Below are positions 1-64,000 of a stretch of 64,000 nt of DNA, in pieces. The first letter of the stretch is position 1; each line of letters begins with the position of its first letter. Source of the stretch: a virus (Duplodnaviria > Caudoviricetes); IMG/VR virus record IMGVR_UViG_3300027736_000043, positions 1,903 to 65,902 of that record; one strand, written 5' to 3'. A model generated the notes under the pieces. It was not told the origin of the DNA and ran no database searches. It saw only the letters and a list, made by a program, of their open reading frames with translations. The translations under genes were made by a program, and so were the position numbers.

Positions 1-1383
1 GGAGTCTATGTTAAACCCACGCCATTTCATAAACATCTTGAATTCGTCATCTAGTTTTTGCACAATTAATGCTTGTAAACGCTCGCAATATTGGTTGAAT
101 CTATACTCTTGTATCAAGGCTGTGCCCACTTTTCCGTCGTTCATTGTAGCGCCGCTGTCGTCAGGACCAGTGGGCAAATAGCTGCTGGGCACACGTAGAC
201 CACGAGCCATTTTGTTGTTGAAATACTTCAAATCGTCAATTTCGCCCAAGTTTTGACCACCAGCTAAAGTGTCAATACTGCTGCCTCGTCCGTCTGCTGT
301 GACAGGAAAAAAGTAATCTTCGCCCACACTTAATGGGTTATAACTGGCATCCATCATGTTGGTTCCACCACCTGTTATGGTAGGAATACGCCGCTGATGC
401 ATTTCGTTTTTGACCCGTTCTACAAACGCCATGGCCAAGTGACTGGGCATATTGCCCACGTCAATTTTAAAGATCCTGCGTTCAGGAGCACGTTGCACAC
501 GATAGATCAAGATGGAGTCTTCCAGCAGTTGTTTTTGCTTGAACACCATGTAGATCTGTTCCAGTATGCTTTTGCCAAACGGCCAAAAAACATCCAGGCC
601 TTCGTTCAAACTCATGTGTACCACATGCTTGGCATCTAAACAAACTTCGTTCATGGCCTGCATGAATCTGCTGTTGCCCACGCCACCTCCAGTGCCGCCG
701 TTGGGCATGGTGTAGTTGGAAGATCCGCCCACACTGCCTGTTGTGGGGTTGGTCATGTAGTCTGTTGTGGTTTTAGCTGCCACACTCATGTTTTGAAAAT
801 TAGGATTGATGTCACGGATCACATACTGCTCGGGACGTTTGCCTTCGCTTTCGTTCACAATCACACGGGCCAGCTTGCTCATGTCCACCCACATCATTTC
901 AAATGTTTCTGGATCACGTACAAATATTTGATCCCCGTATTTGATGGTGTTGCGGAACAATTTGAATATGCGTTGGTCTAGCTTGTTCAGTTTGACCCAT
1001 TGCTGTAGCTGTTTCTTGATGATACTGATCTCGTGATCAGTGGGTTTTTCTTTGAAATCCACTTCAAACGGTGTGCCATTTTGCTTGTTGGGCTGTGTGC
1101 TAAATTCAGCTATGATGTCTAAACATGCATTAACTTCCGAGTCCATGTCCATGTTTTCATATTGATTGTAGCGTTCAATTCTGTTGGGATGACCACTATA
1201 CACTTCGGGCAAGCGGCTGGCATAGTTACGAAACACAAAGTCTGCTTGCACAGCAGTGCCGTCGTTTTTGCCGTAGTTGTCTAGGCCAAATTGGTTACGG
1301 CCCGATATAGGGCTGAGTTGTCCGGAAGTGTCGGCTACTTTGAAATATTTTTTCCAAGAGCCTTGTGATGTTTTTTCTGGCAT
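1..1383 (-). CDS. gp20: Portal vertex protein (T4 gp20 family), 3' end truncated by the window edge
   Basis: Not in the ORF track because it runs off the edge. Manual translation from ATG 1383 gives MPEKTSQGSWKKYF...RYNQYENMDMDSEVNACLDII...IYRVQRAPERRIFKIDVGNMP...EDYFFPVTADGRGSSIDTLAGGQNLGEIDDLKYFNNKMARGLRVPSSYL, which are hallmark gp20 motifs. Confidence 0.93.
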   Translation of the reverse strand, partial: MPEKTSQGSWKKYFKVADTSGQLSPISGRNQFGLDNYGKNDGTAVQADFVFRNYASRLPEVYSGHPNRIERYNQYENMDMDSEVNACLDIIAEFSTQPNKQNGTPFEVDFKEKPTDHEISIIKKQLQQWVKLNKLDQRIFKLFRNTIKYGDQIFVRDPETFEMMWVDMSKLARVIVNESEGKRPEQYVIRDINPNFQNMSVAAKTTTDYMTNPTTGSVGGSSNYTMPNGGTGGGVGNSRFMQAMNEVCLDAKHVVHMSLNEGLDVFWPFGKSILEQIYMVFKQKQLLEDSILIYRVQRAPERRIFKIDVGNMPSHLAMAFVERVKNEMHQRRIPTITGGGTNMMDASYNPLSVGEDYFFPVTADGRGSSIDTLAGGQNLGEIDDLKYFNNKMARGLRVPSSYLPTGPDDSGATMNDGKVGTALIQEYRFNQYCERLQALIVQKLDDEFKMFMKWRGFNIDS

Positions 1384-1390
1384 GATATGT

Positions 1391-1398
1391 TATTTACC
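1391..1398 (-). promoter_or_regulatory. T4-type late promoter (GGTAAATA) 7 nt upstream of the portal ATG
   Basis: Minus strand reads GGTAAATAACATATCATG. It resembles the T4 TATAAATA late box, and a gp55 homolog is encoded in the window. Confidence 0.6.
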
Positions 1399-1401
1399 GC
1401 A

Positions 1402-4400
1402 TTATGCTGTTGCTTGATAGGTTTTTTGTTGCCAATCCACACCAGTTTTTTGTACTCTGATCAACTCTTGGATTGCTGCCAGCAGCATTTCATTGGTATT
1501 ATTTTGATTAGATAATCCGTCTTTGAGATCTTTAAAGCTGTTTTCAAAACTGTTTGCTGCACCTGGTTGATATTTCTTTTCAATATCTGTTTTGGTAGCC
1601 ATAGTTTCAGCCAGCATTCTGGCCACATCTGCAGAGTTATCTAACTTGATATTCATGCCTTTGCTGTTGATTGTGGCCACATCTGAATCAATTGTTAGAT
1701 CTGACGCTCCTGAACTATTTTTATTATTTGGGCCTAGTGCAGCCATTTGATCAGCTTGCAATGCTGCTGCATCATTCATACGGCGGTCATTGGGCGCTAC
1801 TGATTCATTTGAGTTTTTGTTTGTTTTATTTTTTTGTTCACGATCAAGTTTGACTTGATTGTTGATGGCATCAAACAGTTGTGTCTGAGTGTTTATATCG
1901 TTTTTAAGTTGTTTTTCCCATTCTACTTTTCCCCGAACATCGTCGGACGTTTGGCCCATTGCAGGCAATTTTCCTATGCTTTCTAATAGATGGTTTATTG
2001 CAGTTTTTTGTTCTTGAATCAGATTTTCATACGATACTTTGCTGCCTACTAGGACTTCTGGCTGCAGATTATTAATTTTGACTTTTTTCTGGTCAGCAGT
2101 TAATTGGTTTTCGGCTTCAACTCTATCTTTGAGCGTTTTTTCTAATTCTTTTTCTGCTAGAACTTGGTTATTACGTGCTGCAACTAAGTTTTCATTTGCA
2201 TCTGTCAATTCTTTTAAACTGCCAGTTGCTTCAGTCAGCGAAGCCAACTGCTTTTCAGCAGCAGTTACAACTAATTTTGCTTTGTTAATTTTTTGTATTG
2301 CATCATTGTCGTTGACAGTTTCTTGTTTGTTACGTGATGCAATTAATTTTTCATTGGCACTTGTTACGTCTTTAAGACTACCAGTTGTTTCAGTTAACGA
2401 TGCAAGTTGTTTTTCGGCAGCGGTTACAATCAACTTTTGTATAGCAGTGATATCACCAATATTTGCTTGTTCATTGAATGAAGTGGTTAAGTTTTTATTA
2501 GCGCCAGTTAAATCTGCCCAGCTGCCAGTTGTTTCAGTTAACGATGCAAGTTGTTTTTCAGCAGCATTTACAACCAACTTTTGTATGGCAGTAATATCAC
2601 CAATATTTGCTTGTTCATTGAATGAAGTGGTTAAATTTTTATTGGCACCGGTTACGTCTTTCTGACTAGCAGTTGATTCGTTCATTGTTGCCAATTGCTT
2701 TTTGGCAGCATTTACAACCAACTTTTGTATAGCAGTTATATCACCAATATTTGCTTGTTCATTGAATGAAGTGGTTAAATTTTTATTGGCACCAGTTAAA
2801 TCTGCCCAGCTACTTGATGATTCTCTTAGAGAAGCCAATTGTTTTTCAATAGCAGTTACAACCAACTTTTGTATGGCAGTGATATCACCAATATTTGCTT
2901 GTTCTTTACGTGCTTCAATTAAATTTTTATCTGCACCTGTTAGTTCTTTCAAATTGCCAGTTGATTCTTTTAAAGAAGCCAATTGTTTTTCAATAGCAGT
3001 TACAACCAACTTTTGTATGGCAGCAGCGTCGCTGATATTTGCTTGTTCTTTACGTGCTTCAACTAATTTTTTATTTGCATCTGTTACGTCTTTTTGACTA
3101 GCAGTTGTTTCGTTCATTGTTGCCAATTGCTTTTCGGCAGCAGTTACAACTAACTTTTGTATGGCAGCAGCATCGTCAATTTTTGCTTGTTCTTTACGTG
3201 CTTCAACTAATTTTTTATTTGCATCTGTTATGTCTTTCTGACTAGCAGTTGATTCGTTCATTGTTGCCAATTGCTTTTCGGCAGCAGTTGTTAACTGTTG
3301 TATGGCAGTATTGTCGTTGATGTTTGCTTGTTTATTGAATGATGTAGTTAAATTTTCATTTGCACCAGTTAAATCTGCCCAACTGCCGTTTGTGTCGTTT
3401 AACAAGTCCAATTGCTGTTTAGCTGCGGTTACAGTTAATTTTTGTACTGCGGTAGTGTTATCATCAATTTTTGCCTGTTCATCATGTGCTGCAATTAATT
3501 TGTTAGTTGTGTCTGTTAGTTCTTGCCAATTACCATTTACGTCGTTTAAAGAATCAAGTTGTTTTTTAGCAGCAGTTGCAGTTGATTTTTGTATTGCAGC
3601 GTCATCGGCAAATTTTTCTCCTTTGCCAGGTTCAAACGCCATACTGAGTTTTTTATCTGCATCTTTTGTGCCAAATTTAGCCTGAAATTCTTTTAGCCAA
3701 TCGTAATACTCGTTTTTAACAGATGGTTTAAGTTTAGCTGTTTCGGGTTTGACTTCGGTAGACTTGTCTTTGTCAGGATCGTTTTTAAGAGCTGCTATCT
3801 GATCAGCACTTAAATTTGCTGTTTCTGGTTTGGCTGATTCAGCAGCAGGAGCAACAGGTTTGTTGCCACGAGCTTTTTTTAATTTTGTTTCAGCATCAAT
3901 TTTGGCATCAAGAGCTGTTTTAGCAGCATCAGTGGCAATTTTTTCTTCTTTACGTGCTTCAGTTAATTTTTTATTTGTTTCTATTAGATCTTTTTCTGCA
4001 CCGTTGGTCAGGTTCAACTCTGCAAATTGTTTTTCAGCATCTGACACTGCTGATTTTTTCTCTTCAAGACGTTTTTTTGCATTGTCGTATGCATCTGATG
4101 CTCGTTTCTGATCTTTTTCAAGTGAAATAATTTTTGCTGTTTTTTCAGCAGTTGTTGGTTCATTCACTGGTGCTGGTTGTGATTCAGGCTTGGGTGCAGG
4201 CTTGGGTGCCAAATTTGGATCATTTTTAGGCAAGTAGATGCCTTTTTCTGCTGCAAAAGGAACCAACAGACTTTTAGCCAGATTTGCAAGGTCTTGTGAT
4301 TGTTCTACTTGTCCTTTCACACCAGCAACATTCGTACCAAGTAATTTGCCATCTATTCTTTGCAATGTCTGTTGCAACAAGGTCATGATGTCTTGATTGT

Positions 4401-5748
4401 CTTTGATCAATGCTGCATACGATGCTAGCAACGGATCAGTGGGTTTTGCACCTGGTGGACCTTTGCCTGTTTTGTCTCGTTCTAAAAGAACTTGTTTGAA
4501 CTCATCCAGTGCTTTTCTGTCAGTGTACTGTTGTGCCAGTTGAGCTTCTTTGAAAGGTATTAAGAATTTTTCTCCTTCGCCAGTTTGATACGACATGTTG
4601 AATTTTTTGGCTGTTTCGCCAGCAGCTCCTAATGTGCTGTATGCACCTTCTATTCCTTTTTTAGCACCCGAAGTAACATCACGAATGTCTGTTAAAATTT
4701 GACCTTGTGTACTTGTGTTGGCTTTTTGTGCTGCTTCTGTATTCATCATTCCGGTTGTTAAATCACGGAATCCTTGTGCCAACGCCGGAGATACCTTTGC
4801 CAATGCTATATTTTGTTGTTCAAGTTGTTCAGCAGCCGCAATTTGTTGGGCATCACCACTGGCTTTCATAGCAGCTATTTTGGCACCAAATCTTTGTTCG
4901 CTCAGTGCTGCTTCTCTTATGGATTGTTGTTCTTTTCGACTTACTCCTAATAGTTTAGTCAATGCATCTTGTTCGTAGAGATATTTTCGTGTTCCGTCGA
5001 TCAATTCATCTGTGGACATTTTTTGAGATCTACCAGAAAGATTTTGCAATCTGATGTAACCCATCATGCCTTCGTTTATCTCGTCTTGAGTCATTCCCAG
5101 AGCAAACAATTTTTCTCTTTCACCTTCAAGTGCCTGAGATAGATTATCAAATTTGCGTCGACCATCAAACGCACTTTTACCAAACATTGCCAATTCTTGA
5201 CTGTTGCTGTTGACCAAGTTGATGTAGTTGCCTAATTTGCTGATGCTCAACCCGGTCTTGGCTGCACTGTTTGCAACCCCAGACATGCCTTCGCTGGCAA
5301 TGGTACCACTGCCGCTTAGTTTATTGTATGTTTCATATTCTTGTTGTGCCTGTAGGTTGGATTTTTTTGCTAAATCAGTTAATGCGCCAACAGCCGTGAC
5401 CGCCGCCGCTCCCAACGCTTTTACTCCAAGCCCGCCAGGAATCAACAGGGCCAGTGTCTCTATAAATTTACCAACTGCTCCACCTACTTGGCCTATCGAA
5501 TTGTTAAAAGATTCTACGCCCAGCTGTCCTTCGTACACAGCACCAGCGAATGATCCTACTGATCTGGCCAAAGTTTGCAAACTTTGGCCTGCACCTTGGG
5601 CAGCTTGTTTAAGTAGATAATCTGATTCTGTTCTTTGCCGCGTTGCTGAAGAAGCACCAGCAGTCAAATTAGCATAGCGGTCAAATTCACCGTTGAGTCT
5701 GCTCAACTGCGCCGATATTGCATTTACTTCGTCATTTAAGTCAGCCAT
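1402..5748 (-). CDS. Probable tail tape-measure protein (1448 aa) with an internal repeat array
   Basis: Long Ala/Gly/Lys/Gln-rich helical protein with an N-terminal hydrophobic Gly/Ala stretch. Divergent from a tail chaperone-like pair. The call rests on composition and context. Confidence 0.6.
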   Translation of the reverse strand: MADLNDEVNAISAQLSRLNGEFDRYANLTAGASSATRQRTESDYLLKQAAQGAGQSLQTLARSVGSFAGAVYEGQLGVESFNNSIGQVGGAVGKFIETLALLIPGGLGVKALGAAAVTAVGALTDLAKKSNLQAQQEYETYNKLSGSGTIASEGMSGVANSAAKTGLSISKLGNYINLVNSNSQELAMFGKSAFDGRRKFDNLSQALEGEREKLFALGMTQDEINEGMMGYIRLQNLSGRSQKMSTDELIDGTRKYLYEQDALTKLLGVSRKEQQSIREAALSEQRFGAKIAAMKASGDAQQIAAAEQLEQQNIALAKVSPALAQGFRDLTTGMMNTEAAQKANTSTQGQILTDIRDVTSGAKKGIEGAYSTLGAAGETAKKFNMSYQTGEGEKFLIPFKEAQLAQQYTDRKALDEFKQVLLERDKTGKGPPGAKPTDPLLASYAALIKDNQDIMTLLQQTLQRIDGKLLGTNVAGVKGQVEQSQDLANLAKSLLVPFAAEKGIYLPKNDPNLAPKPAPKPESQPAPVNEPTTAEKTAKIISLEKDQKRASDAYDNAKKRLEEKKSAVSDAEKQFAELNLTNGAEKDLIETNKKLTEARKEEKIATDAAKTALDAKIDAETKLKKARGNKPVAPAAESAKPETANLSADQIAALKNDPDKDKSTEVKPETAKLKPSVKNEYYDWLKEFQAKFGTKDADKKLSMAFEPGKGEKFADDAAIQKSTATAAKKQLDSLNDVNGNWQELTDTTNKLIAAHDEQAKIDDNTTAVQKLTVTAAKQQLDLLNDTNGSWADLTGANENLTTSFNKQANINDNTAIQQLTTAAEKQLATMNESTASQKDITDANKKLVEARKEQAKIDDAAAIQKLVVTAAEKQLATMNETTASQKDVTDANKKLVEARKEQANISDAAAIQKLVVTAIEKQLASLKESTGNLKELTGADKNLIEARKEQANIGDITAIQKLVVTAIEKQLASLRESSSSWADLTGANKNLTTSFNEQANIGDITAIQKLVVNAAKKQLATMNESTASQKDVTGANKNLTTSFNEQANIGDITAIQKLVVNAAEKQLASLTETTGSWADLTGANKNLTTSFNEQANIGDITAIQKLIVTAAEKQLASLTETTGSLKDVTSANEKLIASRNKQETVNDNDAIQKINKAKLVVTAAEKQLASLTEATGSLKELTDANENLVAARNNQVLAEKELEKTLKDRVEAENQLTADQKKVKINNLQPEVLVGSKVSYENLIQEQKTAINHLLESIGKLPAMGQTSDDVRGKVEWEKQLKNDINTQTQLFDAINNQVKLDREQKNKTNKNSNESVAPNDRRMNDAAALQADQMAALGPNNKNSSGASDLTIDSDVATINSKGMNIKLDNSADVARMLAETMATKTDIEKKYQPGAANSFENSFKDLKDGLSNQNNTNEMLLAAIQELIRVQKTGVDWQQKTYQATA
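2165..3606 (-). repeat. About 10 tandem degenerate 144-bp (48-aa) repeats inside the tape-measure gene
   Basis: atttgcttgttcattgaatgaag recurs at 2461, 2605 and 2749 (period 144). The unit is QANIGDITAIQKLVVxAAEKQLASLxExxxSWADLTGANKNLTTSFNE, with ten AIQK/AVQK/AIQQ cores. Confidence 0.92.
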
Positions 5749-5756
5749 GTATTGTA

Positions 5757-5785
5757 CACCTATAAGTATTGTATATTTATAGGTG
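5757..5785. promoter_or_regulatory. Palindromic divergent promoter/RBS element
   Basis: CACCTATAAGTAT-TGT-ATATTTATAGGTG is an inverted repeat. It holds TATAAGTA (+, 5761-5768), TATAAATA (-, 5774-5781) and an AGGTG RBS on each strand. Confidence 0.7.
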
Positions 5786-5789
5786 ATTT

Positions 5790-6632
5790 ATGACTCAATT
5801 TTCTAACCCGTTAAAACAATATTTTCGGCAACCAGCAATCTACATGCGTTTGCCCACAGGAGGAAAATATTGGCCAGCTGGCACCATTGACATACCTCAA
5901 AACGGTGAAATACCAGTTTACCCAATGACTGCCATTGACGAAATAACTTATCGTACTCCTGATGCGTTGTTCAACGGGCAAGCAGTGATCAGTGTGATAC
6001 AAAGCTGCATACCCAACGTTAAAAATGCCTGGGCAGCACCTGCAGCAGACGTTAACAGTATGTTAGTTGCTATACGTTTGGCCAGTTACGGACATGAATT
6101 AGAAATTTCTAGCACCTGCCCCAGTTGCGAAACTGTTGAAGATTATGCTGTAGATTTGCGACATGTGTTGGATCAATTGAAATTGCCCGACTTTGAATCA
6201 ACGTTACAGCATGGCGATTTAGAAATTGCATTTGCACCAGTCAGCTATGAACAACAAAACAAAAGCAATCAATCACAATTTGATGAACAACAAATGATAC
6301 GAAGTGCAACTGATTCGGACTTGTCTGAAGATGAAAAACTCAAACGACTCAACGATGCTATGCGACGTATCACTGAACTCACAATTGAAGCAATAAAATG
6401 GAGTATCTCTGGCATACGCACTCCTAGTGCTATTGTTAGCGAACAAGACTACATACATGAATTTTTACTCAATTGTGATCGAAAATTATTCAACATCATC
6501 CGTGATCACGTGATCAATTTGCGAAAAATTAGCGAACTAAAACCATTGGACATCAAATGTGGAAAATGTTCGCATGAATATCAACAAACAGTAACACTGG
6601 ATATGACAAGTTTTTTCGAGCCCGCCTCCTGA
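5790..6632 (+). CDS. T4 gp26-like baseplate hub assembly / tail chaperone protein
   Basis: N-terminal RQPAIYMRLPTGG and MTAIDEI motifs, two CxxC pairs (CPSC, CGKC), and a C-terminal ..SFF typical of gp26-like proteins. Confidence 0.65.
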   Translation: MTQFSNPLKQYFRQPAIYMRLPTGGKYWPAGTIDIPQNGEIPVYPMTAIDEITYRTPDALFNGQAVISVIQSCIPNVKNAWAAPAADVNSMLVAIRLASYGHELEISSTCPSCETVEDYAVDLRHVLDQLKLPDFESTLQHGDLEIAFAPVSYEQQNKSNQSQFDEQQMIRSATDSDLSEDEKLKRLNDAMRRITELTIEAIKWSISGIRTPSAIVSEQDYIHEFLLNCDRKLFNIIRDHVINLRKISELKPLDIKCGKCSHEYQQTVTLDMTSFFEPAS

Positions 6633-6658
6633 ATTCCACCGCCGAAGAAATCTCAAAA

Positions 6659-6847
6659 ATGGTAGATGATATGGAACAGGAGGCTGACGAGTTGCGACAA
6701 CAAAGTTTAAAAATGAGTTGGTACATGCGCGGCGGTTTGTCCTATGATGATGTACTGAGTTTGAGCTATCGTGAACGCACTATGGTCAGCGGGATAATCA
6801 AAGAAAATCTTGAAACTACTAAATCTAGCAGATTACCTTTCTTCTAA
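6659..6847 (+). CDS. Small gp51-like / tail chaperone C-terminal segment, possibly made as a -1 frameshift extension of the upstream gene
   Basis: WYMRGGLSYDDVLSLSYRER motif. The reading frame is open back to the slippery site T TTT TTC at 6611-6617. Confidence 0.6.
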   Translation: MVDDMEQEADELRQQSLKMSWYMRGGLSYDDVLSLSYRERTMVSGIIKENLETTKSSRLPFF

Positions 6848-7347
6848 TGGATATTATCACTGTCACACGAGACATACTGGCATGGTCAGAAACTTTTGTT
6901 GAAGTACCGCACCCTGCACTGGGCAACTGGGCACCTTGCCCGTTTGCACGGCAAGCACGGCTTCGAGGAACAGTGGGCATATTTGTTGGTCAAGAACCAT
7001 ACTTTGATCTTGAATCACGTGCCAGCTTAGGCATGCAACAATACGAAGTGATCATATATGCATACGATCCTACAGAATGGATTCGTGAAATTTTTTCGCC
7101 TAGATTACAAGCAGCCAATCAAGACTTTTTACTTGCAGCAGACTTGATTGTGTTAGAAGATCATCCTGCAGATGTTGAAGATGTCAACGGAGTGATTATG
7201 AATCAAGGCAAGTATGCATTGAGTTTGGTACAAAGTTTGAGTGATCTTGACCGTCGAGCAAAACAGATGGCTGACAAAGGATTTTATCATTCTTGGCCAG
7301 AAGATTATTTGCAAGGACTATTTGAAAATCGTCAGGACCCAAGATGA
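6847..7347 (+). CDS. Hypothetical protein, DUF1415-like
   Basis: W..FVE......NWAPCPFARQA motif reminiscent of the CPFA motif of DUF1415. Translationally coupled to both neighbours. Confidence 0.5.
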   Translation: MDIITVTRDILAWSETFVEVPHPALGNWAPCPFARQARLRGTVGIFVGQEPYFDLESRASLGMQQYEVIIYAYDPTEWIREIFSPRLQAANQDFLLAADLIVLEDHPADVEDVNGVIMNQGKYALSLVQSLSDLDRRAKQMADKGFYHSWPEDYLQGLFENRQDPR

Positions 7348-7787
7348 CTTATCAATTTGCAAGAATTGATCTTAGCAAGACCAATTATGAACCCGCTGTA
7401 GAGTGGCAGTACATCACAAGTCGAGAACCCGATGTGTTGGCCAAGTTAGATGCTATCTACAAAACTTATTGCACTTACAAACATTTTTCTAGTGTAATGC
7501 CCATGTTCCATTCTAGATACTGTGACCCAATGGCTGACTTGATTGGATATTATGATTCCAAAAAGCTGGTAGCATGGAGCCTGATACGTAAATTTGATCC
7601 GCACAATGCATTGTGCGACCAATTTGCATGGACTTATCACAAGCCAAAACTACGCATGGGAATAGAAACATTGAAAACAGAGTGTGCTATCTACAAACAG
7701 CAAGGATTCCAATACTTGTATCTAGAGCAAGCACACTTGTACAAGTCAGAAATAGACGGATTTGAAATATTAGGACCACTGGAGTAA
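7344..7787 (+). CDS. Aminoacyl(Arg/Leu)-tRNA-protein transferase C-terminal-like (ATE/Bpt, GNAT-fold) protein
   Basis: GYYDSKKLVAWS...FAWTYHKPKLRMGIETLKTECAIYKQQGFQYLYL...YK resembles the ATE_C pattern (Y-dg-kLvav...YDP....lslG..s.l.Ei..a...g..yyYLG....YK). Confidence 0.6.
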   Translation: MTYQFARIDLSKTNYEPAVEWQYITSREPDVLAKLDAIYKTYCTYKHFSSVMPMFHSRYCDPMADLIGYYDSKKLVAWSLIRKFDPHNALCDQFAWTYHKPKLRMGIETLKTECAIYKQQGFQYLYLEQAHLYKSEIDGFEILGPLE

Positions 7788-7790
7788 CAC

Positions 7791-8132
7791 ATGGATTTAT
7801 ATACAATTTGGGCAGACAAACAAGGCGATATCTCAGATCTTGAATGGGTCAACGGAATGAAAAGTTTTTTTGATCATTTGGTCAATGAAGACCGTATGGT
7901 CACGTATCGTATTACCCGATGCAAGATGGGCTTCCGAAGTATAGCAGACATGCCTGAGTGGATGATTATCATGGAGTTTCGTGACATGGGACAAATGGAC
8001 TCAGCATTCAAACGAGTAGCACCACTCAAAGGTGAGCTCGAAGATAAACATCGCAGCTTTAATCAGTTTGTGTCAGGCAATATACAACATGCATTGTTTA
8101 GAGATTGGCCAGATAATAACTTGGATGATTAA
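7791..8132 (+). CDS. Hypothetical protein, DUF6614-like (dimeric alpha/beta barrel-like)
   Basis: YTIWAD...YRITRCKMGF...PEWMIIMEF.D..Q.D.AF..V pattern. GGAG RBS upstream. Confidence 0.5.
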   Translation: MDLYTIWADKQGDISDLEWVNGMKSFFDHLVNEDRMVTYRITRCKMGFRSIADMPEWMIIMEFRDMGQMDSAFKRVAPLKGELEDKHRSFNQFVSGNIQHALFRDWPDNNLDD

Positions 8133-8580
8133 AAGACTTGCTACGCAAGTCTATTGATTTCGCTATCGCTCATCAATGTTGTTAAGAAGTTTTCATGTAG
8201 ATTGTTTTAGTCAGACGGAACCGTTTTGCACGGTTCCATCTTTTGTCCTCATGTGAGTTGTCACAGCCAAGACATTGGAAATAGGTGTTTTTACCGTGAT
8301 GCTAATGGGCTCTGATCTTTCCCTACCTACATCGACTCGCTGGCAACAGCGTCTTAGACCTCGTTCCTAGTGTCTAAGTTTTTATAGCACGGTTTTTCGT
8401 ATGCTAACATTCATACTATATCAATGCGTTGGGCGTATGGTTCTACCCTCAGACTCACTTCCGATTTTTCAGGATAGTCAGATCTACTGACGGGAGTGCA
8501 TCAATATGTCACGTGTCCGGTTATTCCCCGGTTTTTCCACAGCGGTATTACAAACTGGCCCGCCAACCTTAGGTGTTAGA
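8133..8580 (-). ncRNA. Candidate large structured non-coding RNA (~450 nt)
   Basis: No ORF of 60 aa or more in this gap between convergent genes. At least 8 stems, e.g. 8134-8152, 8214-8240, 8338-8351, and a long-range pair 8418-8427 with 8498-8507. Imperfect pairs are G-U on the minus strand but A-C on the plus strand. Confidence 0.6.
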
Positions 8581-8850
8581 TTAAAATGCTTCTCTTGGAA
8601 GCCACTTAAGAAATTTATTTTTACAAGTGATACAGATAAGTTTGCCTGCGTGTGGTCCTGACTGTAATTGGATACGATCTAATTTGTGATTTACATGGAT
8701 GCCTAAAAACTGCTTTTCTTTGTCTGACTGTTCTTGTTTATGTTTTTGCTGTTCGTGCCAGTTCTTGTCAAACCCTTCTTTTGGATTTGTCCAGTACTCG
8801 GAGTTCATGGTACTAGTCCAATTTTGTCGATTCCAAACAAGTTTGGTCAT
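8581..8850 (-). CDS. Hypothetical protein with a C-terminal zinc-ribbon-like motif
   Basis: H..KLICITCKNKFLKWL (PH-x-CxxC-x-KWL). ATGA overlap with the GIY-YIG gene. Confidence 0.6.
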   Translation of the reverse strand: MTKLVWNRQNWTSTMNSEYWTNPKEGFDKNWHEQQKHKQEQSDKEKQFLGIHVNHKLDRIQLQSGPHAGKLICITCKNKFLKWLPREAF

Positions 8851-9275
8851 ATTCGATTTAGAATTTGGCGGCCATGTACTCTTACCTGTATATGACCGTT
8901 GTAATAATCTTGTGATTCCAATACTCGCCTACTGAATTGCTCTCGTGCCTCAATGTATGAGCATTCACTCTTGCTTGCACAGTAGTAGAGTATCTCTCTG
9001 GTAAAATTGATAGTGCCTAGTTGTTCAATGTCTGCGGATAGTTCTGCGCTGGACCCATAATATTGTTGCCAATCAGAATCAATCTTGCTTTGTATCCGTT
9101 TTTTCTTTTTGATGCCGTTCTTTTGTTTGATTACTCGATAAGTTGTTTTTGAGAACTTTGCCAGTTTTTTGCCTATGTATTTGCGTCCAGATAGATTATT
9201 TGTGATCAAATAAACAAATCCCACACATGTTTCGGGCAATGTCTCCACTGGGGTGTTTTGATATAGCCATGTCAT
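8847..9275 (-). CDS. GIY-YIG endonuclease (stand-alone catalytic domain; DenA/Seg-like)
   Basis: GFVYLITNNLSGRKYIGKK...WQQYYGSS...FTREIL...E...YYNG motifs. Confidence 0.88.
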   Translation of the reverse strand: MTWLYQNTPVETLPETCVGFVYLITNNLSGRKYIGKKLAKFSKTTYRVIKQKNGIKKKKRIQSKIDSDWQQYYGSSAELSADIEQLGTINFTREILYYCASKSECSYIEAREQFSRRVLESQDYYNGHIQVRVHGRQILNRI

Positions 9276-9342
9276 GTTGCAGTTTTGTTAATTGTGTCAT
9301 ATAGTTATGCTGCCTGTGGTGATTGTTGTAAAAATCTTGTGA

Positions 9343-10206
9343 TTATTGTAGTTGTGTTTCTCGTCGCCATTGGTTATTAAAATTGGTTCTTAGATCATGT
9401 GTTCCACAAGCTGTTTGGCAGATTGTGTTGGGGGTTAAAGTTTTCCAAGTCACTTTTACTTGCTGTATATCTTCTATCACATTAAATTGTGATCCACCAA
9501 TCCAACAACACGGACTCAATCGTCCTTGTGCATCTATATAAGCACTTTTTTCAGACAGCACATGACACCGTATAGCACCCACACCTGATATAGGTGGTTG
9601 CCAGTTTAGTGGTGACTGTAAAGTATTGGTAAATCCACGATTTGAAACTTTTGCACGGAACCAAGAGAAGCCCATGGCTCGAGCCAAAGATTCGCATTCT
9701 TCTACTTGATGTTGATTGTGTCGATACACCAACATGTCCCAATGTGCTGATCCTCCAGCAGAAATATAAGCATCAGCGTTGGCCATAAGTTTTGACCAAT
9801 CAACTCCGCGCCGATATGTAGTGTTGGTATCTTCCAATCCGTCAATGCTGAACACAACATAATCGAGTGGCTGGTTAAATATCTTTCCTAATTCATGCCA
9901 CCAAAATGTGTTCTGTATAGCACCATTGGTATTCATACCCAATGTGATGTCTGGGTTAAGATGACGCAACCATTGATAGATATCCAAAGTGTTTTTAGCA
10001 GCAGCAGGATCACCGTAAGTACCACACATGAATGCTTTGTCAAGACCGGATATTACACGATCACTGAAATGTTTCTGTATTTGTGGAACTGTGAGATGGT
10101 GTTGTTGTTTTTTATTAAACAAAGGATCAGTTTCTCTGGCACACAATGGACATGCGGCTTGGCATACATCCGTGGGCTCTAAATGCAATACTTTTATTCT
10201 ACGCAA
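9343..10206 (-). CDS. Radical SAM protein with a C-terminal twitch/SPASM-like Cys cluster
   Basis: CQAACPLC (CxxxCxxC), GTYGDP, NTNG, FSIDG; C-terminal C...G.LSPCC...C...C. TTG start. Confidence 0.88.
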   Translation of the reverse strand: MRRIKVLHLEPTDVCQAACPLCARETDPLFNKKQQHHLTVPQIQKHFSDRVISGLDKAFMCGTYGDPAAAKNTLDIYQWLRHLNPDITLGMNTNGAIQNTFWWHELGKIFNQPLDYVVFSIDGLEDTNTTYRRGVDWSKLMANADAYISAGGSAHWDMLVYRHNQHQVEECESLARAMGFSWFRAKVSNRGFTNTLQSPLNWQPPISGVGAIRCHVLSEKSAYIDAQGRLSPCCWIGGSQFNVIEDIQQVKVTWKTLTPNTICQTACGTHDLRTNFNNQWRRETQLQ

Positions 10207-10255
10207 TTTCTACATCCGACTATTTTCTCTAAACTCAACAAAATATAGTATTTTT

Positions 10256-10690
10256 TCATGTGTGCTGGATTTCTATATTGTGTATCAAATTTTTATTACG
10301 CAAATGATAAAAAATTGGAGTTATAAAATTATAACAAAAGACTCCGTTTTTGTGCAAAAAACCATAAGTGTTTTCAACAGTATTGTTTTGAGTAGTGTAA
10401 ATTCCATACTGCTTACAATTGTTACTGATGTCAATCTCGTCAACAGTCAATGTATCTATAATAACAGATAGATCTTCAATTATTTTACCATCTTTGTCAA
10501 TCTTAGTGTCTAATTCAGACTTGTTTAAAAATATCACTTCCAAAGTGTTTGCTCCAAATGTTGGATATCCATTAAATTGGTTTTTTTCATTAGCTAACTC
10601 AATTTGGTTTAATCGTACATAAAATTCTGGATTTTTGTCAGTCAAACACATTACTTTAATTTTGAGACATAGAGAATATTTTTTTTGCAT
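10256..10690 (-). CDS. Hypothetical protein (AT-rich), partner of the B12-radical SAM gene
   Basis: 144-aa ORF overlapping the end of the upstream gene. No recognised motif. Confidence 0.6.
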   Translation of the reverse strand: MQKKYSLCLKIKVMCLTDKNPEFYVRLNQIELANEKNQFNGYPTFGANTLEVIFLNKSELDTKIDKDGKIIEDLSVIIDTLTVDEIDISNNCKQYGIYTTQNNTVENTYGFLHKNGVFCYNFITPIFYHLRNKNLIHNIEIQHT

Positions 10691-12179
10691 TGTGATTTTT
10701 ATACCATTCTAATTGTGTTTTTACTAACCAAATTTTTTGATTCAAATTATCAGTATCCTCACTGGTCATTTGAAGAGATTTTGCTAACTCACACAGTTCA
10801 ATAAATCGATTGACCCGAACATCAAACGTATTTTTGGTATTAGACTTGCTAACCCACGAAAACTCAGTATACCCTTCAATATTAACTGTGTTGATCCCTA
10901 GATCTTTATACATCTGAGTATTGACCATTGGTGTATTCTGAAGCATTAAAAAAGTTCCTATAGGATCTATTTTTAATAAACCGTTACTTCTTGGGTGCCA
11001 ATATTTTATTAAGTCAATAGTTTTTTGCCAGTCTTGATCAGTCTCTGTTGGATAGCCAGCAATTATATTCCAATTTTGTTCAATACCGTATTTGATCAAC
11101 ATACCAGTTGTATAATCTATATCTTGATCAGTGCTGCCCTTGCCCATGTGATTACGTACAGATTCACTGCCACTCTCAAGACCAATTGAAACATTAGCAC
11201 AGCCAGCATCATACATAGACTTGAAATATCGTTCAGGCATATCTTTTTTGCTTCGAACAATAAATTGCCCTTCGTAGTTAATAACTCGAGGCAAATCACT
11301 AGCCAGTATTTGATTCATTTCGTAAAATGGTTTCAACCCACCGTTCATTAGACTATCTGTAAACGAAAAAAATGTTACAGAATGTCTACGATAAAGTTCA
11401 ATAATTTCTTTTGCCACAGTAGATCCACTTCGAAATCTATACCGACCCCATATTTTTCCTACGTCACAAAACGAGCAGTCTCGAACACAGCCTCTGCTGG
11501 CAGTTATTGAAAATGTCAGTCCAGCTGCTTGTGTTTTATCAGTCCTCCAATAACTTCGTTTGTTTTTAGGATACAAGTCAAAGTTATAATCTGAGTAGTC
11601 TGGAATAGGTAACTGTTCTAGCATTTCGTTGCTCAACTGTGGTTCAATTATCAAACCAGACAAATTGTTCTTTATAATTTTTGCCAAAGCATAATCGCCT
11701 TCGCCGAGTAACACACAGTCAGCTAATCCTGAATCCAACATCAAATCGTGCCATTTTTTTCCGTATTCAAATTGAATAATGTCAATGCCGTTGCCGCCAA
11801 TGATGATTTTTATTTTATCAACAGATTTTAATCTAACAGTATAACATAGATCTTCAGTAAATCTCTGACTGTTTTGAGTCAAGCAACTGATAGCTAAACA
11901 AGTTGGAAAAATTTCAATAATCTTTGTTGCATAACTATCTATCAATTTTGAATACCAATCAAATGCCTCAACAGAGACTTTTAACTCTGGCTGTTGCATC
12001 CATGCAGTAATTTCTGAATAGTATTTGTTAGATTGATTTTCAAAATTAAACTCAGCTGATAGATCCCATGCTTGTGCAGATATCTGTTGTTGGCTAACGC
12101 ATGATTTGAGCAATGCCGGTGCCATAGATGGGCCAAGCGTATATGTAAATGGTGCAGTTACTATTAGAACATCTATCAT
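10656..12179 (-). CDS. Cobalamin(B12)-binding-domain radical SAM protein
   Basis: N-terminal P.MAPALLKS...IIIGG...GEGD...LPIPDY, then ASRGCVRDCSFC, GLESGSE and IAGYPTET, which is the class B architecture. Confidence 0.88.
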   Translation of the reverse strand: MIDVLIVTAPFTYTLGPSMAPALLKSCVSQQQISAQAWDLSAEFNFENQSNKYYSEITAWMQQPELKVSVEAFDWYSKLIDSYATKIIEIFPTCLAISCLTQNSQRFTEDLCYTVRLKSVDKIKIIIGGNGIDIIQFEYGKKWHDLMLDSGLADCVLLGEGDYALAKIIKNNLSGLIIEPQLSNEMLEQLPIPDYSDYNFDLYPKNKRSYWRTDKTQAAGLTFSITASRGCVRDCSFCDVGKIWGRYRFRSGSTVAKEIIELYRRHSVTFFSFTDSLMNGGLKPFYEMNQILASDLPRVINYEGQFIVRSKKDMPERYFKSMYDAGCANVSIGLESGSESVRNHMGKGSTDQDIDYTTGMLIKYGIEQNWNIIAGYPTETDQDWQKTIDLIKYWHPRSNGLLKIDPIGTFLMLQNTPMVNTQMYKDLGINTVNIEGYTEFSWVSKSNTKNTFDVRVNRFIELCELAKSLQMTSEDTDNLNQKIWLVKTQLEWYKNHNAKKIFSMSQN

Positions 12180-12195
12180 ATTATAATCTTTGTAT

Positions 12196-13959
12196 TTATT
12201 GAATTTCTATGTCTGTATTGTAACTGGTAAATCCATTCTCTTTTATAACTTTGAGTATGTTTTCTACCCTACTGGTCAATTCATCTCTATGACTGACTAA
12301 CCAAATGCTTTTGTGACGTTCACGGCTCATCTTCTTCAGTAAAGCCAATGCATTCTCTACACCTTGTGTGTCCAATCCCGAATCGATCATCTCGTCAATA
12401 AACAAGATGTTGATGGGTTGATACAAACTTTCCCACACATCTCTGAAGGCCCAACTCATACTCAAGATCAATCGATTGCGCTCACCACGACTTAAATTGT
12501 CAAAGTCTAGTTCCCGGCCCAGTTCTTCAATGCTCACAGTGAGATCGTTTTGAAACTTTACAGTATGCGGCAAGCCAATACGATCAAGATAGTGTGTGAG
12601 CCTGCTGTTGAGATAGCTCAAGTTCTGATCAATGATCTTTTTACGCACAAATGAATCTTTGCTGGTCAACAGTTTGAGCAAAAACTCTTGATGTTCTTGT
12701 ACTCGAGTAAATTCGTTCAAGGTATCATATGATACCACCTGCAAGGCTTGGTCGTTCATGTCTGTGATTTGTTCACTGTACGGATCTGTTTCTGCAGATC
12801 TTGTGGCATGATCTTTTTTCAATGTATCCACAGTGTTTTTGTGATTCAATGCCTGTTCCAAACTGTCATAGAACACTGAGGGTGCTGTGCCTAACACACC
12901 AAGTTCTCTAAGTTTATCCTGATGCTCTATACTCTGCGAGTCATTGGCCAACAATTGCAATGCAAGTTCTTGTAGAGTCTTTTCACGCTGTGCCTTTACA
13001 GTGTCAAGACTGTTGTCGTGTATTTCTGTACCGCAAGCAAAACACTTGTGGCTGGCAATTTGCGTGAGATCTTTTTCAATCTGTACTTTTTGTTTTTGTA
13101 ATTTTGTATCGTCTGAATCAATTTGTCGTATCCAACGATTAGCATCGTCAATGGACTTTTTACGCACATGAAATGTTTCAAGATCTCTGTGTGCTTGTAC
13201 CTCTGCTTCAATGTTGATGTGCTCAAGATCAGCAATGCCTTGTGCTAACGCAGCAACATCTTCTGTTTGTTTGCGGAACCACATGACTCGCCGTTTTTCT
13301 AAACTTTGAATTTGTTCTTCAATGCGTTTGTTGGCTTCTTGTACCGCACGTATGCGTAATTCTTCTGTTTGGATAGAATCTTTGGTTTCTCGATTGAGTT
13401 CTTTGATACGATCAGCACGTTCGCTTAATAAAGTGATACCCAGCAATTGTTCAATGATTGTACGTTGTTCGTTGGCTTTCAAACTCAAGAAAGGTGCTGT
13501 ATAAGTGTTTAGCGCAACAATATGCTGAAACATATCGTGACTCATACCTAACACACGTTCTATAGCTTCTTGCGTTTCTCGACTGTCACCTTGTGCTTCG
13601 TCTTGTGCTGCTTGGTGTTCGTTGTTGACGTAGAATCTGAGCACGTTGGGTTTACGCCCACGTTCAATTCTGTAGTTCTGTCCACTCACACTGAAGTCTA
13701 AACTCACAAGCATGTGTTTGGCATTGGTCTTGTTCACAAGATTGTCTTTGCGGATGTTTGATAATGCCTGACCATACAATGCATAGCTTAGTGCATTGAT
13801 GATTGTGGTCTTACCGGTACCATTGCGACTGCCGTCACCACCCATGTCCAAGTTCTCACCCAGTACCAAGGTAAGGTCAGATCGATCAAAGTCAATAGCC
13901 TGTGTGGCATTGCCCACACTCATGAAGTTTTTAACAGTAAGATTTTTAATTTGGATCAT
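12196..13959 (-). CDS. gp46: Recombination endonuclease ATPase subunit (T4 gp46 / SbcC / Rad50)
   Basis: Walker A NGTGKTT, zinc hook CFAC, signature LSRGE, Walker B LFIDE, H-loop LVSH. Confidence 0.95.
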   Translation of the reverse strand: MIQIKNLTVKNFMSVGNATQAIDFDRSDLTLVLGENLDMGGDGSRNGTGKTTIINALSYALYGQALSNIRKDNLVNKTNAKHMLVSLDFSVSGQNYRIERGRKPNVLRFYVNNEHQAAQDEAQGDSRETQEAIERVLGMSHDMFQHIVALNTYTAPFLSLKANEQRTIIEQLLGITLLSERADRIKELNRETKDSIQTEELRIRAVQEANKRIEEQIQSLEKRRVMWFRKQTEDVAALAQGIADLEHINIEAEVQAHRDLETFHVRKKSIDDANRWIRQIDSDDTKLQKQKVQIEKDLTQIASHKCFACGTEIHDNSLDTVKAQREKTLQELALQLLANDSQSIEHQDKLRELGVLGTAPSVFYDSLEQALNHKNTVDTLKKDHATRSAETDPYSEQITDMNDQALQVVSYDTLNEFTRVQEHQEFLLKLLTSKDSFVRKKIIDQNLSYLNSRLTHYLDRIGLPHTVKFQNDLTVSIEELGRELDFDNLSRGERNRLILSMSWAFRDVWESLYQPINILFIDEMIDSGLDTQGVENALALLKKMSRERHKSIWLVSHRDELTSRVENILKVIKENGFTSYNTDIEIQ

Positions 13960-15440
13960 AAAGTCTTATTATACACATAACCCATGGCTTTTGCAACCTC
14001 AGGATGAGAGTCGGCAAAATTCTGATTTCGTAAGTGATCAAAATGTTTACAAAGTTTTGTAAATTCTTGACCATCTGAATCTGGCGCTGATTTAACATAG
14101 TTTAAAATATTTTTCATCTCAGGCCACGGATGGTTTTGAAATTTGTTAACAATCAAATTCTTAGCACCTGCAGTGAGATGTTTAAGGTCAAAGCCAATTG
14201 GATCAGTTATATACAACGGGTTTACCGTAAGTGACAATTTACTGGCCCACTGCAACAATTCATCGATATAAAAAACATTCATTATACTAATTGCGGGCAT
14301 GATACTAATTTTAATATTAGGCAATTTGAGATTGATCAGTTGATTGATGTTTGAATCAACTTGGTTCCATGATCCTCCACGCTCGAGTTCAAAACGAGCA
14401 CCAATATTGTCAATGCTGAAATGTATATCCACATGTTTGAATTTTTTCCAGTAATCAACAAACTTTTCTGGATAAACTGATCCATTGCTGTTGTAATGCA
14501 ATCTTATATTTTTAGCAGATCCTTGGGCAACAGCTGATTCGGCTAATTTTAATAAAGGTTTGATTAAAAATGGTTCACCACCGTACATGTCTATGTTTGT
14601 TAACGTGGGTAACAATTCTATAATTTCGTCAATAGTTTTAGAGTCAGATTCGGCCCAGTTGACTGTTTTTATAGTGATATTACTAAACTTTTTTGATTCT
14701 TCTGCAAACAGCGAACTAGCCTGCGGCCCACATATGCGACATTTAAAATTGCATGTATTGCCTGGTTTGATATCTAAACTTTTTATTGTAGGCAAATCTA
14801 AGTCAACAGTCAACAACTGTTTTTTCAATAAACTCAAATGATATTTTCTATTACTAATTAATCCTCGATCTTCCATATTCCAACAATGGTTACACCCACT
14901 GGGACGGTTGCCGTCTAAAAAATTTTGACGTAACATAGACATTTTATCATTATAAAACGCATTGTTCAATGAAATATTATTAACATTGCCAATGTTTTGA
15001 GAAGAAACACAACACGGGCGTAATTCGCCTTGTGCTGAAACTTCAAGGTGCTGCCATGGCAATGGGCATAATGTATTTGGTACAAAAAAATTATCTTGTA
15101 ATTTACTAGTCTCTTCAAATTCTATTTTTAAAGTTTGAAACAATATCGGATCTATAGATGTATTTTCTTCACGGACATCATGCGGACTGCAAATTAACAC
15201 AAAAAATTTAGATACATCAATTAGATCAGCAGCCTGATACAAATGCTGTAACAATTTGTTTGATATAACATCAGTAGTATAAAAAACCAATCGATCGTTA
15301 TTGTCAAACACCTCTTGATAGCATGATTGAAACTGTTTATATGCAGCAGTTGGTGTTACAGACAGATTTGCCAAATCAACAAAACATTTTAAAACATACT
15401 GCTTGGAAAGTGCCTGCTTTAATTGTTCTATCGATATCAT
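13956..15440 (-). CDS. Radical SAM protein with an N-terminal extension and a twitch/SPASM-like domain, lying between gp47 and gp46
   Basis: CPLPW...G.LRPCC...CNHCW precedes GNTCNFKCRIC, GGEP, NSNG and SID. Confidence 0.9.
   Translation of the reverse strand: MISIEQLKQALSKQYVLKCFVDLANLSVTPTAAYKQFQSCYQEVFDNNDRLVFYTTDVISNKLLQHLYQAADLIDVSKFFVLICSPHDVREENTSIDPILFQTLKIEFEETSKLQDNFFVPNTLCPLPWQHLEVSAQGELRPCCVSSQNIGNVNNISLNNAFYNDKMSMLRQNFLDGNRPSGCNHCWNMEDRGLISNRKYHLSLLKKQLLTVDLDLPTIKSLDIKPGNTCNFKCRICGPQASSLFAEESKKFSNITIKTVNWAESDSKTIDEIIELLPTLTNIDMYGGEPFLIKPLLKLAESAVAQGSAKNIRLHYNSNGSVYPEKFVDYWKKFKHVDIHFSIDNIGARFELERGGSWNQVDSNINQLINLKLPNIKISIMPAISIMNVFYIDELLQWASKLSLTVNPLYITDPIGFDLKHLTAGAKNLIVNKFQNHPWPEMKNILNYVKSAPDSDGQEFTKLCKHFDHLRNQNFADSHPEVAKAMGYVYNKTL
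13968..13996 (-). promoter_or_regulatory. Sigma70-type promoter for gp46 embedded in the 3' end of the upstream radical SAM gene
   Basis: TTGCAA-17 nt-TATAAT on the minus strand, 8 nt before the gp46 ATG. Confidence 0.6.
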
Positions 15441-16450
15441 AGATTTTGATAGATCTTCAGCAGCAGTTTGTTGTCGTAGAACTCGGATTCAATGTTGGTA
15501 ATCTGATCTGTGACTATCTGATCCACTGATTCAAACTTGATCTCACCAGGTGCCATATCTGTGTCTACTGAACTATTCTTGTTAGGTATTAAGGCCATTT
15601 CTCTTAGACCGTAGTCCTTGATGTATGTTTCTTTGATAAAATTGGCTTCTTCATATGAAATTTCAATGTCCAAGTTTACACGAACATGCATCCTGGGTGC
15701 AAGTAATCCAGCAGCATTGTCAATGATGTTGGCCAGTCCTAGCACACGGTATCTGGGTTGGTCAGGCCAGGCATGATACACAGGATCCTGCCCCCATTCC
15801 AAAATTGTAAGCCCTCGTTCATCGTCGCCAGCATCTGCATAGTTGTGCGGAAATGCATTGCCAATATAAGTGATATTCTTTTTGGTCTGGCGTTTGTGAA
15901 AATGTCCAGTAAACACATGTTCAAAATTGTTGAAGTCTTCTCGACGAACTTCGCCATGATCTGGCATCTCTACCATGGCATTCATCAAGTATCCAGGCAG
16001 TTCAAAATGCCCAAACATGTACTTGCCTTTTAGCTTGGGTATGCGTTTGTGATCATCACCACACAGCCAAGGAGCAATCACAACATCGCCACTGCTGAAC
16101 CAATCGTTACAGATCTCCACATTGGGTAAATGTCGTGCCCACTCTACACTTTGGATATCACGCTTGTCACGATAATATAAGTCATGATTGCCTGGAATAA
16201 ACAACACTCGATCAAAATTAGCATTCATGTGCTCCAGTGCCTGCAGGCTGTAATGTAACGTAACAATATTTAAGCTAGCACGATTGTTGTGCCAGTCGCC
16301 AAGAAACATGCAAGTTTCGCAACCTTCCGCCTTGGCCTTGGCAGTAGCCCACTTTACAAAGTTTAGACAATCCTCATTGTGAGTAGTGCTGTTTGATTTG
16401 AGTCCAAAATGTATATCAGTAAAGATTGCGGCTTTGCGGAATAAGTTCAT
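15437..16450 (-). CDS. gp47: Recombination endonuclease nuclease subunit (T4 gp47 / SbcD / Mre11)
   Basis: Metallophosphoesterase motifs TDIHFG, GDWH, GNHD, GHF, GHFH. Confidence 0.95.
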   Translation of the reverse strand: MNLFRKAAIFTDIHFGLKSNSTTHNEDCLNFVKWATAKAKAEGCETCMFLGDWHNNRASLNIVTLHYSLQALEHMNANFDRVLFIPGNHDLYYRDKRDIQSVEWARHLPNVEICNDWFSSGDVVIAPWLCGDDHKRIPKLKGKYMFGHFELPGYLMNAMVEMPDHGEVRREDFNNFEHVFTGHFHKRQTKKNITYIGNAFPHNYADAGDDERGLTILEWGQDPVYHAWPDQPRYRVLGLANIIDNAAGLLAPRMHVRVNLDIEISYEEANFIKETYIKDYGLREMALIPNKNSSVDTDMAPGEIKFESVDQIVTDQITNIESEFYDNKLLLKIYQNL

Positions 16451-17340
16451 GGGTTGTAAAGTAGTTCTTTTAATTGTACACTAGTTGTGGGGAATATGTC
16501 AAGGCCGTGACACCGGATTTCGTAGCCTAATTCTCTCAATCTCCATTGTACATAAGATTCACTGGGAAGAGGCAAAGGATCCCATGCTGTGGATTTATCA
16601 GTTAAAATTGCATCAATGATTTGATTACAGATAGTGTCTTGATTGACGTATTTTTGTAATTTGATATTTTCTTCATGATATGGCAACAATGTAGCAATAG
16701 GACGGACAATGTCTAGTTGTAAAAAATCTACTAGATCTGTAAGTGTGTTTTCAAAATTATGTAGTAGATCTTTTATAAAAACATATCGACACTGTGATGA
16801 TTGCCACTGATTGGGAAAATACCATTCCACCTGCGATTGCCATGCTGGCATAAGATAAAAACTTAAAAATTCTCGTTGAATCCATGGGTCAATATTTTCA
16901 ATGGGTGTTCCTGAAGTGATTGGCCAACTGTTATATAATTTTTCTAGATCTACACAATATTTAGAAGGGTTCTCCCATATGGATGTCCACGGATTGGTTA
17001 GAATTTTAAAAATCCAGTTATTCAGATTAAGTACTACTGAGTCGGCATCTGGATAGAGAAAAATTATTTTATCAACTGATTGTAAAATTTCATCTAAACA
17101 GGATGAAATTAAGTCGTCTCTGAATATTTTAGGATGTAATCTAATAAACTTTTCAGGCCTTCCTTCTATTAGATATTCTCGCCATCCTTGAATATCCATT
17201 AAATGGTTGCCATCAAAATTATGGCTACTACCCGTCTGGGTAAATGGTATGATTAAATCATCAGTCAGACATAAATTGGTCAAACACCATTCAAGATATG
17301 TGCCATATGCTCCACCATTAAATATTATAGGAACGGTCAT
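16447..17340 (-). CDS. Hypothetical protein, possible sulfotransferase-like (P-loop) fold
   Basis: N-terminal FNGGAYGTYLEW resembles FPKGAGGSWL of ORF 61647. AT-rich gene between gp55 and gp47. Confidence 0.45.
   Translation of the reverse strand: MTVPIIFNGGAYGTYLEWCLTNLCLTDDLIIPFTQTGSSHNFDGNHLMDIQGWREYLIEGRPEKFIRLHPKIFRDDLISSCLDEILQSVDKIIFLYPDADSVVLNLNNWIFKILTNPWTSIWENPSKYCVDLEKLYNSWPITSGTPIENIDPWIQREFLSFYLMPAWQSQVEWYFPNQWQSSQCRYVFIKDLLHNFENTLTDLVDFLQLDIVRPIATLLPYHEENIKLQKYVNQDTICNQIIDAILTDKSTAWDPLPLPSESYVQWRLRELGYEIRCHGLDIFPTTSVQLKELLYNP
16473..16502 (-). promoter_or_regulatory. Sigma70-type promoter for gp47 embedded in the 3' end of the upstream gene
   Basis: TTGACA-18 nt-TACAAT on the minus strand. 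Confidence 0.6.
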
Positions 17341-18245
17341 TCGTCTAAGGTGCTTGTAACCGGACCGCTCATGGCTTCCATACTAGCTCTGCCAGAATTT
17401 TGCCTAGTCCACGAAGGATTCAGGCCATTCATCTCCAGGATATCATCACGAATGTTTTGATTTTTCTTTTCTATATTCAAAATTCTAGTAAAGCTGTTGG
17501 TGATAGCAGCAGTGTAATAGGCAAAAGGATTCTGAGATTTTGACTCGTCAAACTGCAATCCAATTTGGCTCAGCTGTAACAATGCTTGTCCGCGCATTTC
17601 TTCGTTGTAAGTGTAGCCACGCCAGTTTGAGCGTGTGGCATAACGTTCGCACAGTTTCATAAACATGGTGGCTAACTTGCGAGTCATTTCTCCGTGATCT
17701 TTTGAAAACTCTCCAGTTTCTAGTGCACCGCGCCAGTGACTGCGGCCCACGATGAATGGAACTTTTAGTTCGTCTACACGATAATGTTCAAATGGAGGAA
17801 AGTTCAGTCGCACATGGTTCAAACTTAGCACTGGTAAATCTAATAGATCTGCCAATGGATCTTCTTCTTCCGCAGCATCGTCTAGATCCAAAATATCTTC
17901 CAGTCGACGACGTTTGGCTTTGGCTTCTGCTTTGGTAATTTTCTTTGGAGCCATGGGCACATGATCCCACATGGTAATACGAAAAACTATGTCTGTGTTG
18001 GGGATTTTTTTAGGATCAATGATCTCACCAGTTTCACGTTTGATACGATCTGCTCGGTTGCGACGTGCTTCAGCTGTGGTTCGTTGATTGATCTTGTCAA
18101 GACTAGGCAAAATAATATCAAATTGGTGATCCAAGCTGCGATCACGGTACCAACAATAGTTGTTTTTGCTTAGATGTATTTCTTTAAGTATATCTCTGTT
18201 GTTGAGATAGTTGACGCGGGGTGCAGACTTTGGCAATAAAGACAT
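17337..18245 (-). CDS. gp55: Late-transcription sigma factor (T4 gp55-like)
   Basis: YLNNRDIL...CERYATRSNWRGYTYNEEM...FDESKSQNPFAYYT.AI.NSF.RIL. Canonical 55-47-46 synteny. Confidence 0.88.
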   Translation of the reverse strand: MSLLPKSAPRVNYLNNRDILKEIHLSKNNYCWYRDRSLDHQFDIILPSLDKINQRTTAEARRNRADRIKRETGEIIDPKKIPNTDIVFRITMWDHVPMAPKKITKAEAKAKRRRLEDILDLDDAAEEEDPLADLLDLPVLSLNHVRLNFPPFEHYRVDELKVPFIVGRSHWRGALETGEFSKDHGEMTRKLATMFMKLCERYATRSNWRGYTYNEEMRGQALLQLSQIGLQFDESKSQNPFAYYTAAITNSFTRILNIEKKNQNIRDDILEMNGLNPSWTRQNSGRASMEAMSGPVTSTLDE

Positions 18246-18261
18246 GAATTCTCCTGATATG

Positions 18262-18294
18262 TATTTATTGTAACAGATTTAACCAGCTTGTCAA
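18262..18294 (-). promoter_or_regulatory. Sigma70 promoter with extended -10, overlapped by a TAAATA late box, upstream of gp55
   Basis: TTGACA-16 nt-(TGn)TACAAT followed by AAATA, then an AGGAG RBS. Confidence 0.65.
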
Positions 18295-18300
18295 CCTTTA

Positions 18301-18333
18301 TATAAACTATGCCGTTTTTGCACCTGCTAAATA
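18301..18333 (+). promoter_or_regulatory. Late promoter with a conserved upstream motif, copy 1
   Basis: TATAAACTATGCCGTTTTT-8 nt-TAAATA. Near-identical architecture at 26593-26625. Confidence 0.6.
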
Positions 18334-18349
18334 ATATACAGGAAAAACG

Positions 18350-20257
18350 ATGGCCAATTACAATCCCAATGATGCAGCAGCATTTAACAAATTGATTCAA
18401 AATGGTCTCAGCACGGCTGATGCAGCTAAACAAGCTGGTATCACTCCCGAAGCTGCTAGCCAGTATGCGCTTGGTAACAACAACAATCTTGGCAGCTTGA
18501 ATCCTGGAGTTGGCGCTGCTCCAGCAACTGATCTGACTACATTTCCTGTACAGCCAATTCCTCAGGCGTTGTCTGGACAACCTGCTCAAGGTGTACAGTT
18601 GGCATCGGCTGCACCGACGGTTCTCAATGGGACTGTGAATCGAGACGGTACTATCACTTTCTTCACCCCAGGACAGAACCAAACACTATCACCTGGACCT
18701 CCTACTACAACTACTCAAAATGTTGGTCCTTTTGCTACTGGCTATCGAGGTGTTGCCGGACCGTTAGAACAGGCGCCACCACTGCCCAACAACACTGTTG
18801 TGCCTGTTGATGTTACTGGGCCTCCTACTGCTGACAATGCTCCTAGAGCAACTCCTAGTCCTACACCAGCTGTAAGTAGCAACGGGCAACCTGCCATAGT
18901 TGAAAACCCTAGAGTAAATTCAACCACACCAGTACCAGCAGTAAGTAGTTCTGGCCAGACTCCCGCGGCCAGTGATCCAGTTCCAGCAACCAATCAACCT
19001 TTTACTGTGGAAGTTGTTGGTACTGGAACCAATCAAAATGCTGCAGAAGATGCACGTCTTGCTCGTGCTCCTGGCCCGGTGTTCAACACACCGGGTGCTG
19101 CACAAGACGGCCAAGGCGGTACCACTCCAGAGCCATTTCGTGTAGAAGTCACTGGCACAGGTTTTGTAGCAAAACCTGGCGAATTAGGAAGCACTGTTAC
19201 TGCTCCAGAGCCATTTCGTGTAGAAGTCACTGGCACAGGTTTTGTAGCAAAACCTGGCGAACTAGGGAGTACCGTTTTTGAACCCAAACCAGTTTTTACA
19301 GGGCAAACAGATGAATTTGGCGGAATCCCTGCAGAGATACCTGCAGCCAATCCAATGTCACAAGATCCAATGCAACTTGCTGCAAATCAAGAAGCTGCGG
19401 CCAAAAATAACACTATCCAGCAGGCCACGTTACAGTCAACATATAAACAACCTGGCAATGGTGATTGGCGGTTCCGCATTAGTCTTGCTGAGGGTGCTGA
19501 TTACCTTTATAAGGTACCGGATAACTCAAATAAAGCAGGTGGTGCCGGCGGCAGTCCAGGTATACTAGCACCACTAGCAACCACCAATGGAGTGGTATTT
19601 CCGTATACACCACAAGTCACAACCAGTTATCAAGCCAAATACAACACTTATGATTTGATTCATTCAAACTATCGTGGAGTTTTTTATCAAAGCAGCGGCG
19701 TAAGCGAAATCTCTGTACGAGGAGTGTTCACTGCACAAGATACTCGCGAAGGTGCGTATGTGCTGGCAGTGATACACTTTTTTCGATCAGTTACCAAAAT
19801 GTTCTATGGTCAAGACAGTCAACGTGGCGCACCACCACCGCTGGTATATCTCACAGGGTTAGGCGATTATCAATTCAATCAACATCCTGCTGTGGTCACA
19901 AATTTTGAATACTCATTGCCTGATGATGTAGATTACATACGAGCTGATAATCCTAATAATTTTGGCACAGATTTGTTGAATCGCCGAGCAGGCGCATTAA
20001 ACCCGCCGTCTAATCCATTGAGTGCTATTGCCACTAGATTGGGATTGTCGGGACTATTTCCAGGCGCCACACCAACTAAACCATCTTATGGTGCAGTTAC
20101 CAATTCTGTGACCAACACAGCCAAAGCCACATACGTCCCTACTAAAATAAATATCAATGTGTCCTTGTTACCGGTACAAACAAGAGATCAAGTCAGCAAA
20201 TTATTCAGTCTTAAAGACTTTGCCACTGGCAGTTTATTACGTGGAGGATTCTGGTAA
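18350..20257 (+). CDS. Baseplate / tail-tube initiator-like protein with a long Pro/Thr-rich N-terminal region
   Basis: C-terminal GVVFPYTP...HSNY...PPPLVYLTGLG...VVTNFEYSLPDDVDYI domain typical of tube-initiator-like proteins found upstream of gp53/LysM genes. Confidence 0.6.
   Translation: MANYNPNDAAAFNKLIQNGLSTADAAKQAGITPEAASQYALGNNNNLGSLNPGVGAAPATDLTTFPVQPIPQALSGQPAQGVQLASAAPTVLNGTVNRDGTITFFTPGQNQTLSPGPPTTTTQNVGPFATGYRGVAGPLEQAPPLPNNTVVPVDVTGPPTADNAPRATPSPTPAVSSNGQPAIVENPRVNSTTPVPAVSSSGQTPAASDPVPATNQPFTVEVVGTGTNQNAAEDARLARAPGPVFNTPGAAQDGQGGTTPEPFRVEVTGTGFVAKPGELGSTVTAPEPFRVEVTGTGFVAKPGELGSTVFEPKPVFTGQTDEFGGIPAEIPAANPMSQDPMQLAANQEAAAKNNTIQQATLQSTYKQPGNGDWRFRISLAEGADYLYKVPDNSNKAGGAGGSPGILAPLATTNGVVFPYTPQVTTSYQAKYNTYDLIHSNYRGVFYQSSGVSEISVRGVFTAQDTREGAYVLAVIHFFRSVTKMFYGQDSQRGAPPPLVYLTGLGDYQFNQHPAVVTNFEYSLPDDVDYIRADNPNNFGTDLLNRRAGALNPPSNPLSAIATRLGLSGLFPGATPTKPSYGAVTNSVTNTAKATYVPTKININVSLLPVQTRDQVSKLFSLKDFATGSLLRGGFW
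19125..19275 (+). repeat. 78-bp tandem duplication (PEPFRVEVTGTGFVAKPGELGSTV twice)
   Basis: ctccagagccatttcgtgtagaagtcactggcacaggttttgtagcaaaacctggcgaa is identical at 19125 and 19203. Confidence 0.95.
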
Positions 20258-20556
20258 TGGCCACCTATGACGCAACCAGTCCGTATTACAATACACCATA
20301 CTCGCAGTTCTATCTGGACAAAATGGTCAACAGACCCATACCAGCAGAAAATGACGATTTAAATTTTATTATCAATCTTACCTATCAGTATCGTCCTGAT
20401 CTATTGGCTTATGACTTGTATGGCAATGCTGGACTATGGTGGGTGTTTTATCAGCGCAACCCAAACACATTAACAAAACCACCTTTTGACTTTACGGCCA
20501 ATACTTTTATATATTTGCCAAAAATTAGCACATTGAAATCAGTGTTGGGGTTTTAA
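20257..20556 (+). CDS. gp53: Baseplate wedge protein (gp53/LysM-like)
   Basis: YQYRPDLLAYDLYGNAGLWWVF..RN motif. Confidence 0.8.
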   Translation: MATYDATSPYYNTPYSQFYLDKMVNRPIPAENDDLNFIINLTYQYRPDLLAYDLYGNAGLWWVFYQRNPNTLTKPPFDFTANTFIYLPKISTLKSVLGF

Positions 20557-20559
20557 AAC

Positions 20560-23097
20560 ATGGCTGATACATGGAACCTAGCACCAGCTGACGCTGCCCA
20601 ACCACAAACAACAACAAATTCGGCCAATGCTACACAAACATTAATTGAGCCACAACCTAATGTGCTGGACAAATTTGCCAGTTACACTTATCAAGCATCA
20701 GTGTATCTCATGACCCCTGAACAATATCGGAACTTGTTAAACAGCGACAACAAAACTATTCCTGACAGTCAATTGCTGTTTCAAAGTGGCGGCAAAACTG
20801 TTGGCAACAAATTTTTTGATAATGATTTTTACATAGACAATATCACAGTAGAAACTCAATTTGCTGGAAAACAAACTCAAGGCGCTCACATGGCCACTAC
20901 TATAAAATTCACAGTGACTGAGCCTATGGGAATAACTTTGTTGGATCGTTTGTACAATGCAGTAGCAGATTCAATGCCGTCAGACTCTGTAGTAAATTTC
21001 AGTGCAGTACAATATTTATTGTCCATAAAATTTTTTGGATACGATCAAAATGGCAAACTATCTGCACCAGGAATACCTGCATCAGTTGGAACCACTGCTG
21101 ACCCCAAAGCAGTAATTGTAAAATATATTCCCTTTATTTTAAATAAAATAAACTGGACTGTAGGAACCAAGTTGGTCACTTACGAAATTGAAGCATCTCC
21201 AGTGGGTCAAATCACCGGAGGCAGTACAAATCGTGGCACTGTGCCATTTGACATTGAACTTACCGCAAAAACTGTAGGAGAAATTTTGTCTGGTCCTGCA
21301 ACCTATGCTGCTGCCAAAGTTGATGACAGTGATAACAGATTTGCACGACAAGGAACACCTACAGATGCAGCCACCAGTGCCGCAGCACCAACTAGAACTG
21401 GTGGAGCAGCCAATGGAGGTAGTCCATCTGCTCCACCAAACGCTGGTGCCACTCCTACTACTATCAACAAAACAATCACATCAGGGTTGATGGATGCATT
21501 GAATCAATTCCAACAAGATTTAGTAAAGAAAAGAAATATCTATACAATTGCTGACGAATATGAAATTGAGTTTGTTGATGCCAATGAAATAAAACAGGCA
21601 ACATTGACAGGCCCACAGCCCAAAATAGACAAAAAAACTGGGGCCATGGCGCCAGGAGCTGACACTAATCCAAAAAGTTTAGATTCTAGTAAAATACCAG
21701 TGAACAATACTCAAAGAATCAAACCAATCACAGCTGGTCAATCAATCACACAAGTGATTGATATAATTATTAGAAATAGTCAATACATAACTGATCAAGA
21801 AATATTAATTAACAATCCTGATGGGTCAACAAATAATGGATCTCCTGCAACTCAAAAACCCATGTCATGGTTTTTAATCACATATTCAGCCACACCCATC
21901 GGCGACAAGATTGATCCCAAACGTAATGATTTTGCTTACAAAATAAAATACACAATAACAAAATATTCAGTACCAAATTTTGATAGCAGTTATTTTGCAG
22001 TTGCCACTTATCCTGGACTGCACAAACAATACAATTATTGGTTTACTGGACAAAACACATCTGTGTTAGATTACTCAGCAAATTATGATGCACTGTACAA
22101 TCTGACATTGAGTGGTACCAAAGCTGGAGATTCAGCACAAGATTTTCGAAAAAAATATCAAACCAACAGCGCCAGAGATATTCCCAAATACACTTACAAT
22201 CCACGAAGTACTCAAGGAGTTGGTTACGGTGACGGCAAAAGCAACGAGTCTAGTGCTAATGCTGCTGAGTATCTTTACAATCCAGAAGGATTGAGCAGTT
22301 CTAGACTGCGGATTGTTGGAGATCCTGCTTGGATACAACAGGGCAGTCTATTCAAGCCCATCAATGCAGATACGTACAAGGTTGAAGCCAAGCTGGGATT
22401 TTTACCTGACGGTACTATCTCGTTCGATAGCTCTCAGGTGCTGTATGAAATTGCCTGGCAGCGGCCTGAAGATTACGATCTCAAAAGTGGCCTAGCAGAT
22501 CCTTACGCTAAAACTGCTTTAAAATATGGCGAACGTTTGCCATTACAAAGCAACATCTATCAGGCTGTAAAAGTAATCAATGAATTCCGTAATGGTCAAT
22601 TTGAACAAACACTAGAAGGCACATTGTATTTTTACAACAAACCCAAAGCATCAGGTGCAACTACTGGTGCAGCACCAGGAGCTGCCAACCCAATGTCACA
22701 AGATCCGGCACAACGAGCAGAATCACAAGCAGCAGCTGATGCGGCCACCAGTGCGGCATCGCCAACAAGAACTGGTGGTTTAGCCAACGGCGGCAGTTCA
22801 CCATTTACCTCAGCAGCTCAAGGTGTTACAGGTACAACATTAGCACCCATTGGAAATCTTGCAAACCAAGCAGGAATTAGAGATCCGCAACAATTGAGTC
22901 AATTGGCTCAACAAGTGCCTAACATTGTACCATCACAACCGGCAGAAAACGCAACCAGTAATGGACAACTGGTAGGACCAGCAATCTTAAATAGCTCGCC
23001 GTCGGTACTGACACCTGCTGTAGGGAGAACAACGTTGGATTCCTTGCAATCAAATCCAACAAACAATCCACCTTTTCAAACAATTAGAGACACATAA
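20560..23097 (+). CDS. Baseplate hub protein (gp27/VgrG-like)
   Basis: Sits between the gp53- and gp5-like genes. Motifs LRIVGDPAWI and YQAVKVINEFRNGQFEQTL. Confidence 0.6.
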   Translation: MADTWNLAPADAAQPQTTTNSANATQTLIEPQPNVLDKFASYTYQASVYLMTPEQYRNLLNSDNKTIPDSQLLFQSGGKTVGNKFFDNDFYIDNITVETQFAGKQTQGAHMATTIKFTVTEPMGITLLDRLYNAVADSMPSDSVVNFSAVQYLLSIKFFGYDQNGKLSAPGIPASVGTTADPKAVIVKYIPFILNKINWTVGTKLVTYEIEASPVGQITGGSTNRGTVPFDIELTAKTVGEILSGPATYAAAKVDDSDNRFARQGTPTDAATSAAAPTRTGGAANGGSPSAPPNAGATPTTINKTITSGLMDALNQFQQDLVKKRNIYTIADEYEIEFVDANEIKQATLTGPQPKIDKKTGAMAPGADTNPKSLDSSKIPVNNTQRIKPITAGQSITQVIDIIIRNSQYITDQEILINNPDGSTNNGSPATQKPMSWFLITYSATPIGDKIDPKRNDFAYKIKYTITKYSVPNFDSSYFAVATYPGLHKQYNYWFTGQNTSVLDYSANYDALYNLTLSGTKAGDSAQDFRKKYQTNSARDIPKYTYNPRSTQGVGYGDGKSNESSANAAEYLYNPEGLSSSRLRIVGDPAWIQQGSLFKPINADTYKVEAKLGFLPDGTISFDSSQVLYEIAWQRPEDYDLKSGLADPYAKTALKYGERLPLQSNIYQAVKVINEFRNGQFEQTLEGTLYFYNKPKASGATTGAAPGAANPMSQDPAQRAESQAAADAATSAASPTRTGGLANGGSSPFTSAAQGVTGTTLAPIGNLANQAGIRDPQQLSQLAQQVPNIVPSQPAENATSNGQLVGPAILNSSPSVLTPAVGRTTLDSLQSNPTNNPPFQTIRDT

Positions 23098-24623
23098 TGG
23101 CACAAAACAACGCACGCAGCAGGGGAAAACCAAAAAATTATAAATTTGATCGCGGTGGCATACCAGCAGAATTTGGTCCGTTTACCGGCGTGGTAAAATC
23201 CACAGCGGATCCCACACGATCTGGGAGATTGAAAGTTTACATTGAAGCATTTGGTGATGGTGGACAAGCTGGAGAAGATGATCCTAACAAATGGACCACA
23301 GTCAGTTATATGCAACAATTTGGCGGATCAACTCCACCAGCGGCAATCAATGACGCTGGCACAACCAATGCCATTGGCAACTATCCTGGAAATGAAAACA
23401 GTTATGGCATGTGGTTTACTCCGCCAGATGTAGGTATCACGGTGCTGTGTGTGTTTGTGAATGGTCAACGTGATCAAGGTTACTATATCGGGACTGTGCC
23501 TGAACAGGGACTGGGCAGCATGTTGCCAGCTATTGGTGCTACTAGCAATTATTCCATTGACAAACAAAACGTTAACCAACAAAAATATTTTTCTAAATCA
23601 TCAATACTTCCAGTTACAGAAATCAATGTCAATAACAATGAAATTTTTAACAGTCCTACATTTTTCTCACAACGAAAACCAGTACATAGTTATGTGGCAG
23701 GAATCATGTTTCAACAAGGTCTTATCAACGACCCTGACCGCGGTCCTATAAACAGTACCAGTCAACGAGAAACGCCAAGTAGTGTATTTGGTATAAGCAC
23801 TCCTGGATCGCCCATTTATCAAGGTGGTATGAAACCCAATGATATTCGTAAAAAAATTAATGATGGATCTATTACTCCGGGACAAGCACAAGTAATAGGT
23901 CGCGTGGGAGGCCATACCCTGGTCATGGATGACGGAGACCTTGAAAATAAAAATGCTTTGTTCCGACTAAGAACCAGTAAAGGTCATCAGATTACTATGA
24001 GTGACAGCGGTAACTTTTTTTACATCACTCATTCTAATGGGCAAACATGGCTAGAATTTGGAGCTGAAGGTACTGTAGATGTGTACGCTACCAACTCTAT
24101 CAACATGCGTACAGCAGGAGATATAAATTTTCACGCTGATAGAGATATCAATATGTTTGCCGGCAGAAATGTACAGATTAAAAGTACCAAACGCATGCAG
24201 TTAGAAAGTATGGAAACCATGATTCTGGATGCTCAGAAAGACATAACGGTTTACAGTAAAAATACCATTGGAGTAAAAGCTGATGGTGTATTGACCATTA
24301 ACAGTGGATCAGGCAGCTGGGGTGCTGGCAGCGAATTGATTCTCACTGCCGGCGGCATTGAACTTAATGGTCCAGCAGCCGGGCAAGTTACTGTACCTAA
24401 TCCGGTGACTAAAACTTTGTTTACTGAAGTAAATTTCAATACCAGTAACGGATGGGAAACCAAAACTGACGGGTTGACTAGTATTTGTAGTCGAATAACC
24501 ACCCACGAACCGTATCCTTATCACAACAAAGGTGTAGACGTGCCAGTGGCATTTGAAAGTGGCTATGCAGTACCTCCTGGCGCTCCAGACGTTCCGCCAG
24601 GTGTGGCAATTTCAGCAAACTAA
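23097..24623 (+). CDS. gp5: Baseplate central spike (gp5/Vgr OB-fold plus beta-helix)
   Basis: DPTRSGRLKVYI, GMWFTPPDVG..V, GHTLVMDDG, RTSKGHQITMSDS, followed by beta-helical repeats. No lysozyme domain is evident. Confidence 0.8.
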   Translation: MAQNNARSRGKPKNYKFDRGGIPAEFGPFTGVVKSTADPTRSGRLKVYIEAFGDGGQAGEDDPNKWTTVSYMQQFGGSTPPAAINDAGTTNAIGNYPGNENSYGMWFTPPDVGITVLCVFVNGQRDQGYYIGTVPEQGLGSMLPAIGATSNYSIDKQNVNQQKYFSKSSILPVTEINVNNNEIFNSPTFFSQRKPVHSYVAGIMFQQGLINDPDRGPINSTSQRETPSSVFGISTPGSPIYQGGMKPNDIRKKINDGSITPGQAQVIGRVGGHTLVMDDGDLENKNALFRLRTSKGHQITMSDSGNFFYITHSNGQTWLEFGAEGTVDVYATNSINMRTAGDINFHADRDINMFAGRNVQIKSTKRMQLESMETMILDAQKDITVYSKNTIGVKADGVLTINSGSGSWGAGSELILTAGGIELNGPAAGQVTVPNPVTKTLFTEVNFNTSNGWETKTDGLTSICSRITTHEPYPYHNKGVDVPVAFESGYAVPPGAPDVPPGVAISAN

Positions 24624-24624
24624 T

Positions 24625-26193
24625 ATGGGAACATTTACATTTTCATTACCAAACGGCAAGTCATTCAATGTTGACGGCCCTCCAGGATTCAATGCTGATC
24701 AGGCCAAAGCAATATTTGACCAACAATCTAGTGCTGGTTCATTAATTGGTCTCAAACCCGGTGCCAGTTTGAGTGCAGCAACTCAAGCAGTCAGTGGATT
24801 GCCTTCTGCACAAGGTGCAGTAAATCAAGCATTAAGTGGAGTAACTGGTGCATTAGGCGCGGGTGTTCCTGGTGCTGCTGGACTTTTAGGAAGTGTTTCA
24901 AAGAACTTAGCAACAGCTGGTGGAGCATTGAGCGGTAGTCTAGCACCAGGTATATCAGGGTTAACAGGAGCAGTAGGACCGGCAGTTACTAATTTGTCAG
25001 GCGAAATTACAAATAAATTAGGTGCAGCCAGCTTGGCTGGTAGTGTTGGGTCATTGGCTACCACGGCCATTGGCACCATCAATAAAACCATTGGGTCTAC
25101 CGCAATAACATCTCCAATCAACACAGCTGATTTTATCAAACAAATTCCTGCATTAGGTCCCATTGGCAGTATGAGCGCAAGTGATGTTAGTGGTGTGCTG
25201 GCGCAATCTAAAAATTTAGTAAATCAAGGAGTTAACGTTCTTAGCAACACAACTGGTGTAGGATCGTTTGGGTTGAATGTTCCGCAACTGGAAACTGCAG
25301 GAATTTTAAAACCAGGAACCGCAGCATTAGCTGCTGTGTCAGGAGCATCATTATCATCGGTGCTCAATAGCCCAGCGGTATTCACCGGAGCCAATGGTAT
25401 TAAAAACATAGATTCATTGTTGTCCAACCCTGGGTTGCAATCTGGAGTTCAACAAGATCTCATGTCCAAAGGCACCGCAGCGTTAGGAGCAGTTGGTATT
25501 CCGGTAGGAAGTTTAAGCGCACAAGGTCTAGCAGGTGTGGCATTGAGTGCAGCTAAAAGTGTGCCCAATACTGAAGCACTGTTAAAAGGGTTACCAACCC
25601 CGGCAGATGCCAAAGCAACATTTAATACCTTGGTCAAAGACGGTTCTTATGCTGTGAATCTTGCACAAAGCAAAATAGAGCCAATATTTAAAGCTGAAAT
25701 TGCACCAGTTCCGGCTGCAGACACAGTGGATCGTAGTACGTTAACTGGTGCTACTAACAGGGTATTAGGAAATGACAAGATACCTGCACCAGATTTTGCC
25801 ACTGCAACACCTGATGTTGGTGCTATATCACAAACAATACAATCAGGATTTACTAACTTCAGTTCAGTTATTCAAAGCATAATACCAACGTGGAACGTGA
25901 TCAATGAAAAATTAAAAACATTGGAGAATCAACAAGTCATATCTCAACAAGAGTGGATAGCCATTGACGGTCAACAACAAGCAGCAAATCAATCTTATTT
26001 AGATGGGGTAGCAACCTACTACGTGCCCGCGTCAACGGTTTACGATGGCGCTCCTGTCGAAATACAAAAAGAATTCAAAGCACTCAATGACAAAATAAGT
26101 GATCAGACCGACGAGTTAATAGGGTTGTCATTTCCAATTATCAAACGTATCAGACAGTTGGCTGACAAGATTTCAACCAACGTTAGCACTTAA
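24625..26193 (+). CDS. Putative virion structural protein (Gly/Ala/Ser-rich)
   Basis: ORF track lists 24553; the likelier start is ATG 24625, just after the gp5 stop. Lies within the baseplate operon. Confidence 0.55.
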   Translation: MGTFTFSLPNGKSFNVDGPPGFNADQAKAIFDQQSSAGSLIGLKPGASLSAATQAVSGLPSAQGAVNQALSGVTGALGAGVPGAAGLLGSVSKNLATAGGALSGSLAPGISGLTGAVGPAVTNLSGEITNKLGAASLAGSVGSLATTAIGTINKTIGSTAITSPINTADFIKQIPALGPIGSMSASDVSGVLAQSKNLVNQGVNVLSNTTGVGSFGLNVPQLETAGILKPGTAALAAVSGASLSSVLNSPAVFTGANGIKNIDSLLSNPGLQSGVQQDLMSKGTAALGAVGIPVGSLSAQGLAGVALSAAKSVPNTEALLKGLPTPADAKATFNTLVKDGSYAVNLAQSKIEPIFKAEIAPVPAADTVDRSTLTGATNRVLGNDKIPAPDFATATPDVGAISQTIQSGFTNFSSVIQSIIPTWNVINEKLKTLENQQVISQQEWIAIDGQQQAANQSYLDGVATYYVPASTVYDGAPVEIQKEFKALNDKISDQTDELIGLSFPIIKRIRQLADKISTNVST

Positions 26194-26200
26194 TTTTTCC

Positions 26201-26208
26201 GGTAAATA
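26201..26208 (+). promoter_or_regulatory. Late promoter GGTAAATA 5 nt before the gp25 ATG
   Basis: Same box as upstream of the portal and ORF 45282. Confidence 0.6.
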
Positions 26209-26213
26209 CTTGT

Positions 26214-26591
26214 ATGGCTCAAACATTTATAGGTTTCAACACTGTTGATCAAGTTAAAAAATTTACCTTGACTGATTTTCCATTGATCAAACGTGATCTA
26301 TTGAATGCGTTTAACATACGTCAAGGCGAATTGCCAGGCAGGCCCGAATACGGTACAATATTATGGAACTTCTTGTTTGAACCCCAAATTGAAGAATTGC
26401 AGAACAGCATGGTTGCTGAAATACAACGTGTGGCCGGCGGCGATCCCAGAGTGTTTATTTCAGACATACAAATTTTCCCACAAAACAACGGTATATTGAT
26501 ACAGTTGGAATTAACAATAACTCCATCAACTGATGCTCAACGACTGGCAATATTTTTTGATATTGTGTCTAGACGAGCCAGTTACATTTAG
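26214..26591 (+). CDS. gp25: Baseplate wedge subunit (gp25 family)
   Basis: IKRDLLNAFNIRQGE..GRPEYGT.LW..LFEP...DPRV pattern. Confidence 0.88.
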   Translation: MAQTFIGFNTVDQVKKFTLTDFPLIKRDLLNAFNIRQGELPGRPEYGTILWNFLFEPQIEELQNSMVAEIQRVAGGDPRVFISDIQIFPQNNGILIQLELTITPSTDAQRLAIFFDIVSRRASYI

Positions 26592-26592
26592 G

Positions 26593-26625
26593 TATAAACT
26601 ACGCAGTTTTTTGTGTCCATAAATA
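26593..26625 (+). promoter_or_regulatory. Late promoter with a conserved upstream motif, copy 2
   Basis: TATAAACTACGCAGTTTTT-8 nt-TAAATA. Confidence 0.6.
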
Positions 26626-26654
26626 AACAATAAGGCACAAAAAGGTCAAAACCA

Positions 26655-29600
26655 ATGGCAACAACTACTAGACAAACAGCAATATTCGGAGTAGAGGACT
26701 GGAAACAAATTTACCAGACTTACCGCGAAGCTGATTTTCAAAGTTACGACTTTGAAACTTTACGTAAAAGTTTTGTTGACTATCTGCGACTGTATTATCC
26801 AGAAACATTTAACGATTATATTGAAAGCAGTGAATTCATTGCCCTACTAGACGTAATGGCGTTTATGGGACAATCGCTAGCATTCCGCACTGATCTCAAC
26901 ACAAGAGAAAATTACATGGATACTGCTGAACGTAGAGATTCAGTAGTTCAGTTGGCAAATTTAATCAGCTATACAGCCAAGCGCAATACAGAATCACAAG
27001 GTCTGCTTAAAGTATTTTCAGTTGTGACCACAGAAAATGTTGTAGATTACAATGGCGTAAATCTCAGCAATGTAACTGTAGACTGGGCAGACCCTACCAA
27101 TCCAGCTTGGCAAGAACAATTTACTGCAATCATCAACGCTTCTCTGGTAGATTCACAACGCGTCGGCCGTCCGGGCAATCGCCAAACTATCTTGGGTGTG
27201 CGTACTGATGAATATGGTATCAATTTGGTCCCAGGCTATTTGCCAGTGATACCATACAATGCAACAGTAGACGGTATTACCATGCCATTTGAAGCAATGA
27301 CTAGTACGTCGGTGGGTGAAAATTATCTTTATGAACCCAGTCCTAGAATAAATCAAACATTTAATGTGTTGTTCCGTAATGATCAGTTGGGATTCAACAG
27401 CAACAACACTGGCTATTTCTTCATGTTCAAACAAGGTGTATTACAAAATCAAGATTTTAATTTACCTGAACGTATTGCCAACCGCACAGTTAACATCAAC
27501 ATTGAAGGCGTCAATCAAGAAGATCGTTGGTTGTTCCAACTGGACACAGTGGGCACAATCAACAGAGAATGGCAATTTACTGAAAATGTATATTCAGCCG
27601 CAGCTGAACAAATTGGAACAAGTCTGCGCCCTATATTTTCTGTGACCAGTAGAGCCAATGATCAGATTACATTGGTATTTGGTGATGGAGTTTTTTCAGA
27701 AATCCCAGTGGGCACATTCCGTTGTTATGTTCGTGCATCTAATGGATTACAATACATTATCAACCCTGAAGAAATGCAATCGGTTAGTTTGCCAATCAGT
27801 TACATCAGTCGCAGCGGAAATCTTGAAACTATAACATTCACTTGCGGTATTACACAACCAGTAAGCAATAGTCAAACACGTGAACCAATTGCAGAGATCA
27901 AGCAACGTGCCCCAGCACAATATTACACACAGAACAGAATGGTCAATGGAGAAGATTATAATTTATTTCCATACACTCAATACAACTCTATTCTTAAAAG
28001 TAAAGCCTTAAATCGTGCCAGCATAGGAACCAGTCGTTATCTTGACCTAGTAGACAATACTGGCAAATATAGTAGTACTAACACATTTGGCAGTGATGGT
28101 GGGTTATGGGAACAAAACGTATTACCTACAATATTGTTCACATGGAACACCAGAAATGAAGTTGCAGATGTTATAACAAATCAAGTACAACCACAGTTGC
28201 TTGAACCTATTGTAAAACAATTTTATTATGCAAATTTTCCGCGACAATCAATTAATACTGGCACCACAGCATTAAGCACCTGGCAACAAAGTACTACATT
28301 GGCCAACCAAACTACTGGATTTTTCCGCAATAGCACAGTCAGCAGCACTTGGACCAGTGGTACTCCTATACCAGTGGGTAATGTAGTAGGGGTCACCAAT
28401 CCTTTTTATTTTGTTACACCAGGCGCGTTGATTAAATTTGTGTCACCAACTGGGTATTACTTTGATCGTAATAATCGACTGGTGCAAGGATCGCCGGCAC
28501 GTTCAGATGAAAAATTAGAAATCTGGGCCAGCCCACTGCAAGTCATTGGAGATGGATACAACGGTGGCCTGGGCAATTTACCATCAGGTGCCGGCCCTGT
28601 AACACTGAACAACTTTGTTCCTACTGGTGCAATTGTTGACACAATTATTCCATTATTTGTAACAGATTTGCCACAAGATTTAGAAGCTGCAATCAATGAA
28701 CAAATTGTTTTGTATCGAAACTTTGGCTTGGGATATGACAATGATGGGTCTGTAACAGGAACTCCATATTCTTGGTACTTGATTACCAGTACCAATCTAG
28801 ATCAAAACGCTGCTTGGAGTCAAACCGTGCCCGGTCTAGCTGGTAATACCAATGGAGTTAATTCAGATGCCAGTTGGTTAGTACAATTTGTCACAGTAAA
28901 TCAAAATTATACTATCACGTTCCGCGGATTACAATACAATTTTGGGTCTGTGCTACAAACAAGATTTTTCTTTTACGAAGGTCAAAAAGTATACGATAGC
29001 CGCACGGGCACAGTAATCAAAGACTACATTAATTTACTAGCAGTCAATACTCAACCAGACTCCACTGATCATTTGCCCGGTGACGTTCCTGTTACCATCA
29101 TTGGCCAACCTGTGGAAAGTGATGGTTATGTTGATGACTTTCAGGTGTTGGTCAGCTATAGAGATGCTGACAGTGATGGCATTCCTGACAACCCAGACTT
29201 TTTTACAGAAATTGTAGCACCCACAGTCAACGCCAATCAGAAATTTGTATTCTTACAACAAACAGTAGATTTTGACAATTTACAACGTTATCTATTGGTA
29301 GAACAAGGTCGCGTAAATTCTGACTATGCAACCATAGATGACATTGAATTGGTCAAAAGTGAATGGTCTCCAGGACAGGTATTTTACGCATATGACCAAG
29401 ATTCATTCTATGAACTTAGTATATCAGTAACCGGAGCACGCACATTGGTAGCTGTCACAGGATGGATTGCTCGTGTGGGCCGTCAAGACTTGTACTATCA
29501 ATATCGTCACAATTCCCCATTGACCAATAGAATAGATCCAGGAACTACAAACATTATTGATCTGTATGTGGTGCCGCAGGCTTACTACACTGCTTATCAA

Positions 29601-30122
29601 AATTGGATTAGAGATACCACCGGTACTGTACCAAAACCAAACATTCCTACCATTGACGAACTCAATACTGCATATCAAGGATTACAAAATTACAAAATGA
29701 TCAGTGACAATATTATTTTAAATCCTGTGACATTTAAACCTTTGTTTGGTATGAAAGCAGCTACTGAATTACGTGCTACCATCAAAGTGATACGTGCGGC
29801 CAATAGTACTGCAAGTACAAGTGAAATCAAAAGTTCTGTGGTAGCAGAAATGAACAATTATTTTAGCATTGACAAATGGAATTTTGGCGATACGTTTTAC
29901 TTTTCTGAACTGGCAGCATACTTGCATCGTATGTTAGGAACTATTATTAGTTCGGTGGTATTAGTGCCATTGAACTCACAAAAATACTTCGGTGATCTGT
30001 ATGAAGTAAGATCAGCACCAAATGAATTGTTTGTTAACGCAGCTACTATAGATAATATTGAAGTGATTGACGCACTTACCAGTACTAATCTACGTACAGC
30101 ACCGGGCAGTGGAGTAATTTAA
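26655..30122 (+). CDS. gp6: Baseplate wedge protein (gp6 family)
   Basis: DFETLRKSFVDYL...FNDY.ESS...TAERRDSV, FGDGVFSEIP and APAQYYTQNRMVNGEDY motifs. Confidence 0.85.
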   Translation: MATTTRQTAIFGVEDWKQIYQTYREADFQSYDFETLRKSFVDYLRLYYPETFNDYIESSEFIALLDVMAFMGQSLAFRTDLNTRENYMDTAERRDSVVQLANLISYTAKRNTESQGLLKVFSVVTTENVVDYNGVNLSNVTVDWADPTNPAWQEQFTAIINASLVDSQRVGRPGNRQTILGVRTDEYGINLVPGYLPVIPYNATVDGITMPFEAMTSTSVGENYLYEPSPRINQTFNVLFRNDQLGFNSNNTGYFFMFKQGVLQNQDFNLPERIANRTVNINIEGVNQEDRWLFQLDTVGTINREWQFTENVYSAAAEQIGTSLRPIFSVTSRANDQITLVFGDGVFSEIPVGTFRCYVRASNGLQYIINPEEMQSVSLPISYISRSGNLETITFTCGITQPVSNSQTREPIAEIKQRAPAQYYTQNRMVNGEDYNLFPYTQYNSILKSKALNRASIGTSRYLDLVDNTGKYSSTNTFGSDGGLWEQNVLPTILFTWNTRNEVADVITNQVQPQLLEPIVKQFYYANFPRQSINTGTTALSTWQQSTTLANQTTGFFRNSTVSSTWTSGTPIPVGNVVGVTNPFYFVTPGALIKFVSPTGYYFDRNNRLVQGSPARSDEKLEIWASPLQVIGDGYNGGLGNLPSGAGPVTLNNFVPTGAIVDTIIPLFVTDLPQDLEAAINEQIVLYRNFGLGYDNDGSVTGTPYSWYLITSTNLDQNAAWSQTVPGLAGNTNGVNSDASWLVQFVTVNQNYTITFRGLQYNFGSVLQTRFFFYEGQKVYDSRTGTVIKDYINLLAVNTQPDSTDHLPGDVPVTIIGQPVESDGYVDDFQVLVSYRDADSDGIPDNPDFFTEIVAPTVNANQKFVFLQQTVDFDNLQRYLLVEQGRVNSDYATIDDIELVKSEWSPGQVFYAYDQDSFYELSISVTGARTLVAVTGWIARVGRQDLYYQYRHNSPLTNRIDPGTTNIIDLYVVPQAYYTAYQNWIRDTTGTVPKPNIPTIDELNTAYQGLQNYKMISDNIILNPVTFKPLFGMKAATELRATIKVIRAANSTASTSEIKSSVVAEMNNYFSIDKWNFGDTFYFSELAAYLHRMLGTIISSVVLVPLNSQKYFGDLYEVRSAPNELFVNAATIDNIEVIDALTSTNLRTAPGSGVI

Positions 30123-33100
30123 TGGCAACTGTACGCTCGGTAGATTTACTCCCACAAATATTTCAAACTGAAACCAACAAGCAGTTTTTAGCTGCTACAT
30201 TGGATCAACTCACACAGGAACCTAAGTTCAAAAAAACACAAGGATTTATTGGACGTACAGTAGGGTTTGGTGTTAACCCCAATGACAAATATGTAGTTGA
30301 GCCAAGTGCAGTTAGAAAAGATTATCAACTAGAGCCAGGAGTAGTCAGTCTGGTGCCTGATACAGACACTATCAAAAATGCTATCACTTATCCAGGAATC
30401 AACGACGCAGTATCATTCAGTGGTGGAGACGGCAGTCGTCCAGATCGCTTGTATCAAAGTGAATATTACACTTGGGATCCTTTTGTAGATTTTGATGCAT
30501 TTGTAAATTTTAGTCAATATTTTTGGTTGCCAGCAGGTCCAGACCCAGTGGATGTTGCAGCTTCTACCATTCCTACCACTGATAATTTTTTTGTCACGCG
30601 AGAAAATGGGGTTTACACATTTTCGGGAGTAACAGGAGAAGATCCTGTTATTGATCTAGTACGTGGCGGAAACTACACTTTTCAAATAGCACAAAACAAC
30701 AAAGAGACTGTGAATTATCGTGTGAATAATTCAGGAACTTCGGCATATCTATTAGATGGCTTACGAAATCCAACTCTGACACTGGCTCGTGGTAACACTT
30801 ATGTGTTTAATTTGGTATTTGATGGAGATTTTCCTTTTTGGATTAAAACTGCACCAGTAACAGGTCTTGAAGACATATACAACACTGGAGTTACGCGAAA
30901 CGGTGCCCGCACCGGCCTAGTCACATTCACAGTACCACAAGACGCTCCTGATATTTTATATTACGCTAGTCAGACACAACTCAATATGCAAGGCACATTG
31001 AACATTGTTGATGGCATTGCAGGAACTGGACCAGGATTTTGGATACAAGCATTCCCGGGAATAAATGGCAAGGATCCGTCTAACCCAAATATCAGTTCAA
31101 GAGATGTATTAGGTGTTACTAATAATGGTATTGATCTTGGTACCGTGACATTTTACGTTCCTCAAAAAACTGCACAAGACTTTTATTATTCACTAACACC
31201 ATTTGGTGTAAATTCCAGTGGCACAGTGGTCACCCCAGTTGACATAATATGCGATTTAAAATTTGATCAAGTTAACAATCAACCAGTGGATGAATTTTTG
31301 GCCAAGTACGGCGGCATAGATGGCACAGCAAACTTGAATGGTCGCACTTTGGTATTCACAGAATCTCAAACTGATGCCCAAGACGGCGGCTGGCAAGCAA
31401 CGTCATTCTATGACCCGTTGCCACAATCTAGTAGTTATAATGCAATAACTGGTAGCTATGACACTACAACTTTTAGTCAGACTGGAGAGGTATTGCCGGA
31501 TGCTCGTTATCAATTGTGGCAGATCAAGTATGTAACAGTAAACAACTATACTTACATCTCGTTATCCAAAGTAGCTGATATTCCAATTCTGAACAAATTC
31601 AAAGCAAGATACGGAATTACCTACAGCAACACTGAATGGTACAAAAAAACTGACGGAACATTTGAAAGAATGCCTCTGCTGACTGCGGCACAAGATACAT
31701 TGTACTATCAAGATGGTACAGACCCAGAAATTTTTGGGCGTATAAGATTAATAGACCAAACAGCCGATACTACATTGTTCATTGATACTATATTAGATAA
31801 ACCATCATATACAAGCCCCAATGGGGTAGTTTTTACCAATGGGCTCAAGGTAAAATTCATTGGTGATGTGTCACCAGCTACCTACGCATCAGGAACATCT
31901 AGTTTAACAGTTACGGCTGCTCAACCAGGCAGCAATTATCTAACTACTGAATCAACTGCAAATTTATATATTGGTGAAAAACTTATATTCATTGACAGCA
32001 TTGGCGGAGTAGTGCCAGGAACTTATTATGTTCAAAGCCTAGCAGCTAACGGAATACAATTTAGTATTAGCACACAAAAAGGTGGAGGAGCATACCCACT
32101 GACACTAGGATCAACTAGTGCTCTTGCTATTGCAATCAGCGATCTAGAATACTATGTGAGTGGAGTAGGGACAGCCATTAAATTATTACCTGTTGAAATT
32201 TTTTCTACTCCAGAATCTTATGTAGTTGATGCCAACGATAGCACCATTTACATAGAACCTGACACAACAGATTATTTGACCATTAATCGTGCCGGTCAAG
32301 ATCGTAACGCTTGGAGTCGAAGCAATCGTTGGTTCCACTCAGATGTCATCAATGCCACAGCAAAATATAATAATACCATAGCAACTTTTGATAACAATTA
32401 CAGAGCCAAACGTCCAATTATACAATTTCGCGCTGACATCAGATTGTGGAATATGGGCACTAACGGAAAGAACCCTGTTGATATCATTGACTTTTCACAG
32501 ACTGACGCTTTTAGTAATGTAGAAGGATCCACAGGATATTCTGTTGACGGATATACATTAATTGATGGTAGTCGCGTAATATTTGCTGCTGATACTGATC
32601 AAAATGTTAAAAATAAAATTTATGTAGTGTCATTTATTGTTCCTGACACAGTAGCACCATTGATTGCACAACCTGTAATTTCTTTAACACCAGCACAAGA
32701 TGGTGAAGTGTTAGCTGATCAATGTACAGTGTGTTTATACGGTGATGTATCCCCTGGGGTAACGTTTTGGTTTGATGGCACTACTTGGATTGAAGCACAA
32801 CAAAAAACATCTGTACAGCAGGCACCGTTGTTTAATGTTTATAATCCTGCTGGATATAGCTTTGGAGATCAAACAAAATATCAAAGTTCTACGTTTGCTG
32901 GCAGCAAATTGTTCAGCTATGCAGTTGGTGACACCGGTATAATTGATCCAATACTGCAATTTCCGTTGCAGTACCTTAATATCAACAACGTTGGCGACAT
33001 TGTATTTGTTAACGACCTGTACAAAGATACTTTTTTATATGTAGTAGACAATGCCAGTGTGACGTTAGACATCAGTTCAGGATCTGTCAGAGAATATACA

Positions 33101-36100
33101 ACTCGTGACACATATCAACGATTGATAGGCTGGCAGACTGCTGCTACTCCAACTCAAGATTATCAACAATTTAAATTTACATATACAGGTGCCACACTCA
33201 AATTGGATGTTGCTGTAAATGCACCAGTCAACAACACTCCTGCAATCAAAGTATATGCAGGATCAGAATTTCAAGCACCTGACACATACAGTTATCTAAC
33301 CACATCAAACAGCACAACAATTACGTTGAACAAAACCTATGTTCCAGGCGATATCATTGAAGTGTTGGTGTTAAGCGATCAAACTAGTAGTGCAGCATTT
33401 TATCAAGTGCCTATCAATTTAGAAAACAATCCATTAAATGGCAACAGTGCAGAATTCACCCTTGGAACTATTCGCACACATTATGAAACTATTTGTGAAA
33501 ATCTTCTGACTGTCAGTGGGCCAGTGAATGGCTCTAACAACACCAGAGATCTTGGTAATTTAGTTCCGTATGGATTGACTATCTTACAACAAAGTGCGCC
33601 ATTGACATTGGCTGGATATTTTTTAAGGTCACCAGACTATAATATTTTTGCATCATTGAGTTTTGCTGACCGAGAATACAACAAATACAAATACCAATTA
33701 TTAGATGCAGTAACAAAGCAAAACATTGGGTTTGACTCAATTGGACAAGTGTTAGATATTGCCATCCAGGATGTTACACTGGGCCGAGTGGAAACACAAC
33801 CATTCTATTGGTCAGACATGTTACCGTCAGGCGCGGTATACACCACTACCACATATACCATTGGTTATACAAATACTGGTAGTTTTGATACTGTACAAGT
33901 TTATAATTATACGTCGGCCAACTATTTGGGTATGAATGTGTATCTTGGCGAAGTTTTACTTGTTAGAGATCGAGATTATATTGTAGCAACTGATGCTCCC
34001 CGAATCACAGTATTGATTGATTTAGCTGTTGGCAGCAAATTGATATTGCAAGAATACAGTGCCACATACGGTAGTTTTGCACCTAATACTCCTACCAAGT
34101 TGGGATTATATCCAGCTTTTGTACCTCAAGTGATTACCCAACGAACCAGCAATGGTAATGTACAAGTTACTCAAGGCCATGACGGATCAATCACTCCGCT
34201 GTTCAACGACATACGAGACCAAGTGTTGTTAGAGTTTGAAACCAGAATTTATAACAATCTTAAATTAGATGGCAATCCAGTACCGTTAACAATTGATGAT
34301 GTGTTGCCCGGTCAGTTTCGTAACACAGGATTCAGTTACTCAGAAATTACCCAAATATTAAATCAAGATTTTTTAAACTATGTAGGAGCAAATAAACTTG
34401 ATTATCGTACACAAGATTTTCGTGCCGCAAACGAGTTTACCTGGAATTATAGTAGTACCAAGAACAAACTTAGTAACAGTGAAAACCTATTAGGTGCCTG
34501 GCGCGGCATAAATCGATATTTTTATGATACTGAGCAACCACAATATACTCCTTGGGAGATGTTGGGATTTAGTAAAAAACCCCTATGGTGGGAAAATGCC
34601 TACGGCCCTGCACCCTATACTGGTGATAATTTGGTGTTGTGGGATGATCTAGCAGCCGGCTATGTAGCTGACCCAATACAACCGTATTTCCTTCCTGAAT
34701 ATGCACGTCCGGCCAGTATTAGCTCAACCGACGAACCGCCACGCGGTGGCATATGGGGACCTGGCCCATATCCTTCACTGGCACCAATTATACCAACCGG
34801 AGACGAAGGACAATTGTTAAGCCCGTTTAATACGGTAATGGGCACATATAACAATGCACAGTTTCAGAAAAGTTGGGCACCCGGCGACGGTGGACCTGTA
34901 GAAGCATCGTGGTGGAACAGCTCTAGTTATCCATTCGCAGTGATGCATGTGTTGGCAGTTACTCGCCCGGCTAAGTTTTTTGCATTGTTTGCTGACCGTG
35001 ACTTGTATCGCTACAATGTAGAATTTGGACAATATTTGTTGAACGACCGATATCGCTTAGATGCCAACGGAGTTGAAGTTTATGGTAATGGTGTCAGCAA
35101 AGCCAGTTACATTGATTGGATAGTTGATTACAATCGACAATCAGGTATTAATTCCACAGACGTGCTCACAGCCGATTTGGCCAATCTTGATGTGAGATTG
35201 TGTTACAGAATGGCCAGCTTTTCAGACAAACAATATATCAAACTATACACTGAAAAATCCAGTCCAAATTCTACCAACAATACATTGTTGATCCCAGACG
35301 AAAGTTACAATCTATTACTTTATAAAAATCAACCATTTGATCGCACTAGTTATTCTTCAGTGGTTGTACAAAATGTTTCAGGCGGTTATGCAGTGTTTGG
35401 CTACAGCACATCTCAACCGTATTTCAAAGTGTTGGCCAGTAATTCTTCAGGGCAATTACGTACAATATCATCAGGAGGAGCTACGGTTCGTGTACCTACG
35501 TTCTATACTAATAACGTGGTCGAAGTTCCATATGGATTTATATTTGCCAATGAAACCAGTGTGTGTGATTTCTTACTGAGCTATGAAAAATTATTAGAAC
35601 AACAGGGTATAACTTTTACCAATCGTGCCAATGGGTATCTATTAGATTGGAATCAGATGTGCCAAGAATTCCTGTATTGGAGTCAACAAGGCTGGGGTGA
35701 GAATGCTTTGTTGAATCTCAATCCTCTAGCAGCCAAACTCACAGTCACACGTGAACAAGCAGTGGTAGACAGTATAGTTGTACAAGCAATAGACAATGTG
35801 CTGCTGGATCAAAACAATAGAGAATTGCCCACACGTAATCTCAACATCACACGTATCAATAATACATTTACTTGTGAACCGTTGACCACACAAACTTTGA
35901 GTTTCATTGATTTAAAGTACACCAGCTACGAACACATGATTGTGTTGGATAATCAAAGTGTATTTGGAGATTTAATTTATCAACCTATCACCGGTGCTCG
36001 TCAGAGCCGACTGATTTTAATAGCATCTAATACTTCAGACTGGACTGGGCAGATTGATACCCCAGGTTTTATTCTCAATCAAAATAATGTAGAAGAATGG

Positions 36101-39100
36101 TCAGGACTCAAACGATATACCAAAGGTCAAATAGTAAAATACAAAAATGTATATTGGAGTGCGTTAAACATTGTACAACCCAGCGAAAAATTCAATTTTA
36201 ATGAATGGACACAAAGCGACTACACACAAATTGAATTGGGATTATTGCCCAACTTGGCCAACAAAGCCAATCAATTGTCCAATAGTTATAATATTAATTC
36301 TGCCAATCTTGAAAGTGATAACGATTTATTAAGTTATGGATTGATTGGGTTCCGGCCGCGACAATACATGGCTGCGTTGAATCTAGATGATGTTAGTCAG
36401 CTCAATGTGTACCGTCAATTCTTGGGATCCAAGGGCACTATACTCAGTGCTGAGTTATTTTCCAATGCTAATCTTGGTAAAGAATCTGCAGATTACAGTA
36501 TCTATGAAAATTGGGCAGTACTACGTTCCACCTATGGTGCTAATGCTAATCGTAGTTTTGTTGAACTGAAATTGGATCGCACTTACCTAAGTAGCAATCC
36601 TAGTTTGGTACAAGTGGTGTTGCCACAACAAACAAGTTCTGCGGATCAACAAATACTGTTAAGCAATGTATGGAAACAAAGTTATAAATTAACCTCGCCA
36701 GATTTCTTACCAACTACTACAACTACACCTACTGACATAGCATTGCCAACTGCAGGATATGTAAATTTAAATGATGCTGATATCACAGTGTTTGACATCA
36801 ACGACTTGGCTAACATTGCTGCTAACCTTGATGCTATTGCAGTAGGAACATCAATTTGGATAGCAAAGATAAATGATTATGACTGGAACATATATCGTGC
36901 TCAAGCAGTACTTGGTACTATACAACACGTATGCGACAATCTAGATGGAACCAGTCGAGTAATATTCAGTCAAGCACATGGATTGGTTGCTGGAGACACA
37001 TTGATAATTAAATTCTTTGACACTGAAGTCAATGGAGTATATCAAGTGTTAAGTGTGAGTAATTTAACCACATTAAATATTGCGTTTCAGTTTGCTCACA
37101 AACGTGCTGTAGCAAACGGAACTGGATTGGGATTCACATTGCAGACCATGCGTGTGGCACAGGCATCGGATGTGATTGATTTACCATATGCAAATGATAT
37201 TGCAACAGGTGCTAAAGTTTGGGTGGACAATGATGGCAATGATCAATGGGAAGTGATACAAAAACAACAAGTATTTGTTGACTCATCACAAATCAGTCCA
37301 TTGCTATTAGATGCTGGCGAACAATTTGGATCAGCAATTGCTCAAGCCACAGCAAGACTGGCCTTGTTTGTTGGTAGCCCACGCTATGGATTTAGTGGCA
37401 GCACACAAAAAGGTGCAGTGTATGTTTATGTTAAAAACGCTGGAGATCAATATGCTCCAGTAAGTCCAATTGCTGATGCAGATGGTATACTTACACTGGA
37501 CCGCACTGGAGTCTTGGGCTATGGTAATGCTATAGATTTTGGCAATCAAACTTGGGCCGTAGCAGGAGCCAGCAAAAGTCTTGGACCCAGCAGCGAAACT
37601 AACAACGGCTATGCTGCTGTGATCTATCGTGATCCAGCATTAGGACAACCAGGTGTGAATCCGTTTGCTAATTGGCAATTATTGACACTGCCGGGAACCA
37701 CAACATCAACCACTCCGGGCGCTGGAGAGTTTGGATATTCTGTTGCAATGAGTCTTGACGAGCGCTGGATGTATATTGGTGCTCCGGGATTAAACACAGT
37801 GTACGCATATGGTCGTGTGACCTGGGAAGATCAGATTGTGACTATACTTGGCGACGGAGTAACTAAACAGTACACCATCGGCAGTGCAATACAGATCAAC
37901 AATAGTAGCCAACTGAAAATTTTAATTGATGGGCAAGTGCAAACCACTGGCTATTCAATAGACGCAGCATTTGATAAAGTCACGTTTACCACAGCACCTG
38001 ATTCAGGTGCATTAATAAAATTCCAACGCATCAATACTCAACAACTAGATGCACAAACTTACTATGATGTATCACAAACATCTACTACTGGTACTGGAAC
38101 AGGTGCTAAATTTACTATAATCCGCGTTCGTGGACAAGTGGGACAACCTGGCGCCACTTCTGGCGGAGTAGGTGCTACTTCATTGGGTTTGGGTTATGTA
38201 GTAGGCAATACCATAACCATTGCTGGAGCAAGTTTTGGTGGTACAAATAATATCGTACTAACTGTAACATCCATTGGCACAGGCGGTACTCTTGGTAATT
38301 TTAATATTGCATATACTGCACCTACCTTGGCCACAGTATTTTCATTGAATGAATATTTCTTTACTGCTACCAACATCTATAGTTTTAGTATCACAGTTGA
38401 TGGTGTTTTGTATCGACCCAATATTGATTACACGTTTGATACTGTCACACAAGATTTAACATTTACTGGTACTGGCCCAGCAGCTGGTACTGTGATTATT
38501 GCAAAAGCACAAAGTTATTTCACCTATGTTAATTCTATCACAGCCAGCGGACTTGCTGCTGGAGATAGATTTGGACATTCAATTGCATGTACCACAGACG
38601 GACGTCAAGTCGTAATTGGCACACCATATAGTACACAAAGCACCAACGCCGAAGCAGGTTCTGTATACATTGTTGATCGCAATGTTCAACGATTTATCTA
38701 CGGTAGTGACGGATCAACTGTGACTTTTACTTTGTTAGGTACACCGGTAGCACCTGTTAGTGTTATTGTCAACAATGTATTTTTAACTAACCAAACAGAC
38801 AGCGTGATTGGTGCACCAAATACTTTCTATTGGAATGGTGCAAACACTGTCACAGTCAATGCTGATTTGCAATATGGTGATGTGATTGAGATTGAAACCA
38901 ATCAATTTGCTCAAATACAAAAAATTACTCAAAACACGGTGGCCAACTATTCAAATTTTGGACAAAGTGTAGATATTTGTCCTTACAATTGCAGTTTGTA
39001 TGTGGGTGTACCGCAGAGCAGTACACAGATTTACAAAGGCGGAGTAGTTGAACGTGATGTAAATCAAAGCCGTGTTTACGGTACTATAACATCAACTGTG

Positions 39101-42100
39101 GCCAATGCTGCATTGGCCGCCGGCAATACAGTACGTGTAAACAACATGGATGTTGCGGTGCCTACAACTTGGAGCAGCCTAAGCTCATATTATAAAAATG
39201 ACGTAGTTTACAATTTATCTGGCAGCACTTATACTATCTATGTTGCATTACAAGATGTTCCGGCAGCTACCTTGTTGACCAATGTAAGCTACTGGAAATC
39301 AGTTACTACTACCATAGTAGCAGCCAGCATTTATGTACGTGCATTAGCTGCACAAATAAACAGCACAGTACCTAATGTTATTGCCACTGTTGATGTCAGT
39401 GGATATTTGACTATATCAGTAAAAAATAATAATGCAGCTCCTGCATTTAACAAATTACAAGTAGCACCAGGATCAGTTGGATCAGCATTTACTACATTGG
39501 CGTTTAACACATTTGCATTTACTCAAACTATATTCAGTCCTTACCCTGTAAAATATGCCGCATTTGGCTCAAGTATAAACATTTCAGATTCTGCTACTAC
39601 ATTAGTAGTAGGTGCTCCAAACGGTACTTTATATTTGATAACCATATTTGATGATGGTTATACAGATTTTGATGCGGATAGCACTACGTTTATTACTACA
39701 GTAGATAATAGCGGTGCAGTTTATACATATGATTATTTGCCAGGTGCAAACATGAGCGTATCAAATCCAGGCAAGTTCTTGTTTGGGCAACAAATTAACA
39801 ACAGTGAAATAAATGCATTAGATTCATTTGGGGCAACTGTTGGATATGTTGATGGAATTTTAGTTGCCGGTGCACCAAATAATGATGTAGGTGACAGCAC
39901 AGCAAATTATGGGCGAGTATTCTTGTTTGAAAACCCTACCCGCAATGCAGCCTGGACAGTGATACGACAACAACAACCGGTGGTAGACATCAGTTTACTC
40001 AATGGAGTATTTTCATATGATCGTATTACCAGTGCTACTACACAATTCTTTGACTTTTTTGATCCGTTACAAGGAAAAATATTAGGTGCAGCGCGGCAAA
40101 ATATTGATTATATCAGTGGTATAGATCCTGCAAATTACAATATTGGTCCTAGTGGTATCAACGGTGCTACTTGGTGGGCAGGACACGTAGGAGAAGTCTG
40201 GTGGAACGTTAGTACAGTTCGTTTTATTGACCCCAACCAAGACGATATAACTTATGCCAGCCGGCGCTGGGGACAAGTTTTCCCAGGAAGCTCAGTGGAC
40301 ATATATCAATGGATTTTGAGTACAGTACCTCCAGCTAGTTATACTGGGCCAGGAGTACCTTACAGCACTTCAAGTTACAGTATCAATACCAGACTCAATC
40401 AAAATGGTATATTTGCTACCGAATACTACTTCTGGGTCCGTGGCATCACAACCACTGCTGTTCAAGAAGGAAAAACACTCAGTGTGGCCACCGTGGCACA
40501 GTATATAGAAAATCCACGAGCCAGCGGCATAACTTATATGGCACCAATCAATGCCAGTACCATTGCTCTTTACAATGCTGCTGAATACATAGTGGCGTCG
40601 GACACTGTGATCAATATATCATTTGATAGGCAAGCTACAGAAAGCAATGTACATACTGAATATGAATTAATTGCTGAAGGAAAGCCAGATGCATTTTTAA
40701 GTACAAATCTTTATCGTAAATTACAAGACAGTTTCTGCGGAGTTGATACATTTGGTAATAATGTACCGGATCCCAATCTCAGTCCAGCAGAACGTTATGG
40801 TGTACAATTTAGACCACGTCAAAGTATGTTTGTGGATAGATTTGATGCTCTTAAAAATTATCTCACAAGAGTAAATGCTGTATTGGCAAGATTTGTAATT
40901 TCTGAAAGTCGCAGTTTTAATCTGCTCAACAGCTCTGAACCTGAACCAAGTGCAGCCACAGGCTTATGGAATTTAAGGGTAGCAAACTTAGAAATATTAG
41001 GATTTCAAAACATCTATACAGTACCATTGGGGTATCGTTATTTGGTAGTAAATGATAGTAATAATCGCGGGTTATGGACAATTTACACTGTGGTGGCTAG
41101 TGATCAGACAGCAGGTGAACGTCAATTATTATTGTCATTTGTACAAGGATACAATACTGCTGATTACTGGAGTTACATCGATTGGTATCTACCAGGATAT
41201 AATTCCAGCACCAAAGCACTGGCAGAAGTTCCTAACAAAGCTGGACTAAAAACTTTAGGGTTGCCAGTGGGCAGTAGTGTTCGCGTCACTGCAAACTCAC
41301 AAGGTAAATGGGAAATATACTTGTTAACCAACACAGGATGGGAACGTGTTGGACTGCAAGATGGAACCATTGCATTTTCTGCAGAATTATGGGATTACCA
41401 AATTGGTAGATTTGGGTTTGACCTTGAAGTATTTGATGCTCAGTATTATGATCAGGAACCTGTGACAGAAACACGAAAAATTATTCAAGCTATCAATGAA
41501 GAACTATTAATTGACGATCTTGCTATAGAGCGTAATCTTGCATTGACATTGATGTTTAATTATGTGTTGAGTGAATTCTCTGCACCCGAATGGTTAGTCA
41601 AAACCAGTTTGATTGATGTGGATCATAGAATACGTGATTTGGTTCCATATCAAAACTATCGCCGTGACAATCAAGAATTTGTAATAGATTACATACAAGA
41701 AGTTAAACCCTATCATGTGCAATTACGTGAATTTAATTTACGATATAATGGATTTGATCAATATCAAGGAAGTCTGACAGACTTTGATGTTCCAGCATAC
41801 TATAACACTTCACTACCTGTACCACAATACACTAGCCCTATACTGTTGCCGTACGAGCATGGCAATTCTGATGTTGCTAATTTTTTAAGCGATTTGCCAT
41901 CTAATAGTGTGGTATGGTCCGAATTTCCATACAATCAATGGTACAACAACTATTTGCTAACGTTAACAGGCGTAACTATTGTTGATGGCGGCACAGGCTA
42001 TACAGAACCACCATTGGTGATTGTTGGCGATGCTTGGACTAGTAACACAGCAGTTTCTATAAATCAACAATTATTTTATGTTAATAATAATGTAACTAAT

Positions 42101-45100
42101 TTGTATACTGTGGTAGCAAATGGAACAACAAGCACAGAACCTCCAACCTTTACTACAAATGGCAGTCAAACTAATGGTACTGCAATATTAACTTATGCTG
42201 GTATTGCTGCCACAGCAACCGCAGTAATTAGTAGTTTGGGGCAAATAGTAGCAATAAATGTAACTAGTTCTGATGCAGTATATCGGTCAACTCCTAGTAT
42301 ATCATTTGATGGTGGTGGTGGTGGTGGATCGGGCGCTAGAGCCTACGCAGTTATAACTCCCGGACTTGCTCGCAGTTTCAAAACTACTATTAAATATGAT
42401 AGATTTCAATATTTCAGTGATGTCCGAGATTGGAGTTCCAGCGGAACTTATCAAGACGGCCAACTAGTGCGGTATGACGATCGTGTATGGCAAGCTGCCA
42501 GTGCAGATTCTACCGCAGTAGTAGGCCCCGAGTTTAATACTGAAGATTGGACACTAATTCCAGCTAGAGACCTGACTGGTGTAGATCGCACGATGGGTAT
42601 GTATGTGCCAGGAGTGAATCAACCCGGATTGGAATTGCCTTTGTTAATTGATGGAGTTGATTATCCAGGTGTTCAAGTTTATGGCAATTATTTCTTAGGA
42701 ACCACCCCTAATGATGCCGCATACGCAAGTTCGTTTACAGACACTACATTAGGTGAAACTTTTTCTAGTATCAATGTAGACGGCGGCGAATTTGTAGGAT
42801 TGTATGAAGGTCACGCGCCTGAAGAATTAGTAAATGGTGCAGAATTTGACACCCTGGACATGCGTGTGTACACGCGCCCGGGTGCAGATTGGAACAGAGA
42901 TGGGCATGGATTCCAAATGGCAGATAAACGGTATCTGTACACAGCCGCAGTAACCAACGTATTCAGTTGGGCTGGACTAGTAGAAAACCCAGTAGAAATC
43001 TCAGTAGTCAATACCACTACCAATTTGCCATTGAGTCTAAACATTGATTACACAATAGATTGGATATTGCAGACCATTACTGTGTTAACCGTTGCTGACA
43101 GCAATATCATAAGCATTACTGCATATGAACTTGGTGGCGGCAGTCAACTATATCGTGGCAATTTTGTAGGTACAGGAGCACAAACCACAATTATTCCTGT
43201 GAACGCTGCTGAAATTATAAGTTTGGCAATATTTGTCAATGGAACAATAACAAGTGGCGCAACTTGGACTTCGTATGTTGCCAGCACTGATTGGAATCAA
43301 TTGACCAGCTATTCATATCAAGACATAGTCAATGTTAATGATGGTAGTTCTGCAGAAACTTACTATCGGGCATTAAAAGATGTACCAGCTGGGATTGAAA
43401 TTACCAATGCTGCATATTGGTTAGAATATGTGCCTACGTTACAATCAATTGTTAATTTTGGTACAGTATATAACAGTACCGATGAGATAGCATTGGTCGC
43501 ATTTGGTGTGTCAACCATTGATGCAGGATATTTTGTGATTGGTAGACAATATACTATTACCAATGTGGGGACAACTGATTTTGTAGCCATTGGCGCAGGT
43601 GCAAATACAATAGGAACAGTGTTTACGGCCTCAGGAGTAGGATCTGGCACTGGTAAAGCATCTACATCATACAGCTGGAGTACACCGCAAACTCAATACA
43701 TTGTGGCTGATGCAAATTTTGTCACATTCAAGACTACCACGTTAACTAATTCTTTACAAGGCAGTAATCTTGCCAGCATGATTGTCACACGTAACGGATT
43801 GAGGTTACAACCTCCTGAAGGACGAGAATGGATCAGCGACGGCAGTTCTTTGGCATTTGCTTTGCCCACTCGCGGTGGTTACAGCCAAGCTATTATAAAT
43901 GCCACCACAGATGTCATTGTTTGGGTTGACAATATATTGCAACAACAAAGCATAGGTGGTGTACCCGGTGCATATAGCGTTACGCCATATGTGGCTGCCA
44001 ATGATCGTGATGTAGTGTTCAACGTTCCGCCGCCAGCTGGTGCTATCATATTAATTGCAGTTACCACTCAATCAGGCTATCAATTAGCTGGCAATAGTCT
44101 ACAAATTATAAGTGGCGTAAATCTAAATGATTTATTTACAGTAACAACTTTCAATGATACTTCACAATTGAACCCGTTGACATTGGTGTTTAATGGACCG
44201 GTGGTTACAGGCGTAGAAGAGTCGGATCCGTTTGATCCGTTGCCAAATGATGCTGCATACAATAACCAACCGGGCAGTTATGATTATGCCACGGTTACTG
44301 ATACACAATGGAGTTTTTCATACAGCAAAGGGGCTGCTGTTTATGACAATCAATTCTGGTTAGAACGTGCTAATGTTAATCCAGCAAGACTTTGGGTTAC
44401 ATTAGATGGATACGCATTGACCAATAGCATAGATTACACTGTTGAAGGTGAATATTTGATATTGGCATCTGGACCAATTAAATCTAATCAAATAATGGTC
44501 ATAACAGAAATTACCAATAGCGTTGTTCCGGAGGCAATGGCGTTCCGTATATTCCAGGACATGCGCGGTGTACAAGCAACATATCGTATTACACCTGCTA
44601 CTACCACAATATTAACGCAACCACTCAGTGCCACAGACAACGTAATGTACGTAGAAAATGTTCTTGCATTAGGCCATCCCAATCTTGATGCAGGTGTATT
44701 TGGGGTATGTACTGTGAACGGTGAACGCATCATGTATAGAGACATTGATTTGGAAACCAACACCATCATTGGTCTCATGCGGGGAACTGCTGGTACAGCC
44801 GCTGCTGACCATGCAACTGGTGCTGCTGTTTACGATCTTAGTCGCGGTAATTTATTGCAAAGCAGCTATCAAGATTACATAGTATCAGACACCAGTGTTG
44901 GTGATGGATCTACCACAGTGTTTTATGCACCTAGCATAGCTGTTGACACCTTTGCGGACAGCAGCAGTGAAGCTCCGGCTATTGAAGTGTATGTTGGTGG
45001 TACACGCCAATATGCTTACAGTGACACAACTGCCACAAGTCAATACCGTTGGTTTGTGACAGATTTTGACCCATTGGCAGTAGATTTTGTTGTGGATGAT

Positions 45101-45262
45101 GCGGTATATCCACCATTGTTTGCTCCAGTGCCCAACGTAGAAGTCACAATACTAGTGCGTCAGGGGGTAACTTGGTACCAACGTGGAATTACAACACCTA
45201 GTGATGGTATTGCTCTGCAAGATACAAATACTGTTGCTGCAAGGTTTTTACGTGGTTTATAA
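30122..45262 (+). CDS. Giant (5046 aa) virion structural protein: baseplate wedge / fibre-like with propeller and carbohydrate-binding-like modules
   Basis: Follows gp6. FG-GAP-like repeats (FGSAIA, FGYSVAMS, FGHSIAC, FGQSVDI, FGSSINIS, FGATVG), W.....Y..G..V.Y motifs, and VKPYH. Confidence 0.75.
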   Translation: MATVRSVDLLPQIFQTETNKQFLAATLDQLTQEPKFKKTQGFIGRTVGFGVNPNDKYVVEPSAVRKDYQLEPGVVSLVPDTDTIKNAITYPGINDAVSFSGGDGSRPDRLYQSEYYTWDPFVDFDAFVNFSQYFWLPAGPDPVDVAASTIPTTDNFFVTRENGVYTFSGVTGEDPVIDLVRGGNYTFQIAQNNKETVNYRVNNSGTSAYLLDGLRNPTLTLARGNTYVFNLVFDGDFPFWIKTAPVTGLEDIYNTGVTRNGARTGLVTFTVPQDAPDILYYASQTQLNMQGTLNIVDGIAGTGPGFWIQAFPGINGKDPSNPNISSRDVLGVTNNGIDLGTVTFYVPQKTAQDFYYSLTPFGVNSSGTVVTPVDIICDLKFDQVNNQPVDEFLAKYGGIDGTANLNGRTLVFTESQTDAQDGGWQATSFYDPLPQSSSYNAITGSYDTTTFSQTGEVLPDARYQLWQIKYVTVNNYTYISLSKVADIPILNKFKARYGITYSNTEWYKKTDGTFERMPLLTAAQDTLYYQDGTDPEIFGRIRLIDQTADTTLFIDTILDKPSYTSPNGVVFTNGLKVKFIGDVSPATYASGTSSLTVTAAQPGSNYLTTESTANLYIGEKLIFIDSIGGVVPGTYYVQSLAANGIQFSISTQKGGGAYPLTLGSTSALAIAISDLEYYVSGVGTAIKLLPVEIFSTPESYVVDANDSTIYIEPDTTDYLTINRAGQDRNAWSRSNRWFHSDVINATAKYNNTIATFDNNYRAKRPIIQFRADIRLWNMGTNGKNPVDIIDFSQTDAFSNVEGSTGYSVDGYTLIDGSRVIFAADTDQNVKNKIYVVSFIVPDTVAPLIAQPVISLTPAQDGEVLADQCTVCLYGDVSPGVTFWFDGTTWIEAQQKTSVQQAPLFNVYNPAGYSFGDQTKYQSSTFAGSKLFSYAVGDTGIIDPILQFPLQYLNINNVGDIVFVNDLYKDTFLYVVDNASVTLDISSGSVREYTTRDTYQRLIGWQTAATPTQDYQQFKFTYTGATLKLDVAVNAPVNNTPAIKVYAGSEFQAPDTYSYLTTSNSTTITLNKTYVPGDIIEVLVLSDQTSSAAFYQVPINLENNPLNGNSAEFTLGTIRTHYETICENLLTVSGPVNGSNNTRDLGNLVPYGLTILQQSAPLTLAGYFLRSPDYNIFASLSFADREYNKYKYQLLDAVTKQNIGFDSIGQVLDIAIQDVTLGRVETQPFYWSDMLPSGAVYTTTTYTIGYTNTGSFDTVQVYNYTSANYLGMNVYLGEVLLVRDRDYIVATDAPRITVLIDLAVGSKLILQEYSATYGSFAPNTPTKLGLYPAFVPQVITQRTSNGNVQVTQGHDGSITPLFNDIRDQVLLEFETRIYNNLKLDGNPVPLTIDDVLPGQFRNTGFSYSEITQILNQDFLNYVGANKLDYRTQDFRAANEFTWNYSSTKNKLSNSENLLGAWRGINRYFYDTEQPQYTPWEMLGFSKKPLWWENAYGPAPYTGDNLVLWDDLAAGYVADPIQPYFLPEYARPASISSTDEPPRGGIWGPGPYPSLAPIIPTGDEGQLLSPFNTVMGTYNNAQFQKSWAPGDGGPVEASWWNSSSYPFAVMHVLAVTRPAKFFALFADRDLYRYNVEFGQYLLNDRYRLDANGVEVYGNGVSKASYIDWIVDYNRQSGINSTDVLTADLANLDVRLCYRMASFSDKQYIKLYTEKSSPNSTNNTLLIPDESYNLLLYKNQPFDRTSYSSVVVQNVSGGYAVFGYSTSQPYFKVLASNSSGQLRTISSGGATVRVPTFYTNNVVEVPYGFIFANETSVCDFLLSYEKLLEQQGITFTNRANGYLLDWNQMCQEFLYWSQQGWGENALLNLNPLAAKLTVTREQAVVDSIVVQAIDNVLLDQNNRELPTRNLNITRINNTFTCEPLTTQTLSFIDLKYTSYEHMIVLDNQSVFGDLIYQPITGARQSRLILIASNTSDWTGQIDTPGFILNQNNVEEWSGLKRYTKGQIVKYKNVYWSALNIVQPSEKFNFNEWTQSDYTQIELGLLPNLANKANQLSNSYNINSANLESDNDLLSYGLIGFRPRQYMAALNLDDVSQLNVYRQFLGSKGTILSAELFSNANLGKESADYSIYENWAVLRSTYGANANRSFVELKLDRTYLSSNPSLVQVVLPQQTSSADQQILLSNVWKQSYKLTSPDFLPTTTTTPTDIALPTAGYVNLNDADITVFDINDLANIAANLDAIAVGTSIWIAKINDYDWNIYRAQAVLGTIQHVCDNLDGTSRVIFSQAHGLVAGDTLIIKFFDTEVNGVYQVLSVSNLTTLNIAFQFAHKRAVANGTGLGFTLQTMRVAQASDVIDLPYANDIATGAKVWVDNDGNDQWEVIQKQQVFVDSSQISPLLLDAGEQFGSAIAQATARLALFVGSPRYGFSGSTQKGAVYVYVKNAGDQYAPVSPIADADGILTLDRTGVLGYGNAIDFGNQTWAVAGASKSLGPSSETNNGYAAVIYRDPALGQPGVNPFANWQLLTLPGTTTSTTPGAGEFGYSVAMSLDERWMYIGAPGLNTVYAYGRVTWEDQIVTILGDGVTKQYTIGSAIQINNSSQLKILIDGQVQTTGYSIDAAFDKVTFTTAPDSGALIKFQRINTQQLDAQTYYDVSQTSTTGTGTGAKFTIIRVRGQVGQPGATSGGVGATSLGLGYVVGNTITIAGASFGGTNNIVLTVTSIGTGGTLGNFNIAYTAPTLATVFSLNEYFFTATNIYSFSITVDGVLYRPNIDYTFDTVTQDLTFTGTGPAAGTVIIAKAQSYFTYVNSITASGLAAGDRFGHSIACTTDGRQVVIGTPYSTQSTNAEAGSVYIVDRNVQRFIYGSDGSTVTFTLLGTPVAPVSVIVNNVFLTNQTDSVIGAPNTFYWNGANTVTVNADLQYGDVIEIETNQFAQIQKITQNTVANYSNFGQSVDICPYNCSLYVGVPQSSTQIYKGGVVERDVNQSRVYGTITSTVANAALAAGNTVRVNNMDVAVPTTWSSLSSYYKNDVVYNLSGSTYTIYVALQDVPAATLLTNVSYWKSVTTTIVAASIYVRALAAQINSTVPNVIATVDVSGYLTISVKNNNAAPAFNKLQVAPGSVGSAFTTLAFNTFAFTQTIFSPYPVKYAAFGSSINISDSATTLVVGAPNGTLYLITIFDDGYTDFDADSTTFITTVDNSGAVYTYDYLPGANMSVSNPGKFLFGQQINNSEINALDSFGATVGYVDGILVAGAPNNDVGDSTANYGRVFLFENPTRNAAWTVIRQQQPVVDISLLNGVFSYDRITSATTQFFDFFDPLQGKILGAARQNIDYISGIDPANYNIGPSGINGATWWAGHVGEVWWNVSTVRFIDPNQDDITYASRRWGQVFPGSSVDIYQWILSTVPPASYTGPGVPYSTSSYSINTRLNQNGIFATEYYFWVRGITTTAVQEGKTLSVATVAQYIENPRASGITYMAPINASTIALYNAAEYIVASDTVINISFDRQATESNVHTEYELIAEGKPDAFLSTNLYRKLQDSFCGVDTFGNNVPDPNLSPAERYGVQFRPRQSMFVDRFDALKNYLTRVNAVLARFVISESRSFNLLNSSEPEPSAATGLWNLRVANLEILGFQNIYTVPLGYRYLVVNDSNNRGLWTIYTVVASDQTAGERQLLLSFVQGYNTADYWSYIDWYLPGYNSSTKALAEVPNKAGLKTLGLPVGSSVRVTANSQGKWEIYLLTNTGWERVGLQDGTIAFSAELWDYQIGRFGFDLEVFDAQYYDQEPVTETRKIIQAINEELLIDDLAIERNLALTLMFNYVLSEFSAPEWLVKTSLIDVDHRIRDLVPYQNYRRDNQEFVIDYIQEVKPYHVQLREFNLRYNGFDQYQGSLTDFDVPAYYNTSLPVPQYTSPILLPYEHGNSDVANFLSDLPSNSVVWSEFPYNQWYNNYLLTLTGVTIVDGGTGYTEPPLVIVGDAWTSNTAVSINQQLFYVNNNVTNLYTVVANGTTSTEPPTFTTNGSQTNGTAILTYAGIAATATAVISSLGQIVAINVTSSDAVYRSTPSISFDGGGGGGSGARAYAVITPGLARSFKTTIKYDRFQYFSDVRDWSSSGTYQDGQLVRYDDRVWQAASADSTAVVGPEFNTEDWTLIPARDLTGVDRTMGMYVPGVNQPGLELPLLIDGVDYPGVQVYGNYFLGTTPNDAAYASSFTDTTLGETFSSINVDGGEFVGLYEGHAPEELVNGAEFDTLDMRVYTRPGADWNRDGHGFQMADKRYLYTAAVTNVFSWAGLVENPVEISVVNTTTNLPLSLNIDYTIDWILQTITVLTVADSNIISITAYELGGGSQLYRGNFVGTGAQTTIIPVNAAEIISLAIFVNGTITSGATWTSYVASTDWNQLTSYSYQDIVNVNDGSSAETYYRALKDVPAGIEITNAAYWLEYVPTLQSIVNFGTVYNSTDEIALVAFGVSTIDAGYFVIGRQYTITNVGTTDFVAIGAGANTIGTVFTASGVGSGTGKASTSYSWSTPQTQYIVADANFVTFKTTTLTNSLQGSNLASMIVTRNGLRLQPPEGREWISDGSSLAFALPTRGGYSQAIINATTDVIVWVDNILQQQSIGGVPGAYSVTPYVAANDRDVVFNVPPPAGAIILIAVTTQSGYQLAGNSLQIISGVNLNDLFTVTTFNDTSQLNPLTLVFNGPVVTGVEESDPFDPLPNDAAYNNQPGSYDYATVTDTQWSFSYSKGAAVYDNQFWLERANVNPARLWVTLDGYALTNSIDYTVEGEYLILASGPIKSNQIMVITEITNSVVPEAMAFRIFQDMRGVQATYRITPATTTILTQPLSATDNVMYVENVLALGHPNLDAGVFGVCTVNGERIMYRDIDLETNTIIGLMRGTAGTAAADHATGAAVYDLSRGNLLQSSYQDYIVSDTSVGDGSTTVFYAPSIAVDTFADSSSEAPAIEVYVGGTRQYAYSDTTATSQYRWFVTDFDPLAVDFVVDDAVYPPLFAPVPNVEVTILVRQGVTWYQRGITTPSDGIALQDTNTVAARFLRGL

Positions 45263-45266
45263 ACAA

Positions 45267-45274
45267 GGTAAATA
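45267..45274 (+). promoter_or_regulatory. Late promoter GGTAAATA
   Basis: GGTAAATAAAATATCATGCCA is 20/21 identical to the portal start region. Confidence 0.6.
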
Positions 45275-45281
45275 AAATATC

Positions 45282-45431
45282 ATGCCAACTACAACGCCAA
45301 TCAAGCCAGTCACGCCTGTACCAGCACCTCGGGCGACCAAACCCAACGAAAATGGGACAATTTCGGTACAAGCACACATGAGGATTTATGATCCCAAAAC
45401 ACAAAAAACTTATGTGGAGGGACGAGCATGA
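45282..45431 (+). CDS. Small 49-aa protein resembling the N-terminus of the downstream gene
   Basis: Below the ORF-track cutoff. MPTTTPIKPVTPVPAPRATKPNENGTISVQAHMRIYDPKTQKTYVEGRA*, with a late promoter upstream and an ATGA overlap downstream. Confidence 0.7.
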   Translation: MPTTTPIKPVTPVPAPRATKPNENGTISVQAHMRIYDPKTQKTYVEGRA

Positions 45432-46033
45432 TCACGCCCGGACTGTGCAAAATTGAAGGTTTTGTCAAGATATATGACCCAAATTCTGGCGAAGTTTTGG
45501 TAGACAAAAAAAATGCTATTCATTATGAAAACATTTCTATTGCCATGGCACAGACATTGAGCAATAGAGATTTGGGTTACATCTATTTGATGGCATTTGG
45601 TAACGGTGGCAGTTCGGTTGACCCTACTGGAGTAATCACATATTTGCCCCCGAATACCACAGGGCAAAATGCAGATCTTTACAATCAAACTTACCAAAAA
45701 GTAGTAGATGACAATTCAGCTGCTGACACAGATCCCGAAAATAATAAAATGACAGTTTTGCACACATCTGGAAATCTGTATACTGATATTTTGGTCAGTT
45801 GTTTGCTGGACTACGGCGAACCTCCAACTCAGCAGGCCTTTGATAATTCAACCAATTTCAATGGCGAATATGTGTTTGATGAGTTAGGACTTAAATCTTG
45901 GAACGGATCATCAAGTAATCTTCGATTGATTACCCATGTGATTTTTCACCCGGTGCAAAAAAGTCTAAACCGGCAAATTCAAATAGACTACACACTGAGA
46001 ATTCAGACATTGAATAACATCAATGCTGTATAA
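45428..46033 (+). CDS. Virion structural protein (baseplate / fibre-attachment-like)
   Basis: MAFGNGG...FDELGL...LITHVIFHPVQKS..R.IQIDYTL, in a structural gene context. Confidence 0.6.
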   Translation: MITPGLCKIEGFVKIYDPNSGEVLVDKKNAIHYENISIAMAQTLSNRDLGYIYLMAFGNGGSSVDPTGVITYLPPNTTGQNADLYNQTYQKVVDDNSAADTDPENNKMTVLHTSGNLYTDILVSCLLDYGEPPTQQAFDNSTNFNGEYVFDELGLKSWNGSSSNLRLITHVIFHPVQKSLNRQIQIDYTLRIQTLNNINAV

Positions 46034-46036
46034 ATA
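46029..46036 (+). promoter_or_regulatory. Consensus T4 late promoter TATAAATA
   Basis: Exact match upstream of the fibre gene, with AGGA/AGGT RBS-like sequences. Confidence 0.7.
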
Positions 46037-46061
46037 TTGATAACAGGAACAGGTAATTCAA

Positions 46062-49000
46062 ATGGCATATACAATCAATCTAACTAACGGGTCAATCTTT
46101 GCTACCATACCAGATGGCACCGTTAACACTGCTAGTAGCATGACACTGGTGGGCAAAAACTATGCCGGCTACGGTGAATTTTTAGACGAAAACTTTATTC
46201 ACCTGCTGGAAAATGCTTCAAATACCACTGCACCCGGATCACCTCTTACTGGGCAACTATGGTGGGACAGTACTAATGCATTGATGAAAGTATATAACGG
46301 TACTGCATTCAAAGTCATGACTGGGTCTACTTCGGCAGCCACAGCACCTAGCAATGTTATCACTGGTGATTTGTGGTGGGATACTACCAACGCACAATTG
46401 AAAGTTTATAACGGCGCATCTTGGACTGTGGTTGGGCCAGCTTATACTTCTGCTGAAGGAACTGCTGGTGCAATTCCTGAAACAATCACTGACTCAGGAG
46501 CCACACCACACTACGTAACCAGCTTGTATGTAAACAATACTCGCGTGGCCATTGTGAGCAAAGATTCTAGTTTTACTCCCTCCGCTCCTACTGTTACCAC
46601 ATTCCCTACCATATACAACGGTATCACTTTGTACAACACTGGTTCTCCAGTGTATGCAGGATCAGCAACCAATGCACAATTGTTAGATAATTTAGATAGC
46701 ACCGACTTCATGCGTGCTACTGCTAACACATCAACCACTGGTACACTGGCAGTACTAAACAATAGCGGACTTACTGTGGGTGCTGCAAATGTGTTTGCAG
46801 TCAATACCACTACTACAGATGCCAACATCAAAAGCAACATCTCCAATGGTAATTTGGTAATACAAGCCAACGTCGGCGGCATCACATACAATGTGGCAAG
46901 AGCTGTGGGCAGCACTGGTGTATTTGCAGTATCAAACGCTATGACTGCAGGTACCACTGTATCAGCTGTGGGCAATGTAACTGGCGGTAATATCACCACA
47001 GCAGGACAAGTTTCTGCTACTGCTAATATTAGCGGTGGCAATGTTATTTCTGCAGCGGCAGTATCTGGTGTTTCTCTAGTTTCTTCTGGCAACGTTGACA
47101 GCGGTAACTTGCGTACCAGCGGATTGGTCAGTTCAGCAGGCAACATCACCTCAGCAGCCAACGTAGCAGGTACATATTTTATTGGTAATGGTTCAGCATT
47201 GACTGGATTGAGTTTGGGTGTTAGTGTTACCAAGTTTGTCAACGGCACTAGTGAAGGTAATGTTGGCGCCAGTGGCGGCAATATCAACTTCAATGTGGGC
47301 GGCGTAAGTAACGTGGTTGTAATTGATACCACTACCTTGTACACCAATGTGGTAAGCGCACAAAGCATTACCAAATCTGGAACCAATGCTGTTGGTAATA
47401 TTGGATCTAGCACACAGTTTTTTAACACAGTATTTGGTAATATTTACAATGGTACTATTGTCAGTGTAGCAGGCAATATAACTGGCAGTAACATTAATAC
47501 TGGTGGATTGATCAGTGCAACTGGCAACGTTATTGGTGGTAATATCAATGGTGGGGCGAATGTCAATGCTACCAGTTTGACTGGTACTGTAGTAAGTGTG
47601 AGTGGTAATATTACTGCTGGTAACGTATCAGGTGGCGGTACTGTTACTGCTACCAGTCTAACAGGTACTACTGTCAGTGTTAGTGGTAATATTACTAGTG
47701 GTAACTTGAATGCTGCCGGATTAAGTCTCAGTTCAAATGTGGTCAGTGCATTGAATTCAACTTCGGCTATCACAACCAGTGCAAACATAACTGGTGGTAA
47801 TATACTAACAAGTGGGTTAATAAGTGCTGCTGGCAATATCACAGGCGGCAATGTGCTGGGCGGTGCCAATGTCAATGCAACCACACACACAGGTACCACA
47901 GTTAGTGTAAGTGCAAATATTACAGGTGGTAACATATTAACAGGTGGGTTGATATCTGCAGGTGCTAACATCTTGACAGGTGGACAAATAAGTGCCACAG
48001 GTAATATTACTACCAGCGGTGTTTTCAATGGAACTTTTGCAGGTAACATATCAGGCAATCTTACAGTGCCTGGTTCTAACACACAAGTGTTGTACAACAG
48101 CACTGGCAATGCAGGCGCAAGTGCAGGGTTCACTTTCAATAGTACTACTAATGCAGTGGTAATAACTGGCAACGTAACTAGTGGCAACTTGTTGACTGGC
48201 GGATTGATTTCAGCAACTGGCGGCATTACTGGCGGCAGTTTTACAACTGGCACCACAGTAATTGCAACAGGTAATATCACAGGTGGCAACTTATTGACTG
48301 CTGGATTGATCAGTGCAACTGGCGGCATCACCGGCGGTAGTTTTGCAACTGGTACCACAGCAAGTGCAGCTGGCAACATCACAGGTGGTAACATCTTAAC
48401 AGGTGGATTGATCAGTGCAACTGGCAACATCACAGCAGGCAATGTATTAGGTGGAGCCAATGTTAATGCAACTACTCATACAGGTACCACAGTTAGTGTA
48501 ACTGGTAATATCACTGGCGGCAACTTGAATGCTGCAGGACTGAGCCTGAGTTCAAATGTGGTCAGTGCATTGGTATCTGCCGCCAACATCACTACTAGTG
48601 CTAATATTTCTGGTAATTATGTACTGGGTAATGGTGCTTTACTAACTGGTGTTATTACCAGTGTGGCCAATATCAACAGCGGCACCAGCAATGTCACAGT
48701 GGTCAGTTCAGGCGGCAATATCACAGTGGGTGTGGCCGGAACTGGTAATGTGGCTGTTTTTGCGTCATCTGGTGAATACGTAACCGGTGTAGTAAGTGCT
48801 AGTGGCAATATCACTGGCGGTAACTTATTAACTGCTGGATTGATCAGTGCCACAGGTAATATTACTACCAGTGGCGTTTTTAATGGAACTTTTGCAGGTA
48901 ACATATCAGGCAATCTTACAGTGCCTGGTTCTAACACACAAGTGTTGTACAACAGCAATGGTAATGCAGGTGCAAGTGCAGGATTTACTTTCAATAGTAC

Positions 49001-49760
49001 TAGCAATGCAGCAGTGGTAACTGGCAACATCACAGGTGGCAACTTATTGACTGCCGGATTGATCTCAGCAACTGGCAGCATTACCGGCGGTAGTTTTGCA
49101 ACTGGCACCACAGCAAGTGCAGCTGGCAACATCACAGGTGGCAACTTGCGTACCGGCGGATTGATCTCAGCAACCGGCGACATCACCGCCGGTAGTTTTA
49201 CAACCGGTACCACAGTAATTGCAACAGGTAACATCACAGGTGGCAACTTAATTACTGGCGGTTTGGTCAGCACTACCAGTATCACTAAAACTGGCAGCAA
49301 TGCTGTTGGTAATATTGGCAGTTCAAGCAACTATTTCAATCAAGTTTTTGCCACAGCTACCACAGCACTATACGCTGACGTTGCTGAACGCTTTGCTGCT
49401 GATGCTGTGCTAGAACCAGGAACAGTGGTTGAATTGGGCGGATCAAAAGAAATTACCCGTGCCATAACTGACCTAAGTGAAAATGTATTTGGGGTTATCA
49501 GCACCAGACCAGCTTATACAATGAATGGCGGTGCAGGCGAAGATGCAACTCATCCAAAAGTTGCCATGACTGGTCGCGTTCCAGTCAACGTTATTGGTAT
49601 AATACGCAAAGGCGATCGATTGGTTTCTGCAGGAGCAGGACTAGCAAGAGCAGCCCAACCGGGCGAAGCTACTGCATTCAACGTAATTGGACGCAGTTTG
49701 GTAGATAAAAATACTACAGAACAAGGTACAGTCGAAGCCATTGTGACCATTAACAATTAA
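46062..49760 (+). CDS. Tail fibre / spike with GNITGGN beta-repeats and a C-terminal autoproteolytic chaperone-like domain
   Basis: N-terminal LVGKNYAGYGE..ENF..LLEN...GQLWWD, many GN(I/V)TGGN repeats, and C-terminal YADVAERF...GVIST.PAY.MN...GRVPV. Confidence 0.8.
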   Translation: MAYTINLTNGSIFATIPDGTVNTASSMTLVGKNYAGYGEFLDENFIHLLENASNTTAPGSPLTGQLWWDSTNALMKVYNGTAFKVMTGSTSAATAPSNVITGDLWWDTTNAQLKVYNGASWTVVGPAYTSAEGTAGAIPETITDSGATPHYVTSLYVNNTRVAIVSKDSSFTPSAPTVTTFPTIYNGITLYNTGSPVYAGSATNAQLLDNLDSTDFMRATANTSTTGTLAVLNNSGLTVGAANVFAVNTTTTDANIKSNISNGNLVIQANVGGITYNVARAVGSTGVFAVSNAMTAGTTVSAVGNVTGGNITTAGQVSATANISGGNVISAAAVSGVSLVSSGNVDSGNLRTSGLVSSAGNITSAANVAGTYFIGNGSALTGLSLGVSVTKFVNGTSEGNVGASGGNINFNVGGVSNVVVIDTTTLYTNVVSAQSITKSGTNAVGNIGSSTQFFNTVFGNIYNGTIVSVAGNITGSNINTGGLISATGNVIGGNINGGANVNATSLTGTVVSVSGNITAGNVSGGGTVTATSLTGTTVSVSGNITSGNLNAAGLSLSSNVVSALNSTSAITTSANITGGNILTSGLISAAGNITGGNVLGGANVNATTHTGTTVSVSANITGGNILTGGLISAGANILTGGQISATGNITTSGVFNGTFAGNISGNLTVPGSNTQVLYNSTGNAGASAGFTFNSTTNAVVITGNVTSGNLLTGGLISATGGITGGSFTTGTTVIATGNITGGNLLTAGLISATGGITGGSFATGTTASAAGNITGGNILTGGLISATGNITAGNVLGGANVNATTHTGTTVSVTGNITGGNLNAAGLSLSSNVVSALVSAANITTSANISGNYVLGNGALLTGVITSVANINSGTSNVTVVSSGGNITVGVAGTGNVAVFASSGEYVTGVVSASGNITGGNLLTAGLISATGNITTSGVFNGTFAGNISGNLTVPGSNTQVLYNSNGNAGASAGFTFNSTSNAAVVTGNITGGNLLTAGLISATGSITGGSFATGTTASAAGNITGGNLRTGGLISATGDITAGSFTTGTTVIATGNITGGNLITGGLVSTTSITKTGSNAVGNIGSSSNYFNQVFATATTALYADVAERFAADAVLEPGTVVELGGSKEITRAITDLSENVFGVISTRPAYTMNGGAGEDATHPKVAMTGRVPVNVIGIIRKGDRLVSAGAGLARAAQPGEATAFNVIGRSLVDKNTTEQGTVEAIVTINN
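47700..49260 (+). repeat. Internal duplications in the fibre gene
   Basis: A block starting agtgccacaggtaatattactacc...cttacagtgcctggttctaacacacaagtgttgtacaacagc occurs at 47991 and 48846 (855 bp apart). NLNAAGLSLSSNVVSAL occurs twice. Confidence 0.9.
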
Positions 49761-49774
49761 ACAGGAATAGAACA

Positions 49775-50770
49775 ATGACTTATTCATCAGGTGGCTTGAT
49801 CCAATCAGCAGACTACAACGGGTTTGTTGGTCCCACTGCCAGTGGCGGCACAGCCAATGCAAACATAAATGATATTTGGGGTGCGGGGTCTGGAGATAAA
49901 GGGTATGGGCAAACTGCGGTGTCTAACTCCAGTGTTGCTGGTACCATTACTGCTACCCAATGGGCCAGCTTGGTCAACACGTTGACCGCGTTGGGCACTC
50001 AAACCAATACTACCATCACGGCAAGATCAGCACCAACCGCCGGCAGCACAATTGGTATTTTATCAGCACTCAACACAGACCTTACGGCTGTTACTACCAA
50101 CAGAGCTAACGCAGTTGCACAAGGCGCACAATATACATCATGGACTGGAACCAACAGTAAAATTGCTGCTACATCAGGTGCTGCTTGGACCATTACATTT
50201 ACAAATACTGTGACATTTGCAAGTGCAGCCGCTGCTCGTTATTTTTTCAATGGAGGCGGGACTATTTCCTTGCTACCTTCCAAAACTAGTACAGGTGCAA
50301 CCGGTGATCCTCCCTGGAATGCTATGGCCACAGCCGCTGGTACAATCGTGTTTAGTGGTATAGCGGCCAGCCATACCATTGCAGGAACTGCATATACCGG
50401 AACTACCAAAATTGGCGGATCAGGAATCAATACCACACTAAGTACAGCTACAGGATTTTATGCATTGACTGCAGGTGCTGCCGCTACTATTATTTTCAAA
50501 CAATTTTCACCCACTGCTCCGTATACTACTGACTTTATACAACACAGTGTGGCACTGGATGCCACTTCGTCAATACTTACATTTACCACGCTTTGGTCGG
50601 CCAACGATTCGGGACCGGGTAATCCTGACCCAATCACAGGCGGAACAGCAGCATCGGGTGCCACTCCTGGTACCGCAGCCTGTACCATTTGTACTTATAA
50701 ACCTCCTAGTTCCACTTACCTGACTACTGCAAGTTGGGGAACTCCAACGGTGGCAGCTACCACAGCTTAA
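49775..50770 (+). CDS. Thr/Ala/Gly-rich virion (fibre-associated) protein
   Basis: GYGQ...ITATQW...TVTF....AARYFFNGGG motif. Last gene before the terminator. Confidence 0.6.
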   Translation: MTYSSGGLIQSADYNGFVGPTASGGTANANINDIWGAGSGDKGYGQTAVSNSSVAGTITATQWASLVNTLTALGTQTNTTITARSAPTAGSTIGILSALNTDLTAVTTNRANAVAQGAQYTSWTGTNSKIAATSGAAWTITFTNTVTFASAAAARYFFNGGGTISLLPSKTSTGATGDPPWNAMATAAGTIVFSGIAASHTIAGTAYTGTTKIGGSGINTTLSTATGFYALTAGAAATIIFKQFSPTAPYTTDFIQHSVALDATSSILTFTTLWSANDSGPGNPDPITGGTAASGATPGTAACTICTYKPPSSTYLTTASWGTPTVAATTA

Positions 50771-50773
50771 CCA

Positions 50774-50799
50774 AAAGGGCCAATTGGCCCTTTACTTTT
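50774..50799 (+). terminator. Intrinsic terminator ending the structural operon
   Basis: AAAGGGCCAATTGGCCCTTT is a perfect palindrome followed by ACTTTT. Confidence 0.7.
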
Positions 50800-50819
50800 G
50801 ATCACATATTGTGTATAAT
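50791..50819 (+). promoter_or_regulatory. Sigma70-type promoter of the glycosyltransferase / radical SAM operon
   Basis: TTTACT-17 nt-TATAAT, 6 nt before ATG 50826. Confidence 0.6.
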
Positions 50820-50825
50820 GTACAC

Positions 50826-51131
50826 ATGGATACAGAAGATTTAATTGCTCATGCTCGATCTAGATTCAATCACGAATCAGCTAGACGACTACTCAAAGAA
50901 AAATATGAGGCTCGAATGTTGTTTGCTCATGCAGGTGGCATGTGGCGCGCTGATCCTGAACTGCTGGTACTATTGGCCACAGTACCTCCTGGTGATGCAG
51001 TAATACTAGATTTGTACGAAAATCCTATCCAGGTCAACCCAGAACTACTACGTGGCCTGGCCATGCAACGATGGCAAGAACAAATGAATGCATGGTTGAT
51101 AGAACACGAACAACTGAACCAGCAACGATGA
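50826..51131 (+). CDS. Hypothetical protein
   Basis: First ORF of the operon, MDTEDL... Start moved from 50811 because the -10 box overlaps that codon region. Confidence 0.65.
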   Translation: MDTEDLIAHARSRFNHESARRLLKEKYEARMLFAHAGGMWRADPELLVLLATVPPGDAVILDLYENPIQVNPELLRGLAMQRWQEQMNAWLIEHEQLNQQR

Positions 51132-51973
51132 CCACCGGTGCATTGATATTTGCATTTAACAATGAAAAAACAGACTACGTGGCCCTGGCAGCCTGGTCTG
51201 CAGCCAATATACACCGGCATCTTGAAATTCCAGTGGCAGTGGTCACAGACAACAAACATCATCCTGAACTGGCAGCATTTGATCAAGTTATCTTTGCTGA
51301 ACCTTCTGCAGGCGGAACAAGGAATTTTGAAGATTATGCAGCCACAGTGACTTGGCACAATGCCGGTAGGCCTGATGCATACAATCTCACACCATGGGAT
51401 AATACTTTATTATTAGATGCAGACTACATAGTGGCCAGCGATCAATTGCGGCATACTTGCACTAATGGTAGAGATTTACAAGCCTACTCAAGATCAACAG
51501 ATGTGTGTAACAATCAAAATTTAGATCGGTTTGGTAATCCCCCAATGAATATGTTTTGGGCCACAGTAGTGCAATTTCGTAAATGTACTCGGGCACAATA
51601 TGTTTTTGATTGCATGAATATGATCAAACAAAATTGGCAACATTATAGAGATATCTATCACATTCACAGCAGCACATATCGCAATGACTACTCGCTAAGT
51701 ATAGCAATAAACATTGTGAATGGTCATGTGCCGCACACCAACAACAATTCAATTGCTGGAGTATTAGTAAATGTGTATCCTAGCAATACGCTAACACAAA
51801 TACATGAAGATTGTTATCGTGTGGCATGGACTGGTTCAAACGGAAAAAAACATCATGTGGAGTTAACAAACCAAGATCTACATGCCATGGGCAAAAGAGA
51901 TTTAGAGGTCATAGTTGAAAATCATACAAGAACAAGGCTATCTAATAACAGCCTGGAACTCAGCCACAGTTGA
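51128..51973 (+). CDS. Glycosyltransferase-like protein (GT-A fold)
   Basis: GALIFAFN...A..I...VAVVTD...LTPWDNTLLLDADY (DxD), then RND. Start at the ATGA overlap. Confidence 0.7.
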   Translation: MTTGALIFAFNNEKTDYVALAAWSAANIHRHLEIPVAVVTDNKHHPELAAFDQVIFAEPSAGGTRNFEDYAATVTWHNAGRPDAYNLTPWDNTLLLDADYIVASDQLRHTCTNGRDLQAYSRSTDVCNNQNLDRFGNPPMNMFWATVVQFRKCTRAQYVFDCMNMIKQNWQHYRDIYHIHSSTYRNDYSLSIAINIVNGHVPHTNNNSIAGVLVNVYPSNTLTQIHEDCYRVAWTGSNGKKHHVELTNQDLHAMGKRDLEVIVENHTRTRLSNNSLELSHS

Positions 51974-52688
51974 TTATATAAACTGTGCAAGATCATTAGT
52001 TCAAACATTAAAACACTGGCATCCTGATGCCAAAGTGTGTTTGGTCACGGATAGAGATATTGTTGATCCGGTGTTTGATTACATACATGTGATCACACGT
52101 ACCAATCTTGACAATCCTTATGCTGATGATTGGCAAATATTCTATCAATCTCCATTTCGTGAAACTATCAAACTAGAAGCAGACATGTGGATTACCAGTT
52201 CAATTGATCACTGGTGGAATTTATTTCGCAAACGTGATCTAGTAATCAGCACAGGTTGTAGAGATTGGCAAGATCGACCCAGCACAGCAAGACACTATCG
52301 TAAAATATTTGATGCAAACAATTTGCCCGATGTGTACAATGCCATCACATACTGGAGATTGAGTACAATAGCAAAAGAATTTTTTGATTTGGTACACAGT
52401 ATATTTGAAAACTGGACTGAATATCGCAAGCTATTGAAATTTCCCGACGAAACGCCGTCAACAGATTTGGTCTATGCAATGGCAGCGCAGATCATTGGTC
52501 CCGAACTGGTAACATTGCCATTTACCACATATCCTAAAATAGTTCATATGAAACGACATCATGCTGGCACACAAACAGAAAATTGGAAAAAAGAACTAGT
52601 TTGGGAATGGGATCACGGTAGTTTACGTGTACAGACAGTAGCACAATCAGGAGCGTTTCATTATTATGTCAAACCAACCTTTAACTGA
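51915..52688 (+). CDS. Glycosyltransferase-like protein (GT-A fold), paralog of the upstream gene
   Basis: GYLITA...VCLVTD...SPFRETIKLEADM...STD...VHMK. Confidence 0.65.
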   Translation: MKIIQEQGYLITAWNSATVDYINCARSLVQTLKHWHPDAKVCLVTDRDIVDPVFDYIHVITRTNLDNPYADDWQIFYQSPFRETIKLEADMWITSSIDHWWNLFRKRDLVISTGCRDWQDRPSTARHYRKIFDANNLPDVYNAITYWRLSTIAKEFFDLVHSIFENWTEYRKLLKFPDETPSTDLVYAMAAQIIGPELVTLPFTTYPKIVHMKRHHAGTQTENWKKELVWEWDHGSLRVQTVAQSGAFHYYVKPTFN

Positions 52689-53016
52689 AGAAGAATTTTG
52701 GAGTATCTTGGCAGACATACCGGAGCCAAAACCAATTTTCTTTAGATTGTATCATGATGATCGTGGGCATGTATTATTCTACAGCATGGAGGATGTTCCA
52801 GGTACATACATCGAAATTGATGCTGAAACTTTTGCGTTATCACCTACAAATGTAAGAGTACGCAATGGCCAACTGGTTGAAGTTACATGGGTATCTAGTG
52901 AAAAACTCCAACCAATGGAAACTGGCACGTCTTGCTACCCCACTGACATAACTGTAGTGGTTTTGCAAAACGATCCGCACATTAAATGGAGCAAAAAAAC
53001 ATATGAACAAAATTGA
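52666..53016 (+). CDS. Hypothetical protein
   Basis: 116-aa ORF overlapping both neighbours. Confidence 0.65.
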   Translation: MSNQPLTEEEFWSILADIPEPKPIFFRLYHDDRGHVLFYSMEDVPGTYIEIDAETFALSPTNVRVRNGQLVEVTWVSSEKLQPMETGTSCYPTDITVVVLQNDPHIKWSKKTYEQN

Positions 53017-53926
53017 CACAGCAGATTTAGACTGCATTTATCTAACCTACGACGAACCACAACGAGAAGAATTCTGGGTCAAGATCAAAAACATGATTCC
53101 TTGGGCCAAACGTGTGGATGGCGTCAAAGGGTCAGACGCAGCACACAAAGCTGCCGCTGCTGCCAGTGATACCGAACGTTTTATTCTAGTAGACGGTGAT
53201 AACTTACCATCTGCAGATTTCTTCAACAAAACATTAGAATTCCCCACAGCTGAATACGAACAAGCAGTGTTTAGATGGCGTGCTAGAAATCATGTAAATG
53301 GCCTAATGTATGGCAATGGAGGTATTAGTAGTTGGACACGTGAATTTGCAAATGCCATGCGTACACACGAAGCCACAGATGGGCGTACAGAAACACAAGT
53401 TGAGTTTTGTTTTGATCCGTTGTACTGGGCCATGCATGATTGCTACAGCACAACTTACCCAGCGCAGTCACCGTTTCATGCATGGCGTGCAGGATTCCGA
53501 GAAGGTGTAAAGATGTGCCTAAACAAAGGTGCCCGACCCACAGTAGAAGAATTTAAAAATCAAGTGCTAAGAAATCTTGATCACCTGACCATATGGCATA
53601 ACATTGGATCTGACGTAGAAAACGGAGAATGGTGTATGGCCGGCGCAAGGCAAGGCACATACATGACCATGCTGACCAACTGGGACTATAAACTAGTACA
53701 AGACTTTGATGCACTGGCTGAAATTTGGGCTACAGTAAAAGATGGACAACCAAGAATACTGAGCAATCAGTTGGGTCCAGAGATTGGAACACAGTTGGAT
53801 CTGCCAATGGCCATATTGGAGTCAGAGCAAAGTGCATTCTTCAAATATCACTATCGATCAAACTGGCACAATCGTGGTGCTATGGTTCGGGAGATGGATG
53901 TAATACGTCAGCAAGAAGGTTGGTAA
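53003..53926 (+). CDS. Glycosyltransferase-like protein (GT-A fold)
   Basis: YLTYDEP...RVDGVKGSDAAHKA...FILVDGDN (DxD)...AWRAGFREGVK. Confidence 0.6.
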   Translation: MNKIDTADLDCIYLTYDEPQREEFWVKIKNMIPWAKRVDGVKGSDAAHKAAAAASDTERFILVDGDNLPSADFFNKTLEFPTAEYEQAVFRWRARNHVNGLMYGNGGISSWTREFANAMRTHEATDGRTETQVEFCFDPLYWAMHDCYSTTYPAQSPFHAWRAGFREGVKMCLNKGARPTVEEFKNQVLRNLDHLTIWHNIGSDVENGEWCMAGARQGTYMTMLTNWDYKLVQDFDALAEIWATVKDGQPRILSNQLGPEIGTQLDLPMAILESEQSAFFKYHYRSNWHNRGAMVREMDVIRQQEGW

Positions 53927-54564
53927 TGTATAAAATTATTACTGACTATGCCGGCCAAGAGAATAAAAATATTTTAATTATTGGATCTCCAAGATCGGGT
54001 ACTCATGCATTGTCTACTGAACTTTCTAATTTCAGACACGGGAAAAATCTTGGAGAAATCTGTATGGTAGGGTATTGTACTAATTTTTGGGACGACATTG
54101 ATAAGTTATCTAGCAGTGCTAGATTAACCACAGCGCAAATTGTTCAGATGAGTCCAAAATTAACATTAGCTGAAAATGTAGATAAGATTAAACAAAATAA
54201 TATTATTGTTAATATTCGACGTCGAGACAAAGTTGCACAATTTGCCAGCTGGATTTATTTCAGAGTATCAGATCCAACTGGACTTTACGGGTGGCATAAT
54301 CATACAGTTAACAAAACAAAAATCAAACCAGATACTATTACAGCAACAGAGCATGACATCACTCAGTTTAAGTTAGAACAAATGTTAGATGATTATTTTT
54401 TACCTACTTTTAATTTGTGCTATGAAGATCTTACATTTACACAAACCACATATAAGAAAAATGAATTTGCATTTCCTCTGCAGCAAATATTTAAAAATCT
54501 TGATTATGTAAAACAACAATTGGAATCTTGGCAGTACTCCTCAGAGCATTTTGGTAATGAATAA
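53926..54564 (+). CDS. Sulfotransferase-like (PAPS-binding P-loop) protein
   Basis: ILIIGSPRSGTHAL, RRDKVAQFASW and YEDL. Start at the TAATG overlap (track start 53725 overlaps the upstream gene). Confidence 0.7.
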   Translation: MYKIITDYAGQENKNILIIGSPRSGTHALSTELSNFRHGKNLGEICMVGYCTNFWDDIDKLSSSARLTTAQIVQMSPKLTLAENVDKIKQNNIIVNIRRRDKVAQFASWIYFRVSDPTGLYGWHNHTVNKTKIKPDTITATEHDITQFKLEQMLDDYFLPTFNLCYEDLTFTQTTYKKNEFAFPLQQIFKNLDYVKQQLESWQYSSEHFGNE

Positions 54565-55930
54565 CAAAAGTCAATTCTTAAGTTCGGCTGAACAAATGGC
54601 AGAAAATCTAGGTCCTGCTCTTTGTTTAGCCAAATGGAAACAAGTCAGTTTGCATTTGCCCACCGGGTTAAATAACAGTTGTTATCACCCACCTTTGCAC
54701 TCTATATCCGTTGAAGATATTGGTCGCAATCCAGCAGCACTACACAATACAGATCATAAAAAACAACAACGTAAGTTGATGTTGGCAGGCAAACGTCCGG
54801 CAGAGTGTCAGTATTGTTGGAACATGGAGGATCTAGGTAAACTCAGCGATCGACATTATAGATCAGGCGAGCCCTGGGCAGCCATAGATTTTGAAAAGAT
54901 AAAAAACTCAACTGGAGATGAACAAGATGTCGTACCGTCGTACGTGGAAGTCAATTTTAACAATGCCTGCAATCTTAAATGCAGCTATTGCAGCCCGCAG
55001 TTCAGCTCTAGCTGGCAACAAGAATCTGAACGTCATGGGGCATTTCCTACTTTGGTTCCTCATAACGCTCCTGAGCATTTTAGCGGCCATCGCAAGCCTA
55101 TCCCTGCCCGTGATCACAACCCTTATGTAGAAGCATTTTGGGCCTGGTGGCCCAGTCTATATCCTGAACTCCGGCACTTCCGCATGACCGGCGGTGAGCC
55201 CTTGATGGATAAGAACACCTGTCGAGTGTTTGACTATGTATTAGCTCACCCAAAAAACGATCTGCACTTGGCAGTAACTTCAAACTTCAGTGTAGAGCCT
55301 GAGCTGTCTGACAAATACTTTGATTATGTAAAACGCCTATGCGATACTGATATTGAACACTTTATGCAGTATGTTAGTCTTGATTCGGGTATAGGACCGC
55401 AAGCAGAATACATCCGGCATGGATTGAATTTTGAACGATTGCAGAACAATGTAGAAACATATCTTCAAGACATTCCATATCGTAACAGTCTCACTTTTAT
55501 TGTGACCATGAACAATCTTTCAGTCACAGGGTTCTTGCCATTGATGAAATGGATTTTAGATCTGCGCCGCAGACATAGTAAAACATATCAACGTGTGTGG
55601 TTTGATACTCCTGTACTTAGACAACCTGCATGGCAAAGTCTACAAACACTGCCTGAGAGTTATGCTGCAAAACTAGAACAAGCACGGAACTTTATGTTGG
55701 AGAATTTAGAAACAGAGTCTGACTTGTTTCACGGATTTAAAGATTACGAAGTGCAACGCCTTGAGCGTGACATAGCCTGGATGCGATCAATGACAAATGT
55801 AAATACCCAGACTCTAAGTGACTTTTATAGATTTTTTAACGAACATGATCGTAGACGAGGAACTGACTTTGAAAAGACATTTCCTGAAATGATCTCATGG
55901 TGGAAACAATGTGAATACCATGCAAGATAA
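54557..55930 (+). CDS. Radical SAM protein with an N-terminal twitch/SPASM-like domain
   Basis: CLAKW...SCYHP...CQYCW, then CNLKCSYC and GGEP. Confidence 0.9.
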   Translation: MNNKSQFLSSAEQMAENLGPALCLAKWKQVSLHLPTGLNNSCYHPPLHSISVEDIGRNPAALHNTDHKKQQRKLMLAGKRPAECQYCWNMEDLGKLSDRHYRSGEPWAAIDFEKIKNSTGDEQDVVPSYVEVNFNNACNLKCSYCSPQFSSSWQQESERHGAFPTLVPHNAPEHFSGHRKPIPARDHNPYVEAFWAWWPSLYPELRHFRMTGGEPLMDKNTCRVFDYVLAHPKNDLHLAVTSNFSVEPELSDKYFDYVKRLCDTDIEHFMQYVSLDSGIGPQAEYIRHGLNFERLQNNVETYLQDIPYRNSLTFIVTMNNLSVTGFLPLMKWILDLRRRHSKTYQRVWFDTPVLRQPAWQSLQTLPESYAAKLEQARNFMLENLETESDLFHGFKDYEVQRLERDIAWMRSMTNVNTQTLSDFYRFFNEHDRRRGTDFEKTFPEMISWWKQCEYHAR

Positions 55931-56306
55931 CCAAATAAGTATTGCCATGAATATTATATTTCCTATCATTGAGTTAATTGACCGATTGGCTATCGCAGAA
56001 ATAAAGTTTTTAAAAACACAACTTAACCAACCAGAAGTTGATTGGTACAAACAACAGTTTGACAAATATAATTTTTCTAGTATTACATTACAGTATGAAG
56101 AATTGAAAGACATACACTTAAAAATATGGAATTTAGAATCAGACATCAGAATGGGAATGGAACATAAATTAGGTCTTGAAGAAGTAGGACTACGAGCATT
56201 GGCCATACGCGACTGGAACCATAAACGTGTTGCATTAAAAAATCAAATTGCAGAAAAATTACATTGTAATGTAAGAGAAATTAAAAAAGATCACGCAAGT
56301 GAATAA
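55911..56306 (+). CDS. DUF6165-like helical protein
   Basis: P..ELIDRL.I.EIK...LWNLE..IR.....N..R..LK..I pattern. Start codon uncertain. Confidence 0.55.
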   Translation: MNTMQDNQISIAMNIIFPIIELIDRLAIAEIKFLKTQLNQPEVDWYKQQFDKYNFSSITLQYEELKDIHLKIWNLESDIRMGMEHKLGLEEVGLRALAIRDWNHKRVALKNQIAEKLHCNVREIKKDHASE

Positions 56307-56311
56307 GATAC

Positions 56312-57445
56312 ATGATAGGTAATCACCGGATCATTGTAGATGAATGGGCCGAAGTCTGGGATCTTCTTAAACCTCATGCCGACGGCAGTTTTTGGCGCTG
56401 GAGCGATTTAACTCTTGATCCAGAAGCTGTATATATTGTTGGGCGTGTGGTGCTCAAAGAGAACTGGTATGCTATCACCGATTGGGCGCATCAACATCCA
56501 GGCAAAGTAGTATTTTCTAATCCTGCTGAAGGATCGCAGACTATACTATTACAACTAAATCGATTGATGATTTCTGAACAGGTAAAATCTGGCGAAATAT
56601 TGTTGTTGACATCCGGCGATCTTGAATCAGGATGGGACTATTGCAAAACTGATTGCTACTTTTCTAACATAGTAGAGTATCTTGAAAACATCAGCGCACA
56701 CGAATCGTGGCCGCAGGTGTATCACAAAAAAAACAAGCCTTATGACTTCTTGTTCTTGAACGGACGATTAAGACCACATCGCAAATATATAATAGACCAA
56801 TTACGCCAACAAAAATTACTAGATCGAGCATTGTGGACTAATTTAGGCGACAGTGTAGAAATGTCTTGGACTAGTACATTACTAACTAATTCTAACGAAC
56901 CTGTAAAATTATTGCCCGAACAGTATGAAATACCTCGCGCTATACCTAACATGATAGAATTACCAACTGGATTTGTCAAACATCACTTGTTTGGTAACAC
57001 CTGGGGTGACGCTATAGTCAATCCTGCGGCGTATGTGGACACATCATTTTCATTGGTAACTGAAACTATATTTGATTATCCGCATACATTCCGCACAGAA
57101 AAAATTTGGAAACCCATGATCATGTGCCATCCATTTGTGGTCGCAGCCAATCGTGGCTATTACCGAGACTTACACAATGCAGGATTTCGAACATTTGGTG
57201 ACCTAGTTGATGAATCATTTGACCAGATAGATGATCCTACTGATCGTGCTAACCGTGTGGTTGCAGTTGTTAAAGATATATGCTATAATGGTGCAGAGGC
57301 TTTCTTGCAAGCTGCCAGAAGTACATGTAAATACAATTATCAGCAGCTTCGTGACCATAACACACAACAACGAGCTGAGCTTCCGGTAAAATTGGCACAA
57401 TATATCAATGAACGATCTAGAATTTCGACAGCAAGTATTAGATAA
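56312..57445 (+). CDS. Glycosyltransferase-like protein (TET...TEK..KP family)
   Basis: FLFLNGRLRPHR...SLVTET...TEKIWKP....PF...GFRTF...DESFD. Paralog of ORF 62342. Confidence 0.55.
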   Translation: MIGNHRIIVDEWAEVWDLLKPHADGSFWRWSDLTLDPEAVYIVGRVVLKENWYAITDWAHQHPGKVVFSNPAEGSQTILLQLNRLMISEQVKSGEILLLTSGDLESGWDYCKTDCYFSNIVEYLENISAHESWPQVYHKKNKPYDFLFLNGRLRPHRKYIIDQLRQQKLLDRALWTNLGDSVEMSWTSTLLTNSNEPVKLLPEQYEIPRAIPNMIELPTGFVKHHLFGNTWGDAIVNPAAYVDTSFSLVTETIFDYPHTFRTEKIWKPMIMCHPFVVAANRGYYRDLHNAGFRTFGDLVDESFDQIDDPTDRANRVVAVVKDICYNGAEAFLQAARSTCKYNYQQLRDHNTQQRAELPVKLAQYINERSRISTASIR

Positions 57446-58739
57446 AAAAAGCAAAAGTTTCTGTGCAGCCAAATGGTACAATGCTACCATATGGTTAGGC
57501 AGCGGCATGACTACCAGTTGCCACCATCCTCCAGCACATGCCATAAATGTAGATGATATCAAACACAATCCTGCAGCATTGCATAACACTACCAAAAAGA
57601 AATTCGAACGTGATCAAATGCAGCATGGTGATCGACCAACGGGATGTGAATATTGTTGGAAGATTGAAGATATGGGTAGCGATGCCATAAGTGACCGTGT
57701 ATACAAGAGTAAAATTTATCCTATAGAGGCATTGAATGAAGCATTTGAAACTCCTGCAGCTAATGACATTAGCTTACGAACCCTTGAAATTGCATTTGAC
57801 CGCACTTGTCAATTTGCTTGTAGCTATTGTAACCCTGCTTTTAGTAGCACTTGGGTTAACGATATACGAAAGAATGGACCTTATAACGGACTTGTTAGTG
57901 ACGGTCGGAACCATTTTACTCACACTCACGATAGCAGCCAACTTTATAAATTCGGTCAAACTAATCCGTATGTGGAAGCATTCTTCCAATGGTGGGAAAC
58001 AGACCTCCATCGAACACTACAAGAACTAAGGATCACTGGTGGTGAACCATTGATGAGTGGCGAGACTTGGAAGCTGATTGGTTGGTTCCGAACCAATCCG
58101 GGTCGCAGCCAAACACGACTGGCCATCAATTCAAATCTAGGCACAGCAGTAGACTTAGATCGATTGCTAGACAGCATTGCAGGATTAGAAGTGGACATAT
58201 ACACATCAAACGAAAGCATAGGTCTACAAGCCGAATACATCAGAGATGGACTTGTATGGGATGACTGGGCCAACAATGTAGAACGATTGTTAGACAGCGG
58301 AAAATTTCGTAGCATACACATAATGAACACCATTAATGCGCTGTGCCTGGACACATTGGATCAGTTCTTAGAATGCATAATGAACTGGAAACTGGAATAC
58401 GGTCGTGATGCTGTTAGTTTTACATTGAACATTTTACGATTTCCCAGTTTTCAATCTCCGCTGGTATTGCCTGATCATCTGCGTATGGTATATCGCCAAC
58501 GTCTGATCACATGGCTAGAGCACTGGTCTGACAGTGAATTTTTGCATGAACATGAACTCAACCATGTTCAACGTCTAATAGACTATTTGGACATTGTCAA
58601 GACACCGCACTCCGAAGCATTTGATCGGCCTCGGTTGTTAAACGACTTCAAACAATTCTATACTCAATACGATCAACGTCGTGGCAAAGACTTTGGTCTA
58701 GCATTTCCCACACTAAAACCCTGGTATGACTCACTATGA
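57408..58739 (+). CDS. Radical SAM protein with an N-terminal twitch/SPASM-like domain
   Basis: CAAKW...SCHHP...CEYCW, then CQFACSYC and GGEP. Close paralog of ORF 54557. Confidence 0.9.
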   Translation: MNDLEFRQQVLDKKSKSFCAAKWYNATIWLGSGMTTSCHHPPAHAINVDDIKHNPAALHNTTKKKFERDQMQHGDRPTGCEYCWKIEDMGSDAISDRVYKSKIYPIEALNEAFETPAANDISLRTLEIAFDRTCQFACSYCNPAFSSTWVNDIRKNGPYNGLVSDGRNHFTHTHDSSQLYKFGQTNPYVEAFFQWWETDLHRTLQELRITGGEPLMSGETWKLIGWFRTNPGRSQTRLAINSNLGTAVDLDRLLDSIAGLEVDIYTSNESIGLQAEYIRDGLVWDDWANNVERLLDSGKFRSIHIMNTINALCLDTLDQFLECIMNWKLEYGRDAVSFTLNILRFPSFQSPLVLPDHLRMVYRQRLITWLEHWSDSEFLHEHELNHVQRLIDYLDIVKTPHSEAFDRPRLLNDFKQFYTQYDQRRGKDFGLAFPTLKPWYDSL

Positions 58740-60442
58740 CATTGGAAGAAAAAATAATAGAATTAAAATCTCGTTACGATGTGTTGGCTGTAATTGATCT
58801 TGATCCGTGGCACGACTTGCATGAACATGATAAAAAATCATGGATGAGAGAAACACTTGCACCTATACACCGAGACCCGTATCTTGATAATCAACGTATT
58901 TTGTTCACAAGCTCACAAGGCGATGTGTACGCAGATGACCACAGTCCAGCAGGACAGTTGCTAACACAACTACAACGTAGATTAAACGAAATCGATATAT
59001 CCAATTTTTTTGTTATCTTGCTGACTAACGACACCACCATGAGAGATGCATATCTTGCTCACTATCAAACATTTTCTGAAGATCCAGTTCCGATAACTGT
59101 CGAAGTGTATGCCAACAAGATCGCCAAACGTCGCACACAAGATAAAAAATCAACAGCAGGCAGTTATCAATATAAGAATCTAGATCCATTGAAGATTGAT
59201 ATTAAGGATCTCACTGAGCAAGAACAATTTTTATTAACAAAAAGTTCTACGTTTTGTATGTATCCGTGGATACATTTCCATGCTTACCCTACTGGCTCGG
59301 CATATCCATGCTGCATGGCAGATATGCAGTTTCCCATTGGTGATATGAGAAAAAATACCATAAAAGAAATATGGAATCAAGCACCCATGACAGAAATACG
59401 CAGACAAATGCTAAATGAACAACCAGTGTCGGCTTGCAATAGATGCTATGAACAAGAATCAATTGGAGTTGTTAGTGGAAGAATGAGTGCTAATAAACAT
59501 CACGGACATCTTATTGACCGTACACACGAAACTAAACCTGATGGCACATTGGATCGATTTGAATTGACCTACTGGGATATAAGATTTTCAAACCTCTGTA
59601 ATCTCAGTTGCCGTAGTTGCGGCCATATATTCTCAAGTTCGTGGTATCAAGATCAAGCCAAACTAGCAGGACCTGAATGGAAAAAAACACACAAAGTATT
59701 GAATTATGCTGGTAGATTTGAAACTGATGCATGGGATCAGCTGGTAGAACATATTGAGCATGTGGAACAGATTTATTTTGCCGGCGGCGAACCATTACTA
59801 ATGGAAGAACACTATAAGATTCTTGACGAATTAGTTCAACAGAAAAAGTTTAATGTGAGATTGATTTACAATACCAATTTTACACACACACATCTCAAAG
59901 ATAGAAGTGTGTTTGAATATTGGAAATTATTTGATTCAGTCAGCATAGGTGCCAGTCTCGACGGATCAGGACCTCATGGTGAATACATCCGTAAAGGAAC
60001 ACAGTGGAATAAGATAGAACAAAATCGTCATGACATGATGCAGATTTGTCCAGATGTAGATTTTTATATTTCGCCTACTTTGAGCATAATGAATGCCTGG
60101 CACTTGCCGGACTTTCATCGCGATTGGGTTGCTCGCGGTTTTATAAAACCACAAGATCTCAATGTTAATATTCTACAAGATCCGCCGCACTACAGAATTG
60201 ATATTGCACCAATGAAATATAAACAACGATTGAGAATAAAATATCAAGAACACATAGAATGGTTAAAGAATCAAGATCCACTAGAGCGAGCCAGCGAAGG
60301 ATTTAAATCAGCTATTAATTTTATGATGGCGTCAGACAACACACATCTCATTGACACATTCTGGCGTAAAACACACGAACTTGATGCTATACGGAATGAA
60401 AAACTATTAGATACAATTCCCGAACTTGAAGCGTTAACATGA
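58736..60442 (+). CDS. Radical SAM protein with an N-terminal extension and a twitch/SPASM-like domain
   Basis: CMYPW...PCC...CNRCY, then CNLSCRSC, GGEP and SLDG. Confidence 0.9.
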   Translation: MTLEEKIIELKSRYDVLAVIDLDPWHDLHEHDKKSWMRETLAPIHRDPYLDNQRILFTSSQGDVYADDHSPAGQLLTQLQRRLNEIDISNFFVILLTNDTTMRDAYLAHYQTFSEDPVPITVEVYANKIAKRRTQDKKSTAGSYQYKNLDPLKIDIKDLTEQEQFLLTKSSTFCMYPWIHFHAYPTGSAYPCCMADMQFPIGDMRKNTIKEIWNQAPMTEIRRQMLNEQPVSACNRCYEQESIGVVSGRMSANKHHGHLIDRTHETKPDGTLDRFELTYWDIRFSNLCNLSCRSCGHIFSSSWYQDQAKLAGPEWKKTHKVLNYAGRFETDAWDQLVEHIEHVEQIYFAGGEPLLMEEHYKILDELVQQKKFNVRLIYNTNFTHTHLKDRSVFEYWKLFDSVSIGASLDGSGPHGEYIRKGTQWNKIEQNRHDMMQICPDVDFYISPTLSIMNAWHLPDFHRDWVARGFIKPQDLNVNILQDPPHYRIDIAPMKYKQRLRIKYQEHIEWLKNQDPLERASEGFKSAINFMMASDNTHLIDTFWRKTHELDAIRNEKLLDTIPELEALT

Positions 60443-61650
60443 AAATACCACATGACAAATTCTGTGTACTACCCTGGATTAGTATAGAAGCAAGTCCAAT
60501 TGGAACAGTACGGCCATGTTGTTTAGCTGATGACGAAATTGTAGACAACAACGGTGAAAAATTTCAATTGGCCACAGCTGACTTTGCTGATATACAAAAC
60601 AGCAATCACATGCGTGATTTGCGTGAAGATTTTTTAGCAGGAAAAAAACCTCAAACATGTCGTAAATGTTGGAATGAAGAACGATCAGGCCGCACAAGTA
60701 AACGTATGCATACACTGGATCGTCTTAAACATGTTCTTGACGAAGAGCATTGGACCAGCGATGCTAAATCATTAATGTTTCTGGATTTAAAACTGGGTAA
60801 CATTTGTAATCTCAAATGCAGAATATGTGGGTCCTGGTCAAGTTCTCAATTTGCAAGCGAAGAAATTGCTTTTTTACCGCGCGAAGAACAAAAGAGTTCG
60901 CATGCTTACCAGATGTTACGTGCTGGAGCATGGCCAAAAGAAAATACACAGTTCTGGACTCAGATTGATTCAGTGTTGTCTGACATACGCTACATTGAAT
61001 TCACTGGCGGAGAGCCTTTTATGATTGAACAACATTTTGACATGTTGCAAGGTATTGTAGATCGTGGTATTGCACATCAAGTTGAAATACACTACAACAC
61101 CAATGGCACACACTGGCCTGATCAAGGTCCGGATATTTGGAAACATTTTAAAACAGTAGAAGTGGCATTTAGTATAGACGATGTGGGTACTAGATTTGAT
61201 TATCAACGCACCAACGCAGACTGGGCAGTGGTCCTAGACAACATTACAAGTTTTCAATACTTGAAAGATCAAATGCCCAACTTACAATTGCAATGTTGTT
61301 CAACTGTGAACATATTCAATGTGCGTTACCTCGATGAGTTGGCTTGGTGGGCAGCATTGCAACGGTTTGACTTTGTGTATTGGAACATGATGCATGACGC
61401 ATGGTATTTTAGCATAGCCACTTTGCCAGACACAGCAAAAACACAAATTATCGCACACTTGGAATCAGCTGACATACCTGCTGAGTACAAACAAGAGTTT
61501 AACCGTATAATAGATTTCATGCGTAACGGAGCGTCTACTGATGGGTTTATGACTCGGATGAAGATTGCAGATCTAGATAGAAAACGCAACCAAGACTTGC
61601 GAGCAGTGGCCCCAGAATTTGCACAATTAATAGAATACACAGGCCCATGA
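60439..61650 (+). CDS. Radical SAM protein with an N-terminal twitch/SPASM-like domain
   Basis: CVLPW...RPCC...CRKCW, then CNLKCRIC, GGEP and NTNG. Confidence 0.9.
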   Translation: MKIPHDKFCVLPWISIEASPIGTVRPCCLADDEIVDNNGEKFQLATADFADIQNSNHMRDLREDFLAGKKPQTCRKCWNEERSGRTSKRMHTLDRLKHVLDEEHWTSDAKSLMFLDLKLGNICNLKCRICGSWSSSQFASEEIAFLPREEQKSSHAYQMLRAGAWPKENTQFWTQIDSVLSDIRYIEFTGGEPFMIEQHFDMLQGIVDRGIAHQVEIHYNTNGTHWPDQGPDIWKHFKTVEVAFSIDDVGTRFDYQRTNADWAVVLDNITSFQYLKDQMPNLQLQCCSTVNIFNVRYLDELAWWAALQRFDFVYWNMMHDAWYFSIATLPDTAKTQIIAHLESADIPAEYKQEFNRIIDFMRNGASTDGFMTRMKIADLDRKRNQDLRAVAPEFAQLIEYTGP

Positions 61651-62354
61651 ATTCAATTCAAATTGTATTTCCTAAAGGTGCCGGCGGCAGTTGGTTAGCT
61701 AGTTTGATTTGGAATCTACAAACTCAAAATTGGGCAATTCCAAAAATCAATACAAACTTTGATAACGAGCCAATGGGATCAGTATTACGAGATCATTATC
61801 CATCTACACATTACGTAGATAGTGCAATTCCTAAATTGTTATTATCTACAAATCGATTTTTTAACGTGTATTTAAATCATGTAAAAAAAATTTTATATCC
61901 AATACATCATGCAGACTCGGCAGCCGATGGTTCTAGAATTGTTCTGTTGGCTGATAAAATACAACCGTGGTTAACCGACCAGGATTTTAAAAATTTTTAC
62001 TGTACAAATATAGACTTAGAATATGAATTAATTTTTTCTGATGAGTTAAAATTTATTAAACGCTTGTATGAAATCTTAGATCAATATAAGATTTCATATA
62101 TTAAAAATAAAAAATACATAAGAGACAGCATGACAAATTATCGATCCACCTGCGAGTCTCCGGAAAAACATCTAGGCAATATTGACAGCTTTGAATGGTT
62201 GGGATTTTGTTTGGCCATGTCTAGAGTTAAAAACATAACTGTAGACCAATTTGATCTATTAGATACTATTGATAACATAAAACCAAAGTTTTATCATTTG
62301 CAGTCAACAGCATTGGAATTTGTCAAACCTTATATGTTCGAATGGAAACAATGA
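61647..62354 (+). CDS. Hypothetical protein, possible sulfotransferase-like fold (AT-rich)
   Basis: IVFPKGAGGSWLASL P-loop-like N-terminus, and LEYE. Confidence 0.45.
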   Translation: MNSIQIVFPKGAGGSWLASLIWNLQTQNWAIPKINTNFDNEPMGSVLRDHYPSTHYVDSAIPKLLLSTNRFFNVYLNHVKKILYPIHHADSAADGSRIVLLADKIQPWLTDQDFKNFYCTNIDLEYELIFSDELKFIKRLYEILDQYKISYIKNKKYIRDSMTNYRSTCESPEKHLGNIDSFEWLGFCLAMSRVKNITVDQFDLLDTIDNIKPKFYHLQSTALEFVKPYMFEWKQ

Positions 62355-63343
62355 ATACCCGTCCTCTTTTGTTGTCACATGCACCGGCATCACCAATGAA
62401 TCCCACAGTGCGATATCTGTTTGAAAAATATTTTACTGTGGAAGAATATCGTAGTGATCAAAGTTACAATCCTACTAGTACATTGATAGTAGTACCTTGC
62501 TGGCATGCAGCTGATTGGTGCTATCAACTACACGAGCAAGGATTTAGTATAGTAATTGATAATCTTTGGGAACCTACCAATAGATATCAAGCCTGGCATT
62601 GCAATCAAACGTGGGATTTAGCCCGTATGCATGTCATGCACAATATCAATTGGTTTTGGTATCATGAAAGTTTACGATTATTTCACACAGGATTTCAGTA
62701 CACACCTTTGCCCTCATATGAACGGCTGGCTCTGATGCCCATGCGTAAACAGGCCTATCATAGAACAAGATTACATAAAGCTATGCAACCTTGGTTAGAC
62801 GATTGTTATTGGAGTTACCTTGAACAAGGGCACGGATTACCAAACGATCAAGACACCAATGACTGGAGCACACAGCGGTATGTAAATACTGATTGGTATG
62901 ATCATACTTGCTTTAGCCTAGTGGCAGAAACCTTTGACGATACTGTAACTTGGCAGCAATTCGGAGAACTAGCTAAACCATATTATGGTCCGTGGCCATT
63001 CGTTACAGAAAAAACATTCAAACCCATACAGTATCAACACCCATTTATGGTATACGGACAACAAAACACATTGAAATTCTTGCATGATCTGGGGTTTGAA
63101 ACTTTTGAAAATTTGTTTGATGAAAGTTATGATAACATAAACTCCGATACCATTCAAGGTGACGAGTATGATAGCAAATTGCAAATGATAATTAGCAATG
63201 TAAAAAACTTTAGTAAACAACCAAGAGATCTGTTGACACAGGAAAAAATTCGCCATAATCATGCTCATTTTACAAATCAATCGTTGGTAGAATCAAAATT
63301 TATAAATGAAATTGTACACCCGCTGCTGGAGTTTGTGCAATGA
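62342..63343 (+). CDS. Glycosyltransferase-like protein (TET...TEK..KP family)
   Basis: SLVAET...VTEKTFKPIQYQHPF...GFETF...DESYD. Confidence 0.55.
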   Translation: METMNTRPLLLSHAPASPMNPTVRYLFEKYFTVEEYRSDQSYNPTSTLIVVPCWHAADWCYQLHEQGFSIVIDNLWEPTNRYQAWHCNQTWDLARMHVMHNINWFWYHESLRLFHTGFQYTPLPSYERLALMPMRKQAYHRTRLHKAMQPWLDDCYWSYLEQGHGLPNDQDTNDWSTQRYVNTDWYDHTCFSLVAETFDDTVTWQQFGELAKPYYGPWPFVTEKTFKPIQYQHPFMVYGQQNTLKFLHDLGFETFENLFDESYDNINSDTIQGDEYDSKLQMIISNVKNFSKQPRDLLTQEKIRHNHAHFTNQSLVESKFINEIVHPLLEFVQ

Positions 63344-64000
63344 GTTTATGTATGGCTCCGTGGGTACATACTTACCTAAGCCCACAAACAGAGCGGCGCA
63401 TGTGCTGTGCCAGCAGAGAGCCTGCACAGAACTTTCAGCAATATATAGATACCAGCACCGGATCAGGTACCTATATACCTATCACACTGGAACAACATTG
63501 GAACAGTGACCATATGAAAAGTGTTCGCAGAAGAATGATGGCTGGAGAGCAATTGCCTGAATGTGAAGTGTGTAACGATCAGTTATTAAACACTGATGTT
63601 TACCGCACATATTTCTGGCATCTTTTTAAGCATAAGTATTCTGACGCAATAGCAGCTACCAGTGAAGATGGGTACTATGAGCCATTGCCTGTGAGTTGGG
63701 ATTATAGATTTAGTAATCTTTGCAATTTTAAATGTAGAACTTGTGGAGACATGTTGAGCAGTGCTTGGGAAACTGAGCAGAAACAACATAGCATGATCAA
63801 TTGGTCTAATCCCAAAAACTTATGGATGCAGGATGATGTAAAAAAGCAAATTGAAAAGTTTCAAGACTCCATAGTTGAGCAAGAATTTTCACAAGCTGTA
63901 GAACAACATCGAATTGAAGAAGTGTACTGGGTGGGCGGCGAGCCCTTGATGTACGAACAGCACTGGCGATACATGCAGCGCATAATAGAATTAGGGGACG
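63340..64000 (+). CDS. Radical SAM protein with an N-terminal twitch/SPASM-like domain, truncated by the window edge
   Basis: Manual translation gives MSLCMAPWVHTYLSPQTERRMCCAS...CEVC...RFSNLCNFKCRTC...VGGEP. Confidence 0.88.
   Translation, partial: MSLCMAPWVHTYLSPQTERRMCCASREPAQNFQQYIDTSTGSGTYIPITLEQHWNSDHMKSVRRRMMAGEQLPECEVCNDQLLNTDVYRTYFWHLFKHKYSDAIAATSEDGYYEPLPVSWDYRFSNLCNFKCRTCGDMLSSAWETEQKQHSMINWSNPKNLWMQDDVKKQIEKFQDSIVEQEFSQAVEQHRIEEVYWVGGEPLMYEQHWRYMQRIIELGD

What the first reader, a model, noticed from the sequence alone, without database searches (positions are those of the whole stretch)
8133..8580. Unannotated ~450-nt multi-stem RNA-like element downstream of a GIY-YIG nuclease unit
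Seen: this is the only long ORF-free stretch in a gene-dense window, and it is packed with stems. On the minus strand these include GAUGGAACCGU-GCAAA-ACGGUUCCGUC (8214-8240), CGCUG/CAGCG (8338-8351), CUUAGAC/GUCUAAG and GUCAG/CUGAC. There are nested long-range pairs AUAUUGAUGC (8498-8507) with GCAUUGAUAU (8418-8427) and AUGUAGGU with AUCUACAU, and a terminal perfect hairpin (8134-8152). Several imperfect pairs are G-U on the minus strand but A-C on the plus strand, and linkers are A-rich on the minus strand, which argues for an RNA rather than DNA cruciforms. Inference: a large phage ncRNA co-transcribed with the GIY-YIG (8847-9275) and zinc-ribbon (8581-8850) genes. It could be a scaffold or guide RNA for them, a ribozyme, or a relative of large phage RNAs such as GOLLD/ROOL. 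I do not recognise it as tRNA, tmRNA or RNase P.
Basis: partly seen in the sequence, partly recalled or inferred. Interest (0 to 1): 0.82.

Follow-up and report, generated by a model that had tools for sequence, protein, structure and literature searches.

The report
Large phage RNA with twin repeats
This is a real folded non-coding RNA gene of about 450 bases that is common in aquatic phages and related to a little-studied bacterial RNA motif; what it does is still unknown.

Summary
Window 8133-8580 is the longest ORF-free stretch. Its minus strand folds far better than shuffles (z -5.1; plus strand -1.4), and 17 homologues keep 96 pairs, 22 of them through compensatory changes. No Rfam family, tRNA or tmRNA matches.

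It is not a private oddity. Sister jumbo phages carry one of three RNA types (A, as here; B; C) in this slot. Type C and copies in Polynucleobacter islands begin with the Rfam motif Polynucleobacter-1 (RF01718). All types share an undescribed 3' module: two direct repeats flanking a hairpin, then a GA hairpin and a terminator. The 7-base core of the repeats differs between lineages yet stays the same in both copies, and I found no complement inside the RNA.

Type A is frequent in viral and metagenome contigs. It usually lies just behind a SegE-like GIY-YIG gene, but 12 of 59 metagenome loci lack that gene, and GIY homologues occur in cultured phages with no room for the RNA.

Best reading: an autonomous trans-acting RNA that displays twin seed sequences. 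That it is a real RNA of this family is about 0.9; the mechanism is about 0.3. A guide-RNA role for the nuclease is neither excluded nor favoured. It is a new variant of a known but uncharacterised kind.

The parts
8133..8580 (-). ncRNA gene (type A of an extended Polynucleobacter-1-like family); the conserved core runs about 8191-8579
   Evidence: z -5.06; 96 pairs, 22 compensatory; core conserved in 34 distant viral homologues
8541..8564 (-). 5' hairpin H1 with an invariant GCCAG-containing loop
   Evidence: helix 2; 49-51 of 51 paired in the wide alignment
8535..8539 (-). UGGAA, 5' strand of a long-range helix with UUCCA at 8276-8280; it closes the central domain
   Evidence: 48-51 of 51 paired but invariant, so there is no covariation test
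8407..8516 (-). 5' domain closed by a long helix (8498-8516 with 8407-8427); it holds the ACUAUCC..GGA submotif (8460-8478) that also occurs in RF01718
   Evidence: 4 of its pairs show several standard pair types in 51 sequences; RF01718 consensus printed
8247..8258 (-). first repeat block, ACUC + 8-mer (REP1), single-stranded in the consensus fold
8214..8240 (-). hairpin H between the two repeats
   Evidence: helix 16; 51 of 51 paired
8191..8202 (-). second repeat block, AUCU + 8-mer (REP2), single-stranded, just 3' of the helix that joins the 5' and 3' ends (8565-8568 with 8209-8212)
8153..8177 (-). GA hairpin (stem, GA/GAA internal loop, 2 bp, GAUA loop), kept in all types and in the bacterial copies
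   Evidence: helices 17-18, 5 of 8 pairs covary; the same hairpin is seen in bacterial and marine copies
8134..8152 (-). terminal hairpin followed by a U run on the minus strand; probably a bidirectional terminator shared with the convergent gene
   Evidence: read directly; the scan lists it on the + strand only
8581..8850 (-). 89-aa ORF with conserved HxxH...H...CxxC; present in only some relatives
   Evidence: tblastn; 8 of 8 aligned homologues keep the His and Cys residues; no Pfam hit over the cut-off
8847..9275 (-). 142-aa SegE-like GIY-YIG protein (PHROG 447), nuclease domain only
   Evidence: Pfam 7.6e-32; PHROG 2.1e-36
7791..8132 (+). convergent DUF6614 gene that ends at the foot of the terminal hairpin
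   Evidence: Pfam 6e-21

Best explanation
Shown: 8133-8580 (minus strand) is a gene for a structured ncRNA of about 450 nt. It is the 'type A' branch of a family that also includes type B and type C RNAs at the same locus in sister jumbo phages, and free-standing copies in mobile islands of Polynucleobacter. In type C and the bacterial copies the first 140 nt are the Rfam motif Polynucleobacter-1. All branches share a 3' module: repeat 1, hairpin H, repeat 2, GA hairpin, terminator.

Inferred: the RNA is read through from the upstream GIY-YIG and 89-aa genes and stopped at its own terminator. It then acts in trans as an RNA. The conserved multi-helix body is a scaffold that holds out two identical single-stranded 7-base 'seeds' (in 8247-8258 and 8191-8202). 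These pair with two copies of a matching sequence in another nucleic acid that belongs to the element itself. Because the seed differs between close relatives, it would set element-specific recognition, as in the antisense immunity and incompatibility RNAs of phages and plasmids (a comparison from recall). The neighbouring nuclease genes are most simply homing-type genes parked beside a conserved RNA gene.
For: It is a real RNA.

Family:
- Among 81 relatives that hold both flanking genes, the 387-3695 nt between them is type A in 23, B in 47 and C in 11 (the type A count is the remainder). In the 15 loci printed, the only frames of 40 aa or more were short and inconsistent between relatives.
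- RF01718 scores 112-119 bits in 5 of 5 type C loci and does not match 3 of 3 type B loci.
- A profile built only from B, C and bacterial 3' modules finds one place in the 64-kb window, 8190-8269 on the minus strand, E 0.0038.

Autonomy:
- The bacterial copies have no GIY-YIG gene upstream and lie divergent to a DUF6641 gene in 11 of 12 loci.
- RF01718 is over its cut-off in 13 of 121 sampled genomes of the genus, so it is accessory there.
- 12 of 59 metagenome loci carry the RNA in other phage contexts that lack the GIY gene.

Twin seeds:
- In alignment A2, with positions fixed by invariant ACUC and AUCU columns, positions 1-7 agree between the two repeats in 31-34 of 34 sequences, although 5 of those positions vary and there are 14 different 7-mers.
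- Identity within a sequence is 7.2 of 8, against 4.9 of 8 between sequences; 0 of 10000 permutations reach the observed total.
- Within type B, the column that best covaries with repeat-1 position 1 is repeat-2 position 1 (MI 0.64, equal to its entropy; the next column is 0.34).
- No segment inside the RNAs is consistently complementary to the seed: among 21 representatives only scattered single sites appeared, at no shared position.

A weak hint of expression: RNA-library contigs X7 (8411-8561) and X8 (8247-8397) are identical to the element.
Against: No partner sequence was found:
- There is no consistent complement within 1.5 kb in the bacterial loci.
- There is nothing in the window beyond the gene's own opposite strand.
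- In two near-complete sister genomes, sites complementary to the seed plus its flank are at control level: 3 extra sites against 5 control hits, and 2 extra against 1. The pairing in the two extra sites I read does not extend past 11 bases.

Transcription, RNA ends and strand are not shown, because contigs cannot show them. The sequences are related to one another, so the permutation figures overstate independence. The tight placement behind a nuclease gene (46 of 49 and 47 of 59 loci) is not explained by a purely autonomous RNA. The homology of the type A 5' domain with RF01718 rests on my own reading of shared blocks; the Rfam model itself does not score it.
Confidence: 0.35

Rival explanations
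1. The RNA is the targeting or scaffold subunit of the DNA enzyme encoded beside it (GIY-YIG here). The twin seeds read a DNA site for an enzyme that has only a catalytic domain.
For: The RNA starts 0-13 nt after the upstream stop codon in the loci read. A GIY142 homologue of only about 50% identity ends less than 700 nt upstream in 47 of 59 metagenome loci, and one lies upstream on the same strand in 46 of 49 non-truncated viral loci, although the outer flanks differ. In L276 the GIY gene is replaced at the same spot by a PDDEXK_15 endonuclease (1.6e-27). In bacteria, a tyrosine recombinase of about 190 aa that matches only the catalytic half of the Xer models follows the RNA in 7 of 12 loci.
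Against: 12 of 59 loci have the RNA without a GIY142 homologue or the L276 PDDEXK; their other neighbours were not run against family libraries. GIY142 homologues occur in 499 GenBank phage records, and the 4 I opened have coding genes directly downstream. GIY142 identity does not follow RNA type: type B loci L003 and L083 are 90% and 95% identical to the window's protein, while type A locus L115 is 74%. A 7-base guide is very short.
Confidence: 0.12
2. The adjacency comes from selfish genes. The nuclease genes are free-standing homing endonucleases that target, or hitch-hike with, a conserved RNA gene. Types A, B and C are exchangeable alleles shuffled by cut-and-repair. (This explains the neighbourhood, not what the RNA does.)
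For: The Pfam family is that of the T4 Seg homing endonucleases. Two unrelated nuclease folds occupy the same slot. Among genomes whose flanking proteins are 86-96% identical, the RNA type changes while only the last 45-50 nt stay alike. Extra 1-3 kb insertions occur in the same gap.
Against: GIY142 is present in almost every relative rather than sporadically. No cleavage site is known.
Confidence: 0.3
3. It is a cis-acting 3' untranslated element of the GIY-YIG operon (stabiliser, processing signal or regulator), or simply the terminator region of two convergent genes.
For: Its position directly behind the ORFs, the terminal hairpin shared with the convergent gene, and the listing of RF01718 as a possible cis-regulator in the table of PMC2864571 (passage seen).
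Against: About 400 nt of conserved multi-helix structure is far more than a terminator needs. The same RNA stands alone between other genes. The GIY gene exists without it.
Confidence: 0.08
4. The repeats act at the DNA level. They are two sites for a recombinase or another DNA-binding protein, or a replication origin, and the RNA fold is secondary.
For: They are direct repeats of up to about 24 nt that flank an inverted repeat, and a tyrosine recombinase gene lies next to 7 of 12 bacterial copies.
Against: The fold is strongly strand-specific. There are 22 compensatory pairs spread over the whole 400 nt. The phages have no recombinase beside the RNA. The repeats are only about 55 bp apart.
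Confidence: 0.07
5. It is a self-splicing intron or another known ribozyme.
For: A GIY-YIG gene next to a structured RNA recalls phage group I introns (from recall).
Against: No intron or ribozyme model matches, even at E up to 10. The element lies between a stop codon and a convergent gene, so there are no exons. It is present or replaced as a whole cassette, with no host gene involved.
Confidence: 0.03

Closest known systems
Polynucleobacter-1 RNA motif (Rfam RF01718; listed in a table of Weinberg et al. 2010, PMC2864571)
   Same: Type C RNAs in the same slot of sister phages, and the bacterial copies, start with it (86-119 bits). The window's RNA shares the 3' module and, by my reading, the H1 hairpin loop, the GGAA stretch and the ACUAUCC..GGA submotif.
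   Different: The Rfam model covers only 141 nt and does not score the window. The full RNAs are 390-490 nt (gap lengths). Type A lacks the second hairpin of the motif and has extra ones. The 3' module and its twin repeats are not part of the Rfam model. I saw no description of them in the one paper that my search for the motif name returned.
GOLLD and ROOL (large ornate RNAs linked with phages, function unknown)
   Same: Large, highly structured, phage-borne, no known function (abstract of PMC12286853 seen in the listing).
   Different: No Rfam match; smaller; different neighbours; no evidence here for multimers.
Antisense immunity RNAs of phages P4 and P1/P7 and plasmid copy-number RNAs (from recall)
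   Same: Short exposed specificity sequences that differ between close relatives; in P4 and P1, directly repeated target sequences flank the RNA.
   Different: In those systems the complement lies in the same transcript. Here no complement was found, and the RNA is several times larger.
Free-standing homing endonucleases next to their target genes in T4-like phages (Seg and Mob proteins; 'collaborative homing' with group I introns; from recall)
   Same: A SegE-like GIY-YIG gene lies directly beside a conserved structured-RNA gene, with cassette-like exchange.
   Different: The RNA is not an intron and the nuclease gene is nearly always present.
Guide RNAs of mobile-element nucleases and recombinases (omega RNA of TnpB and IscB, bridge RNA of IS110; from recall and the listing)
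   Same: A structured RNA is encoded next to a DNA enzyme of a mobile element, with two short specificity segments.
   Different: Different enzyme families; the two segments are identical rather than different; the RNA also occurs without the enzyme.

Membership tests
Rfam RF01718 Polynucleobacter-1 | Covariance-model score of at least 37 bits | tested here: not met
   No hit in the window at gathering score, nor at E up to 10 in 7700-9500
Extended Polynucleobacter-1-like family (defined here) | 3' module: ACUC-seed, hairpin, AUCU with the same seed | tested here: met
   A profile built without any type A sequence gives one hit in 64 kb, at 8190-8269 (-), E 0.0038; seeds at 8247-8258 and 8191-8202
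Extended Polynucleobacter-1-like family (defined here) | Same genomic slot as RF01718-bearing RNAs in sister genomes | tested here: met
   Between the GIY142 and DUF6614 genes in 81 loci
Extended Polynucleobacter-1-like family (defined here) | Homologous 5' domain | tested here: inconclusive
   Shared blocks by eye only; no model support
Group I / group II introns | Match to an intron model, and insertion within a host gene with exons | tested here: not met
   No model match; flanked by a stop codon and a convergent gene
GOLLD, ROOL, HEARO, OLE, raiA and other large Rfam RNAs | Rfam model match | tested here: not met
   also no such match in 14 + 3 related loci
tRNA, tmRNA, RNase P RNA | ARAGORN or Rfam detection | tested here: not met
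Guide RNA of an adjacent nuclease | Obligate co-occurrence of RNA and enzyme | tested here: not met
   12 of 59 loci have the RNA without the GIY gene; 4 of 4 cultured phages opened have the GIY gene but no room for the RNA
Guide RNA of an adjacent nuclease | Physical RNA-protein complex and RNA-dependent cutting | not testable with these tools
   Needs biochemistry
Type III toxin-antitoxin RNA | Tandem full-length repeats upstream of a ToxN-like endoribonuclease | tested here: not met
   Only two partial repeats, and they lie downstream of a GIY-YIG gene
SegE-like GIY-YIG endonuclease (the neighbouring gene) | Pfam PF19835 over its cut-off | tested here: met
   110.6 bits against a cut-off of 25

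The most novel reading that the evidence does not exclude
The RNA is the DNA-recognition subunit for minimal DNA-cutting or DNA-joining enzymes that carry only a catalytic domain: GIY-YIG or PDDEXK in phages, and a short tyrosine recombinase in Polynucleobacter islands. Its two identical 7-base seeds sit on opposite ends of a short helix and would read the two arms of a two-fold symmetric DNA site. That would make it an RNA-guided homing or recombination system built on enzyme families not known to use guides.
Probability: 0.08. Interest if true: 0.95.

Novelty: new variant of a known kind. Interest (0 to 1): 0.62.

Why it matters
A 15-year-old orphan Rfam motif turns out to be the front third of a much larger RNA. 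Large, well-folded RNAs of unknown function are rare, and several have proved to be new kinds of machine. This one adds an unusual signature: two exposed sequences that change in step as identical copies, which points to a testable recognition mechanism. The bacterial copy in a named Polynucleobacter rarus strain (the record behind L175) gives a practical way into experiments. The RNA's size and rigid-looking fold also make it a good cryo-EM target.

Tried and rejected
GenBank phages:
- blastn with the window RNA, the 8-kb surroundings and a marine homologue found nothing. No record of that collection matched at that sensitivity.

Own record:
- No DUF6641 and no reverse transcriptase in the 66 kb held, which is 19% of a genome. 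A template-jumping reading of the repeats therefore has no enzyme in view.

Search for a partner of the seeds:
- No complement recurs at a shared position inside the RNAs; among 21 representatives only scattered single sites appeared.
- No covarying column other than the other repeat, including 110 nt downstream.
- No consistent site in the bacterial loci or in the window.
- P. rarus genome: the only exact copies of the repeat are the two in the gene; one-mismatch sites are 11 against 11 control hits.
- Two near-complete sister genomes: control level, and the two extra sites I read do not extend.

Other ideas read and dropped:
- A P4-like scheme in which the loop of hairpin H is complementary to the seeds. 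I checked this by eye on the bacterial copies and it does not covary.
- GIY142 as an orthologue of a solved GIY-YIG enzyme: the PDB sequence search gave only E 0.95.

RNA libraries:
- Contigs cannot show strand, ends or level. Parts of the stretch without cover mean nothing.
- Joints in X1 that skip 8160-8850 or 7779-8132 are variants of relatives, not splicing.

Model:
- R1 has no base pairs, because RNAalifold found none on A2. It is a sequence profile only.

Papers:
- Searches for the motif name (1 paper), DUF6641 (0 papers), Polynucleobacter RNA motifs, GOLLD/ROOL, RNA-guided tyrosine recombinases, and GIY-YIG with structured RNA turned up no description of this RNA in the listings and passages I saw.
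- I saw only listings and passages. Supplements were not opened and may hold the 2010 alignment and its gene context.

Full report
THE OBSERVATION. Window 8133-8580 is the longest stretch of the 64-kb window with no ORF of 75 aa or more (448 nt; the next is 214 nt). It lies between the stop codon of an 89-aa ORF on the minus strand and the stop codon of a convergent DUF6614 gene. Folded as RNA, the minus strand gives -132.9 kcal/mol, z -5.06, and 0 of 100 shuffles do as well. The plus strand gives z -1.42, with 11 of 100 as good. Rfam finds nothing at gathering score in the whole window and only chance-level rows at E up to 10 around the element. ARAGORN finds no tRNA or tmRNA.

HOMOLOGUES AND STRUCTURE. 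The window is a fragment (CheckV 19%) of a viral record. Searching viral contigs with the two flanking proteins gave 159 loci. blastn of the element against these and the window's own locus found 24 loci with a full-length match at 80-100% identity, which reduce to 17 distinct sequences including the window's own. On their alignment (A1) RNAalifold predicts 96 pairs, 22 of them kept through changes on both sides. Counting gives 98.8% of cells paired, against 29-41% with slid partners. There are 22 double-change pairs against 0-4 slid, and 0 of 500 shuffles reach the observed values. In a wider alignment that adds 34 distant viral homologues, the main helices stay paired in 46-51 of 51 sequences and several show three or four standard pair types.

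THE SLOT ALWAYS HOLDS AN RNA. 81 relatives contain both the GIY-YIG gene ('GIY142') and the DUF6614 gene. The gap between them is never shorter than 387 nt. In the 15 loci I printed, it held only short frames that were inconsistent between relatives. Marker motifs sort these gaps into type B (47) and type C (11), and the remaining 23 are type A. Rfam recognises the first 140 nt of type C as Polynucleobacter-1, RF01718 (5 of 5 type C loci, 112-119 bits). It recognises neither type B (0 of 3) nor type A. In the one paper that my search for the motif name returned, the motif appears only as a table row: a possible cis-regulator, found in Burkholderiales and in fresh water.

BACTERIAL COPIES. One pattern scan of genome contigs gave 27 stretches. 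Rfam confirmed RF01718 in 7 of the 15 that I scanned. One of these is in a named strain, Polynucleobacter rarus MT-CBb6A5 (L175). There the motif is followed by about 330 more nucleotides with the same 3' layout as the phage RNAs. Across 121 sampled genomes of that genus, 13 have the motif over its cut-off and 4 of those have two copies. The RNA is therefore accessory in that genus. In 11 of 12 loci a DUF6641 gene lies divergently upstream. In 7 of 12 a tyrosine recombinase of about 190 aa follows on the same strand. The loci reach only 1.5 kb to each side.

THE SHARED 3' MODULE AND ITS TWIN REPEATS. Every type ends in the same order of parts. First comes a stretch ending in ACUC plus an 8-mer. 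Then come a linker, a stable hairpin H, and a stretch ending in AUCU plus nearly the same 8-mer. A spacer follows, then a hairpin with a GA/GAA internal loop, and last a terminator hairpin. In alignment A2 (34 sequences of types B, C and bacterial) the ACUC and AUCU columns are invariant. Positions 1-7 after them agree between the two repeats in 31-34 of 34 sequences, although five of those positions vary and there are 14 different 7-mers. Identity within a sequence is 7.2 of 8, against 4.9 of 8 between sequences, and 0 of 10000 permutations reach the observed total. Relatedness inflates that figure. Within type B alone, the best covarying partner of repeat-1 position 1 is repeat-2 position 1. 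This is covariation of identity, not of complement. No consistently placed complementary segment exists inside the RNAs. A profile built from A2, which holds no type A sequence, finds a single place in the window, 8190-8269 on the minus strand, E 0.0038. That ties type A to the family by a test rather than by eye.

TYPE A IS WIDESPREAD. 66 of those rows pass a filter for matching repeats. In many of the viral loci the neighbours form clusters that I read, from recall, as the T4 recombination-nuclease genes 47 and 46, followed by a 69-aa ORF, a GIY142 homologue of about 50% identity, the RNA, and a gene like the window's T4_baseplate gene. None of the 14 + 3 loci scanned matches any Rfam family other than RF01718, which matches the type-C-like ones only.

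RELATION TO THE NUCLEASE GENE. For a link:
- A GIY142 homologue lies upstream on the same strand in 46 of 49 non-truncated viral loci.
- One ends less than 700 nt upstream in 47 of 59 metagenome loci that have enough upstream sequence.
- In L276 a PDDEXK_15 endonuclease takes its place.

Against an obligate link:
- 12 of 59 metagenome loci, plus L247 and L252, carry the RNA among other genes. L252's neighbours are a class II aldolase, Bax1-I, cytochrome c and serine hydroxymethyltransferase by Pfam. By my own reading of the printed ORFs, other loci hold ClpP-, QueC/QueD- and terminase-like genes.
- GIY142 homologues (PHROG 447, often labelled 'NAD synthetase') occur in 499 GenBank phage records. 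In the 4 I opened, coding genes follow directly.
- GIY142 identity does not follow RNA type.

The simplest reading is that homing-type nuclease genes sit beside a conserved RNA gene and help to shuffle it. A ribonucleoprotein is not excluded.

EXPRESSION. Four runs were laid on 7700-9400. Three are metatranscriptomes on record, from three different studies. Each holds contigs inside the element: X7 8411-8561 and X8 8247-8397 with no differences, and X9 8403-8522 with one. The tool warns that contigs in an RNA library do not prove transcription and cannot give strand or ends. No sigma-70-like promoter lies in front of the RNA. A terminator-like hairpin lies at 8588-8602 on the minus strand, inside the end of the 89-aa ORF.

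WHAT IT MOST LIKELY IS AND DOES. Shown: a conserved, strand-specific, multi-helix RNA of a family that spans phages and bacterial mobile islands, with two exposed identical short sequences. Inferred: it acts in trans, and the twin sequences are recognition seeds for a partner encoded by the element itself, because they differ between close relatives yet never between the two copies. I could not find the partner. For that reason the mechanism stands at about 0.3, while the identity of the RNA stands at about 0.9.

NOVELTY. Known: the 141-nt Rfam motif. New here: its full length, the 3' module with twin repeats, the type A and B branches that Rfam misses, their abundance in phages, and the recurrent nuclease and recombinase neighbours. 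I file it as a new variant of a known but uncharacterised kind.

Noticed in passing
L276:5250-5765: At the exact slot where other phages have the GIY-YIG gene, this contig has a PDDEXK_15 endonuclease directly upstream of the RNA. This is a replacement by a non-homologous nuclease.
   Followed up: partly
L163, L162, L174, L323-L331 (bacterial loci): A recurrent cassette in Polynucleobacter-genus genomes: a DUF6641 gene, then the RNA transcribed divergently, then a tyrosine recombinase of about 190 aa that matches only the catalytic half of the Xer models.
   Followed up: partly
window 8178-8190 (A1 columns 412-431): The window's copy lacks a spacer of about 20 nt (CGCUUCGCUCUUG...) that 15 of the other 16 type A homologues have between repeat 2 and the GA hairpin (L099 has a different stretch there). 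By eye, that spacer is complementary to the top of the GA hairpin, so it may allow an alternative fold.
   Followed up: no
window 8847-9275 and GenBank hits H5-H29: The GIY-YIG family (PHROG 447; 'T4-LIKE GC: 213' in the P-HM1 record) is widely labelled 'NAD synthetase' in phage records. Pfam places it in SegE_GIY-YIG, so the label looks like an annotation error that has spread.
   Followed up: partly
window 8581-8850: The 89-aa ORF keeps HxxH...H...CxxC in 8 of 8 homologues but is present in only some relatives. It overlaps the GIY gene's stop codon (ATGA) and could be a detached DNA-binding domain.
   Followed up: partly
window 8588-8602 (-): A terminator-like hairpin with a U run lies inside the last codons of the 89-aa ORF, just before the conserved start of the RNA.
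   Followed up: no
window 9343-12179: Two radical SAM genes (287 and 507 aa) flank a 144-aa ORF. Relatives carry two or three tandem radical SAM paralogues here. G+C drops to 27-30% in 10200-10800.
   Followed up: no
window 1402-5748 (-): A 1448-aa protein with many near-identical internal repeats of about 30-35 aa (AIQKL..TAAEKQLA...). It is probably a tape-measure-like structural protein.
   Followed up: no
L222, L252, L253, L255, L261, L297: Short variants of the type A RNA: only about 230 nt precede repeat 1. In L222 and L252, whose sequences I read, the 5' hairpin H1 is missing while the central domain and the 3' module are kept. These mark a possible minimal core.
   Followed up: partly
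L002, L066, L070, L094 and others: Insertions of 1-3 kb lie in the gap between the RNA and the DUF6614 gene (gaps of up to 3695 nt), so the gap is a hot spot for extra DNA.
   Followed up: no
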